A stretch of DNA of 63,026 nucleotides, the filler included, from Diploschistes diacapsis (Eukaryota): the NCBI GenBank assembly GCA_023645945.1. It is 6 parts of 6 records of this genome, joined end to end, with 100 filler letters (N's around TTAATTAATTAA, not from the genome) between each part and the next. Parts side by side here need not be neighbours in the genome. Positions count along the whole stretch, not along the records: positions 10,535 to 20,963 come from JALAIB010000925.1; 5 more parts are not named here. One strand, given 5' to 3'. The position numbers were made by a program, and so were the translations under genes. Shown in pieces: positions 1-63,026 of the stretch. Numbering within the stretch: the first letter of the stretch is position 1; each line of letters begins with the position of its first letter. The notes under the pieces were generated by a model. It saw nothing but the letters and a program-made list of their open reading frames with translations. It was not told where the DNA came from and ran no database searches.

Positions 1-240
1 GAATATTATAATAAAAGATTTTTTAATACGGATACTAACACGGATCCTACATTATAATAAAAACACGGACACGGACATTATAATTAAAAAATTTTAAATA
101 TTAATATTAATACGGATATTATACTTCCGTAAATCCACGAACACGGATATCGCAGTTAAAAAATCTAAAACATTAATACTAACACTGTTAGTGTCCGTGT
201 CACTGACACGGCCGTGTCAGTGTTAGTGACGGCCAGCCTA
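1..240 (+). mobile_element. Right end of a hAT-type non-autonomous element (same family as 720-1341), truncated by the window start
   Basis: ACACGG-rich repeats ending in GTGACGGCCAGCCTA, identical to the right terminus at 1327-1341. More C->T changes than the second copy. Confidence 0.8.
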
Positions 241-719
241 GGTTCAGTTCAGTTGAACTCCGAGGTTTAGTTCAGCTGAACCTCCTGGAATCCCAACTAG
301 ACCGGTTTAGGAATAGTGTAGGTAGTAGGGCTTAGCGTATCCCACAAGGATAAAAGTCTGCAAAGTCGGATAACCTCCTAGTAAGACCTCTAGACTTCAA
401 TATATCCATTACGTTGCCAAACAAATTTCCCGTTTAACGGCGAGTATATACCCGCGATCCTTCCGCGGGGTTAACGGAAGTATATCGGGATTTCTACGAG
501 AATTTTTAAATAAACGTAAGCAACGGTTCTAAAAATTTAGAACTAAAAAAATAAAATAATTATAATAACTAGTTATAACAGTTCTCTAGGCGAGCGGAGG
601 AACTCAGTTTTAACGCCGCGCCAAGACCGTAGGTCCATATAAGAGGAGTTTTTACAGAAGGATCTCCTCTTTTTTTCTCTAGAGATTAGTTCATGTATAT
701 TATGACCATTACTATCACA

Positions 720-1341
720 TAGGCTGGCCGTTTCGCGCTACGAACACTGATACGGACACCGCAGCAAAATTTTTTAAAACACGGACACTAACACGGACAC
801 CGTAGCTAAAAATTTTAAAACACGGACATTAATACGGACATTACATTTCCGTAAATCCACGAACACGGATACCGTAATTAAAAAATTTAAAACACGGACA
901 CTGACACGGACACCGCAATTAAAAAATTTAAAACACGGATACTAATACGGACATTATATTTCCGTAAATCTATTAACACGGATATTACACTGCAATAAAA
1001 GCACGGAAATACTTTTTTTTTAATATTTTTAAATTATTACGTTTATTTCTCACGCTTTTATTTTTTAAATTTTATTTTAACACGGACACGGACACGGACA
1101 CGGACACCGTAATTAAAATTTTTAAAATACGGATACTAACACGGACATTGTATTCTCATGAATCCACGGGCACTGATACAGTAATTAAAAAATCTAAAAC
1201 ACGGATATTAATACGGACACTATATTTCCGTGAATCCACGGATACGGATACCGCAGTAAAAAAATCTAAAACATTGATACTGACACTGCGGTGTCCGTGT
1301 CACTGACACCGGCAGTGTCAGTGTCAGTGACGGCCAGCCTA
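720..1341 (+). mobile_element. Complete non-autonomous hAT-like DNA transposon (MITE), 622 bp
   Basis: 12-bp TIRs TAGGCTGGCCGT (720-731) and ACGGCCAGCCTA (1330-1341). Perfect 8-bp TSD CTATCACA (712-719 and 1342-1349). Interior is tandem ACACGGACAC-type repeats with no ORF. Confidence 0.88.
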
Positions 1342-1364
1342 CTATCACACTACTGCATCTTATC

Positions 1365-1523
1365 CCTTATAGTTATCTGTATTTCTAATTAACGGGACGT
1401 TAGATCGCTTTATAGGTTCAAAATCATTTTCGGGGTAAATTTAAAAAATCCGTATTATTGTATCCGCATTCGCGAGAACGATAAATAAAAAACTGCCTTT
1501 CGTACTAAATACAGCCATTTTGA
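1365..1523 (+). mobile_element. RIP-mutated Ty3/Gypsy reverse transcriptase fragment
   Basis: Piecewise translation LDRFIGSKSF..NLKNPYYCIRIRENDK*KTAFRTKYSHFE resembles Gypsy RT (LDRL.GAK.F..LDL...Y..IRI.EGDEWKTAFRT.YGHFE). Confidence 0.7.
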
Positions 1524-2002
1524 AACGCCAGCGCAGGAATGGGATAATACACTACCGGGGGCTGGGCCTGATCCGGAAGGATTACGTGTAGCTGGGCATC
1601 TGCAGGTAAAAGGTCTCGATTCGAAAAGCTAGAGAAGAAACTATTTAAATAAAAGGATGGTATAATAAATAGTAGTGTAGATACCAGCCCTACTAAAATT
1701 CGGACATAACCCGCCTATATAGCCACATTTTAATATCCTTGATACGATTAGAACCTATTATATGACCTTATCGTGGTTATATAACCCTATTATGGCTTAA
1801 CGGGTATTTAAGTTAATTTATTTTATTACTTTTTTTTAGATGCTTATATTTTTTTTAATTAATTTATATCTCGATTTCCTTTTTTTCGTTATATTTACTC
1901 GAGAAGATACCCGTTGTTTTTTCGTAATTAACGTTAATTCTTTTCAAAACCCCTTTTAGCGTCGTTTTTAATTAAATACGCTTTTAAATTCTATAAGAAA
2001 AC

Positions 2003-2310
2003 TGTTCCGATCCAAGTAACTAAATAGTAGTCCACTTGGCACTTCCCAATCATTCCTTATATATAGTCCAATCATGGTGACACTGGTCACGTGATGAATA
2101 AAAAACCTTAAAGGCTATTTTACTCTCTATAAATAAAACTACCGTTCTCCCGTTCTACTCACAGAAGAGTAAAAATAGCCTCCAACGTTTTCTATTCATC
2201 ACGTGATTAGTGTCACCATGATTGGACTATATACAAAGGAATGATTGGGAAGTGCCCGACTAGCTATGGAGTGCCAAATGGACTACCACCTAGTTACTTG
2301 GATCGTAACA
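2003..2310. mobile_element. Foldback/MITE-like long inverted repeat, about 308 bp
   Basis: Left arm TGTTCCGATCCAAGTAACT...GGCTATTTTACTCT pairs with right arm AGAGTAAAAATAGCC...AGTTACTTGGATCGTAACA around a spacer of about 37 nt. Confidence 0.75.
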
Positions 2311-2612
2311 TTTATACGCGTAGGTTCATTTATTCAAGCCCAAACCAAAGAACACATCGTCTCTATAAACTAAATATTCAACATATACTTATCGTGGAGC
2401 ATTCAACGTCATCAGTCTTATTATAAACAATATGTTGCGATTAAAACTTAAATATCCCCAAGTCTGGTATTTATTGCTTGGGGTCCTTAGCACCTTCTTT
2501 TTATCGAGAATATGGATATAATAAGTAATCTTGATCATGATTGAATTCCAAAGTGCAGTAATTAAAGCGATAGTGTATGTTTCCACCCATACCCTCAGCA
2601 AAGACCTTAATA

Positions 2613-3751
2613 TCAAATTTTTATTGTCTTCAGGCGCCGCCCACCTGTAGTACGAGGTTTTAATTTTCCTTCCATGATCTGCTTTGCCCTCCCCGCGGCC
2701 CACTCATCCACTTTGCAAGTCTCTTCTTCCTCCCCTTCTGCAAGCGGTGGAATCACGTCGCTTCCTCGCAGCCGGCTCATCCATCCATCACGGTCAGGCC
2801 GGATTAAATATGCCAGACTTTGGCGTGTGGCATTTGCCTGTTCTCCGGGTGCTGCCAAGACACGATGGAGAGGACTTCGCAGCACTCCGCCAGTCCATTC
2901 GACTATGGTGTCTCCCATGTTTATAAGAGCACAGCCTAGCTCGGGGCGAATGTATTGCCAATTGGAGTTGACGTTCTCGGCATTCGCTGGCAACATCTGT
3001 AGGCCGCCAACCACGTTGAAGAGCATCGTTATAATGCCAATGTCCGTGTGGCCCCCAAGGGTGATGTGGTGGTAATCCTCGGCTCTCTGAGGATGGCTCA
3101 GAAGCATGCGAAGAGAGGTGCCAGAAGGCTTTTCAAGAGGACACAGCGCCGCGAGCGTGCCGGACGCAAGGCCAAGTTCCTTGTCCAGCCGAGTTAGAAT
3201 TACACTTACCGCCTGGTGAGCACGGCGGAAAAACAGCTGGCAGTCTTTGCGCCGAGCCTCGAGAGGCTCTGGGTTCTGACGTGGCGGGACTGTACCCATT
3301 ATATCGTCTTGACCAATTGTGTACATTTCCATGGCATCGAGTTTCCCGTCGTCTGTCTTGAGTTTACCTGAGGATTTGTATCTAGTTGAATAATTAAACT
3401 TGAGTCAGCTTTCAGGCTTTGATCACCGGATTAATCCCGCTCAGGAGCTACTGACCCTAGGAGATCCTTTGGTGGCTTGTAAGCATAGTTGTTCAACACC
3501 TCTTTGTCAAGGGTAAGGACCATAGTGTTGATGTCGAACATGGTCTCTGCGGCATTCAGAAGAGCCTCACCTTCGTGGAAGCCTCTTAAATCCAGTAGGA
3601 AAAGGCCGTATTCCCGGCACGCCTCGAAGAGGGCTTGCGACTCATGATCAACGTTGGCTTGGAGCTTCTCGAAGGAGATAATAGGGATGTCGGCTACAGG
3701 CACACTAGAAGAGAATTCAGGAACTTGATCGAAATACCTGTGTGTAGGCAT
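2613..3751 (-). CDS. 2-oxoglutarate/Fe(II)-dependent dioxygenase (IPNS/DIOX_N-type), 2 exons
   Basis: N-terminal IPIISFEKL..LFEACREYGLFLL. HxD (GGHTDIG), distal His (SPLHRV) and RxS (RQSLAY). GT-AG intron 3455-3382 restores the frame. Confidence 0.9.
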
Positions 3752-4319
3752 TATATCTGACGGTCTCGAATTATTGGAAAATACCAGGAAGTTGTTTGAG
3801 GTTATCAAGCAAACAGGCTCAACCTCAATATCGTGGTCAAGGTACGTTAAAGGCACACAAGGGTCAGGCGGGAAACAGTATGGATGGATGTCACGCGGCC
3901 ATCGAGCTTCAATTATCAGCTGCAATCCCTGAAGCGAGAATGGCGGCGGCGTAGGCTTCAGACCTGATGCCTGCCGTGTTGCGGCGTATGGCATCGTGCC
4001 TCGATACGAAGGACATGGTTCATAACGTAATTATGTTGGCGCAGACGATCTCCGAGCTGTCAGTTGGCGATGGATGCAGCTTTGATGATGTACTGAACTC
4101 CGCAGCAACTGCTTAAACGAAAGTCTAATATACTCGTATGCATACGACTTGCAGCTTTGTTCGGGAAATTTCGGAGAAGACCCTTAGCTCGCTGACACTG
4201 TGCTGTGTCACGCAGAGCCACAACGCTGTCTTCAGTAGTTAAAAGAGAACAGACTGTATCAGTTATCTATTCTACAAACGTAAAAGATTCAGGGTTTTGT
4301 AGCAACCCCAAAGTCCAGA

Positions 4320-5083
4320 ATGCGTTTCTTATGCCTTCATGGCATGGGTACAAACAGCAATGTGCTCGAAACTCAACTAGGTGGGTGGGTTCCTTGAAAG
4401 TCTGCTCGCTTACATTGAATCCGAAAGCAACCATTCGTTATGAGATGGACCAGCACCACACTTTCGACTTCGTAGAAGGTTGCGAACCCTGCCCCATTGC
4501 TCCAGGTAAAGCTGTCCTATGTCTTTTCTGAATTAGATTCTCATGCATTTACTTGACAGAAATCAAAGCGTTTTACCCTTCCAACGACAGCTACTTTCAG
4601 TACTTCTCTCCAAACGCGAATAGCCTTTGGCTAGCTATTTCTCAGCTCTCGGCCTACGTCGAACAAGAAGGCCCCTTTGACGGTGCAATTGCATTCTCGC
4701 AAGGCGCCAGTCTTGTATCGACCTATCTGCTTCAATTTACTCGACAGAAACCGGGTGAGCCGCTGCCCTTTCGGTGCGCGATATTCTTTGCGGGCGCACG
4801 ACCATTCGACGTGATTGCCCTGGCAAAGGGAAGTATGAAGCATGTCAACCCTGCAGAATCGGGGCCGCTTCTGTGCCTCCCGACAGCCCATGTCTGGGGC
4901 CGCGACGATCCGCTTCGGGATGAGCAAAGCGAAGTTCTTTGGCTGCTGTGCAGCGAAGCCCAGAGAGACCTGCACGTACACGAGAAGGGGCACGAGATCC
5001 CTGGTGCAAGGGCAAAGGAGGATGTGCAACGATGTGTGAGACTGATCCATAGAACGATCGACAAAGCGTCAGTGGATGTATAA
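4320..5083 (+). CDS. FSH1/DUF341 serine hydrolase (LovG/OVCA2-like esterase), 3 exons
   Basis: MRFLCLHGMGTNS start, GPFDGAIAFSQG nucleophile motif, PTAHVWGRDD (Asp) and HEKGHEIPG (His). Confidence 0.9.
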
Positions 5084-5532
5084 AGAGACTTAGTTTCTTG
5101 ATTGCATCCTAGGGAGCCAACCTTGTACTAATGGCGCGTGTGTGTGGAGAAAGGGAGTTGTCTTGATCCTGGTCCCCTCAATGTTGTACTGCATATTACA
5201 AAAATCACGCCTACAATATCCATGGCCTGATCCAGCTTGGACCCATAACGTGCATGGATCTTGATATGTCCAGCGCCGTGCCTGATCACCAATTTGTATC
5301 CCACCATAACTTCCTTGATGGCTGCGACTATTGAGCCTCCCACAACCATCCCGTTCTTCCTCTTAGGGTAGCTATGTTTCAGCACACGCAGCACACAAGA
5401 GGCATTGACTGCCTAGCTTTTGTCTCCAATCCCTGAACGAGCTAAATATCCGAAGATTCCACTCTCAACGCCAAGTCTCTTTGACTGTCCTCCATTTTCG
5501 TTGCTTCCATCTCTCCCACTCTTTCCAACAGA

Positions 5533-6658
5533 ATGGCCATAACAACGACACAGTCCAACGCGCTTCCGCCCGATAGCGATGCTGGGCCTGGCATTCTCGT
5601 TGAAGTTTATATCTTATTGATCATGGCGTTTGTTCTGGTCGGTCTCAGATGCTACGTTCGCCTTGGCGTGCGTAGTAACTGGGGATGGGACGATTCCATG
5701 ATCATTATTGCTTTGGTATGCCAGGCTCTTCTTACCATTTGGAAGATCGCAGCTGATGTAACAGATATTTTGGCTGATTGGCGCCATACTCGTTCAACTG
5801 GAAGTAAATCTCGGATCCGGTCGACACCTGGTTTACGTGCTCGACCCGGAGCAAGCGGTTCTTGGTATCTTAAAATTGAACACTTTTTTTCAGATGGACA
5901 ATGTGCTCTGTACCCTATTCACAAAAATATCCATCAGCATCTACATCGTCCGTATAAAAAACGAAAAGTGGTTGCGCAGGATGCTTTGGGTTCTTATGGT
6001 TCTTATGTTCCTCGCCACCCTCATCTGCATCATCGGTCTGTCGATCTCGTGTATCCCACTCGAAGCGCTGTGGAATCCGGCGATCAAAGGCAAATGCCTG
6101 CCTCTCCAGACTGTTTATATCGTTTCCTACGTGCAGTCGGCCTTTACTATCATTACCGATCTTTGCTTTACTGTATCGCCAATCGCTATCCTCTGGAACG
6201 TCCAAATTCGCAAAGGAAGAAAGGTGCTCATTTGTTTCCTGATGAGTCTGGGTTTGGTGGCTACCATTTCAAATGCACTGAGGAACGTATTCGTGCCGGA
6301 TCTCACGTCCCCGGATCTTACGCGTAAGAAACCTTGGCGCTCTAGAAATGCAACAGTTGCCGTGCTGACAGCGCTTTCTGTAGATGCTATAACGCCAATC
6401 ACTATAGTAGCCGTCCTTGAGCTTTCGTCCGGCATTATCGCGGCGTGCATACCGGCGTGTATGCCACTGTTCCAGCTGCAAAAGATCAGAGAGCAGCAGA
6501 GTGATAGATACTTGCTAGGAAATCGCGCCACCAAAACAACGGCCTGGAGGCCCAAATCAAGATCACTCGATGGAAACGAGACCCTCGTCAACGATGACAG
6601 TTCTCTGAGTGCATTGCACACGAAAACCGCAGTGGACGTTGTTATCTCGCAAGTCTGA
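5533..6658 (+). CDS. PTH11-like/fungal rhodopsin-domain integral membrane protein (no CFEM domain)
   Basis: LRCYVR..GWDD, TKISI, CIPLEALWNP..GKC, TDLCF..PI..LW.VQ, GIIAACIP motifs. Introns near 5717-5764 and 6324-6382. Confidence 0.88.
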
Positions 6659-7751
6659 TGGCACCACGGCCAAGCTAGGTGCGGATACAAAGGCCAGCCT
6701 CTTTTCCCTTCTAGCAAGGGGAGCTTCTCAACGTTAGAAACAATGTATCTTCCATTTCCCACCTCCATGTCCTAGTGTAGAGTGAACAATTTTCGACGGA
6801 AAGAATTTTTTATTAAGCAATATTTTGAGCGCTTGTAACTTAACCGAAACCAGAGCTCGTAATTATCCCTAGCATCCTCAAAATCTCCCAGCCTCGTGGT
6901 CTCTACTGCATCGTATACAAGACCCGTCCCTGCTTGCCGCTCTCCTCCCAGAACCAACGATGCGTCTTGGGGCAACGGTGTGAGCTGTACATAGCTACCA
7001 ACGAGGCTTGGCTCAGTATGCGCACGTTTTCACCTTCTACTGTTGCATCTGGTCTCCCCAGTTGCGGCCGCGCTCCCGTGATTAGACCTACAGCTTAACC
7101 CACCAGTGTGTGGTGACAGCGCAAGCCACAATGGTGCAAGGTCATGGCGCAGACAAATACAGTAAAGAGGGTGGAGTAGTGGGAATAGGAAGGTTTCATC
7201 TAGGCAAGCCCCTCCCCCCTAAATCAGTAATGTAGTTGTCTTGATAGCGGCAGACGTCCGCCTTGGTCCGGGAGATTGATCCGTCCCAGGCGCCCATTCG
7301 GTCTTACTATTTTTTTGGTAAGATCTTGAGCATCCACGGGTTACAACGCAGGCTGCGCGATCTTTGCCTTGAATTAGCGTCGCTATAGATGGCGTGTCGT
7401 GTTTGTGCAAGATTCGCAGACTGAAAGGAGTGTGGCACCTTCGCTTCAGGCATCTGCAGGAGTGCTGATCTTTTCTATTTACAGCAGCCATCACATTTCA
7501 CCCCGTACGGAGGTAGTGTCCCGATGCACAAAACAACCCATTGAAGCCGACCTTGCAGCTCTGATAACGCCTAGTATGTGGGAGCGGATTGGAGGACAGT
7601 CGCAGCCGTTGCAAAGTTCTTGTCGGTTGTCTTTCGTTTAAACAGGCTCTGCAGCGTCTGTGCCAATCTTCCCTTGACTTCTCTTTCTGGTGAAGCCTTT
7701 GAAGAGTCTTCGAGACTTCGAATCGATCAGATTTCATATCTTACAATTAAA

Positions 7752-9778
7752 ATGCAAGAAACAGCCCCGAGACCCGAAAAGCTGTTAGAATCTGCAAGCG
7801 AAAGAAATGCTACTTCCGCATCGAAGCCGTCTCCAGGCGATACAAGCCTCAGACCGGATTCGATACCGAAATCTAGTGGCGAAAAGGCTTGCGCTGACGA
7901 CCCAGAAACCGTACCTGCTGAATTGGAGGCTCGTACGATAGAACGTCTGAAAGGATGGAGACTGCACGGAACCACCTTTGCGTAAGCTGTGTCGATCTAT
8001 AGATAATCATTAAGCACTCTGTGTGCTTATAATTCAACAGCTGTGGGCTATGCGTATTCCTCGCGAACCTCGAAATTGCCATCGTGAGTACCGCGTTGGT
8101 TGTTATTACAGACGACTTGGAAAGCTTCGGCAGCAGCAGCTGGATCATCACATCCTATCTTCTTACCTATACAGGTCTGGAGGCCTCCGATCCCATTTTC
8201 ATAGGCCGAGCGCTGATTACGAGCAGGCTTTTTGATAATATGGGCCAAATGGAGTGATACACTTGGGCGACGGCAGTCTCTTTGCGCGGCACTGTTGATA
8301 TTCATGGTGGCTTCGGGAGCTTGTGGTGGAGCGCAGACAACAAGTCAACTGCAAGTTAGTGCATGGCCTCGCTGATCAAAAAACTGATCTGTATAGCATC
8401 GTGTTCCGTGCCTTTCAGGGAATCGGCGGATCTGGCCTCCTTTCCCTAACGTTTGTCATTTTCCCTGAGATGGTGGAGCCTGAGAAGTACGCGCTGTACG
8501 CGTCTTTTACCGTTCTTGCCTTTGTGCTGGGATTTCTCTTCGGTCCCATCTTCGGAGGGGCCATTGTAGGCTACAGTACGTGGCGATGGGTCTTTTTATT
8601 AAAGTAAGTCTTGCCGAAGCGGAAACTACTATCGTGCTTAAAGCGTTCAGTTTGCCGGCGGGACTCGTCACTCTGGTATTAGTCTTCATCTTTATACCCG
8701 TGGGTTTTCCGGATTTGAGAGCTACGACCGCGTTAGTCCACCTAGGAATGCTCGGTGAAATTGATTATATTGGGGCGTCTCTAGTCTTCGCAACTTCAGC
8801 ATTTCTAGTCAGCGCTCTGGAAGAAGGAGGGACGGCATACGCTTGGTCATCATCCGCTATAGTCGTGCTCTTGGTTTTAGGTGGGGTCTGCATTATTTGT
8901 TTCATCGGATGGGAATGGTTTGTAGAAATCAAATGGACGACCAAGCAGCCCATTTTCACCTTACGGCTCATGAAGAATCGGGTATTCATGGGAGCATTGC
9001 TGTACGAAATCCTCTGGTTATCTGGGGAGTATACGCTCACCTTACGCAGAATTACGTTCCTCACTGGTGCCACCTTTACGGTTGCTGTGATTCAGATCCC
9101 CCAAGAGTGGCAGACAGTATCGAACTGTACTGCACTGGAGGCTGGCACTCGATTGCTACCATTTACTATCTTCTATTCGGTTGGTACGATTCTTGCCATG
9201 ATCCTGACGTCTAAACTTCATGTTCCACCGGTTTTTGTCATACTACTCGGGGCTGCTCTCCAGATCATCAGCGTTGCTGTCATGTCCTGCATCCCTGTGC
9301 GCACAGGGGCTGCTAAATACATCTGCGAGATCATTTTGGGGATCGGGGTTGGGACGAACATCGGCGTGCTAGTTCAATTAACGCCCCAACTGATTCGTGG
9401 GAAAGACCAAGGTTCATATAATATTGTAACCAAGTTTGAGCGAGCTGCCGCGCTGACCACAGCACAGCGACCGCGATGGGGGCAATCACTCAATTTCGTG
9501 CATTGGGTGGCGTCATTGGGCTCGCAAGCGTCACCAATGTTTTCAACGACTACGTCAGGTCCCAGCTGTCCCGTCAGCTTACCCCAGATCAGCTCACAAG
9601 CCTTTTGCAATCGGCCATCACGGCCATTGCTCAGCTGCCGCCGGAGTCCCAGAACGCGGTAAAATCGACATTTGCCGTTGCATACGATTTACAAACGAAG
9701 GTGTTAATCGGGTTTGCTGTTGCCCAAGCGCTCGCGGTAAGTCTGATGTGGGAGAAGACCTTCAGAAGACTTCTTTGA
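7752..9778 (+). CDS. MFS multidrug/toxin efflux transporter (DHA2, 14-TMS type), multi-exon
   Basis: WIITSYLLTY, SDTLGRR, FRAFQGIGGSG, GPIFGGAI..WRWVF, IDYIGA, TQFRALGGVIG motifs. Confidence 0.9.
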
Positions 9779-10082
9779 ATGACCAGCGCACTTTTTGGAG
9801 TAATAGACAGACGGAATTGAGGATCTACACAAGCACTGATGAACGGAGAAGGGAATCGAGCTGAAATGATAATGGTTAAAACATTTTATGATTCCTATTG
9901 TCAGCTGAAGCTGATGTACTCTAATGACTTTGCACATGATTGTTTGCAGTAAAAACTCCCCCATGCTTTGACCAGCCACACACAACAAGTATTAAAATTC
10001 CCACACAAGCCACACCCCATCATTTACCACACAAGCGTTGTTGCCCAAGCCCTGGAGTGAAAAAGATGCGGGATTCAAGATA

Positions 10083-10292
10083 ACATGTTTCACCACACAA
10101 CGGAACACACCATAAAGCGGAATACAATCCCTGCACCTTCGTAAAGTGTATTTCTTAAAGGCCGAAGAACGGGGTAGTGTAGTTGAAAACAGATTTAGCT
10201 TCATATAAATATGGAAGCGCTCGATCTAGCGCAATTACATTATAATGTAATGTTCCGCTTTGTGGTGTGTTCCGTTGTGTGGTGAAACGCGT
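10083..10292. mobile_element. Tc1/mariner (pogo/Fot1-type) MITE, about 210 bp
   Basis: About 40-bp TIRs: ACATGTTTCACCACACAACGGAACACACCATAAAGCGGAA and its near-perfect reverse complement ending ...GGTGAAACGCGT. Flanked by TA on both sides (10081-82, 10293-94). Confidence 0.8.
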
Positions 10293-10434
10293 TAGCATAA
10301 GAAAATTTTATAAACTTTAAATTTAGAAATTAAAAAACTTTTCGCTTCTCGGGTCCGAGTCAAATAAATCCTATATAAATAAATTATATTTATTACAACG
10401 ATCCCCTTCTTTCAACTAACGCTTAGTTTAAACC

Positions 10435-10534
10435 NNNNNNNNNNNNNNNNNNNNNNNNNNNNNNNNNNNNNNNNNNNNTTAATTAATTAANNNNNNNNNN
10501 NNNNNNNNNNNNNNNNNNNNNNNNNNNNNNNNNN
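10435..10534. other. Artificial contig spacer (N44-TTAATTAATTAA-N44)
   Basis: Six-frame-stop linker embedded in Ns. Identical spacers at 20964, 31490, 42015 and 52522. Confidence 0.97.
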
Positions 10535-10711
10535 ATACGAGGTAATCATTGTTGAAAAAGATCGAATATAAGATAAAAATAGTGATTTAAAGTGGCCGGA
10601 ATCTGGGGGTAGCCGGAATCCCCGTGAAACACGTTACATTAGTATTATGGTTTTATTACTGTACCACGTGCTCGGGTACTAGGGTCTGTTCGGGTACTAG
10701 GGTCACGACTG
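10535..10711 (+). mobile_element. Right end and TIR of a Fot1/pogo-type transposon
   Basis: TIR CTCGGGTACTAGGGTCTGTTCGGGTACTAGGGTCACGACTG followed by TA. Near-identical to 31810-31849. Subterminal AAAGTGGC..GGAATCCC..AAACACGTTA is shared with 31681-31712. Confidence 0.75.
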
Positions 10712-10740
10712 TATCTTATCTCCCATTATTCATAGCTATC

Positions 10741-10890
10741 ATCTTCATCATTTTCAATAACATTTATTATTAATTATTCAACAAAAAATGCTATGCAGAT
10801 TAGAAATTATTTTCTAATTAGGATTAGCTCAAAATATATCTTAGTCTCTTGTCATTTTAATAGGAACCCTGCAACACCTCCACCTGTTTT
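10741..10890. repeat. Degenerate dispersed repeat, homologous in inverted orientation to about 41735-41870
   Basis: AGAAATTATTTTCTAATTAGGATTAGCTCAAAATATATCTTAG aligns with the reverse complement of the 41770-41815 region (GGAATTATTTCCTAGTTAGGATTAGCTCCGAATATTTCTTAG). Confidence 0.6.
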
Positions 10891-11036
10891 CAACATATTA
10901 AATTTACCTTTTTATCTTCGCTTAGGAACCGGAAGATCACCTAGGCCGACAAATGATATTCTTTGAAGAGGTTTCGTACTTGTTCACAAAAATTGCTTTA
11001 TGAAAACGGACGATTCTGATAGTACCTATTACACAC

Positions 11037-12791
11037 ATGGTTAAGAGAGGATTACCTGGCGCACTCTTCACAGGGGAGTTGGTATATGCCTCAGTCAAAC
11101 GTCGCTGCCTTGACAGTTGTGATAATCAAACAGAGCCTGGCAAGAGCTACATAGAGGCACTACCTGTGGAAATTCTTCTTCGCATATTTTCTTTCCTTCC
11201 AGTACACAGCCTAGTTAGATGCGAGCGGTAGGTACCAGATCAGAACCGTCTCAACAAATGTAGGGGTATGAAACTAATATTACTTACTAATAGTATTTGC
11301 AAGTATTTCGGTCTAGTAGCTTCCGATAGCTATCTCTGGAAAAGGCTCTATGCAGAACGATTTTTTCAGCCTCGGAAGAATACGAGACGACTACGACTAC
11401 AGACTTCAGCAGCATACCACCACGCGGTTCAACCAAATTCTCAGACATGGGGAAGGGTTGGCACAAGCTCTACGTTGAGAGCATGGAAATCGAGGTACAA
11501 GGTTCGCCACAAGTGGTCAAAGGGATTATGCCACTATAGAGAGATAAATCTCGCGAATCCAGGACTACCGAGAGTGCTGCTTCGTATCCATAATGGCATT
11601 GCGATTACTGCTGACCAGGATTTTGGCCTCCGTGCATGGGCTATCACGGCCCGCCAGCAGAGTCTTCTAGCAAGGTTCGACTTCCATCAACACAAATTGC
11701 ATGGGTTGATCCCACGCCCTTCATGTCTTGCAATCGATACGCAAAGGTCAACGGGAAACCCTATTCACCTAGCCATTGGCTTCGTGGGTGGAGATATAGG
11801 CATCTATTTACTCGATGTCGAGCTCAGCCTTTTTACACATTTGCAATCGTTCTCTGCTTATGCGGCGGAATGTGTTTTGTCTCTCGATTTCGGCTCTGCT
11901 CACGTTCTTGCTTTGAGTGAATCGCAGGTTCTTACTCTCCACAGACTGAGCAACAATCCTGCCTTTATAGATATATCAGAACCCCCAACGCTCCTTACAT
12001 CATTTAAGTCTTATACTGCTGGCGAACTAGTTTCGTTATCATTTCGAAAAATCAATGATATTTTTATCATCTCAATGGCTTACATCCATCCAACTTTCTT
12101 CGCGGGCTGGAACGTGGGCTTCCAAGAATTCTCGATGACGCTACAAGGAGTCCTATTACGATCAAGGAGTGCTCAAAATCGGAGAAGTGGCGCCTCATCA
12201 ACTTCAACAACTTCATCACAATTAATCCGTAATTCGGGCATATCTCACGACACTTCTCAATTAAATGCGGTGAAACCAGTGTCAATTGAATACTCACATC
12301 CCTACTTATTGACGACACATGCGGACAACACTCTAGGCGTATGTCTTGTACGATCTAGCGAGGCTGAACTTACTATCAGCCGTGAAACGAGGCTATGGGG
12401 CCACACCTCGCGCTTGACAGGCGCGCAAATCGGAGATCGAGGTAAGATTGTCACAATCGCCCAAGGAAGAGATGTGCGGGTTTGGGAGCTAGAAGAAGCC
12501 TTTAGATTAAGTACGTCGAAGGCTGGCGCCCCAAGCATGATCACTAGTGTGAAAATTCGACCTGAAGCTCTTCAGTATGAGAGCCAAGGCTCGCGCAGTA
12601 CACAGGCGCCTTCACTATGGACAAATGCCATGATACAGGCTCAAATAATCCAGAATAGTGATCATGAAGATGATTTGAAAGAAGCGAGGCCTATTGAAAA
12701 GGCGTCACTAGCATTCGATGAAGAGAAGTTGGTTGTGCTTCACGATACCGGCACTAATAGCCAGTCGCTGTTTGTTTATGACTTCACTTAA
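11037..12791 (+). CDS. F-box protein with C-terminal beta-propeller/WD40-like region, 2 exons
   Basis: F-box LPVEILLRIFSFL...ICKYF..VASDSYLWK, plus LWGHTS and VRVWELE WD-like motifs. Confidence 0.85.
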
Positions 12792-13437
12792 ACGGGACTA
12801 GTCAAATCTTCGCGCGCGATGGCAATGTGAATCACGAAATGTTCCCCAGTAGGTGGTAGTCTGCGGTACTTTATAGCTGGTTGTGTAAGCCTAATCCCTT
12901 CCTATAAGCTGTATGAGTTGTTAAGCAGTGTCGCTTAGGGCCCACAAGATGTGGGCTAGCTACTTGCCCCATGTTAAACTTGCGCCTGTCCACTTTTCTA
13001 TCTGCATATTCCGGGGAATGCGGCTCGAGAAACCGAAAAAGGTTGTGTCGCACTTTGTAATAGAAGGTTATTAGAAAGGCGTCTACTTCTAGAGGGATGG
13101 TGAATGCCCAGCGGCCTTCAACTTCGGAGTAACGCATGGGTTAATCTCCGGCGCTGGTCGAAATTCACACAGAGTTTTTAGCAAACCAAATCACCCTCCT
13201 ATACTATACACAGAAATCTACTCCTCTCCCTCAAATCCACCTGCAGTTCCTGCTTCAATTTGCCACATTCACAACTGCATCCATTAGGAATCAGAAGCGG
13301 TGAGGTATTTTCCCCATGTGTCCTGAACCCGTTCTTGGCGACCCCCACTGCAAAAAGTGTGATGGAATCCACCATCAACTAGGTGCGAAATTCGTGGTCG
13401 AAGCTGACGAGATTTCCAGTATTCTTTTTGAGGCGCC

Positions 13438-14298
13438 ATGGACTATCAAGCTCCTGGTGGACGTGGATGTTACAATTGTAAGATACCAACAAAGTTCTAG
13501 CCTACACTTGCCCTCGTACTCTATTCTCACTTCCTCAACATATCGGTTTTTACATCCTGCGGACAACCGCGTGCTTTTCCCAAGCTGCAACATGAGCCTC
13601 AACTTTCTCTCTTAGCGCTGGACAAGTTGACCTCAACGCGTCAATGCGAGATGAGCGTTGGCTCGCTGTGTCATTGCTATATGATCGGTGATTATGAAGC
13701 CACGAATGCAAGCTAATCCATGTAGGTGGTGACAGCTCTCATCAAGCTAGGGATTGTCCAAAGCGTGGGACTCCGACTTGTTACAACTGCGGTGGCGAGG
13801 GCCATGTGAGCCGTGAATGTAACGAACCACAGAAGGAGAAGGCATGCTATCGTTGTGGCGAGAATGGTCACATTTCTCGCGACTGCCCAAACCAAAGTGG
13901 CGGGTTTGGTGGCGCATCCTATGGTGGCGGGAGTTCTCAAGAATGCTATAAATGTGGGAAAATGGGCCACATAGCTCGCAACTGCACCGAGGGTGGTGCT
14001 GGCGGTTTCGGGGGGAGCTATTCTGGAGGCGGAGGTTACGGTGGCGGGTTCGGACGAAGTGGTGGCCAGACATGCTACTCTTGTGGAGGCTATGGGCATA
14101 TGTCTCGCGATTGCACCAATGGGCAAAGATGTTACAACTGTGAGATCGTTATTGACCAGCTTGTTGAACGTACTGATTTGGCCTTTAGGTGGTGAGAATG
14201 GTCACTTGAGTCGTGATTGTCCCAGAGAAGCTACTTCTGAAAGAGTGTGTTATAAATGCAAGCAGCCCGGGCATGTTCAGGCGGCTTGCCCTGCCTAG
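13438..14298 (+). CDS. GIS2: CCHC zinc-knuckle nucleic-acid-binding protein (Gis2/Byr3/CNBP)
   Basis: Seven CX2CX4HX4C knuckles with Gly-rich linkers. Introns 13478-13725 and about 14140-14189, and a probable 5'UTR intron 13300-13419. Confidence 0.92.
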
Positions 14299-16018
14299 CA
14301 CCTTATGCTTGCTGGCCGCAGGTGTGGTGGTAGCCTGAATGGAACGAAACACTATGTCACACCACCTAAAATCAGCCTCCTCCTCCGTTTGAGAGAGGCA
14401 GCATCTGCCTGGATCCTCACTTTGTGTGATTGTTTTATTGCATGAACTTTAAGACACGACTGCATGCCATGAGCCTGCTGTTATGTCAACTATATCAACT
14501 TTGACGATGTGCTGGGCCAAGAAGAAGGTGCATCAAACGGCTCTTGGCGAAGGAAGCGGTTATGATGGTCATATGAAGCTCAATCTAAACCGAAACCATG
14601 ACTCAATTATGAAAAAGACTTGCCTGCGTTTTCTACCAGCCGGAATCATTTGCTACTCCCCTTATGATGTGTGGTGCGTGACGGGAAACTCCAGGCAGTA
14701 CATAAATCAGTACTGGGAGACTAGACGGTGGTGTTTCTTCCATGTTAGTCCTGTCCCTTGCGAATGTAAAGCATAACGATCAATGGAACAAATAGCAGGG
14801 TGCTATGGATGCGCTTATAATTCCCGACCAATTTGGAAAGATTGTCCATCATCCACAGCAGTTCTCGGCGCCTGATGGAACTTGATGTTCGCTCCTGCTG
14901 CGAAGATGGAGTGAAACTTACTCCTTCCGCTGGAGATGGAGCTTACCCGTTGTTGGGTCCTTGACCGGGTTTTGGGGAAACCCTTGCCTGCCTTGGCCCT
15001 CAGCTTCCCAACTACGAAACACACACGAGCGGCACCCCTTCGTGAAGACGATCGGCTGGTGTAGGTTCGGTGGTAAGCAGGTTTGCTGCCCACTTTTGTG
15101 TCTCGTAATTGTGAGTATGGCGGTACCCTCTTGAGGGGGAATTTCTAGGGGGGAACAGCGGAAATTGAATAAATCAGAGTGACTGTGCGTGACTGTGTCT
15201 TTCCGAGAATCATGCTGTCCTGAGCGACTGGCTACAACTCCCGCATATGGATCAGCGGCATATCCCCGGGTACAGTACAAAACGATTCGCTGGGCTTGGG
15301 CCGTTGGGATGTGCCTCTTTTTGAGAGAGATGAGCTCGTCGCCACCGGTCTCGCTCTCGGCTCCTACAAAGCAGTGACAGTAGCTTCAACTCAGAAAATA
15401 TATGTTGTGGTAGGCTTTTAACGGCAATAATGTAATGATGCTCACACGAGTAAAACCGTAAGTAAAAATAAAAACCACAAGCCCAAAAATCGTAGGTAAC
15501 CCAAGCAAAAACAATCTCGGAACCTAAGAATTCAAAAACATTAGACACGAATTGTCCCATTGCTTCCCCAAAGCCCACCCTTTGAAGATCGCCCTCCATT
15601 ACCTATCCAAAAAGACAACCATTGATTATGGTGTAAACACTTCTTTAACGTCATTTATCTTCAAGTTAGGACCATGTCAATCAAGAGATCCGTAGGCTCC
15701 TCTTCAACCACTTCCGCAAGAGTCCTCGAGCCACACACGCTCTTCCACTGTATCCTACGGAGCCAAAACCCGATCCTATGCGGAGACCAACTCAATGCGC
15801 AAGCAGAGAGCCAGTGGGTTTGCTGGCGCGGCCGAAAGACAACGACGTGTCGGCCTGGGAACGTCATCCCGATACTTTGACACCAAGAGCTCGAGCAACG
15901 CTACGCAGCGGCTCGTCTGCCTTCAACCAACGGCGCAACTTTGAAGTGTTGTGACGAGCACGTGTCTCTCACAGGCACAGTAGGTTCAATATGCAGTGCC
16001 TGAAAAGCTTGTGCCGAA

Positions 16019-17337
16019 TCAACAACCTTGGTTCGTGCGAGGCTCTTCCTCGTCGCATTTTGCGCTCTCACTCTCCCATATTTCAAAACACTCCTCGTTC
16101 CCTCCTTGGTCGGTGGTGGAACTTGGAGGCGACTTAACGGTCGGCGCGGCGCAGCACTTGCTGGCCGAGTCAAATTGAGCTAGCAGTTCCTTCCACGCAT
16201 CCTGATTTGCGGTTATACATTCAACGGGGGAAGGCACAGATTGACAGTTCTTCGCCATCGCATTGCACGCGAAAGGCGACTTTTCCTGTTCGACAGGTTC
16301 TTTCTCCTCATTTACGGTGATAAAAGAATTCCGGTCGCACCCCTCAGCATAGAAATCCCGGGTGTTTAGGTCTGCAAGTGGCGTTCTGACTTCTTCCGTC
16401 ATCAAGTCTTTCCTCGAAACTGGCGTGATAGTGGCCATGTAGGGAGCACTGGCAGCTTCACCTGTTAAGAGTTCGCATGGTGGGATGTTTTCCTTGTCGG
16501 ATTGGTCGTATTCAATGACTTTACTCTCATCGTCCGAAATATCCAATATCTGCGTCGAGAACGCCACCAAGTTACCAAGCTCCTCTTCAGGAGTATCTTC
16601 ATGGATGTGGAATAGCCAACCATTCGGCACCGCGTCTTCCAAATTTAATGGTGGACGACAGGCAGGCTCAGGTGCATAAGATGGTACCGTGCCCGAGAGT
16701 GCCCCGTCAATGGAAAATGGCAGCCCATTCGAGCTTTTGCTCTGTAGGGCAAAAGTTGGCGGGTCCACCCTTGTGAAAGGGGAAGAAGAAACTCTCCGTC
16801 GAGAGAGGATACCGGCGCGTTTGCCCTTGGGTGACCGACCAGCAGTTGACAGTGCAGGAGCGCTCTTGATGGTTGGATTAGACAGCTTACTTGTGCTCAC
16901 AATAGGGTTGCTTGGAGTACTTGGGGTGTGATGTGTCTGCTTTAAAACAAATTTCGAGGGCTTTGACGATGCAAAGACACAGTCATCGAAGGTTTTGGTT
17001 TTCTTGGAAGAGAAAAGCATGTCCGGATCGACGTTCTCCAGATTAGAGTCGGGGTGCTCTTCCAAAGGACGAACACGCTTTCGAGAAAAAGATTCTGGAA
17101 GAGGGTGGGCTATGCACACGCGCGTTAGCAAACATAGACCATCGATAACAGAAGCTAGAGTTGATGGCAAGCAGTGGCGGCGCGTTCGACAAAACCAGCA
17201 ACACGACAATATAGATGATAACTGGATCGCTCACCATTCTGAATATTCTTGACATTTGTCAGATTTTTATGCCTCCTGCCAGTAACAGATGCTAATGGTT
17301 GACGAGCATGTAAAGGGCGGGGAGCAAAGGTCGTCAT
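16019..17337 (-). CDS. Fungal disordered protein carrying APC/C degron motifs (D-box, ABBA, KEN); putative Acm1-like APC/C inhibitor or substrate
   Basis: Exon 1 MTTFAPRPLHARQPLASVTGRRHKNLTNVKNIQN ends at a GTGAGC donor (about 17234). Exon 2 contains FHIHEDTPEE, DKENIPP, RTPLADLN and several S/TP sites. Confidence 0.8.
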
Positions 17338-17488
17338 CTTGCAGGCACGAGATCGCGGGAAGGTGTATAGCGTTCCGAGCGGAAGTTAGAAGTGACTGAT
17401 ATGCTACTTTGTGAGATAAAGCGGATGAAGGTGGACGAGAGGAAGTGAGGCAGCAGGCGGGCCCGTTTATTATGAAAGTACGACTCGG

Positions 17489-17730
17489 TCGCGTGTTTGT
17501 GGAAGTTCTATGCAAGCAAAGGGTAGGTAGACTTTCGACGACGTGAGTTGACGTGACGTGACGCGTTGGAGTTAAGGCGTTCAGTGGTACGAAGCAGGCA
17601 GAGTATCGATTGGTCTCGAATTGATCTTTCTATCTGGCTTTGAAGGAGAGAGAGAGAGAGAGAGAGGGAGGGATCCATCAATTCCAGATTTCAGCGTGAT
17701 ACATAAAAACAACACGCGAATTTGGCGCGT
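17489..17730 (-). promoter_or_regulatory. Cluster of MCB/SCB-like (ACGCG-core) elements upstream of the degron-array gene
   Basis: ACGCGT 17561-17566, TCGCGT 17489-17494, ACGCGAA 17714-17720, GCGCGT 17725-17730. Confidence 0.5.
17646..17666. repeat. (GA)n microsatellite
   Basis: About 10 GA units. Confidence 0.85.
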
Positions 17731-17993
17731 CTTCCTACAGCGAGTTAGTGAGTAATGTGGTGAGTGGTGAGTGGTGAGTATTGAAGTAGTTGAGTAGTAG
17801 TTGAGTAGTATGACAATCCAATCCTTCCACACACGCCCATCATCTATTGGGTATTGGGTATTTGTTATTCACAGTTGGTCCAGGTCTGAGGTCTAGCTGT
17901 AGGTCTGGTCTGGGGGGTAAATACTTTACTTTGCAGCTTTCGCTGATCAACTGACTGTCTGCAACTCACTCACTACTGCATATTCCCTTTCAC

Positions 17994-18538
17994 TCAGTCC
18001 CCCAAGCGGATGGTGAGTATGATCAATGACAGGTAGGCTGCCACAGATAGAGCTGTAAGAACCACCACGACGTTTCCACTGGTGCGGAACTTCTTCCTGT
18101 TCAGCCCATCCTCGCCAAGCTCGGAAAAGAACTGCTTGTTCCCCTGCTGTCTCCTGAAGAGGCTGATCAAGAGAACGCCGGTGCCGTAGAAGGCGAACAG
18201 AGCCCCGATGCTGTAGAACTCGGCAGTGAAGATCTTCAACACCACAAGCGCAAAGGAAAACTGAGACAAGGCGGTGCGAACCTGGTGGGCAATCAGTACC
18301 TGCCAACCCCCAGCACCCGCCATATACGGTCACTGTCCACCAACCAACATACATAGGCACCTTCAAACGTTCGCTGAGCAGCTCGTATTTCAACCAATTC
18401 CTGATCCGTCAATACCACGGAGCGAGCTCGATGCAGCCGGAGGTGATAGCGCGTCGACGCGTGTGGCTGAACAACTCTTGCTGTGAGCTCGGCCCGCCAT
18501 CTTCTTCGCCCATTCCTTGAACTACATACCTCAAACAT
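17994..18538 (-). CDS. Small DUF202-type membrane protein (start codon uncertain)
   Basis: ELVEIRAAQRTFEGAY|VRTALSQFSFALVVLKIF joined across a GTATGT..CAG intron; three hydrophobic helices. Confidence 0.75.
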
Positions 18539-18984
18539 GATGCCACAACGGTGCAAGAGCAGTTCTGGCGAAAAGAGCCCGAGTCTGGTGATGGTGCCAG
18601 CGGCTACGATAAAGGTGCATGTATATGCGGTAAAACAGCGTTTTAGAAATGGTTCAAATCCTCCTTCAAGGACTCGGACAAACGCTGCCCCACTCTGGCC
18701 CAACCCACTGAACAAGTACGAGAACAATGCACGTACTGCGGGTCATGCTACAGCCATACAAGTAGAAGCATCTGGCTACCCACATCAATCACCAATACCG
18801 CTTCGTACCAGCAGCGCGCCCGCCCCCATGTAGAACACATATACGGTTTGGCAGAAGGTAAGCCCATCCGATATTTAGAGCCCGTCCTGTTTTGTGGCCC
18901 CGAAACTCGCGGCAGTTTCGGTCCTCAGCCTGTCGCTGGGGAAATCAAACACTGGGTGGTCAGCTTCGTGTCTTAGTAGCTCAC

Positions 18985-20340
18985 TGTCCTCAGTTGCCAA
19001 GCATAGCAATGCTGAGAGCTGCTGCGTGATTCTCTACGGTGTGGTCTACGAGGGTTGAATCGAACTCCCACACTTATCTCATCACACTGAAGCGGTACAT
19101 AGGTAACTAGCTTTCTTCCACACCATCCCGGAGCTTCAGGCGTTATCCTGCAGCTCGCTGGCAGAGACGCAACCGACGAGTATGATGCTCTTCATCCGGA
19201 GGGGACTCTAGAAGGGAACCTTCCCCTTGAAGCGAAGCTAGGAGTAGTCGATCATGTCTTTCCTGTCGATATTCAACCCTCGCACGAACACACGGGTCCA
19301 GATCAGCGAGACGTGGTCGATCTGCAGGGCCTGTTAAATATATCAGAGATCGAGCAACAGGCGACAAAGCACGTCAGCCGCAAAGCTTGGGCTTATTATT
19401 ACTCTGCTGCGGACCATCTCATTTCCAAGCAACTAAACAATCAAGAGTATCGGTCAATTCTGCTCAGACCCCGTATACTCGTCGACTGTGAATCTTGCGA
19501 CACCCCTGCAAGGCTCCCAGGACAGTATGTCTCCTTCCAATCTTCATCTCACCGGCTGCCATGGCGCGCCTCGTCCATCCAGAAGGCGAGGCTAGGATCG
19601 CCCGGGCATCTGCCAAATATGGGACTTTGCACATGATATCATAGAATGCCTCAATGACACCCGAACAAATCGTGCAGGACGCCAAGCTAGACAAGGCTTG
19701 CGCTTGGCAACTCTATGTCCAGACAGACATAAAGAAGAGTGAAGATATGTTAGCCAGGAGGGACAAGCTCTCGGATAAGATCAGACTTGTAGCACTTACA
19801 GTAGACGCCTCCCGTACCAGGCAAGCGAGAGCATGACGAAAAAGCAAGAACAGTAGGCGCCAGCCTTGCAGTCCGAAACAAAACAAGTCTGCTCCAGGAG
19901 GCATAGGCGCTCAACTCTTCCTCAGTACCTCTCCAAAATCTCACGTGGAAAAATATTCTTCCGTAGCTTGCTGAGCATACTTCACTCCCCGATCGTGCTC
20001 AAGTGGATTCAAACTCACGAGGACGCCTACACAGCGTCCTTGCACACGCCTCAAGTGAAGGGCATCATTCTCTCGAACCACAGAGGAAGGGCAGTCGACA
20101 CCGCCCCACCGTCTGTCCACACGCTGCTTGAGATCAGGAAGTTCTGCCCAGAAGTGCTCGATGAGCTCGAGGTCGTGGTCGATGGTGTGGGGACTTGGCA
20201 AGTCGAACGAGTTCTGCAAAGCAAAGGACGGCCATTCATTAAAGTTCCATTGTAGGACAGAAGTAAGTTATGGCTGACGAGTGCTAGTCCTCTAGGAGGA
20301 GCTTCAGACCGCTATGCGAGTGGAGGAGCTTGGTCCTCAG
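18985..20340 (+). pseudogene. Pseudogene of a flavocytochrome b2 / FMN-dependent alpha-hydroxy-acid dehydrogenase
   Basis: Cytochrome b5 fragments (VAKHSNAESC, LAGRDATDEY), [33 protein letters not shown]. Several frameshifts, an in-frame TAG at 19642-19644, and loss of the GIRRGTD segment after VVVDG. Confidence 0.85.
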
Positions 20341-20912
20341 CATGTACGTTGCATCAATCCCGAACCTTTGAGTTCTTTTTGACCAATTGACCGATTGGAT
20401 GCATGACGTTCAATTGTCAATAGGAAATTAGTGTGTATGGAGTGATTGTGCTCTGAGTTGGGTAGCAGATGAGGGGTTGATGTAGTACAGTGATGTGTAG
20501 ATACTTGTAATACAAATACCTACATCTTCTTGGGTTCACTTTTCCATTGCTTGAAACAGCGAATTGAAAAATAGACAGTCTAATACAAACTTGAGGAAAG
20601 GACCTCCTCGGCAACAGAGTCTATCACTTGTTCCCTCCATACAGCGATAGTACGACACAACGGCACGAGCTCATACTTCATGATCAAGTCACCGATGCTC
20701 GAGTAACACCCCGTTCAAGAACTTTAACCAGTTATCCTTGGCCCAGCAAAGCCAAGAACGTAAATTGCACAATGTGCCGGTAAGAAGCGCCATTTCAGTT
20801 CCCTTCGCCGTTCTCAACAGGCAAGTTGAACTGATGGTGGCATAGATGGTTTGCCTACATCTCCCCAACCGAAGAATGCCTCCTCGACGACGTCCTCGTC
20901 ACTCCGGTATGT

Positions 20913-20913
<1 letters not shown>

Positions 20914-20963
<50 letters not shown>
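20914..20963. repeat. Poly-G run at contig end (possibly a sequencing artefact)
   Basis: About 50 G immediately before the spacer. Confidence 0.7.
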
Positions 20964-21063
20964 NNNNNNNNNNNNNNNNNNNNNNNNNNNNNNNNNNNNN
21001 NNNNNNNTTAATTAATTAANNNNNNNNNNNNNNNNNNNNNNNNNNNNNNNNNNNNNNNNNNNN
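20964..21063. other. Artificial contig spacer
   Basis: N-TTAATTAATTAA-N. Confidence 0.97.
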
Positions 21064-24000
21064 GTTCGGCTGCTGCCCGGGCATTGAGAGGGGAAGGAGG
21101 GCGAGGGCTGGAGCTGGAGCTGGAGACGAGGCTGTGGTGTGGTGTGGTGTGGAGAGAGAGGGGCGTTGCTGACGGGGTAGAGGAACCGGGGAGGGGGCTT
21201 TGGGAAGTCTTTCTGGTAGATTCGGATGGTAGTAATGAAGTACGAGTGATGAAGTGGCTTGTGAATGAACCGGGTAGTTCTACCCATGTATTCTACCGCT
21301 GGCACGTCCTAATACCCAGGAACGATGGATGCTGTGGGCACAACAACGAAAAGGGACAGAGCTGGTTTTACTCCAGCCTGAGTCTATTTAGCTTCTCCCT
21401 CCGGAACCCCCTTGCTTGCGGGTGATCGATGGAGGGCGGAATGACCTAATGACCTAAGAAGTCCGGCTCCTAGCGATCCCCTCGAGATTCTCCTTCGGTT
21501 TTCCCTGCCCATTATTGGTTGGATATTTAATTGGTCTCACTACCCAGCTTCTCGATCATCATGCCGAACCAGGCGCAGGGGCAAGTCGCTCAAAGAAGAC
21601 AGCCAAGGTTCTTCCTGGAAATCACCATGGTAGGCTCCTGTTCCTTCGTTTGCTCTCCGTTCCTACTTTATGTAGAAACAGGCTCAGCACACAGCTCCCC
21701 CGCGACTCTTCCCTCGTATCGCACGTCAACGACAACCTGGCCAGATATCGTTCCAGTGCTCGTTATCGGGTTGACGAGAGAGTTGCATATTGCGCAATCC
21801 TAGCCGCGGAGATAGTTGAGATCGAGTGCATCCTTTTCTATCCTGGCCCGGTTGGATCCTGTATGGGGCCATCTTAACGAAGCCGTCACACCTGTTGGCA
21901 GCCTCAAATACTGCAGATATATATTCCTTGTGTGAAAAAGTTCTTCTTTCAGTATCCTTCCTCCCATTACCTCAAATTGTCACTCTCCCCACGTTGCGAA
22001 AAGAAGCGCATACCAACATACCTGACCTGCTTCTGGAAACTATCTGGACTAACCGAGCGAGAAACCGCGTTGAGGATCCAATTTATACAACTCAGAATTG
22101 CGGAAGTGCCATCAGCCCTGGTTAGGTCCAGTCCTGATTAGATCGTTTTTGTCTCCATCAACAGCTCAATGACCGAAAGTCTCTTGGAAATACGACATTT
22201 AATACAAGTAAAGGATTCGAATCCTCAATCACACTCCTATTGAACACAGGCTCCTGTCACTTGCAATCCTGCAGGGGAAGAATCGAAAACCTTTTATTTT
22301 TCCGAGTCTTGAGTCGCTTCCTCATGTTACCGCTTTTGCGTTTCGTCTCAGGCCGATGGATAACGTATCCCCTCTTTTCAGCGGCTATAACCCTTAACAT
22401 CAAACAAGCTTTTGCGTGACAAAGTCTCTGCTCATTTTTTGAAACCAATGTTGACCAGCCCCTAACCCCAATACCAGAGCTTTCCTTCCCACGGTAGCAA
22501 TTTCGTCGCCGGCCATCTCAATGCCTGCAATCTCCCTACTGCAGAAGTCGGAGCCGTTGTGCTTACCCTAGTTTCTCCCGATTCGGAAGATGTCTGTCTG
22601 GCCTTTTCCGTCAAGGATTATTCGGTCTATACATAAGTCAGGCTCCAGACGCGCCAGCAAAAACTATCGCGGTCTCATATGAATATGGCCAAGGTCCTGA
22701 CATCTTTTGATTGAGTGGATTACCTGCAGGATGAAGGTAATTTTTGCTTCTTGGACTATCAAATTAGCAGAAACGCGAGTGTGTATATGGATATCGCCGA
22801 TCGAGGACTCAAACCACCTTGAAGGAAATTGGTCGGAACCGAAAAGCCGCGATCTCAGCGATATCGATTAGTTTGCAGGTAGTTCTACCGAGCTAAGATG
22901 TCGAGGGCGGTTGCGATACTGGTCCTAAAGAGTAGGCTCGTTGACATGCGGTGAAACGGCTACCATCTTGAGTTATGAATGAGGATCAATAGCCGTTGAA
23001 GAAGCTTTGGAACAAGTGCTCGAGCGCTGTAGCTTACTACCCTGCAGGCGCAATTCGAGGTAGTCCTGATGGTTCTACCCGCATCGACAAGTCGGTCGTG
23101 ACGCTAATGTACTTGCCTTGATATTTCGGTGCACGGTAGACTCGTACTCAACTTCGAACGCAGTCCTACTTGTTTTTGGTGTCTCAGGCTTGCCTGGCGC
23201 TTCAGCGATGCAATGACTTTGTATGTACTTTCTTATAGGGGGCAACTCAACCTCGTCTGGTACCGGGTGCTCCAGAAGCTTTTCATTTTCTTTGTTCAGC
23301 CAGATGGCGTCCGATTTCTTGTCATTTCTACTTTCCTGGGTCGTTACACTTTGTTGTCTGCTTGGGATGCTCCCAAAAGGTCGGTGGAATGTATCCTTAT
23401 CAAATATTCGCCAACTTACCAGTTTGGCGGAAATCCAGCTTCCGCAAGCCTGAAAAGACTTCGGGTTTCTTGTGTGATATTGCAAAGCGCCAGTTTAGTA
23501 CCGCTAGGCCACATAGCCAAAAGATTAAGAGACTCACGCCAGCCACAAGTTCTTATTATGTACCTTCCAGGCACAATTGGCACACGCGTTTTTCGACGCA
23601 AACTGGCCAGCCTCAAGCTTCAGAGACACGCACTCTCTAAACTGTCCAAACCCGCTCAGACACGGTTGGCATCGACTCGAATTGATTATATCTCGCTTTT
23701 CTTCCCTGCTTTAGTGCGCTCTGGGAGCCTCTGCCAGACACTGTGAAATGCGTCACGAAGATATTCTTTTGACTCTACTGCCGTTGGAATATCGTCCTCT
23801 TTCCAGTCTAACCGACTCTATCAGATGCAATCGAATCACACTTGCGCCTAGCAGCCCAGTGGATCTTTATGTTCGTGTGCTCAGCAACGGCTTTCTGCAC
23901 GAATACTGCTACGTCGCATTACTTCGGATCAGGCATGAGAGCCGCTGCAGGGCTTCCTTAGGGTAGAGCATTGTCTTTGTTCACAAGCTCGTCTGCTTGG

Positions 24001-26794
24001 ATGACCGTGAGATCCCTGCACGAGAATATAAATACCTCTTCTGGGGACTTTCAATGCCGTGTACGTCCCTGGCATGTAACTGCGCACAAGATGGAATGCC
24101 TCTTCGCAAACGCTCGTCCAGGCTCCTCGAGCCGTTGCCAAATAAGGGAATGTATATATTTGTTTGTGAGATTACACAGTTCTGGGTTGGGTCAATAAGT
24201 CCTTCAAACAGATACGGTTTCCACCAGTGTGGACTGAGCAGCTCCACGTCCAAGAGGCTATAGACTCGGTCGCGTAGCGAGAAAGCCGCCTACAGAGGCT
24301 CACCAAGGCGACATTCGGACTTGGATAAGCCCACTCTTTTTTGTTGCTGGAAGAACTGGAAGAAGAACCTGGGAAGATTTATTCTCGTTGGCATGTTTCC
24401 TAGCTTTATCGCCAGAGGATCTTTGATCCGCTCTTCTTTCGGTCCTAGTATTTCCTATTTTGTTATAGATGGGTATTTGGCGCTGTAATTTGTAGCACAA
24501 GCCCTGGGCAGATCGGAGAGGAAGAGAGGAACCACTTTTTCCTAGTGGGTCATTACACTTGGTATCAAACGGGGATGTATATATCTTCTAACCCATGCCT
24601 CAGCACGGCTTCGATGCTTTTAAAGAGACAGCCACCAGCGTATCGAACGAAAGAGCTCAACGCCAAGTTAAGGCCGGCTGGAGTTGGGACAGCAGCACAT
24701 CTCCAGGGGTGGATAGCATCCTGGCTGAATTTGGGTATCTAGAGAGTTAGTCTTCCATAGCTGACAAGTGACTGTTATAGATCCTTTAACCTCAATTAAT
24801 TCTCCCCCTCTATTCAAATGACTGAGATCCTTTGGGAATCGCCCCATCCGGTCTCAACAGCAGGCTGTCCCTGCCAATATTGTGCTTCGTTTTTCAGACA
24901 TTGTCGCCGTGTGTTGCCCACTACCTGTGCTCCTTGACAGCCCAGCGTGTGCGTCTTCGCGTCGTCTGTAGTTTCAAACACGACATAGGCCTAGCGTCGG
25001 GCTTACGAGAGAGCGTGGCATCCCATCTAAACCCAAAGAAGAGACCGAGAGATGAAGCAAGGCAATTTGGCTACCACGACGCTGCCGGACCCTCCGTTGC
25101 CGATCTTGGCACGGAAGTGATGGATAAACCAAGAAGTCTTATGTATATCTCGCAAACCAATGCATGCAAGGTCCGAGCCGCCTCCCTTTAGCACATGCTG
25201 TAATCATGTTCCCTGCAAGTATGAAGATGCCGCCGTTGAAGTCATATACTATAAGGTTCTTTCTCCGAATCGCGCCTCAGAAGCTTCACCGTAGAAATTC
25301 GATGCAGAGACTTTTGTTTCACAACCCATACTTGGCTCTATACCAGAACACGAGGGTATCCTATGAGACACCGGGTGTGTGCATGGTTCTAGATTCAGAG
25401 TGTTTTCTCCTCGACACTCGAGATTGCAGTATTACCTGAACAGGTTTTAGTGTTGCTGTGAGCGAGCATCTAGTATGCGTTACACGACGTCGATTGCGAG
25501 ATGGGTCTTTATATAAAAGCCGAGGGCTGGTTCATGACGGCTCGCCTGGCCGGGTCGAATTGTTCGACAACAGGATACGTTCTCGCCTCATGAGGGGCTC
25601 CCAGCGATATGAGGGATACCATTATGCGGGCTTTGTCGAGTTCTTCTCCAGCCCCCATCTCTTCTATATGAAAGCAAAAGGCGCTGCAACTCGAAAATGT
25701 CGAAGTCCTGTGGTTATATGTGAACTCTCTTCTAATATGGACTGTTTGTCATGCTCTCTTCGATACTGTCCTCTTCGTTACTCTTACGAGTTGGCTGTCT
25801 GAAAGCTCGGAATCCAGCAAAATTCCCGCCTGGCACCCTTAGATATATCAATGATACGTCAACTACACATTCCTGCAGCAACAATCTTCAGGAGATAGAT
25901 TCAATTCTAACGCAAAGCCCGTGACGGAACGTCAAAGCTGCTCCGAGTCCAGTCCAGACCAGTCCTTGAATGGGGTATTGAAGAACGCGAAGATTAGTCG
26001 TAATGAAGTAATGTTAGAACCTCAATCAGTATTATGTTGCTGTTGAGATACAGGTTAAGGGATCAGCAAAATGAATGTCCAAGTTGTTTCAACTTAATGA
26101 AGGCCAGAGGATGTGTAATCTGAAGATGATCATCATCATATATAGTGGCGGCCTCTGCTAATGAGAACCATCTCCGTCTCCGAGATTAATGCGTGAGAAT
26201 GAGCTAGAAGTGAAAGAAAGCAGGAAGCTGATCGCTTTAAGTAGAGGTTCTGCGGAGGTTTCCACGTCACAAGCCAGCGGGTGAATGAATGCTGTAGGAG
26301 AGTGGACGTGTGCCGCTCATTCTGTTGAGGCCGAGTACGTGAATTCACTGCGTTGTTCTCCAGGGAGACTAACAATAGTCGTCCTCCGGGGAGTTATGAT
26401 ATGACTCGACTCTTGTGAGCATGTTTGCTGATATGAGTGAGTACCTGAATGTGATTTATATCAACCAACCAACCCCTAATCTGCTAGAACTCGATCAATG
26501 ATGCCAGCTGTAACCTAGATCAAGCACCCTTTATCAACAACTATTGTACACAAGTGGGCCAAAAACCAATAGTTTGCACGGTAGACCTCCATCACATACA
26601 AAACCTTCGGAGCAACAACTACTTAACAGACTTAAGATACTTGAAGCACTCCCTGGGCTTTCTACTTTGATTTTGTAACCGACCCCCAGCACCCCTGAGG
26701 CCCTTGGTGAATGCATAAGCAATAGAAGAGATATTTGCCCTCGAGACCTGCTGTTCAGTTCCAGTAGACTGTGGGTGTCTGCCAGCGGAGGGTC

Positions 26795-27281
26795 CTAACG
26801 GCGGTGTGTTGCGCTATGATGAATAGCGGAAGGCCTCCCGCGCCCTTGATTGTAGGTCTCTACGACCTGCGCCGCCAGTATCCTATCACGGCCCGCTAAT
26901 TTTTGTTTCAGAGCTTCGATTTCTCTTTGGTGGTCCGCAACATCCTCCATTAAACCTGCCTTCTGCTCATTAGCGACCTTTAATTCCTCTTCTGTCACCC
27001 TGTTCTGAGCCTCGAGAGACTCGGCGTGCGAGAGGAGGTCCTTCATCAACTTTGCCTTTTGCTCGTTAGCAAACCTTCAACTGGTCTTCCTTGACCCTAC
27101 GCTGAACCTCAAGAGTTTCGGCGCGTGTGAGGAGTTTCTCCGTATCCTCCAAGAAATGGTGCACACCCACGAGTTCACCTCCGCCCAAGTCGCGGCGGTA
27201 ACCGCGTAAGCGAGCCCAAAGTTGGGCAAGGTCTAATAGGGAAGCTGACATGTCCATGTCCGCGGATGAGAAGACCGACAT
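26795..27281 (-). pseudogene. Small coiled-coil ORF with a 32-aa internal tandem duplication, broken by a +1 frameshift
   Basis: LLTRAETLEVQRRVKEDQLKV-(extra T near 27071)-ANEQKAKLMKD followed by LLSHAESLEAQNRVTEEELKVANEQKAGLMED. Confidence 0.6.
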
Positions 27282-27556
27282 TGTATGTTGAGCTGAATTT
27301 CAGACGGAAAGTTCTGGATGAGGATGGTGGTGGAAGAAAGTGCTATAGAGATTAGGAGATGTTTGAAAACATAATGCTGCATCGCAAGTCTCAACAACTG
27401 TTTCTTGAGCAGTGTACAGTCCTCAACTGATTGCCCAAAGCATGGCGAAAGAAACCTAGATTGGACAACGTGACTCAGGGGTTGTAAGAAATTCATACAC
27501 AAGCGAGCATTCATCACCACCTCAACCGTATGTACACTATCACTGACTGTCATCAT

Positions 27557-28433
27557 TTATAGAGACATCAGAGCTCCTACGCTCAAAACTAACCACAAGC
27601 CCCATGCTCCAAAGAATGAAGAACCGGGGTTGCTCCAGGCTGTTGGTGAAAGTGCAGTCGAGGCACCGCAGGCCGTGCTGTTTGTACAAGACTGGACATT
27701 CGCCGTAAAACTTCCAATGACATTACCTCGAGGGTAGTACTCGCACACCACATACCTATCCGTGGCGGCCAATCAGCAACCGACCAGTCACAATAATATG
27801 TCAATGGTATATCACTTACCACCCCGGAACGCCTCCCTGCCCATTACAAAACTTTCTACCGCACCCAACTGCTGTTGTCGCCTTCCAAACTAGCTGAGTG
27901 AAGTGTCCTGTCGACTCGCTGAAATCTCCGCTCGAGAAGTCATACTGTGACGCCTCGTTTCCCCAGGCCTCAATCGAGGCAGTTGCATTGGCATATCCCT
28001 CTGCAAGATTTTCTCCGTACGCTCCGCCCTGCACATTCTCCAATCAGTCGCTACACTTGGAAGCTCTTTGATTGCTGCTGTTGTGACTCACAGAATGTGA
28101 GAAGTCGCATTTGCCTACATAGTCGGTAGCATAGCTCGCTAAGCTGGTGTTCCACTGCACAGCAGACGCATTGTAGTCGCTTCGGTAAACCTACGTGCAA
28201 GACTTCAGAAGAGATTAAAGGAAGAGAAATTGTCAGGATATCCTGCATACGTTGGTACTATTCAGTACTGCGTTCTGGAAGAGCTGGTCCGAGGTGAAAG
28301 AGGGCTCAGTCGTAGGCTCTGCCGCCGCCGCCGTCGCCGTCGAGACGATAAGAGTGGTCACCACAGCAGGCGTCTGTGCAAGTATTCCAGTGAACAGTGA
28401 GAAAAGGACTCCAGCGGCAGCTGGAGACAACAT
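27557..28433 (-). CDS. CAP/SCP (PR-1/PRY1-like) secreted protein, probably GPI-anchored
   Basis: Signal peptide, YGENLA, GHFTQLVWK..VGCG, YVVCEYYPRGNV and a hydrophobic C-terminus; several introns. Confidence 0.9.
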
Positions 28434-28828
28434 TCTCGCTGCGTACTCAAACACTGCGTATAGGCACAGAAAGCAGAGGGTGAGTGCACGTTGACCGGAG
28501 GACGACCACCATGTTTAAGCGAAAGGCAGGAGCACATGGTTGAAGTTGTCGTGGATTTTAGCGTCGCATCCCATCATCGAAAGATGTGACTTCTCATCTC
28601 AATTCATCTATTTTCTGTCAGGGGTTGCCCCTGGTTGTCAACGGCGTCCAACGGCTTGAGATGAAAATAACGCGGCGCTTGCGAATAAAAGTGACGTTGA
28701 GTGGCTGGAGGATGATGCAGGACATCAACACGAACCACCCGCGTATTTCTTCTCTTTTTGCACAGGTAATGTTAAGAGTTGCGAAGGTACTGTACTGGAA
28801 ATAGCTTCAAAACTGGAGCGATTGCTAT

Positions 28829-30444
28829 TTAATGTCTCCAAAGTTTAACTACCTTGTCTTTGCCTCCGCTTCCGACCTTCTGTCCGTCTGGAGACCAGTC
28901 TACAGCATAGGCTTCATCCCGGTGGCCGGGTAAATCCTCCTTCAACTTTCCTGTAGAACAGTCCCATACCTTCAGCGTCATATCCTTACTACAACTCACT
29001 AATAGTCTACTGTCTGCTGAAAAGCTTGCCATGTACACTGGGCCGACGTGCCCTCGCAGCGTAAACAGAAACCTGCCGTCCGAAGCACTCCAGAGCTTCA
29101 CATGATTGTCAAACGCTGCAGAAGCAATAAGGCGGCCGTTTGGGGAAAAGCTAACGTGATTGACCTGCTTTTGGTGTCCGAGCAGACGAGTCACCGGTTT
29201 CGTGCTTGTGGAAGGGTTCCAGAGGTAGATTGTGCAGTCGTCGCTTGCGGATATCAGACGCTCGACAATTTCGTTGCTCACTTTAGCAGCCTTTTCGAAT
29301 CGATCCTTGGCCTTAGCAAGCTTCTCCTCTTCTGATGATGGAATAACGCCGGTATGATCGTGGTAAGCAGTTCGGAGAACGAAATCTGTCGATAGGGCCA
29401 AATGATTTACCCAGTGAGCGTGAGCTGTCAGGTTGCTGATCATGACCCCTTTGGCCGCGTCCCATATCTTCACGGTCTTATCCTGTGAGGAGGTATATAT
29501 TCTACCAGTTCCCCCCCAACGCACGCAGGACACCGAGCCCTTGTGTCCACTCAGAACGAAGTCTGTTCGTCTTGTAACCGCATCCCAGATTCGGACTGTC
29601 GAGTCTTTCGAGGCTGAAGCTAAGCGTGGTCTCCCAAGAGCCTGTAAATGATATGGTTCCCATGCAATACTCCGCACCCATTTTGTGTGCCCTTTCAGTG
29701 GCGAACCATGAGGTTGTCCTGTGCTCGCATCCCATAAGCGAACGGTATTGTCCATACTGCCGGTCGCCATCAAGCTGGCATCGGGCGACCAGCTAACGAC
29801 CAGCACCCAGCTGGTATGTCCTTTCAGTGTATACTGCGGGGTCCCGGTGTCACAGTCCCACACTCTTGCTGTATTATCTCCAGCGCCGGTCAGCAACTTT
29901 CCAGATGATGCGGGAGAGAATTGCGCCGCGAGAATGGCCTCTCCGTGGCCGGGAATGGACGAGGCGCATCGTGAAACGGAGCGAACGTGGAAGACTGCCT
30001 GTGGTTTGCACTGCAGGTATATTGTTTCTTCCGTGCTCTTGACCTTTGGCTCTAGTATTGAATGATATATGTCGCGAGCGATGTCCACACTGCTGGGAAG
30101 GGGGCCTTGATTATCGGAAGCATTATTGATCAAGCTAAATCTGTACGGCACACGTTCAGAAGCGTTCTTTTCCCCGATAAGCGCAGTGATGATGAAGGAC
30201 ACGATGTCAGTACCTGTTTACCCAGAAGCGAATTGACGAGCAGCTCAAGGTTCTTTACTGTTGCATCTATAACCGGTACGGCAATCGTGTCACCGATAGC
30301 ATTTCCGGTTATTTCGTCGAAGAACCGGAGCCTAACGTTACCTAAGTCGGAGGGTATGGTATCGAGAACATCCTGCTGTTCACGCGCACGCTCCGCTTCC
30401 GCCGTCCTCTGCTTCTTGCTTGGGGGGGGGAGTACGGTGGCCAT
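28829..30444 (-). CDS. RSA4: Ribosome assembly protein 4 / Notchless (NLE domain + WD40)
   Basis: MATVLPPPSKKQR start, PQAVF.V, GHGEAIL..QFSP, WEPYHL, HAHWVNHLALSTDF and LPGHRDE. One intron near 30167-30213. Confidence 0.95.
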
Positions 30445-30515
30445 GCTTGCAATAAGTCGCTTGAGTATGCAAAAGCTCCCCAGTTGCTGCAGAATGTTTT
30501 TTTGTTGGGGGCTCG

Positions 30516-30542
30516 TCTTATCTAATCTTATCTAATCTTATC
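30516..30542 (-). promoter_or_regulatory. Three 10-bp-phased GATAAGA motifs upstream of RSA4
   Basis: TCTTATCTAA TCTTATCTAA TCTTATC, about 70-100 bp upstream of the ATG. Confidence 0.4.
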
Positions 30543-30606
30543 ATATGTTTTCCAGAGCCATGTGGAGTCACCTGACGCCCATGCTTCGAAAAGTCTTTTA
30601 CTTGTA

Positions 30607-31489
30607 GAGTGTTGCCCCTAGTAACCGAGCGGACCTTAGTAACCGATCATCCATAAGCGCTTTTTATACCCAAAATGCCTTTTCCTTTTTTATCTATTAT
30701 AAGCTTCAAAAAATTTTTTATTTTTTATTAATTTAATCCTAAATATTTTCGATGATGGAAAATGTTTTTATCGAAGCGAAAACTCGATTTCCCTTATTAT
30801 CGCTTCGTAAAATCGCTCGATGTAATAATATTCCTTTCTTTTCTTTTCTCGACAAGTTTAATAACCGTTTTAGAAGATTTATTAATTATGAAGCGTAGTA
30901 ATTTTTAATTGTTGAATAAAAGAATATCCTCGCGAGATATATGGAGCGTTTATAGGCCGAAGGATTCTTTATTTTTGTCGTAATGTTTAAAAATTTAGCG
31001 GCGGAGATCTAGAATACTTCTGAGCTTAATAACTAGCGCTAGCTAGGCCGTCACTGGCCGTAGCGCTTTTTAGGAAGATATCCAGAATTAAGTACAGTTT
31101 AGAATAGCTTTATTTCAAGTAAACAAACCGACGTCGCGGCGTCGGGAATTTTACGCCCGTTTTTAGAACGTTTTTAAGAACTCCGCGTCTAGTATAACGT
31201 TATTTTTAGAAATATTTAAAATATAAACGAAAAAAGGATCCAATTCGGCGTTAAAGAACGTACGAAAGTCGTTATATGTATCTTTTATCGTTAAATCGAT
31301 CGTCAGCGTTTTATCGCGTGTACTCGCGATCTAGCGACGATAGTCGAGACTGTCTCGATTAGAAAAAAATGGCTTTTTTCTTTAATTATTTTTAAAGATA
31401 AAGAATTATAAATAAAATAAATAAAAAATATTATCCTTTTAAATAAATTTACGTTTTAATATTTATAGATTTATTAATAATTTTATAAA
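30607..31489 (+). mobile_element. RIP-inactivated Fot1/pogo (Tc1/mariner) transposon, left part
   Basis: TA + TIR GAGTGTTGCCCCTAGTAACCGAGCGGACCTTAGTAACCGA. Relic transposase LSLRKIAR, LGRHWP*RFLGRYPEL, NI*NINEKRIQFG (HTH and start of DDE) with many TAA/TAG stops. Confidence 0.85.
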
Positions 31490-31589
31490 NNNNNNNNNNN
31501 NNNNNNNNNNNNNNNNNNNNNNNNNNNNNNNNNTTAATTAATTAANNNNNNNNNNNNNNNNNNNNNNNNNNNNNNNNNNNNNNNNNNNN
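31490..31589. other. Artificial contig spacer
   Basis: N-TTAATTAATTAA-N. Confidence 0.97.
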
Positions 31590-31849
31590 GTAGATAAATG
31601 ATTAAAAAGTAATATTTTGAAAGAAAAAAAAATAACGATTAATTTCGAAGAATTATTGAAGAATAAAACTATTTCTTGGCAAAAGTGGCGGGAATCCCTG
31701 TCAAACACGTTATAACTATTATTCGATTTATAAAGCTTTAAATTAATCATTTTTAGAGATATTTTATTTTAAATATTTATTACTATAGTTTTGTTATTAT
31801 ATCACGTGTTCGGTTACTAGGGTCTGTTCGGGTACTAAGGTCACGACTC
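31590..31849 (+). mobile_element. Right end and TIR of a Fot1/pogo-type transposon, RIP-mutated
   Basis: TIR TCGGTTACTAGGGTCTGTTCGGGTACTAAGGTCACGACTC followed by TA; AT-rich interior. Confidence 0.75.
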
Positions 31850-31988
31850 TAGTTCTGACTGACACTGAGGCTTCCTACCCATTCGCAGACGGAGCACATC
31901 AATTGTGAAGAGTTTTTTCCAGGCCCTTTGTTGGCCCCAGCTTTCACCGGAAGGCTGTTATGAGCTGAACTAATTTCAATCTACGTTA

Positions 31989-34961
31989 ATGGCATCTGCG
32001 CCTGTGCCAGCTGCTGTATCCACTGACAGCTCTCATTCCTCCCACAATAAGTCTGGATTTGAGCGCTCCAGCATTATACCAGATCTGGAGCACGTTGGCT
32101 GCTATACAGGTTGCCAATTGAAGTTACACCAAGTCATTAGTCACGCTACTGTGAATCATAACTCATTTGCCTACCATGCTAGATCCTCCATCTTTGCTGT
32201 CTGCGCAGGCTCCATGGCCATAGTTAACCATGTTGATGAAGCCTCCAACATCAAGCAAAGGCATTATCGCGCCAGTAGCGGGATTCCGCGCGTAAGTTCC
32301 TCAGCTTATTTTGAGTCGGTGACTTCGAGCCCGCTGGAGAAACGGGGTCGAGGACTTGAGCCGTCAAGGAGGATTTGGGGGGCGACTTCATCACCCTTCA
32401 CAGAAGGAAAAGCCTCGCCTACCCCTTTAACCTACGCGCAGAAGTCTAGGTCTGTGACATCGTTGGCCATCAGCCCTGACGGTAAGTATCTTGCAGTGGG
32501 TGAAATCGGTCATACTCCACGTATCCTACTTTTTAGTTTAGGCTCCGATGGCGAGCAAGGGCCAATCGCCGAAGTACATGAACACGCATACGCTGTTAAA
32601 TGCCTGGCTTTTTCTCCTGACAGCCGCTTTCTTGTTTCCGTAGGGGATGTCCATGATGGATTCATATGCCTGTGGTCCCTAGGAGCCCGCACAGGAAGCC
32701 TCAAGCTGCAAGCAAGTAACAAGTGTATAGCAGTCATTCACGAGGTCTCATGGATGGGCTTGTATAGCTTCATCACGGTAGGCATACGACATGTCAAAAT
32801 CTGGCGACCAGAGAAGCATCCACCCTCTTCGCCAACGAATTCGAGAGCCCAACAGCGTGCAAAAAGTAGCTCTGTGCCTTCTAGTCCTGCTCCAACAGGT
32901 CTTCCGGGAAGAAATGTGCTCCTAGCCTCTCTCCAACAAGCCAGCTTCACTGCAGTCAAAGCATTCTCAAACTGCAGCGCTGTCATCGGCTCAGATAAGG
33001 GCGACATTGCTTTGCTCACCAGTACAGCCGGATCGCACAAGTTACAAAAGGTTTTCGAGGCTGGCGCGGCTGTTCGATGCATCACCCTAGATAGAATCGA
33101 GCGGTTTCTCTGGGTGGGCTGTCAGTCAGGGACTGCTTGGGCAATTCCCATTGCTCAGTTGGCTTTCGAAGCTTCGCATGATCCATGGAAACCGTTCGAA
33201 ATAAGACTCGGCTATGCTCCGGTGGGTTTAGCAATCTTTGACAATAGCCTCTTAGCAATGGACCCCCGAAGAGCTTTCCACTTCTACAGTTTAACAGCCA
33301 ACAGCGGCACTCCGACGCTGGGCCCCATTCGAGCCGAAATGTTCAGTCATTCGGCTCCAGTAGCTGGAGCTAGCTTCGTCCGAGATACGTCCGGAGGTAA
33401 TTTCTTCGTGACCTACGACACCACAGGCAGCGTTATGTTTTGGACAGTCGATGGTAACCATCAAGGATCCGGGGAAGTAATGATTGAACAACATGGTACA
33501 GATCCCAACGAACTTCGCATTCTCCGCCCATCCGCGTCTGGTGATGCGTTTCTCGCAGGCGATAAAAATGGCTTCCTGAGGTACATTGTGTCCTACTTGG
33601 GCTCTTGAATCTTGCTCACTTATGATGATAGCTTGTTGGGGAGGGAGCTGGACAGACGTGCTCTTGTAAGAGCGCACCACAACGAAATCAACGATATTGT
33701 GTTCCGTAACGTACAAGATCATGGCACGTTTTGCGTGACAGCTGGCCGTGACCGTATAATTCAGGTATTCCGTATCATCGACGACAATCTTGACCTGATC
33801 CAGACCATCGACCAGCATGGAAGCGCTGTCAACAAACTCTTGTTTTCAGAAGAGGCGCAATTGCTGCTTTCGCTATCCTCAGATAGGACGATTGTTTTCA
33901 GTAGCTTGGCGAAGAACAAAGAGTCATTTGCATTTGTACATCTGCGCACTCTAACCTTTAGGCAATCACCAATTGCAATGGCATTGAATTCCCAAGTGCC
34001 GGAGAGCTTGATTGTGGCCACTGCTGATAAGCAGCTTCATCGATATAGCACCGCCTCAGGTCAGTTGAAGAACGTCGTACGGACCACAGATACGCACCTG
34101 CCCGTCACCATGGATGCAATGACTGCCCATATACTGAGGGCGGATGAGAAATGGTCCAGTGTGTTGATTGGATATTCAGCAACGGATCGCTCGATTAGAG
34201 TCCAGGATGTCGAGAGTGGTGCGACTTTGGCGAAAGGGTACGGGCACTCCGAGAGCATAAGCGCTGTGTGTATCCTTGATAAACCTCACCTGAACGATTC
34301 GACTACCACAATCATTACCTCTAGCCTTGATGGCTCTGTACGTATTGGCCCTGCACCACATTGTGTCCTTCAGAAGCCGTAACCGTTAGATTTGCTGACC
34401 TTGAGACGTCTGCAGGTCATGCTTTGGCAGCTATCGCATTCCACCACTAGCCAATTAAAGGAAATACGAACGAACCAAAGCTGCAAGACCGACCTGCCCA
34501 TAATGCCTGCTCCTCTTCGGAAGGTTCTGTCGAAGTCGCTCTTAACAGGATTCACTGCGGCCGTAGACTCGTCTTCTGTCCCTAGAACCCCAACGTGTGA
34601 GGTTTCTCCCGCGCTCTCGCCAATCTACCTCTCCAAGCGATCATTGAGCAGCTCGCCACCCAAACTACTTCACTCGATTAGAAAGGGGCGACAGAAATTG
34701 CCCGTACAAAACCCAGGCACTCGGGTCCATGGGCTAAAAATGAGTAGAAGTAGTTCGTTCGAGGAGGAGATAACGGACGGGGGATCAAATACGTCTAAGC
34801 ACCTTCTAAACCAACTCCTGGAAGATCTCCATCGTTTGCGTCAGGATCTGGTCACCAGAGCAAGATTGTACGACGCGGATACCCTACTAAAGGTCCAGGC
34901 CGAACTTCAGCTCACAATGCAAGCCACAATCCATCATGCTGCATGTAAAGAGAGCCGATGA
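31989..34961 (+). CDS. Large WD40-repeat protein (MAPKBP1/WDR62-like fungal family), 3 exons
   Basis: LAISPDGKYLAVGEIGHTPRI, LAFSPDSRFLVSVG..HDGFI, LPGRNVLL, TAGRDR.IQVF, GHSE. Introns near 33581-33631 and 34338-34415. Confidence 0.85.
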
Positions 34962-35420
34962 CAGGCATTTCATGGCTAAGTAAATCGTAAGGAAGACAAA
35001 CAAGCAACAGTTATCTACCTTTCGAATCGCACTAGCGTTGGGTGGTCGCAACCTATAGAATATGAGCGAACATGCCGCACACAGTCAGCTATGGCCAATA
35101 GTCTGCTTTCCGTCAAGAAGCATGACTGAGGGCACTCATAAGCGTGCTAAGCCCAGAAATCAAAATTAATTAGGATGGTGCCATGATTTCAGCGCAGGCT
35201 TGACTGCGATTGGTAGATGTGCGGGAGATTAAACATCGACGGCATCGTCTCGATTGTACTTTGCTTATACCAGTATTAGCTAAGCTTAAGAATATGAGAC
35301 TATGCCGTTGATCAATTGGGTCTAATTGAGTATGGCCAAAGGCCTTGCAGAGGAAAGTTGAAAACTCATCAACCAAACAAAAAATGTATAACGTACATCA
35401 CCTGCCAGCTTTCAGAGGTG

Positions 35421-38400
35421 TCATAGTTGTTCTCTCAATATAGCAACTTTCGTAACGATCTCGTCGCGCAAGGCAGGCTTGTCTACTAGCTGTACCATTT
35501 TGAGGGACATCAGCGCAAGGCTCTTGCATCCAATGTCGTTCGCACAGCCAAAGCAATTCGTTGCAAGATTGAATGCGGAGATTACCAGCCATTCTAGCTC
35601 TTCTGCAGGATACGCCTCGGAATTGTTAGAAATTCGGATGTAAACAAGCGCAGCCTCTTACTGTTGACGAGGTACTGGCCAATTGGTAAGTTTGGTCGAG
35701 CAAAGTTTCTAGACCTGCTGAATATGATTCCTGGAGCAATAGGAAAAGGCAACGAATCCACCGAGAGATTCTGGCGAGATCCGCATTTTGAAGATGAATC
35801 GCGTTATTTAGAATTTCCTGAGACATTTAGCTTGGCATCAAAGCGTTACCAACAAGATTCGAAATGCCTCAAATATGGGTACAACGGCTATTTCCCAGAG
35901 TTAGCTTATTATCAAACAATCAGTTCACGTAATTGCTATTACCTCGCGTTGGGGTTTCAATAGAGAGGAGTAAATCACTCAGTAACGCATACGTTTCGAA
36001 ATTTTCTAGTACCTGAGCTTGCTGGTGGATAGTTAGCTGAGGACCGGGATGTCAGGGCCAAGTTTTGTTTCAACTTGCCTTTGCAGCGCCGAGAGCAGCT
36101 TGCCAATCTTGTAATCGCAAACATGCTTCGAAACGGGCGACAAACATTGTTGAAGCCTTGGGGAGCATAACGTGTTCGGCATTTTTCGCTAGATTTGCTC
36201 GCGAAGCAATGAAATTCGCAGCGAAATCTCTCCCATAAGCTTGAAGTTTCCGATAAAAATGCAGCTGAGGTAAAATGTCTGAGCAGTGGCAACTTTCGGG
36301 CAGAATGATTCGAAATACCTACCCGCGCATTCATACAGTCGGCATTGCGTGCAAGCCTTAGTAAAAGTGAGCCACACAAGTACAGGATGAGGACTTGTTG
36401 GGGTTTAGATTGAAAACATTTCCGAGGCTCGTACGCAGGCTCGCATGCGAGGGCCCAGTAACGAAAGAGCTGGATACTGTCAGAACTAAGCGGCCTTTTC
36501 TCTTTCCTTTGTTACCTCCAAGGAAAGTTCAGCCAAGCGCAGCGAACTCGTGAATGGTAACCGCTGCAGATTCTTTAGCACCTGGTCGTAGCTTGTTTTC
36601 CAGAACCACTCTAGTTCTTCTAATCTGAATAGACCGTTCCGTTGAATGTCCCTTGCACGTGTTGAAACTTTCAAGAGTCATGTGCCTTGCTTATCGGACA
36701 ACGGAATGGACTTACCTGTCTCAAATAGTGCGTGGAGATCGTCGAAGATTTTATCTCCATCTATGCCACCGGAATTGGATGCCGCCAGATCAAGAAGAAC
36801 ACAGATCGCACACCTAGCTCTTAGCCTCGTTTTTTGGGGTTCTGGCCATAGCTTCTACCTGTATATGGCTGTGGCCTCCGCCTGAGCATTTTCATTACTC
36901 ATAACCACGTGCAATGCGGACATAGCTTGGCCCCATTCTCCAGCTACATAAGCCTCGAAAAGGCAAGTGTAGCACATATTACCATTCCTGAGGTCTGAAA
37001 GCAAGATAGCTTTGAAGGAATCAACCACTATACATACAGTTAGTGAGATACTACTCTCTTCAATCAAAGCCAACTCTTTGTGACGCACAAGCAAGTTGAT
37101 CGTGAAACAGAAGCGCAACCTTATACAATAGGAACTGGGTGTTCCAGCTGGACTTCGTAGACTCTTCCAATTCCGGAACAATCGATAAAGCCCTGTGAAC
37201 ATCACCAGCGGCAATTGCGCACATGATAAGCCTCCTGTGCGTGGAGATATTAGTCAATGTCCATATAGAAACCACGAACAGGCGAGCTGTGTTCGAGTCT
37301 CGCATATGGCTTATTACCGCTGTAATCTGGCTTTGTTGGTTTCGCCAAAGCATCCAGAGAATTCTCGTAAGCCAAGCATGCACCAGCTACCGGCAACGCC
37401 AGGATTGATAGTTCCCTTATGTAACAATCTCCAAATCAGCTTAGAACTTCATTAGTGCCAGCATCATGTGAAAGTAAGCTCTGTGGTTACGCACCATCTG
37501 GCAGACTTTTGAGGCAGCAAAAGATACTCCACGCCCAGTTTGCTTGGTTATTCTGTTCAGCATGGTGCTTGTATCCATTACGCATTGTAGCGACTGCCAT
37601 TCAGCGGAGGTCTGGCTCCAAACCAGCAATACAACCAATCTCTCAATCCAACCCTGACATTCAAAGTCTCCCAATCTTTCGCTCAAGAACGTTCGCAATA
37701 AATCATGAGTTGGTCCGGGATGCGGAATTCTTAACACATATACATAATGCACTATCATGTCAAAGAGGGGCTGCGTGAGACGTGCTCTACACATGATCCT
37801 CGCCAGTCCGTTAAGAGGATGCTCACCGGCTCCTTCGTGTGTCGGTCCAAAAAGATCGAGGATTGCCAATGACCTCGGCAAGCTGCCGTTATCTAACGAT
37901 TCTGCGTCACGGGCTGACGCTAAAATTCGATCCATATCGTCCTGTTCGAGAGCTTCTCGAGGGATCCGTAACAACATATGCGATACTGCAAGCCTCAAGT
38001 CCAAGATCTGCTCACGAGAGAACCCCCTGCCGCTCAACCGGTCGAAGAATTGGTCTACCAGAGCAAGCCATTTGACAGCAGAACAAAATTTTTCGCTGGT
38101 GATAAGTTCTTCTACAAACTCAGTCACCACGGTGAAGAGGCTCTGCAGAAAAGTCGACCTTAAGGTGGAGCTTGTGGCTGTCAGTCTGCTCAACCAGGTC
38201 TCCGCGAGGTCTTGTCGAGCTTGCATCCAAGCCTAGAAAGCGGTTAACAGGGAAAAAACCGCCATAATGAGCATCAATACCAAGACGAGGCGGAGCAGCG
38301 TGTATTCGTTTGACAGTCTGTTGCGACTATGACGCAGATCCTCGGTTGAATTTCGCAGAGCCTCGTCATAAATTGCCGCCTTGTCCAAGAGACCCTGCGC

Positions 38401-39022
38401 GACGAAGGACTGCGCTTGCTCTGATTTTGCAATTAAGCTTCATTCATACAGTAATGCAGAAGAGTGTAGATAACATACTCAGACAGGACTTCGATGCCAC
38501 CAAGCATGCTTTTAGGGTTCTCAGGGAACCTTTGGATATGGTAAGATTCCCAAGACGGTGGAAAGTTGTAATGTCTGGATTACTCTTGTCTGAAGCATCC
38601 ACCGGACTGCAGATACAATGCAAAAGAAGTGCGGCGAAAGCTTGCACTAATTTGCATTTAGCTTGATCTATGAGGCTTCGACTGCTGACCTACAGAGACA
38701 CAATAATTGACCGCTCGCTTTATCTTTGCCGAGCCCCAACGACATATTCCAGATATTCACAGCTTGATCGTGCAAGGTTTCACGAATATTAGGGTCAAAG
38801 GTAGGCCCGCTAAGGAGAAAGTCGACGTAGGCATGGAGATCTATAGCCAGTGATGACTTAGGTTGAGAAGTAGGTGCATCTATATTGTTGTAGAGACGCT
38901 GTAGATATGCTTGTGCGGCAAATCGTCAGGTCTTTCCGCCAACTTGTGAACAGCCAGTACACACCATTGATGGTTTCGGGTGAGCAGTTTGCACCACGAT
39001 GCGATCTTAAATCCAGGGCCAT
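35421..39022 (-). CDS. SPO22: Meiosis-specific ZMM protein Spo22/Zip4 (TEX11 family, TPR), multi-exon; start approximate
   Basis: LHDQAVNIWN, RLVL|AWMQARQDLAE, WIERL, TQFLLYKVAL, EELEWFWKTSY and C-terminal YPAEELEWLVISAFN, all typical of fungal Spo22. Confidence 0.82.
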
Positions 39023-39322
39023 GGATCATCCTCTAGTGGTACAGAAGGAACGGGCGGATGGTAGATGTACCAGTGCAAGTGATTGAGAGGGGCATTGGGC
39101 TTACTTAGATAAACTTTTGCGTACTACTGGGTCTGTAGTAGTATAACACCTAGGTAGCATTATGCTACCTACTGGCCCAGACTAGTACTGTGCAACGCAT
39201 CAGGCATGTTCCGAGTCTCAAAGCCCAGCTATGGCAACTTAAACAAAGATAAAGTTAGCTCCATGTCAACAGGTGCCATCATGGAGTCACGATAGGTTCC
39301 CAGTATTTTGATGAGTGAGCTA

Positions 39323-41199
39323 CTATGCTAGCGATACAACGCTGTCATCGGTGGCCTGCTTTATGGGTAAGAAATTACCGATAATCAAAGACGGACTACG
39401 AAGGTGTCAGTCTCTGTTTGCTTCACATCAACATCGGACGGATAAGCTTACATATTATGCTCGTCACGGCGTATTGTGAAAGAGAAGCAGCAAGAAATCT
39501 CCGGGTCAGTAGCTCCGAGATCTGGATTTCTCAGGGAGCAACTAGTCAGCATTGCTTTCTGAGAACTATCGAAAGCTATGGCACCGAACTTTTCCCAGTA
39601 GCTCACAAGATGGTCTTCTACTATGACCTCGTGTATCGCCAATTTGCCCTACTTCAGTTAGCCACAAGACCTCGCAAGGAGCTGACGAGGCATGTCTGTA
39701 CATCTCTCAATCGTTCTATGGGAACATGAATCAGTTCTGCCATTTCTTTGTTGCCCCTAAAGATTTCTCCAGTTCTTCTCCAGCAACATGCCGGTATTGC
39801 CATACTAGCAAAGACCCGATCATATTCCATCAAGCACCTTTCAAACCACATCTCCACAAGTACAAGCTCTACGTCTTTCAAGCTCTGCATCCTTTCACGA
39901 AATTTTGGTCGAAATTTTTCTAGTTGTCTCAAGATCTTTTGTCGAGAAAGTGGCTGCATGTGTCGCTCCATGTATCGATTTAATTTCGCATAGCCTTTCA
40001 CGTAATTGAACGGTCGAAGCATCCCAGCATCGTACTTAGCCTGCAACAGTTTGTTGATTCTAGCATCGGGAGCATCACTCCCAGATGGGTCAGCGGCTGT
40101 CAAATAATAAGCTTCTTGAGCTTTATCAGTAGGCGCGACGCTCGAAGGACGGCAAATACTGCTCTCTTGCGTAGCAGGCGGACAGGCTAGATGCGCGGGC
40201 TGCTGCTGCGGTGCGACAAAGGCGGTTGATATTTCTGTAGTTATTGGTATGGTACTTGCGAGGGGGGACTGCTCCATATAGATCGTCCGGCCATCGTCTC
40301 CTGAGTACATGGCGCCTTCATCTAGCAAGCTGGTGCTGAGAAAATCGTTTAGTAGGTTATATTCGTTGGTAACTTCTGGAGCATTGAACATGTAGGAGGG
40401 ATGAAGAGTATGCATATCATGGAACTGGCTCTGGCCACCCATCCGCCAGTCATTGTAGTTTGAGCCTGGACACCATGCTTAGAAAATTGAAAGATATGAT
40501 GGTCAAGCTTATGCATAGGCGAGGGATTACGGACCTATGCCTTGTGTACTCATTGCGGCACTGGATGGTGAGTTATCTCCGACCACCGGTTGTGATGGTT
40601 TGATGTTGAGAGCAGTGTCGCGTAGGATGTCTCGTCCTCTGCGTTGCTCCGGCGGTAATTCTACGTGGGCACCGGATCTATCGTCGCGCTTAACAGACAC
40701 TTCGCCAGGTCCCGCTGTGTGACCTTGCTCGCCCCTCGATCGTTTGGACAGCTCACGAGGCTCATCATGGCACAGATGACCGATATTCCGTTTAACGCAT
40801 CTGGTACAGGGCCGCTGCTGTAGGTACGGATACCAACGTCAACGCAAAATACAGAAATCTTGTGGAACTCTCAACACACCAAGTCGCAGGTCATATGCTA
40901 GAGAACCAATCAACGTTAGTTTCGTTGTTGACGCAACGCTGTGTAAGGTACAGTGAACATATCGGATGACGCTGTGTAGCATCGGTTGTTGCATACCGAA
41001 CGTCTACAGTATAGGCATGCTAGCTCATAAAGTCAATCTATGTTGTGAGACAATAGAATTCCCATTGCTGACCGTGATTCACCTTCCTTCGTTTTGATTT
41101 AGGACTTGATGTTGAGGGTCCATCTGTGCTCCCGGACGATACACGTGGTGACTCGCCATCCTTCAAAGCTGCCGCGCCAAGACTTGTTTCATTATCCAT
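39323..41199 (-). CDS. acuM: Zn(II)2Cys6 transcription factor with PAS-like C-terminus (AcuM/Rds2, gluconeogenesis regulator)
   Basis: KRRKVNH|ACLYCRRS|HMTCDL|QRPCTRCVKRNIGHLCHDEPR, AADPSG, AKYDAGMLRPFNYVKGY, CCWRRTGEIFRGNKE, IIGNFLP. Confidence 0.9.
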
Positions 41200-41449
41200 A
41201 TCAAGGATTAATAGGTAGATCTAGTTCTGCTATAGCGATGTCAAATACTGTTAGGTAAGCGAGACGCTGTACAATTTAATGTTTGGCTGTCAACATTCCA
41301 ATCATGAACAAATTTGCAGAGACGCGATGAGGAAGACTCCAAGACATACAATTCAAGCCCAAAACAGCTTCAGCGTTTCTACGGGTAAGGGAGGGACGTG
41401 AGTCTTGAGATGCAGGCCTGTTAACGCCTGATTTCCAACAAATATAATA

Positions 41450-41740
41450 TACGTCAAGCCGTTCGTCTCAGGAAGATTACCTGCTCCGTTCACTCTCTGT
41501 ACAAATACTTTAGGGCTGACAATTATTTTACGTATAACTTATGTTAAGTTAAGTCCAATTTTTTTAAATCAGAATCCCAATAGCCTTTTAGGCCATAAGA
41601 GGTCAGATTATATAATATACCGAAATTCCAGGTATGACGTAAATATTATCAGATACAGTTTAGCACTGAAGAATAATCTGGGCTTAGATTTTATATAAAA
41701 TCTAACGCATAGTTCTACCGGATGGGCTGTTGGAAGTAAT
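41450..41740 (-). mobile_element. Possible degraded Ty1/Copia RT-RNaseH remnant
   Basis: Minus-strand fragments NLSPDY..YLRHTWNFGIL..LKGYWDSD resemble the Copia NP...H..RYL.GT..GI....L.GY.DSD region; AT-rich. Confidence 0.35.
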
Positions 41741-41875
41741 GGACGTTTCCTAATGAAAATAATAAGTGGCTAAGAAATATTCGGAGCTAATCCTAACTAG
41801 GAAATAATTCCTAGCCAGCCTAGCCTGTTTAGCTGACTATCGTTAAGAGATGTTATTGATGATGAATGTAATAAC

Positions 41876-42014
41876 TAGGCTGGCCGTCACGGACACTGAC
41901 ACGGCCGTATCCGTGGCACGGACACGGCCGTGGCAGTGTCCGTGTTTTAAAATTTTTAGCTGTAATATCCGTGTCCGTGCTTTTATTGCAGTGTAATATC
42001 CGTAGAAATATTTA
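41876..42014 (-). mobile_element. Third copy (terminus) of the hAT-type MITE family, truncated by the contig end
   Basis: Begins TAGGCTGGCCGTCAC, the reverse complement of the right end of 720-1341, followed by ACACGG/CCGTGT repeats. Confidence 0.8.
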
Positions 42015-42114
42015 NNNNNNNNNNNNNNNNNNNNNNNNNNNNNNNNNNNNNNNNNNNNTTAATTAATTAANNNNNNNNNNNNNNNNNNNNNNNNNNNNNN
42101 NNNNNNNNNNNNNN
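42015..42114. other. Artificial contig spacer
   Basis: N-TTAATTAATTAA-N. Confidence 0.97.
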
Positions 42115-44427
42115 CGATAAGAAGGCGAGGGGGGATGGAGGATAAGGGAACACGAGAGAAAATGAGGGGAAAGGAGGAAAATGGGGAGCAGCAACGAGGT
42201 TGAAAAAGGTGCAAAACCAAGGGAAATGCACAAGGAAGACGAGGAAGGAGAACGGAACGGAATAAGCGAAAGACTCACGGCTCGACAGTGACACACTGCC
42301 CCCTCCTCAGCGGCGTCGAGCGCGAGTATCCCGGCGTATCGTGCACGTCAAGACCAATATAATGCCCCACGTGGTGCGGAAACAGCGTGTCGAGATTCTG
42401 CGGCACCCTCCGCATCAGCTTCCGTTCCAACCGCCAGGGATCCCAGAAAGCACAATCAGCGCTTCCGCTCCCACCCGCAACATTTCCAAGCTGAACCCAG
42501 CCAATCCACTATTCCAGGAAAGACGGACACTCACCTTCCCCCTGACATCAAACCCCAGCCCCACCAACTCCCTCCTCAACCCCTCCTCCGCTCTGCCATG
42601 CAAGCCATCAAGCGAGATCCCTGCCTTCTCCGTACAGAGATCGACGCACTCGCGCTGGACGTTGAGCACGGCGTTGTACAGGTCGCGTTGTGCCGGTGAG
42701 TACGTGCCCGACACGGGAAAGGTGCGGGTTAGGTCTGTGATGTAGTGGCCCTTTTCGGCGCCGGCGTCGAGGAGGAGGAGGTCGTTTTTCCTGGCGGTGG
42801 TTCTTGCGGTCAGAGGTGCAATGAGGGAGCATATTAGATGTGAGGTAGAGGGTTGCTTAGAGGGGAATTGGGGAAATAGAAAGGGCGTATGATGTGAAAG
42901 GGAAAATTGCGAAGAGTGGCATGAGGATATGATATGAAATGTGGGGATGGGGAGGAGTAACAAAAGAGGAGAGGGTATAAGACATGGGGCGATACGTAGT
43001 AAAGAGAAAATGAGTAGGAGGGGAGGGAAAGAAACTAAGCGCAGTACTTACCCCAGCGCCGCATTGTTCTGCGTGTAGTGTATACTCAACGCATTCTACC
43101 CTCCCCAACGCATCCATCAGCCCTGTATATATCCAAGCATTTCCGTTCCAGGCATCTCCCCCCTTCAAGGGCAGGTACTCACCCTCCCGCCCGCAACAAC
43201 AGGCACATACGCCCCGCCCTCGCATCCCTGCCTCCTCATCTCATACTCCACATACGCCGCCACATCGCTCTCGTACTCCCATCCCGTCCTCATAACGCCC
43301 TGGAACACCCGCCCGCTCACCTGACCAATCTGCCTCATCAGCGTGATTTCCGCCTCACTTTTAAACACCCGCAGGTCGTGCACGAGCGGCGTCAGCGGTT
43401 TTAGGGCCGAAGGGGATATCGAGGAGAGGGGTCCGGTTTTCGTCGTTTCGGACGAAGAGGAGAGGGATGCGAGGAAGCGGCCGAAGATTCCGGGTATGGT
43501 TTTACCATTCGAGGTAGAGGAGGCGGAAAGGGGGATGTTGGTGTAGACGGAGGAGGCGGAGGAGAGGAGGGGTGGGAGAAGTGTAGGAAGGGAGTGGATG
43601 GAGCCGGTCTGATGGTCGTCAGTGCCGAGTGGAAAGGGAGGATGGAATGCAAGGAGGAACAAGAGCGAAGGCCGGAGTAGGGTACCTCATCGGCATTGAA
43701 CACGTCGGTCGCAGCATCCAGGCCCGACCGCGGCCCCTCCCATATCTCGGCCTTGGGGTCTTTGGGGCGGAGGTAGAGGTGGAAGATGTGGTCGTCTGGG
43801 TCCGAGCTCTTTTCTAGCTTCCGTCAGTTCCTCTTCACACGGACTCGTCCCAATGTGTGGTGTACCTATTACAGCCAGCGCCTCGGGCTCATTGAACCCT
43901 GTGTACCATCAGCCCCTGCACCGTCCCTCCTCTTCCTTCATTCTGGGCCCCTTAACGAGCAATTACCTACCGGTGAGGTAAAAGAAGTTCGACTCCTGGT
44001 GAAACGGGTAAAACACAGCGCCAGACTTGTACTTCAGCTCTGCCGCAGCCAGCAGCGCGATCGAATTGGGAGGCAGCTTGCGCGCGAGGCGAGTGCGGCG
44101 GTTGGCGTATTCGAGCGCAGAGATGCCGGGTGTTACTGCGACCGCTTGTTAGCTCTGTTTTGATCGAGGCCAAACGGGTATCGTACGCTCGCCAGGCTCA
44201 AGGAGTTGAGGGTGCGTCTCGTGCAGTGGCTGCCCGAATTGAAGCTCTGCGGCGGACACCTCGGTCACGTAGGAGCGCCGCGGGCGTAGCGAGCTTAGAG
44301 GCCGTAGCAAGCCCCGAGGGTCCAGACGCGGAGCGGCTCGACAAGCCGGACATAGCCATGCTGTTTGGGCAGACTGAGGAGAAGTTCCAAAGAGCTTGCG
44401 ACAACCGAGCAAGCTTCGCTGCTGCAT
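42115..44427 (-). CDS. ICP55: Mitochondrial intermediate cleaving peptidase 55 (Xaa-Pro aminopeptidase, M24B); 3' end truncated by the contig end
   Basis: Arg-rich presequence, [47 protein letters not shown]...[27 protein letters not shown]. Confidence 0.9.
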
Positions 44428-44949
44428 CGTTCACGAGATGGAGCTTGTTCGGCGACTCGAGGCGCAAACAGTTCGAAGATAATGGCGAAGGCAACTCGGC
44501 TACAGCCGGCTGTCAAAATTATGGTAACAGAGGTACAGGCTACAGCATAAGGGCCCGACTGTTACCGTATAGATAAATATTTCATTCCTCTCAATCTTAA
44601 GGGAAAAGCGGTATGCACTAACAGCTGGATTGGGCGCTAGAAGGTGTAGAAAACTTCCTGAGTCTTTGAATATAACCTCAAAGGCTGTTATTATGCTATG
44701 CTATGCTCCCAAAATCGCCATGAGCCTTATTCCTTTTCGATCTGCTGATAACCGATGCGCTTTCTTTGCTAGCTAGACACAGCAGCAACCCATCCACCAT
44801 GATACATGGGATAGCGTCGCCCGTGTCATATGTTCCAATGCTTCATACGCCGTGCTAATAGCAGAAATACTGGTGATGGTTCCAAAAGTGGAGTATATAC
44901 GTAAGCAAATGGGTATGGTAGGTGTGAAGTAGAATGTCGCTGTTAGGTT

Positions 44950-46774
44950 TTAGTCTTTCGAAGAATATGCTTCCCTCCGAAAGTGATTTCTTAGGTGGTC
45001 AAGGCTAGAGATGGTTTGTATGAATTCAGCGTCTTGCAGCTTTTGCAACGAAGCATACAAAGCGGCCGTGACGCTCGCAATGATGCAAAGAGGGTATAAG
45101 ACACTAATTGATAAGACGACATCATACATGCTCGCGACATGGGCGAGGGCGGATGTGAGCAACGCTGTTGTGAGCCATGGGAAGGACCCAAACAAGACTT
45201 ATTGCCACGTCAGCTTTTTTCAGTATAAAAATCATGAACACTCACTAATTGCAGCAGTCAGGAACACTGCAGACCTCCAACTGACAAGCGCTGAAAAGAC
45301 CAATACTAGGGGCCACTTCAGGGCCGCGATTAGCTGCACAAGGCTCGTGAGCCTAGGCATCGTGGCAACCAAGCCGCTCATCCGCAGTTCTATATCTTCC
45401 ACGCGGCTTCTTGTTTGCTCGATGCTGCTCACTACGGCTTCGATACTCGCAGTCATCGTCTCCTAAGGCAACATCAGCACTCGGTTGTTGCATAAGACAT
45501 GAAGATCCAATACTCACGACCAGTTCTGTAGCATTCGCGATAGCAGCTTTCAACTTCGTATCAACCATCTGTCCGATTTGGTCCTGTAGCTTCAGTACTT
45601 GCTCGCTCGTCCGGCTCAGCTGAAGCTCCTGAGCATGCGAGATTGAGCTAACGCCGTCATATATTGTTCTATGTGTGCTGACTATTGCGTCTCGAAGACC
45701 CTCGGCGTCATGAGCTCCATGTTGAACGATCTGTTCACCGTATTAGCAGTCTGCAGATAATACAGTTGCTCACTAACCGCCACCAAGCCCTCCGCTTCCC
45801 CCTGTGCCTCCCTCATCGAGACTGATAGCGCCCTCATCAGTTCCCTCGTCATGTCGCCGGCCTCCCTGGTCAACCATTTGAATATGTCACTGACCTCTCT
45901 TGCCGAGGCCTCCAGATCGCGAGCCAGCTGCGATCTAAAGCTGTTGACGTCTTGCATGAATCTCTGTTGCTCGCTTATTCGGTGTTGGTTATCGCTGAGG
46001 AAGTCATCGAGGGCCTTGGCGACCTCGCCATTTGCTGCAATCACTTCCTTGAGGCTCTTGGCATATTCTGCTGCTCTGGTTTCAGTTTCGACTTGAGCAA
46101 ACACATGTGAGGTGTCAACCTTGATCGAATCCAGGGCGCATGACTTTACACCATAGGTAAGCATCGCGACGATTGTTGCTGTAGCTTGTCCACCATTGAG
46201 ACTTCGAGTGTAGTGCGGAGATGCAGGTTTTCAGCTGCGATCTCCCAGCGTCGTCCAGGACAGTGGATAGTCCATCCGAGTCTGGCGGCAGCCGAAGTCG
46301 ACACGATTCAGGCAATTTAGTTGCTGCCCCTTCGAGCTCACACACCGCTAGATGAGCAGCGTACAAGTTCTGTACATTTTCGAGGTCTGTCTCATGGACG
46401 CCTATCTGGAGATTCTCGCAAGTAGTAAGTATTTTGACCGTGGCGACACGCTTGCATGTCGAGGACGACTCTATCACTGCCAGACGCCGCCGAGCTTCGT
46501 CAAAATAGTCGTGCTGATCGGCAACTGGGAGGTATTGATTTTCAAGGCCTGCCTCGGCCGTGGCGCCAGCAACCTCCAGGGATGGTCGCTGTATGTTTGC
46601 TGCTGCTGCAATCAGGTTCAAGCTTTGGCATTTATAGCACCACTCACAGCTAAGCCAGAGCATCGGATTAGGTGATCTCCAGTATGCTGCTGAAAGGGTC
46701 ACTGTGTTGAGCAAGACGATGAATTGCCATACGGTGCGCTGCGTGATATTCAACATCTTGAGGTTTGAGTGCAT
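44950..46774 (-). CDS. KAR5: Nuclear membrane fusion protein Kar5/Tht1 (Brambleberry/GEX1 family)
   Basis: Signal peptide, Cys-rich domain (SSTCKRVAT..C, YAAHLAVCEL, CISALHSKSQWWTSYSN..C), coiled coils and C-terminal TM helices. Confidence 0.85.
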
Positions 46775-47598
46775 AAACACAAGGTATTTATAATATGCGG
46801 AAGGATGAAGGAGAACGAGTCAATTGGACGGCTAAGAAGGGTTGAAGTATCGATGTGGTACCAAGACCAAGCTTGGTGAGTGATTGAAGTGAGATGACAG
46901 AGGGTAACGATGAGGGCGAGGCTTGCTCAGCCCGGAAGTGATGCCTTCGAGGACGAAGGCCCATGAGTCTTGATACTCGTGGTTCATTAAAGCGAAATAT
47001 TGCAGATATCAAAGTCGCCTATAGCCCTATAGGGCCTTTTGACTGCTCAGTCAATGGGAAGCTCCGGGGGAGATGAGAAAAGCGCAACAGGTAGAAAGAA
47101 CATTTCGAGACTATCTTATAAAAATTGGGTTTACCTAGTGACTTAGCACATGAAGATCGATTTAGCCCAGCGAAGAACTTCGAACATTTCCGACCCAAAT
47201 GAAGATCCGTCGACAGTGCCTTACCATGAGGCAATTATGGTGAAACGGCATCACGTGCTTCCTCATTTTTGCCGAAGATCATTAGGGTCAAATTGGAAAG
47301 GGTCAATGATTGATCTAACATCACAATAAGCATCTTTGGAGGTCAATACAGTGACTGTAAGTCCTCTGTTCGTAATCTTCAGCTTTGTGCATACAACCCC
47401 AAAGGTTTGTACCAAAAGTCGTCAGTCATTCACTTGAATGCAACGCAATAAATAATATCACAAGAGAAGCGAATTTCATGACAAAGACATTCTGCCCTAT
47501 CTGCCGTTTCCAATATCATCCCTGCGTGGGCTCGCCCAAACATGGCTTCAACTCTGGAGGCCTAGCGGCGCGCAAAAGTGCGATACTTGCATCACCAA

Positions 47599-48960
47599 TT
47601 AGGTGGAGAGGCTCTGGAGAGCAGAAAGATAAGCCTGGCCGGTAGCGCTCAAGTCACCATTGTCGAACAGAGGCCAAGCGTCACCAAGACCCTCGCCATT
47701 GCTGGGGCCATAGGCAATGACGCTGTCGTTGGCTTGAAGCCATGGGATGACCTCGGCGATGAAGCTGTTGATCTCGCCCTGGTCGCTGCAAGGCGTGAAG
47801 CCGTTGGTATCGTCGACGCAGGCGAGCTCGGAGATCCAGATTTTCTTGCCGTAAGTGCTTGCGTAGTACTCAACATCCTCCTGAACGCCTTGAAGGGAGT
47901 TCTTGTTGACGTGAATGTTGGTGACATCCCAATCAGCAGCACCTGCCTGCAGGAAGGGAGTGAGCCAGTCCTCGCTGTACTGCTTGCACATCGAAGGAGA
48001 ACCGAGGATGGTGCCCTGGTTGGCAAGGGGAGCGACAAGATCGTTCCACTGCGCAGCGCCGGTAGAAGGGTCGGAGATGTCGGAGGACATGGGGCAGTCA
48101 CAGTCAGGCTCGTAGAAACCCATCATGATCTTGGGAGCGTAGCTGGAAGTGTTGGTCTTGAATTCTGCAAGGCGCTGAGCATTGTTGGTATCGGAAAGGC
48201 AGCTCTGACCATCGCCCCAAAGCTATTGCTCTGTTAAGATTCATTACCTGAGTAGATCCTTCACGTGCTTACCATAGGCACACCGACAACGGTAACGCTG
48301 TCAGAGCCGGGCACGCTCGCAGCGTAGTCAGCTGTTGTCGCGGTGTAGTCAGAGTACCAGCCAATATGAGCCTGATTGAAGAGTCACGGTCAGCAAAGTG
48401 GTACGAATAGCATTGATCGAATCAACTCCGAGCATTGATGAGATACGTACCGCAAGTTTATCGAAGCCGGTCTGGTCATTGCTTGTAATATCAACAAATC
48501 CCGACAAGCCAGCCTTGATGCCATTGGAGGTATAGGGGTTTGGCCCTCCGGTAGTCTGGGAAGTTGTACTGCTCGAGGGAGACGGAGCAGCGCTGGAGAC
48601 CGAGGATGGGCTAGGAGCGGCAGAGGAAGAAGGGGCAGCGGGCACGCTGGTAGACGAAGAAACCGGGGCAACGGAGCTGGTGAGAAGCGAAGTGACGAGA
48701 GTGCTCACAGAGCTGGAAGTTGATAATGGGATTGAGATGAGCGTGGAGGAAGCGGCAGCACCAGTGCCAGTTGAATGATAATGGTGATGACTGTGAGTGT
48801 GTTGGCCCCAGTGAGGGTAAGAGGACGTGGTCTCGGGTTCTGGCGCTCCACACTCGTCGTCATCGTAGTCGTCCTTGTCAACCTCGTCACGGTATTGAAG
48901 GGGGGTAGAGTATGCTACGCGGGCCAGAGCGGCAGCGGCAAGAAACAGTGTGGCCTTCAT
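47599..48960 (-). CDS. Secreted GH128 (Glyco_hydro_cc/Asl1-like) putative beta-1,3-glucanase with Ser/Thr-rich linker
   Basis: Signal peptide, KAGLSG, IGWYSDY, MGFYEPD (acid/base Glu), LGSPSM, IWISELAC (nucleophile Glu). Confidence 0.8.
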
Positions 48961-50127
48961 GTTTGCAAATGAGGTCCTTGAATGAACGAAAGTAGTTGGA
49001 GACCAGATTCTAGCAACAAGCGGATGATTGAAGGAGTCTTTAAATGAGAGAAGTAAGGACAGTCAGTTTCGAGGTCGGGGAATGAACGTGATGGCCAGAG
49101 AGGTCGGAGAACAACGAGGTTCCCCAGAGATGCAAGTGTCAAATGACTGATAAATGAGTGTGTGTACAGAGTCTGGCTCTGGTTCAGAAGCAAAGATGTA
49201 TGTATGTACAAAAGAATGTGAGCTGTCAGGTTGGCAGTTAGTACCAGAGGGGAAGAAGGAGGAAAGAGTTAATGATGTGCACTGCATAAGTAATATATTA
49301 TAGCGCCACGGAAGATGAACGCAACCTGATCGACCTTATCGATTTGTTATCGCCTTACGATTCCCTACCAAATAGGATTAACCTCATCAAACATGCATAC
49401 ACCAAAGATTTGCAAAGTTTAATACTTTAATACCGCCACCGCCTGATTATATTAAAGGATTAAAGGGAGTTGGGAAGGAGAGCATATGCGTGGCGCTAAG
49501 TAAGCGACTTCACACAATATTGTTGGACAGTTTTTCTGAACCGCAGTGATGGGCCGTTGATGGGGCCGTTTCAGATTAGATTGCATGTTGGGTACAGTTC
49601 TCAGCTATGCCCAACTATTAGCGTAGCAGGCATATTCTGGCTGCGCAATGCGGGAGTGGAGAGTGGGAAAAAGCTGATGTACTAGCGATTCAACATGACT
49701 GGCTGCTGCCTACTAGTTCTCAGTTCTCTCTTTGATGTGGAGTACTTGGCGGCGCTGACTTAGCAGGCCAATCAAAATCAACTGCACTCATCCGGCCGAG
49801 TCTGGAACAGTGTCATACTTACACTGGCCTGGAAGCAGCAAGATCTTTAGGTTTCCAGAGTTAGCGGAAGCAAAGTCCCGAGATGGTTTAATTAATTAAG
49901 AGGACTATAATTCCACTCAACGGGTTTTGCTGCCACTTGCCGCAACGGAGGTGAAACAACCTGGTAGAACGGCGGGATGCAGTTTGCCGAGTCGCAGTCA
50001 CGTGCCCTGACTATCCTTAGCATCCAGCCCTACGGAGCTCTCATAGAATTTGAGCTCCTGCTTTTTTTGGTAGCAAAGTGGTTAGCATCTTCTCCAGCAG
50101 CACGTCAACATCCTCGCTCAATTGATC

Positions 50128-50962
50128 ATGGCTAAGTTGGCCCGTACCGCGGCTTCAAGAACTGTCGCTATTCCGGATTTCCTGGTACCCGCCTTCGAAC
50201 CTCTACGACGACATCGAGCCTTCTCTAGCTTTGCGCAATGCAGGTCGCGCATTGGAGCTGCTCCTCTTTCCATACCCCCCAATGTCGAAGTCACCCTCCT
50301 TCCCCCCCCAGCATCGAAGAAAAACGTACTGCGAAGATTTGTACCACCGCAAAAAGTTGAGATCAAGGGGCCGCTAGGTTTGTAGTGTCAAAGCGCCGGT
50401 GGAATATCTACTGATGGGACTGCAGGCTCTCTGAACCTCGATATCCCGCCATATATGACGCTTGATCAAGACGCAGAGGCTAGGAAAGCAACTTTGGCCA
50501 TCCAAGACAAGGAGGAGCGGAAGCAGCGTGAGATGTGGGGTGAGTTGGCACAGTCGTATCGAAAAACCGTAGTCCCTTACATGGATAGGTACTACGCGCG
50601 CTCTTTTGAGCAATCATATACTTGGGGTGTCAGAGGGCCATACAGCCATCCTACGCTTTGTTGGAGTGGGATACCGGGCGCTCCTCGAACCAAAGGCCCA
50701 GACCAAAGAGCCGGAATACCCAGGCCAACAGTTTGTGATTTTGAAGCTTGGATATGCGCATCCGGTGGAGTTGGGAGTGCCGCTGGGAGTCAAAGTCACT
50801 ATACCTCAACCAACAAGAATATTGCTAGAAGGGCCAGATCGGCACACTGTAACACAGTTCGCGGCAGAGATCAGGTCATGGAAGAAGCCGGAGCCATACA
50901 AGGGCAAAGGCATCTTTGTCGACGGCGAGACAATCAAACTAAAGGCAAAGAAGATCAAGTGA
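50128..50962 (+). CDS. MRPL6: Mitochondrial ribosomal protein uL6m
   Basis: SRIGAAP, EIKGPLG, QREMWG, GVSEGH, VGVGYRA, KLGYAHP, KKPEPYKGKGI; two introns. Confidence 0.95.
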
Positions 50963-51436
50963 GCACGGATGAGGATTGATGGGAGCTTTGACGCTGGAGT
51001 GGGGGTGGTGGTTGCAGTTTGGTCTGCCTGTGCGTAATGCGCACAACAATCTAACATTGCATTCGGTACTTTAACTGCATGAACACTCTGCTTGCATACA
51101 GATGTACAAAATAGCAAGAACCGGGATTTTATATGATTTTCTAACATCTGCATCTGCACTGACTCTGGCCTGCATCACTGTGCTCCGTGAACCACCAGTG
51201 ACAACTCAGCCCACAAAAGTGCTGACGTTGACAACCGCCACACTTGGTCGCTTTGCCCGAACACCACCGAGCTGAGCATCAACACGTGAACAGCAGGACA
51301 AACACGGTTTCAAATTAGACAGCATCGCAGCACTATTAATTAATCTAGAAGTCGCCTACCAAAGGAAATATGATATCGTACAAGACTACCTGTGCAACGC
51401 AGACCGTTAGATACTCGGCATTCGGCAGCATAGAAT

Positions 51437-52521
51437 ATGGCTAACCGCACGCTTATCGATGAGGTACGTAGACTAAAGCGTACAGTGCCGGGCTCTTTGC
51501 ACCCACCACGTGAACCCGCGCATGCATCATGCTGACCGACACCGGTTGTAGGCGCATTACTGCCCTCCACTGGACACCAGCCTGTACAGGGCAATCACGA
51601 GTGAATATGATCTTGAAGACCCCACCAAGGTGGCGGAGGTGCGGGGGTTGCTCGACGGCTTAAAGGAAGATGCAGAACTGGAGCAGCAGACGGCATTCGA
51701 TCCATCCGGTTCAAGCAATCCATTAGATGAGACGAGCAACCCCGAGACTAGCGGGCACCGCGGTGGTGCAGCATCCGAGGAATTAATATCGCTATCCGAG
51801 GATACCGGCGTGACCAGCATTACTGGCTCAGTGAAGTCTCTGAACCTAGCGAACGAGGACTCGGGCAGTGCTTCGACGGACTTTGACGACGGGATCGAAG
51901 ATCTCTCCACAACCGAGAAGGAGGACCTGCTAGCCCAGATCAACCCGGAGATCAAGAAGATCCATATCGTCTTGACGCTCAAGAAGAATGGCGGCAACTT
52001 TCAAAGGACGCTTGATGAGCTGCTCAACCAGCTTTGGTTAAAGGAGAATGAGCCGACAGTTCACAAGTCCGTCGACGCCTTTTTCGACGATGGAGTCACC
52101 TTGCGCGGCCGAGGAAACAAGGGCAGGAAGCGGGCAAAGAAGAAGCCCCTGCAGCCATCCAGCTCGCAGTACTCTACCTCTCACCCAACGTCTTCATCAA
52201 GCAACAGCACTTCTCCCGAGCCAAACAGGGACGGCCTTGCAGGACCACCACCAGGAACGCCACAGCCGAGTGTTTGGTCCACCAAAGCGAACGAGATCAC
52301 CTTCCTTGCCGAACGCATCCCAAACATCCCTCGCGATACCCTTGCATCCATTTACCACAGATGCCACGCCTCGTTGCACGAAACTCTAGCAACGCTCTGT
52401 ACCACGTCCTCTGCTCTGATCGCCAGACTCTCCCCAGAAGACCCCGCCATTCAACTAGCCGCCGCCACGCTTCTTTCCACCCACCCCTCCCTCACATCCA
52501 AAGAAGCCATCTTCCTCTCCC
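51437..52521 (+). CDS. CUE/Smr-domain (Cue2-like) protein, 5' part truncated by the contig end
   Basis: MANRTLIDE|AHYCPPLD...AI..EYDL N-terminus and CUE-like LAQINPEI...LKKNGGNFQRTLDELLN. The Smr domain itself is not in the window. Confidence 0.6.
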
Positions 52522-52621
52522 NNNNNNNNNNNNNNNNNNNNNNNNNNNNNNNNNNNNNNNNNNNNTTAATTAATTAANNNNNNNNNNNNNNNNNNNNNNN
52601 NNNNNNNNNNNNNNNNNNNNN
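52522..52621. other. Artificial contig spacer
   Basis: N-TTAATTAATTAA-N. Confidence 0.97.
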
Positions 52622-52638
52622 GCCCCTTAATCCGTCCC

Positions 52639-54797
52639 TCACATCCTCTCCACGGGCGTCAACCCCAGCAACCGCATCCCATTCCCCAGCACCCACCGAC
52701 TGGCCTCATACAGCGCCAGCCTCGCCCTCATGACCTCCCCCTCGCTCCCGATCACCCTCAGCACATCGTAGCTACTGCTGAGCGCATGCGTCATGCGGAA
52801 CAGATACGTTAGCACCGTCGTCGGCTCGTGCGTCTTCAGCGTGTTGGCCACCGTGTCCGGATACCGCGCTATCAGCCTCACCAGGTTGACCGCATGCGGC
52901 GAATCCGTCAGCAGGCCCCAGTCCACGCCGCTGCCGGGCTCGCCGTACTCGGCCGCGGGCACGCCGGCCTTGCGCGCGATGCTGCACAGCCGCGCGTGCG
53001 CGTACTGCAGGTACGGCCCCGTGTCGCCCTCGAAGGAGGTCATGGCGTCCATGGAGAAGTGGTAGTTGTTGACGCGCTTGCCGGACATGTCCTGCACCAT
53101 GACGGACGAGATGCCCAGGATGTCGGCCACGGCGGCCGGGTGCTCGATCTGCGCGTACTTGGCCGCGTTCTTGCGCATCACCTCGTGCATGTGCTCGGCC
53201 ACGTCGCGCAGGATGTCGTCCAGGAACTTGACCGTGCCGCGCCGCGTCGACATGCCGAGCACCAGGCCGAAGGTGACGTGCGTGCAGCGCGAGGCGAGCG
53301 AGGCGTTGCCCATTAGCTCCGTGGCTTTGAAAAGTTGCGAGAGGTGCACGCCCTGGTCGGCGGCGACGACGTAGATTAGCTGGTCGAAGTGCCAGCGCTG
53401 GTCGCGCGAGTGCAGCTCGCCGAGGTCGCGCGTGAGGTAGAGGGTCGTGCCGTCCCTTTTGCGGACGAGGGCTTTGCCGAGCCCCTTGCCTATCTTGCCG
53501 GGCACGTGCTTCTCGAAGTTGATGATCTTGGCGCCTTGCGAGTTCTCTACGAGCCCGGCTTTCTCCATCAGTGCTTCCACGTGTTCGATGCTGGCGTTGC
53601 TGACTTTGGACTCGCCGAGATACTCGTCAAAGGTGATGTTGAGGCGTGCGTAGGCAGCCTTGTACTTCACGATGGAGAGGTCGCGGAAGCGCTTCCATGT
53701 TGCGAGCGCGGCTTCGTCGTTGTCGCACATGGCCCTGAAGTACTGTCGGGCTTGCTCGTCCAGGCCCTTTTCTTTGAGTTCCGTGGCGTCCTTACCGGCG
53801 TCCTCGAGGGCTTTGATTTCTTCCTTTTCTTTCGAGAGCTCGGCATTGATTTTGACGTAGAGGTCGAAAAGGTGTCCGATCGGGTTCTCTTCCAGGGCTT
53901 TCTCGTCTCCATAACGATTGTAGGCGAGAGCGAGAAGGCCATACTGTTTGCCCCAGTCGCCAAGGTAGTTGAGCTTCACGACGTCGTAGCCGGCGCCGGC
54001 GTAGAGATTGCTGAGGAAACCGCCTATTATTGTGCTTCGAAGGTGTCCGGCATGGAAGGGCTTGGCGATGTTTGGCGAGGAAAACTCTATGAGTATCCGT
54101 TTCCGCCCTTTCGAGGGATCGTTTGCGTCCTTCAGCCCTAGCCTGCGGTTTGTCCCAAACGCTTCTTTGCTCTTGAATATTGCGGGTATAACGAGTTCGA
54201 CGATGCTTTTCGGCTTGAAGAAGAATTGAAGGTAGGCGCCGGCGGCAGTTGGCTTCTCCACCATAGGCGATTCCGGAAACTGTACAATCAGAAATCAGCT
54301 GTTTCCTTCTGGGAGATATGTGCCAGTGACTCGAGTAGTCCACCCACCTCGTTTGCCCACTTCGCAGCCAGGTCATTCGGCTTTTCCCCTTTAATCCTAA
54401 GAGCGGGCACGGGCAGTACCAGATCGCCCTTATCTAGTGTCTGCGTCCACTGTATGACTGGATATATTATCTGCGCATCCACTCCGGTTATCTTGGCCAG
54501 CTCTGTAGCGACATGCTCTCGGTAGGCGTCTATGGGGTTGAGTTCTGGGAAGCTGTTGGGGAATTTGGACGCTTCCCCATTGACGGTCATCTTCTTGAAA
54601 CTTTCGACAGTGGGCTCTGGCGTTTGAGTCGCCACCGTCGCCATAGTACGGAGATGGGTCGAGTGTATCAGTGAGCTGCGGAGCTTGGAGGGGCTTTTGC
54701 GGGATAGCGTTATTGGTAGTAGGGCACGACGCTGGGTCGCAGTGGACGATCTACATACGTTTGCACAACCTCGAGCATAAGGAAGGAAAGATCTCAT
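52639..54797 (-). CDS. Arginyl-tRNA synthetase with probable N-terminal mitochondrial extension, 2 exons
   Basis: EFSSPNIAKPFHAGHLRST (HIGH), NYLGDWGKQ, GMSTRRG, GDTGPYLQYAH, GLTPVERM. Intron near 54346-54282. Confidence 0.95.
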
Positions 54798-56267
54798 CTA
54801 TACCATGCACTTTCTTTGATAGGGGTGACTCAAACAGCGTTCTGGCTTTCTATGAGGAACAATGACTGGGTGTAAGCCAACATTACTCAAAGTTGATGTT
54901 GATGCTGATTGGCTCGCGGCTGGAAAGCATTTTCTTCGGCCACTTAGCTTGAGAATGCCATCGTGGCCTTAAGATTTAAACCGTCTGCAAGGCCGCTGTA
55001 ACATCCTACTAGCGGGATCCGCCGTCCTATTACTAACATTTGGACAGCGATAGTGGTTGTGGAGCGCTGCCGATCTCATTCAAAAACGGGTGTTTATGTC
55101 CGCACGGCATTATTGGGAAATCAAAATCATTGGAGGCTGCACACCTCCTTGTAGTCCACTACTGACTCAGTAGAGGGACAGGGTTTTCCAATGTGGCTAC
55201 CCACTAGGCCGGGAAGCCAGTTGTCAGAGCTCATCGTGCAGCAGTGCACACAAGTCTGGCAGCTTTCCAAAGGACATCGCACTGCAGTTTAGAGAGGCAG
55301 TAGTCGCGTGCGAGCTGGGGAAGCCTAGCATTCAAGTCTCATTCATTCATCAGCAAGCACCAAAAGATACTTCGTATGCTATGCTTTGCCAACGCACATA
55401 CGCACACACCGCCCCATCAAATAAACAGTGTGGTAGTAGTTCTAGCGAGCTTACATCCCAGCTATATTGGCGTTTCGGTAGAGTCTCACAAGCCGGTTCA
55501 CGCCCTTTCCCCCGCCCCGATCCTCTCGTAATCCACTATCTGTAGTATCTACTATATACTGACTCTCATTTCACAAAATCGGGACATCTGTCCGACCACC
55601 TCGGGGTGGCAGACGGCAAGTGACAAGCAAGTTTCGGGGCAAGGCTTTGCTTGTTGGTCGCAGACTCGCGGAGTGCAAGCAAGAGAGCTTCTAAGGATTG
55701 GAGCTCTGGCACGGTATCCTTTTTGCAATCAGCTCTTATAGATGTTTATGAGATGAGAAGAGGCAGGTGGGAACCAAGCCTGATGTCCGGGGTCTTGCGC
55801 AATGCCCCCTTCCGTCATAAACTTGCCCCGTCCATTCCTTCAGGTTCCGTTGTTGTTGACGTGAGAGCTAGCTTTCTTCCGCTCTCTTCAACCCGATATC
55901 AAAGACCAAAACTCAATTCTTTTCTTGACTGAATCCAAAGTCACTTCATTTCTCTGCATTGGACCAGTCAGTGGGCTAACCGAAACTCAACCTGTCCCAC
56001 TGCGAATAGCCACTGGCTGTGCTGGCTTGAACCACCACCACTGCACACTGCACTACCCCCTGCGCACATAGCTTTAATACCAATCAAGTACCAGCAAATG
56101 GACTCTAAATTTAATGTGACATGACCCAAGCGGTACCCTTCGCCGATTTTGTCTGCCCAAATCTCTTCAACTGGTGAGAGCCTTCTCATGAACTTCGACC
56201 TCCTTTGTATCGACGTGAGAGCTATACAGCCTCTGTCAATGCCTCGCGCGTTGATGTACCGAACAGC

Positions 56268-57920
56268 ATGGCTGACGAGAGCAGAGAATCGCTAGCCTGG
56301 GCAATGGCTTCGGGCTCCGCTCAAGCGCCGCCAGGCGAGAAACCGTCTGCGCCACGAGAACCCCCCAACGGCGGCGTCGCTGCTTGGACCAAGGTCGTCG
56401 GCGCATTCTTGATATTTATGAACACATGGTAAACTGGCCTCTCGATTTGTGCGACGTGTTTACTAACACCTTCAAAAGGGGAATCGCCAGCTCCTATGGA
56501 GTCTTCCAAGCATATTACCAAAAAACCCTCTTCCCATCGGACTCGACTTCCTCAATATCGTGGATCGGCAGCCTTCAAGCCTTTCTGCTGGTGATCATGG
56601 GCATGTTCACGGGCCCATTGTTTGACATGGGTCTTCTTCGCCATCTGCTCATCGTTGGCAACTTCTTGATTGTTTTGGGCGTCTTCATGCTCAGTCTAGC
56701 GACGCAGTATTGGCAGGTCCTGCTCACCCAGGGTCTATGCTTCGGCCTGGGCAGCGGACTCCTATACGTGCCGACCATTGCTCTCGTGGCCACCCAATTT
56801 ACGACCAAACGCACCGTTGCTGTTGGGTTGGCCTCGACCGGTTCCGCGATAGGTCTGTTGTGATGCGTGCTAGAAACGGTACCCCATTAACCACGTCATA
56901 GGCGGCATCATATACCCCATTCTATTCCGACAACTGCAACCGAGCATTGGCTTTGGCTGGACTATCCGGATCATTGCCTTCATTGCGCTCGCCCTCGCCG
57001 CCGGCGCGCTAATCCTGATTCGAGATATACCGAAGGCTCCCCGCCGCCGCAAAATGTTCCAGCTTCGTGCTTGGACCGAGTTGCCATTTGCCTTCTTCTC
57101 CCTCTCTTTATTTTTTGGCTTTCTCGCGTTCTGGATACCATTCGTCTATGTGCCCACGTACGCACTGACTTCTCTGGGTACGTCCGAGGATCTCGCCTTT
57201 TATATGCTCTGTGTCGTCAACGCCGGCTCGTTCCTCGGGCGTATTGTTCCTGCGTACATTGCTCAGAAGCTTGGCCCGATGCAAGTCTTCATCGCTGCAA
57301 CGCTCGCCTGCAGTGTGCTTCTGTTCGGTTGGATTGGGGTATACGACCTGGGTGGCTTCGCCGCATTCGCCGCGCTGTTCGGTTTCTTTTCCGGCGTGCT
57401 CGTCTCTGTGCCACCCGCTACAATAGCCCACCCGGTTCTTTCACCTTCTCTGGACGTCTTGGGAACGAGGCTCGGCATGCTCTGGTCCATGACCGGAATG
57501 GGCGTGTTGGTAGGAAGTCCAATCGCTGGAGCATTTGTTGACGCGAGCACGGGCAGTACCAACTTCAAAGGCGCTCAAGTTTTTGCTGGGTGCTGCATGG
57601 CAGTTGCCTCTGTCATGCTCGTTGTTCCATTGCTGGCAATACTCCGCTACGATAGGAAGAGGGGAGAAAGCGATGCCACCCGTGTCGAAATTGCCGCCGC
57701 GGTTGCCGGTCTCGAAGGATCGGGAGCGGGAGCCAACAGAGGGCTGAAGGGCGAAGACTTGACAGAGTCCAGTACAGAAAAACGCTCGCAAGCCGAGACG
57801 TCGAGGGCAGAAGAAGGTAGTGGTTCGGGGGCAGTCGAGGTCGAAGACGGTGGATCAGGGATTGCGGGCCTCGATGAATTGGACAAAATAGAAGCAGCAA
57901 AGGAGCATGGCCGCACCTAA
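56268..57920 (+). CDS. MFS monocarboxylate-transporter-like (MCH) permease
   Basis: PPNGGVAAW, NTW|G, ISWIGSLQ, GPLFDMG, QGLCFGLGSG, GFGWTIR, GTRLGM, GSPIAG; two introns. Confidence 0.9.
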
Positions 57921-59312
57921 CAGAGCGGACACCGAAAACAATGAAGACCTTCCTGGGCGACGCCAAAAGAAAGGAATCATCGCCATAATAGAAAAACTCT
58001 AGGGTCGATGGGTGTTGCGTTAACCCCCGCAACATTTCACCATTTAATTTATGGTGACCTACAGCCTCGACGACTTGCTTCGTATAACCGAAGGCCTTAA
58101 CTTTTGGTCACATACCTCGCTTCTGACTTGCATTCAACGTTTTGGGCGCCTGCATCACATGCGCTGGAATCGGATTTGGCTTTTGGGGGGGGGCAATTAT
58201 TTAACGAAAAACATTAACGACATTGCATTTGACGGACGGGACGGGGATGGGACGGGACTTTGCATCGAACTTTGGCAGGATCAGCTCGGCACAGTGGAAT
58301 ATTTGATGGGATGATATGATAATTTCTGGGCATTGGCCGATGTAGCCTCAATGCCCCTAGATGGGTCCCAAGATGGATTTCGCATCGCAAAATAAGGCGT
58401 AAAACAAGAATTAGGAGGGTGATCCGGAAAGTGTTCTGGGCTTCAGAACTACTGGCTGAAGGCTCTTGCGGGACGACGTTTGCGGGGACGAGCTCTCGAG
58501 CATCATTGTGCATATATATTCGCTCAAGATACCATCATGCAAAACCTCGAGTCCTCTCCACGGAAGGGCAGGCATCTCAACTTATCTGCACGTAAAAGAG
58601 ACAGGACGAACGATCTGGCCGTCTTGCACCCTGTATGTGCTGCAGCACCGGGGGAAACAAAGCTCTATCATCCGTCGGGCCCAATTGTTAGCTCGCCGCC
58701 CTTTCTTTTATTTTCGTTAATCTCCGTCCACCCACCACAAGAAAGAAGCGGGGCGAGCTAACAGTTGGGAGAGGCTGTAATCGACACGCGTCGTTCATGG
58801 GGGGTTTAAATCTAAGTCGAAAGGTCCCGGGAGGGAGAGCTTGATTTGAGTCTCTCAAATTTCCCGCCGTGCACAAGTTATTATTGATATTTTCTACACC
58901 GGTCAGCATCTACCTCGTCACTTGTACATACAAAATAAATATATTTTTTGCAAATGCCACACAGTCCCACAGCCTCCTCCAACAATAACAATCAATTAGG
59001 GGAAAGAAGCTTCTGGCGTCCAGTGGGCTAAAAGTGGCTCATTTAATATTAATCTTAAAAAGGTCTAATTATATTCCTGTAGCGGGCCATTTATCTATAT
59101 CCATCCTGGCTGGCTGAACTCGTTTTTTCTTCAATTTCTTCTGCGCCTCAGGGTTCAAAGCTCTGCAACTACCAGTGGCTGCTGTCTAGCCCTTTCCCCA
59201 ACGTTTTACTGTTTAGATTTTCGTATATGCGTTAAGCCGTTAAGCCTCGTTCCATCACCCATTGGGGTATGGTCCAACTTCCAAAGCCTCTTCTTTTCGT
59301 TATGAAACCTAA

Positions 59313-59340
59313 ACCTGAACCTGAACCTGAACCTGAACCT
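59313..59340. repeat. (AACCTG)n hexanucleotide microsatellite
   Basis: About 5 tandem units. Confidence 0.8.
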
Positions 59341-59926
59341 GCTACCTACTACACGCTCCTTCTCTACATCGCCCATTGCCCGTTAATGCCCAAACAAACA
59401 AACTCGCTCAGCTTCTGATTCCTTGTCTTTCATTCTTCGAGAGCCTTGCCAATCATTTGTTAATTTCGCACAGCTGAAGCGTTCGTGTCTTGGACCATAG
59501 AGGATTCCGATGCAGCTTTTAGGTGCACGGTCATGGGCTGTTACTCTGCTGCCTCTGTCCATGCTACTACGCGTGCCTCTGTCTTAACTTCCGCTGCCAT
59601 TAGTATTCTCTCATCTTGGGTTGTGCTGTCACCTCCCTCGCTCGATTAGCCTCCTCGGAAAGGCTTGTACGACGACCCAGGGCTTTGACACCTTCCGGAC
59701 AAACTCTGCTTACCACGTTCCTTTTAACCAAAAGAGCCTTGCTGCAGGTCTGAAGCTCTCTTTGCTCTTCTTTTTTGAAACTCGACTGCCATACAACTTC
59801 CCAGTCTCGGCCTTCTGGTTGATCGGGGCGAGGATGCGGAGTCTAGTGTTGATTCCCGCTTTCAACTGAGTTCGAAAATCCCACCTACGGACCCAAACAT
59901 CACTGCCCTTTTACCTAATTCAATCC

Positions 59927-61213
59927 ATGTCTTCTTGCTTGACGAGGAACAAGTGGCCATCTGTACATTCGTTATGTATTTTTTGAATAATAGTCGCGTG
60001 GCAAAAGACACACGCACGTCGCAAACCCTGTGCAAACGTATGTGTGCATGCAGATCATCAACTCCGCGGCGGATGCTAACGTCGATACAAGTCGCTCACA
60101 TATTTTCTCGCCCAAAGAGGCTTGCTCTGCTTCTGCTTTGGGCCCTATTGATTGCTGTCATCATAGTCTACAGCATCGACGACGTCTACGTTGCGCATGA
60201 CCGGGTGGGCTCCGCAAGGTATCTCAAGGAGAGGATCCTCAAGAGTCTTGGCCTGGCCTTCAACGACGGCGTCCCCTTTCAATGGAATGGCGAGGTGGGG
60301 GACAAGGTCATCGTGATGGCCCATACCCACGCCGAGGATGTATCGTGGGTCAAGGATCAACTACCAGAGTAAGTCCCCCCAGCATCCAATCAAGACATGC
60401 TCGCTCTCTCGAATTGCTCTGCTTGAGAGAAATCCGTTGAAGCTGACCTCGGTAGCTGGCAACGCGCAATCTACAACGTGGAGCTCACGCACCCGGTGGG
60501 CGAAAGCCTGGTCGTTCCCGAGAACAAAGGCCACGAAGCAATGGCCTATCTCACCTACATCATAGACCATTATGATTCGCTTCCGAGCATTCTGCTGTTT
60601 CTGCATGCTCACAGGGATGGCTACTGGAAGGCGTGGCATACTGACGCTCCCCTGCACGACAACGTACTCGCAGCCCGCGCCCTCCAACTGCCGTTCGTGG
60701 AGGAGCAAGGCTACGTCAACCTCCGCTGCAAGCTCCATCCGGGCTGCGTCAACGGGCCCAAATCGGGAGCCGAGAAGACGCTGACGCCGGAGATCTGGAA
60801 CGGCTTCTTCGGCAACAGCAGCACCCCTCCCAGGTGGCTGGCCATGCAGGTCGAGAGCTACGAGCCCATTCCCACGGACCCGAGAAGGTTCGATTACAAC
60901 ATCGACCACCTCGTCGACAGAGTGCCCGAGATCAGGGTGGCCTGCTGCGCGCAGTTCGCGGTTTCCCGGAGCTCGGTCCTGCAGCGGAGTAAGGGGGACT
61001 ACATCTCTTTCCGCCAGTGGCTGCTCAACACAAATCTTCCCGACAGGACGAGCGGAAGGGTGTTTGAGTATCTGTGGCACATCATCTTTGGCGAGTTGGG
61101 CGTTCAGTATGTCCTTGGGCTTTTTCTCCGTTCTGCGTTGGAAGGTGCTAACCGGTCGGTACAGTTGTCCGGATGCAGACTTTTGCTACTGCGCGGTCTT
61201 CGGCAGGTGCTAA
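59927..61213 (+). CDS. DUF3431 family membrane-anchored protein (start approximate)
   Basis: N-terminal TM, NKGHEAMAYLTYIIDHY, FLHAHRDG..AWHTD, GYVNLRC, CCAQFAVSR, SGRVFEYLWHIIFG, C-terminal CYC..FGRC. Confidence 0.88.
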
Positions 61214-62936
61214 ACCGGGACCCTACGTAAGACGAGGCAAGGCAAGGCAAGGCATTTTACTTGGTTTTGGTTGGGTTGGTATTTCGACGAAAAGCTCGTA
61301 ACTGGCATCCAAGGCGTTATATATAATGATACCCCCTTTGCGACAATCGATTCTTGCAGTCCACCTGTTCGTGGTCCAGAAGATGCATCTGCAGTGTGTA
61401 CTTGTACCAAACCCATGCATCCTTAACAGCATATTTCTGCCACTGATTCTCCAAGCGACAGGACAAGGGCAAGCAGCAAGGATCGACGAGGTGGTGCTGG
61501 ACCCTGTGCCTTCCCATCTCTATGCTGGTCAGTCTCGGAAGGTCAATATGCACCGGGCGCTGTTTTCCCTTGCTGCAGGACTTTCTTTGACGACGGACAC
61601 TGTCCTTTTTTTTTTCTTTTCCTCCGTTATCGGAACAGAATGCGCAAGTTCTAAATGCTCGGCACCATAGGGAACCAAAAACGATAACTCTCGGTTTTGA
61701 CAAAGAATTAATTCTACTGATGATCGACCAAAGGCAAACAAACCCGAACGGCTCTCCTCATCTGCTTGTCGGCATACCAGCCTACACCTTCCTCAGCCGG
61801 TAACACAACTCCTGCCAGCAACCCCTTCACACAGGAGCCGCAGTATATACCGACTATATAGAGCCAGTCCAACAGCGCCCCATGTATCTGCAATCTTTCG
61901 CCCCGTCTCGCTCGTCGTTATCGCCATCGTTCGGATCCCCCCATGGGACAGAGTGTCAACGGCGTCTTGTTCCGATTCGGGTCTATTAGATTCGATTTTT
62001 TGATTCTTATGGCTGAGCGAGCGAGTGAGTGATGCTGCCAGATGCTCCTGTCCTACCGGTCGTGTACTTTCTGCTTTGCCTGCTACTACTTCAAGCGGGA
62101 CCTAGCAAGGGGCTGTCCAGTAAATAGTCGCTGCGAAGCACTCGGCTCGTCCTCGAGTGATTTGCATCGCTTGGGATTTTTAGTTTGTGGTTCTTGGAGT
62201 GTTTCGGTTGAGAGGGGAATTCGCTTTTTCGGGAGCTGCTGGGCACCTATCGGGGGATTGCTCTGTGGTAGGTAGGCTTTTCGCTGGGCTTGGAAAGTAA
62301 GTAAGAACGGTACTTTCCACTCCGGTTAGATTTCCGTTTCCATTTCCGTTCTACTCAGACTTGCATCCCAATCCCACCTTCCCAATCATTCCTCGCTTGC
62401 CCTCCGTAAGCCAAAGAAAACAGGTTTCTCCTCGCTAGGCCGCGGCGCACGGTGCTTTTCCCCCTCTGCCTCCTCTCTGATCCCCCCTTCTCCGCCCCCT
62501 GAGACCATCCTCTACCACAACACGTTTTCCTTCTCCCTACTCAATCTCTTCTCCGTTCTCTCTTCTATCCCATCCCTTCTTCTCCTCCCCCTATATACTC
62601 CGCTGCTCTCCTCTCCTCTATCGCTACTACAAACCGCACCCAGTCACATCCTTTGTTTACCACAACCACAACAAGGACAGCCAAGCCATCCCAACTCCAA
62701 GTCATGCTATGCCGAGACACAGGCACGTCGCTCCTCCTCTGGACGCTTTTTTTTTCCCAGTTCTTTTTTTTCCAAAAAAAAAAAGGGGGGGGGAAGGCTA
62801 CACAGGGACGGGGTGACCAGAAACAGACGCTATATTCATTCCTGGCGATGAATCAGACGCGGGGGGAAGTTGGGTCCCAGGTCCTATCCGTAGTCCGTTC
62901 GTTGGTTCATTCAGCACCATCTTACTTGCGCGCGAA

Positions 62937-62968
62937 AAGAAGAAGAAGAAGAAGAAGAAGCAGAAGCA
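62937..62968. repeat. (AGA)n microsatellite
   Basis: AAGAAGAAG... tract. Confidence 0.75.
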
Positions 62969-63026
62969 AGCCGCAAACCCAAGGACAGGAACGAAAGCCG
63001 TAGCAGGCATACGATAGGAACAAGAA

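What the first reader, a model, noticed from the sequence alone, without database searches (positions are those of the whole stretch)
16019..17337. Candidate filamentous-fungal counterpart of the APC/C inhibitor Acm1 (ABBA-KEN-D-box array)
Seen: this low-complexity protein carries, in order, an N-terminal D-box (RQPLASV), an ABBA-like motif WLFHIHEDTPEE (about 16580-16618), a KEN box DKENIPP 39 aa later (about 16480-16498), a D-box RTPLADLN 36 aa after that (about 16364-16387), and a second ABBA-like FEIWESE near the C-terminus. It also has several S/TP sites (TPSTP, RSPK). Established: budding-yeast Acm1 inhibits Cdh1 as a pseudosubstrate with the same ABBA -> KEN -> D-box order (from memory: FMLYEETAEE, SKENLSP, RIALKDL) plus an N-terminal D-box. 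Acm1 is usually described as budding-yeast specific. Inference: this 'hypothetical' protein could be an unrecognised APC/C-coactivator inhibitor in Pezizomycotina.
Basis: partly seen in the sequence, partly recalled or inferred. Interest (0 to 1): 0.78.

Follow-up and report, generated by a model that had tools for sequence, protein, structure and literature searches.

The report
Conserved fungal APC/C-binding motif protein
This lichen-fungus gene encodes a floppy protein carrying three docking motifs for the cell-division ubiquitin ligase APC/C in a fixed order. The array is kept across filamentous ascomycetes, so the protein may be a missing brake on, or an early target of, that ligase.

Summary
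A two-exon gene on the minus strand (17337..16019) encodes a 397-aa, mostly disordered protein.

The array is not chance. It appears in 8 of 200,000 shuffles of this protein. It is present in 469 of 478 relatives from Lecanoromycetes, Sordariomycetes, Leotiomycetes, Dothideomycetes and others. Variable and fixed positions match the ABBA, KEN and D-box consensus.

The family has no Pfam domain. Databases call it 'hypothetical' or, wrongly, 'thymidylate kinase'. Promoters of orthologues are enriched in ACGCG (MCB-type) sites.

The layout mirrors the Cdh1-inhibitory region of yeast Acm1: ABBA, helix, KEN, D-box, then a conserved extension after the D-box. No sequence homology to Acm1 was detectable, and no binding test could be run.

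The main rival is securin. A Chaetomium securin is published, and I could not check whether it is this family. Another rival is a SAC-resistant substrate like cyclin A.

Verdict: a real, conserved ligand of an APC/C coactivator. The Acm1-like inhibitor reading is plausible (about 0.4) but unproven.

The parts
16019..17337 (-). Whole gene. Exon 1 is 17337..17235, the intron 17234..17110 and exon 2 17109..16019. The product is 397 aa.
   Evidence: The GT...CTAAC...AG intron keeps the frame. The exon-1 peptide aligns with the N-termini of homologues. The same small first exon is found in DNA upstream of exon 2 in 52 of 80 sources.
17278..17304 (-). N-terminal D-box RQPLASVTG (residues 12-20). The family consensus is RQPFAPL.
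   Evidence: 244 of 478 protein models carry it; many models miss exon 1. At DNA level it is found in 52 of 80 sources.
17024..17044 (-). KEN-like xEN box, NLENVDP (residues 57-63). The family consensus is [SFAT]EN[IV]DP.
   Evidence: E24, N25, D27, P28 at least 90% conserved. Present in 404 of 478 relatives. He 2013 shows that NEN and GxENxP sequences can use the KEN receptor.
16757..16843 (-). Basic block AGRSPKGKRAGILSRRRVSSSPFTRVDPP (residues 124-152). It holds an S-P CDK-type site, an RRxS basophilic site and RVSSSP, which resembles a 14-3-3 mode-1 site.
   Evidence: G90, R91, S92, P93, R113, P116, P117 conserved. RSP is present in 427 of 478 relatives. R..[ST].P is present in only 168 of 478, so the 14-3-3-like site is not family-wide.
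16688..16726 (-). Conserved island GLPFSIDGALSGT (residues 163-175). Its partner is unknown.
   Evidence: F131, S132, D134, A135, A136, L137, G139. Present in 401 of 478 relatives.
16595..16618 (-). ABBA motif with its leading Trp: W199-L-F201-H-I-H-E-D206.
   Evidence: n=466: W 449, F 463, P2 variable, I 460, H 407 / Y 56, E 443 (Q, V, A tolerated), D 447 / E 17. It matches Fx[ILV][FY]x[DE] and cyclin A2 FTIHVD.
16550..16591 (-). Predicted alpha-helix directly after the ABBA motif (residues 208-221; PEEELGNLVAFSTQ).
   Evidence: AF2 model: helix at P0001 173-186. The 10-residue block 171-180 has mean pLDDT 92. N214 is conserved in 440 of 464 sequences. Acm1 has a helix at the same place.
16523..16546 (-). 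Acidic Ser patch LDISDDES (residues 223-230). It looks like a CK2 or phospho-SIM site; its function is unknown.
   Evidence: L 453, D 456, I 438, S 464, D 455, E/D, E 444 of 466.
16478..16498 (-). KEN box DKENIPP (residues 239-245).
   Evidence: K, E, N and the P at +3 are each present in 466 of 466 aligned sequences. KENx[PA]P is present in 475 of 478.
16388..16414 (-). Conserved pre-D-box segment RKDLMTEEV (residues 267-275).
   Evidence: R 436, D 390, M 405.
16361..16387 (-). D-box RTPLADLNT (residues 276-284).
   Evidence: R 466/466, P 401, L 461, G/A, E/D, L/M. Position 9 is A, V, P or T, not the consensus N.
16304..16357 (-). Conserved extension right after the D-box, DFYAEGCDRNSFITVNEE (residues 286-303).
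   Evidence: Y 424, G 442, C 387, D 418, S 413, then four hydrophobic residues and P 340. AF2 pLDDT is 84-88. By position it is comparable to the 'D-box extension' of Acm1 that perturbs Apc10 (citing Qin 2019). That comparison is inference.
16163..16198 (-). Predicted helix around W340 (AWKELLAQ; residues 339-350).
   Evidence: helix at P0001 304-315. W305 is at least 90% conserved in A1.
16058..16087 (-). C-terminal motif FEIWESESAK (residues 376-385).
   Evidence: W344, E345, S348 and A349 are invariant in A1. Present in 424 of 478 relatives. It is degenerate in Dothideomycetes. It does not fit the ABBA consensus.
17490..17730 (-). Promoter stretch with four MCB-type ACGCG cores, including the palindrome ACGCGT at 17561..17566.
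   Evidence: A single site in this window is at chance level. Across 25 distinct orthologous promoters the cores are enriched.

Best explanation
The gene encodes a Pezizomycotina-wide, intrinsically disordered cell-cycle protein. Its centre is a three-part docking module for the WD40 propeller of an APC/C coactivator (Cdh1 and/or Cdc20).

Proposed docking, by analogy with the solved Acm1-Cdh1 complex. An ABBA motif would sit in the groove between blades 2 and 3. A short helix follows it. About 40 residues on, a KEN box would sit on the top face. About 35 residues further, a D-box would sit in the groove between blades 1 and 7.

My preferred reading is that the module binds all three sites of one coactivator at once. 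It would then act as a pseudosubstrate brake on APC/C-Cdh1, as Acm1 does in budding yeast.

Proposed regulation (all inferred):
- The non-consensus D-box tail and the conserved extension behind it would keep Apc10 from engaging, so the protein inhibits and is not ubiquitinated.
- The gene would be switched on at G1/S through MCB-type promoter sites.
- The separate N-terminal D-box and the xEN box would serve for removal of the protein in mitosis.
- CDK-type sites would tune its stability.

Shown here: the motifs, their order, spacing and conservation, the disorder with a local helix, and the promoter enrichment. Inferred: binding, inhibition, timing and turnover.
For: 1. The ordered array is present in 469 of 478 relatives from at least five classes. 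It occurs in 8 of 200,000 shuffles of this protein.

2. Position-by-position conservation follows the ABBA rule, not a generic pattern (n=466). P1 F 463; P2 free; P3 I 460; P4 H/Y 463; P5 mostly E, with Q, V and A tolerated; P6 D/E 464. The consensus is Fx[ILV][FY]x[DE]. His at P4 occurs in cyclin A2, FTIHVD.

3. KEN plus P at +3 is present in 466 of 466 sequences. The D-box R is present in 466/466 and L in 461.

4. The ABBA-to-KEN spacing stays within 35-48 aa, with modes at 39/40 and 42/44. In Acm1 the A motif starts at residue 61 and KEN ends by P103; DB3 starts at R119.

5. AF2 places a confident helix directly after the ABBA motif, as in Acm1 residues 71-80.

6. P5 is Glu in 443 of 465 sequences. 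The same residue, E65 of Acm1, contacts K333 of Cdh1 and sets Cdh1 specificity.

7. D-box position 9 is A, V, P or T and not N. A roughly 18-residue conserved extension follows. In Acm1, residues after the D-box disturb Apc10 (passages citing Qin 2019).

8. A separate N-terminal D-box exists, like Acm1 DB1.

9. ACGCG cores number 64 in 25 distinct 500-bp promoters. Dinucleotide shuffles give 25.2 +/- 4.6, and 0 of 500 shuffles reach 64. That is 2.56 per region against 0.94-1.12 in three control regions.

10. Human securin lacks an ABBA motif and is therefore held stable by the checkpoint (Discussion passage). A strong ABBA-KEN-D-box array is thus not what a securin is expected to carry.
Against: - No binding or inhibition result of any kind was obtained.
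- No sequence homology to Acm1. The profile search against PDB chains gave only ubiquitin and deaminase chance hits.
- The protein is twice the size of Acm1. It has at least five further conserved islands (PFSIDAAL, the basic block, LDISDDES, the W-helix, IEIWESESAK) that an Acm1-like role does not explain. These suggest another partner or an effector function.
- The 14-3-3-like site is present in only 168 of 478 relatives.
- Cyclin A2 also combines ABBA, KEN and D-box motifs and is a substrate, not an inhibitor.
- A Pezizomycotina securin family with conserved KEN and D boxes is published. I could not exclude that it is this family.
- The nearest named cluster in the ESM Atlas is a PF04856 'Securin' cluster. 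The score is 0.78, a lead only, and the tool itself rates the family as probably wrong.
- Presence of the family in Eurotiomycetes (Aspergillus) was not shown.
- The promoter sets are related to one another, so the enrichment is not made of independent events.
- MCB-driven G1/S transcription would fit securin equally well (recalled, not from a call).
Confidence: 0.4

Rival explanations
1. It is the securin of filamentous ascomycetes. The N-terminal D-box and xEN box would be the degrons. F-[D/E]-I-[H/Y]-E-D-T-P would be the separase pseudosubstrate. The roughly 190 residues behind it would wrap along separase. It may be the same family as the Chaetomium thermophilum / C. globosum securin already in print.
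For: - Cromer et al. 2019 describe a Pezizomycotina-wide securin family, represented by C. globosum XP_001225358.1. It has conserved KEN and D boxes and a conserved Glu-containing patch (passages and figure legend read).
- Rosen et al. 2019 say the human pseudosubstrate EIEKFFP was found by homology to C. thermophilum securin. The C. thermophilum member of this family, CTHT_0050460, reads EIYEDTP at the ABBA site, so it shares E-I-x-x-x-x-P.
- [D/E] at the residue before I, and I itself, fit P6 and P5 of the separase consensus [D/E/S]-phi-E-x-x-R.
- The segment after the motif has the length of a separase-interacting segment.
- The nearest named ESM Atlas cluster carries PF04856 Securin in 55% of its members (weak lead).
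Against: - In the frame that fits P6 and P5, the P4 residue is H or Y in 463 of 465 sequences and never the 'invariable' Glu. In the other frame, P6 is Ile, and the Glu is replaced by Q, V or A in at least 19 sequences.
- F at ABBA P1 (463 of 464) and W two residues before it have no role in the separase consensus. They are explained by the ABBA reading.
- 0 of 46 members match PF04856, even at E<=10.
- KEN and the D-box would lie inside the separase-binding segment and not N-terminal to it.
- Human securin lacks an ABBA motif, and this is why the checkpoint can stabilise it.
- Cromer et al. cite a C. globosum accession. The C. globosum model of this family (CHGG_10777) is mis-built and lacks the ABBA/Glu patch, whereas the C. 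thermophilum model is intact. That makes it an odd choice of representative if this were their family.
- I could not map XP_001225358.1 to a locus tag. Lin et al. 2016 is not held.
Confidence: 0.22
2. It is an ordinary, if very well-docked, APC/C substrate with another job, carried out by its other conserved islands. Like cyclin A or Clb5, the ABBA motif together with KEN and the D-box would let it be degraded early, even while the spindle checkpoint is on.
For: - Cyclin A2 uses KEN, D-box and ABBA cooperatively, and the ABBA motif lets it escape MCC inhibition.
- At least five conserved islands lie outside the degron array, which suggests a further partner.
- One member gives a faint hit to PF16500, the cyclin-A N-terminal APC/C-binding region (E=0.097, 1 of 46).
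- Promoter ACGCG enrichment fits any G1/S-induced cell-cycle protein.
Against: - Degrons of plain substrates are rarely invariant with fixed spacing over a whole subphylum (466 of 466 for KEN and the D-box Arg).
- The helix after ABBA, the non-consensus D-box tail and the conserved extension are the features linked to inhibition in Acm1.
- No domain or known effector motif was found.
Confidence: 0.3
3. It is a Sororin/Sor1-like cohesin regulator. That would be an APC/C-Cdh1 substrate with a KEN box and a short conserved C-terminal domain that binds cohesin.
For: [quoted passage not shown] The present family has a KEN box and a conserved C-terminal motif.
Against: - The K/R-rich stretch does not precede the C-terminal motif here.
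- The conserved residues named for Sor1 (F299, V302, D303, Y305) give a pattern that I do not see in IEIWESESAK.
- No FGF motif is present.
- I could not check whether the Pyrenophora protein named in that paper belongs to this family.
Confidence: 0.05

Closest known systems
Acm1 of Saccharomyces cerevisiae, pseudosubstrate inhibitor of APC/C-Cdh1 (structure 4BH6; He et al. 2013, PMC3690534; passages read)
   Same: - N-terminal D-box.
- The order ABBA (A) motif, helix, KEN, D-box, with similar spacing.
- Glu at ABBA P5 and an acidic residue at P6.
- A degenerate xEN sequence besides the true KEN.
- A non-consensus D-box position 9, followed by further conserved residues.
- CDK-type sites.
- A disordered chain.
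   Different: - No detectable sequence homology.
- About twice as long (397 against 209 aa; the Acm1 length is recalled).
- Several extra conserved islands.
- The 14-3-3-like site is not conserved family-wide.
- KEN-to-D-box linker of 21-96 aa (median 33), against about 20 in Acm1.
- Function untested.
Securin: human PTTG1, and the Chaetomium thermophilum / C. globosum securin of Lin et al. 2016 and Cromer et al. 2019
   Same: A disordered APC/C ligand with N-terminal degrons. It has a conserved acidic patch with [D/E]-I that partly fits the separase consensus. In C. thermophilum, EIYEDTP compares with human EIEKFFP.
   Different: - The P4 Glu is not conserved in the matching frame.
- No PF04856 match.
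- It carries an ABBA motif, which human securin lacks.
- KEN and the D-box lie behind the patch, not in front of it.
- Identity with the published fungal securin is unresolved.
Cyclin A2 / Clb5 N-terminal degron array
   Same: The ABBA motif is almost the same (FTIHVD against FHIHED / FDIHED). ABBA, KEN and D-box are used together on one coactivator.
   Different: No cyclin box. The order of motifs differs: in cyclin A2, D1 lies 41 residues from the ABBA motif. Cyclin A2 is a substrate, not an inhibitor.
BubR1/Mad3 KEN-ABBA-D-box cassette of the mitotic checkpoint complex
   Same: Pseudosubstrate use of KEN, ABBA and D-box motifs to block coactivator sites.
   Different: No TPR domain and no Bub3-binding region. 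One array, not two.

Membership tests
Acm1 (homologous family) | Detectable sequence similarity to S. cerevisiae Acm1 | tested here: not met
   The family profile (A1) was searched against all PDB chain sequences, which should include the Acm1 chain of 4BH6. It gave 4 hits at E<=10: three ubiquitin sequences and one deaminase. No Acm1 sequence was available for a direct comparison.
Acm1 (works like) | A motif (ABBA), then KEN, then D-box, in this order and close enough to bind one Cdh1 WD40 domain | tested here: met
   F201, K240 and R276 in the window protein. The ordered array is present in 469 of 478 relatives, with ABBA-to-KEN spacing of 35-48 aa. This was compared with Acm1 residues 61-70, about 98-103 and 119 onward.
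Acm1 (works like) | Helix directly after the A motif | tested here: met
   AF2 places a helix at P0001 173-186 with pLDDT up to about 92. This is a prediction only.
Acm1 (works like) | Separate N-terminal D-box for its own destruction | tested here: met
   RQPLASV at residues 12-18. The motif is conserved in 244 of 478 protein models and 52 of 80 DNA sources. Only presence was tested, not function.
Acm1 (works like) | CDK-dependent 14-3-3 binding site | tested here: inconclusive
   RVSSSP is present in the window protein. R..[ST].P is present in only 168 of 478 relatives.
Acm1 (works like) | Binds Cdh1 tightly and inhibits APC/C-Cdh1 without being ubiquitinated | not testable with these tools
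   No Cdh1 or Cdc20 sequence could be obtained. No whole genome is held for this window, and the window and 40 distinct loci hold no such gene.
Securin | Match to Pfam PF04856 | tested here: not met
   0 of 46 members match at E<=10. The window protein matches no Pfam family.
Securin | Pseudosubstrate [D/E/S]-phi-E-x-x-(non-R), followed by a long separase-binding segment | tested here: inconclusive
   Central motif: P6 and P5 fit, but P4 is H or Y; in the other frame P4 is Glu but P6 is Ile. C-terminal motif: it fits phi-E-x-x in most members but lies 10-50 residues from the end.
Securin | Identity with the published C. thermophilum / C. globosum securin | not testable with these tools
   Lin et al. 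2016 is not held. The supplements of PMC6690013 and PMC6858450 hold no such text. The locus tags CTHT_0050460 and CHGG_10777 are found in no held paper.
Securin | Binds and inhibits separase | not testable with these tools
ABBA-motif class of APC/C ligands | Fx[ILV][FY/H]x[DE] in a disordered region, conserved | tested here: met
   position counts; consensus; cyclin A2 FTIHVD.

The most novel reading that the evidence does not exclude
Filamentous ascomycetes possess a subphylum-wide pseudosubstrate inhibitor of APC/C-Cdh1 that has gone unrecognised. It is built like Acm1, with ABBA, helix, KEN, D-box and a D-box extension, but it is unrelated in sequence or diverged beyond recognition. It would fill the gap noted for Aspergillus, where no Acm1, Emi1 or Rca1 homologue is known. 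Its extra conserved islands would couple Cdh1 inhibition to a second, still unknown partner.
Probability: 0.35. Interest if true: 0.8.

Novelty: new variant of a known kind. Interest (0 to 1): 0.62.

Why it matters
How APC/C-Cdh1 is switched off at G1/S in filamentous fungi is an open point. Paolillo et al. 2018 state that none of the known inhibitors (Emi1, Acm1, Rca1) has an obvious homologue in A. nidulans, and that the cyclin PucA alone carries the load.

A subphylum-wide protein with an invariant ABBA-KEN-D-box array makes this directly testable in Neurospora, Sclerotinia or Chaetomium. Members found here include CTHT_0050460 and a Neurospora crassa protein.

Even if it proves to be securin or a cyclin-A-like early substrate, the family is unannotated or mis-named 'thymidylate kinase' in public databases. 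It is also a clean natural example of three cooperating degrons held at fixed geometry for several hundred million years.

Tried and rejected
- Whole genome of the window: none is held. No search for Cdh1, Cdc20, separase or a second securin in the same genome was possible.
- Complex prediction: not run, for lack of a partner sequence from the session. The window and the flanks of 40 distinct metagenome loci hold only generic WD40 genes below the CDC20/Fizzy cut-off.
- Pfam: no family for the window protein. Among 46 members, the only strong hit was PF02223 in one fused gene model.
- PDB sequence search with the family profile: chance hits only.
- Earlier findings of this scan: nothing relevant.
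- Literature for the motif strings and locus tags: nothing relevant.
- Papers not held: Lin 2016, Luo & Tong 2017 and 2018, Boland 2017, Qin 2019, Burton 2011, Enquist-Newman 2008.
- Supplements of PMC6690013 and PMC6858450: no text on the fungal securin. The figures that show the securin logos are not held.
- Mapping XP_001225358.1 to a CHGG tag through papers that list C. globosum accessions failed.
- Thymidylate kinase as a conserved neighbour: rejected. There were 0 tblastn hits in the window and 79 loci. The name comes from one fused model, P0240.
- RNA evidence: no RNA holder was listed.
- A single ACGCGT in this window is at chance level (10 sites against 10.3 expected). Only the cross-species count is informative.
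- The second 'ABBA-like' FEIWESE is rejected as an ABBA motif (W at P4, S at P6).
- Sororin-like reading: considered and given low weight.
Full report
THE GENE

The finding lies in a two-exon gene on the minus strand. Exon 1 (17337..17235) encodes 34 residues plus one base. A 125-nt intron follows (17234..17110), with GTGAGC, a CTAAC branch site and a TAG acceptor. Exon 2 (17109..16019) is in phase. The spliced CDS is 1194 nt with one terminal stop and gives 397 aa.

The database model of this very gene (P0003, 366 aa) starts inside the intron and misses exon 1. Exon 1 is nevertheless real. Its peptide aligns with the N-termini of homologues. The same short first exon, M...R-Q-P-F-x-x-L...R-L-[RQK], is found in DNA about 200 bp upstream of the main exon in 52 of 80 sources, namely 79 metagenome loci plus the window. 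The window itself failed my strict pattern only in the last element.

THE OBSERVATION

- RQPLASV, residues 12-18.
- WLFHIHEDTPEE, residues 199-210, 16618..16583.
- DKENIPP, residues 239-245, 16498..16478.
- RTPLADLN, residues 276-283, 16387..16364.
- FEIWESE, residues 376-382.
- TPSTP and RSPK.

The spacings of 39 and 36 aa are exact. In 200,000 composition-preserving shuffles of the protein, an ABBA pattern occurs in 2.3%, KEN in 10% and the ordered array in 8 cases.

HOW WIDE THE FAMILY IS

- The exon-2 protein finds 492 proteins at E<=1e-3. The best 120 are all from lichen-forming Lecanoromycetes.
- A profile of 38 of them finds 610 clusters at 50% identity, of which 322 have E<=1e-30.
- Named members come from Sordariomycetes (Ophiocordyceps, Tolypocladium, Xylariales, Colletotrichum, Neurospora, Chaetomiaceae), Leotiomycetes (Sclerotinia), Dothideomycetes (Aulographum, Bathelium), Lichinomycetes, Sarea and Trizodia.
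- Model-organism members are CTHT_0050460 (Chaetomium thermophilum), CHGG_10777 (C. globosum) and a Neurospora crassa protein.
- I did not see a Eurotiomycete. Only the best 120-150 rows of each search are listed, so this says nothing either way.
- All members are called 'hypothetical' or 'thymidylate kinase'. The latter traces to a gene model fused to a true thymidylate kinase (P0240; PF02223, 2.5e-44, 1 of 46 members). No thymidylate kinase lies next to the gene in the window or in 79 loci.
- No Pfam family matches.

WHERE THE CONSERVATION SITS

Alignments of 38 and of 46 diverse members show islands in a sea of variable sequence. On 466 aligned segments (of 479 proteins; 3 lacked KENx[PAS] and 10 lacked a full-length segment) the counts are as follows.

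ABBA region: W 449, x, F 463, [D 312 / E 90 / others], I 460, [H 407 / Y 56], [E 443 / Q 11 / V 5 / A 3], [D 447 / E 17], T 434.

The free positions are exactly the two 'x' positions of the ABBA consensus Fx[ILV][FY]x[DE]. His at P4 is the cyclin A2 form, FTIHVD.

KEN box: K, E, N and the Pro at +3 are each present in 466 of 466 sequences.

D-box: R 466, P 401, L 461, then G/A, E/D, L/M, D/N. Position 9 is A, V, P or T.

In 478 relatives the ordered array is present in 469. The nine exceptions include fragments or mis-built models (P0209, P0223, P0248, P0257, P0430) and three single-residue variants: N at P6, R at P4 and L at P1.

ABBA-to-KEN spacing is 35-48 aa, with modes at 39/40 and 42/44. 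From KEN to the D-box the distance is 21-96 aa, median 33.

The sample is biased. Two of the four searches were seeded in Sordariomycetes.

FURTHER ANATOMY

- AF2, run with the 46-sequence alignment, gives a mostly disordered chain (mean pLDDT 55, pTM 0.23). There are confident local elements. One is a helix right after the ABBA motif (P0001 173-186; block pLDDT up to 92). Another is the D-box region with its extension (pLDDT 84-88). A third is a helix around a conserved Trp near residue 340.
- The D-box is followed by a conserved stretch, [DE]-[FY]-Y-A-E-G-C-D-x-x-S, then four hydrophobic residues and P (G 442, C 387, D 418, S 413, P 340).
- Other islands:
  - [SFAT]-E-N-[IV]-D-P, in 404 of 478 relatives.
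  - A basic block with R-S-P, in 427 of 478.
  - PFSIDAAL, in 401 of 478.
  - LDISDDE, nearly invariant.
  - A C-terminal [ILVF]-x-[ILV]-W-E, in 424 of 478 and degenerate in Dothideomycetes.
- FEIWESE is not an ABBA motif by the consensus.

PROMOTER

One ACGCGT lies 225 bp upstream of the start codon. In this window that hexamer is at chance level (10 sites against 10.3 expected).

Across 25 distinct orthologous promoters of 500 bp each, ACGCG cores number 64. Dinucleotide shuffles give 25.2 +/- 4.6, and 0 of 500 shuffles reach 64. That is 2.56 per region, against 1.00, 0.94 and 1.12 in far-upstream, downstream and coding controls.

The promoters are related to one another, so these are not independent events. 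Still, the pattern fits MBF/SBF-type G1/S control. The link between that motif and G1/S is from my own knowledge.

WHAT IT MOST LIKELY IS

The centre of the protein is a three-part ligand of an APC/C coactivator propeller. This follows from three consensus motifs being the most conserved residues of the family, in fixed order and near-fixed spacing.

Comparison with Acm1 rests on He et al. 2013 (passages read), which gives:
- DB1 at the N-terminus.
- The A motif at residues 61-70, with F61, Y64, E65 and E66.
- A helix to residue 80.
- NEN at 90-92.
- KEN ending at P103.
- DB3 from R119.
- A 14-3-3 site at pT161.

The present family has the same order, a helix at the same place, Glu at ABBA P5 (the residue that gives Acm1 its Cdh1 specificity), a second degenerate xEN, and a D-box with a non-consensus tail plus a conserved extension. 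For Acm1, residues behind the D-box are reported to disturb Apc10 and so favour inhibition over ubiquitination (passages citing Qin 2019; that paper itself is not held).

I therefore prefer an Acm1-like pseudosubstrate role, at about 0.4. It would be made at G1/S and removed through the N-terminal D-box.

No homology to Acm1 is detectable. This is a claim about how the protein works, not about family membership.

RIVALS

Securin is the serious rival.
- Cromer et al. 2019 (passages and the Fig. 9 legend read) show a Pezizomycotina securin family built around C. globosum XP_001225358.1. It has conserved KEN and D boxes and a Glu patch.
- Rosen et al. 2019 say the human pseudosubstrate EIEKFFP was found by homology to C. 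thermophilum securin.
- The C. thermophilum member of the present family reads EIYEDTP at the ABBA site.

Against this:
- The separase consensus is [D/E/S]-phi-E-x-x-R. In the frame that fits P6 and P5, P4 is His or Tyr. In the other frame, P6 is Ile and the Glu is not invariant.
- F at ABBA P1 is invariant, which only the ABBA reading explains.
- PF04856 matches 0 of 46 members.
- Human securin lacks ABBA, and that is what lets the checkpoint hold it stable.
- The C. globosum model of this family lacks the very patch in question.

I could not read Lin et al. 2016 or map the accession, so I keep this rival at about 0.2.

A cyclin-A-like early substrate with another function is kept at about 0.3. 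It is favoured by the extra conserved islands and by the fact that cyclin A2 uses the same three motifs as a substrate.

A Sororin-like role is kept low.

WHAT IS SHOWN AND WHAT IS NOT

Shown:
- The gene model and the motifs.
- Their statistical and evolutionary support.
- Disorder with local structure.
- Promoter enrichment.
- The database mis-naming.

Not shown:
- Any binding, inhibition or degradation.
- Cell-cycle timing.
- Presence in Aspergillus.
- Whether the family is the published securin.

No partner sequence could be obtained, so the one complex-prediction job was not spent.

Noticed in passing
window 17110-17337 (minus strand): The public protein model of this gene (P0003, 366 aa) starts inside the intron (MCIAHPLPE...). 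It misses exon 1 and with it the N-terminal D-box. About half of the family's public models lack this exon: 244 of 478 carry the motif, against 52 of 80 at DNA level.
   Followed up: yes
family-wide; P0240 (Ophiocordyceps camponoti-saundersi): Many members are named 'Thymidylate kinase' in UniRef or NCBI although they have no such domain. One gene model is fused to a real thymidylate kinase (PF02223, 2.5e-44), which is probably the source of the propagated name. No thymidylate kinase lies beside the gene in the window or in 79 loci.
   Followed up: yes
P0430 (C. globosum CHGG_10777): This public model lacks both the N-terminal D-box and the whole W-x-F-x-I-H-E-D block, although its close relatives have them. 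It is probably a mis-placed intron.
   Followed up: partly
window 16523-16546 (residues 223-230) and family: The nearly invariant [VI]-L-D-I-S-[SD]-D-E-E stretch looks like a phospho-regulated SUMO-interaction motif or a CK2 site cluster. No test was made.
   Followed up: no
window about 17640-17680 (minus strand, upstream of the gene): A (CT)n microsatellite of about 24 bases lies roughly 320 bp upstream of the start codon.
   Followed up: no
L002, L012, L020, L021, L060 (downstream of the family gene): In five distinct lichen-type loci the next gene downstream is an ATP-dependent DNA ligase (PF04675 / PF01068). This is not so in the window.
   Followed up: partly
window 11232-12788 (+), 37444-38232 (-), 46118-46819 (-): Other genes in the window include a pof12-type F-box beta-propeller protein (PF25499, 1.9e-77), an SPO22/ZIP4-like meiosis protein (PF08631) and a Tht1-like nuclear-fusion protein (PF04163).
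   Followed up: no
window 28832-30217 (-): A very regular seven-repeat WD40 protein (PF00400, 236 bits). It scores 170 bits on the CDC20/Fizzy WD40 model, below that model's cut-off of 200, so it is not a coactivator.
   Followed up: partly
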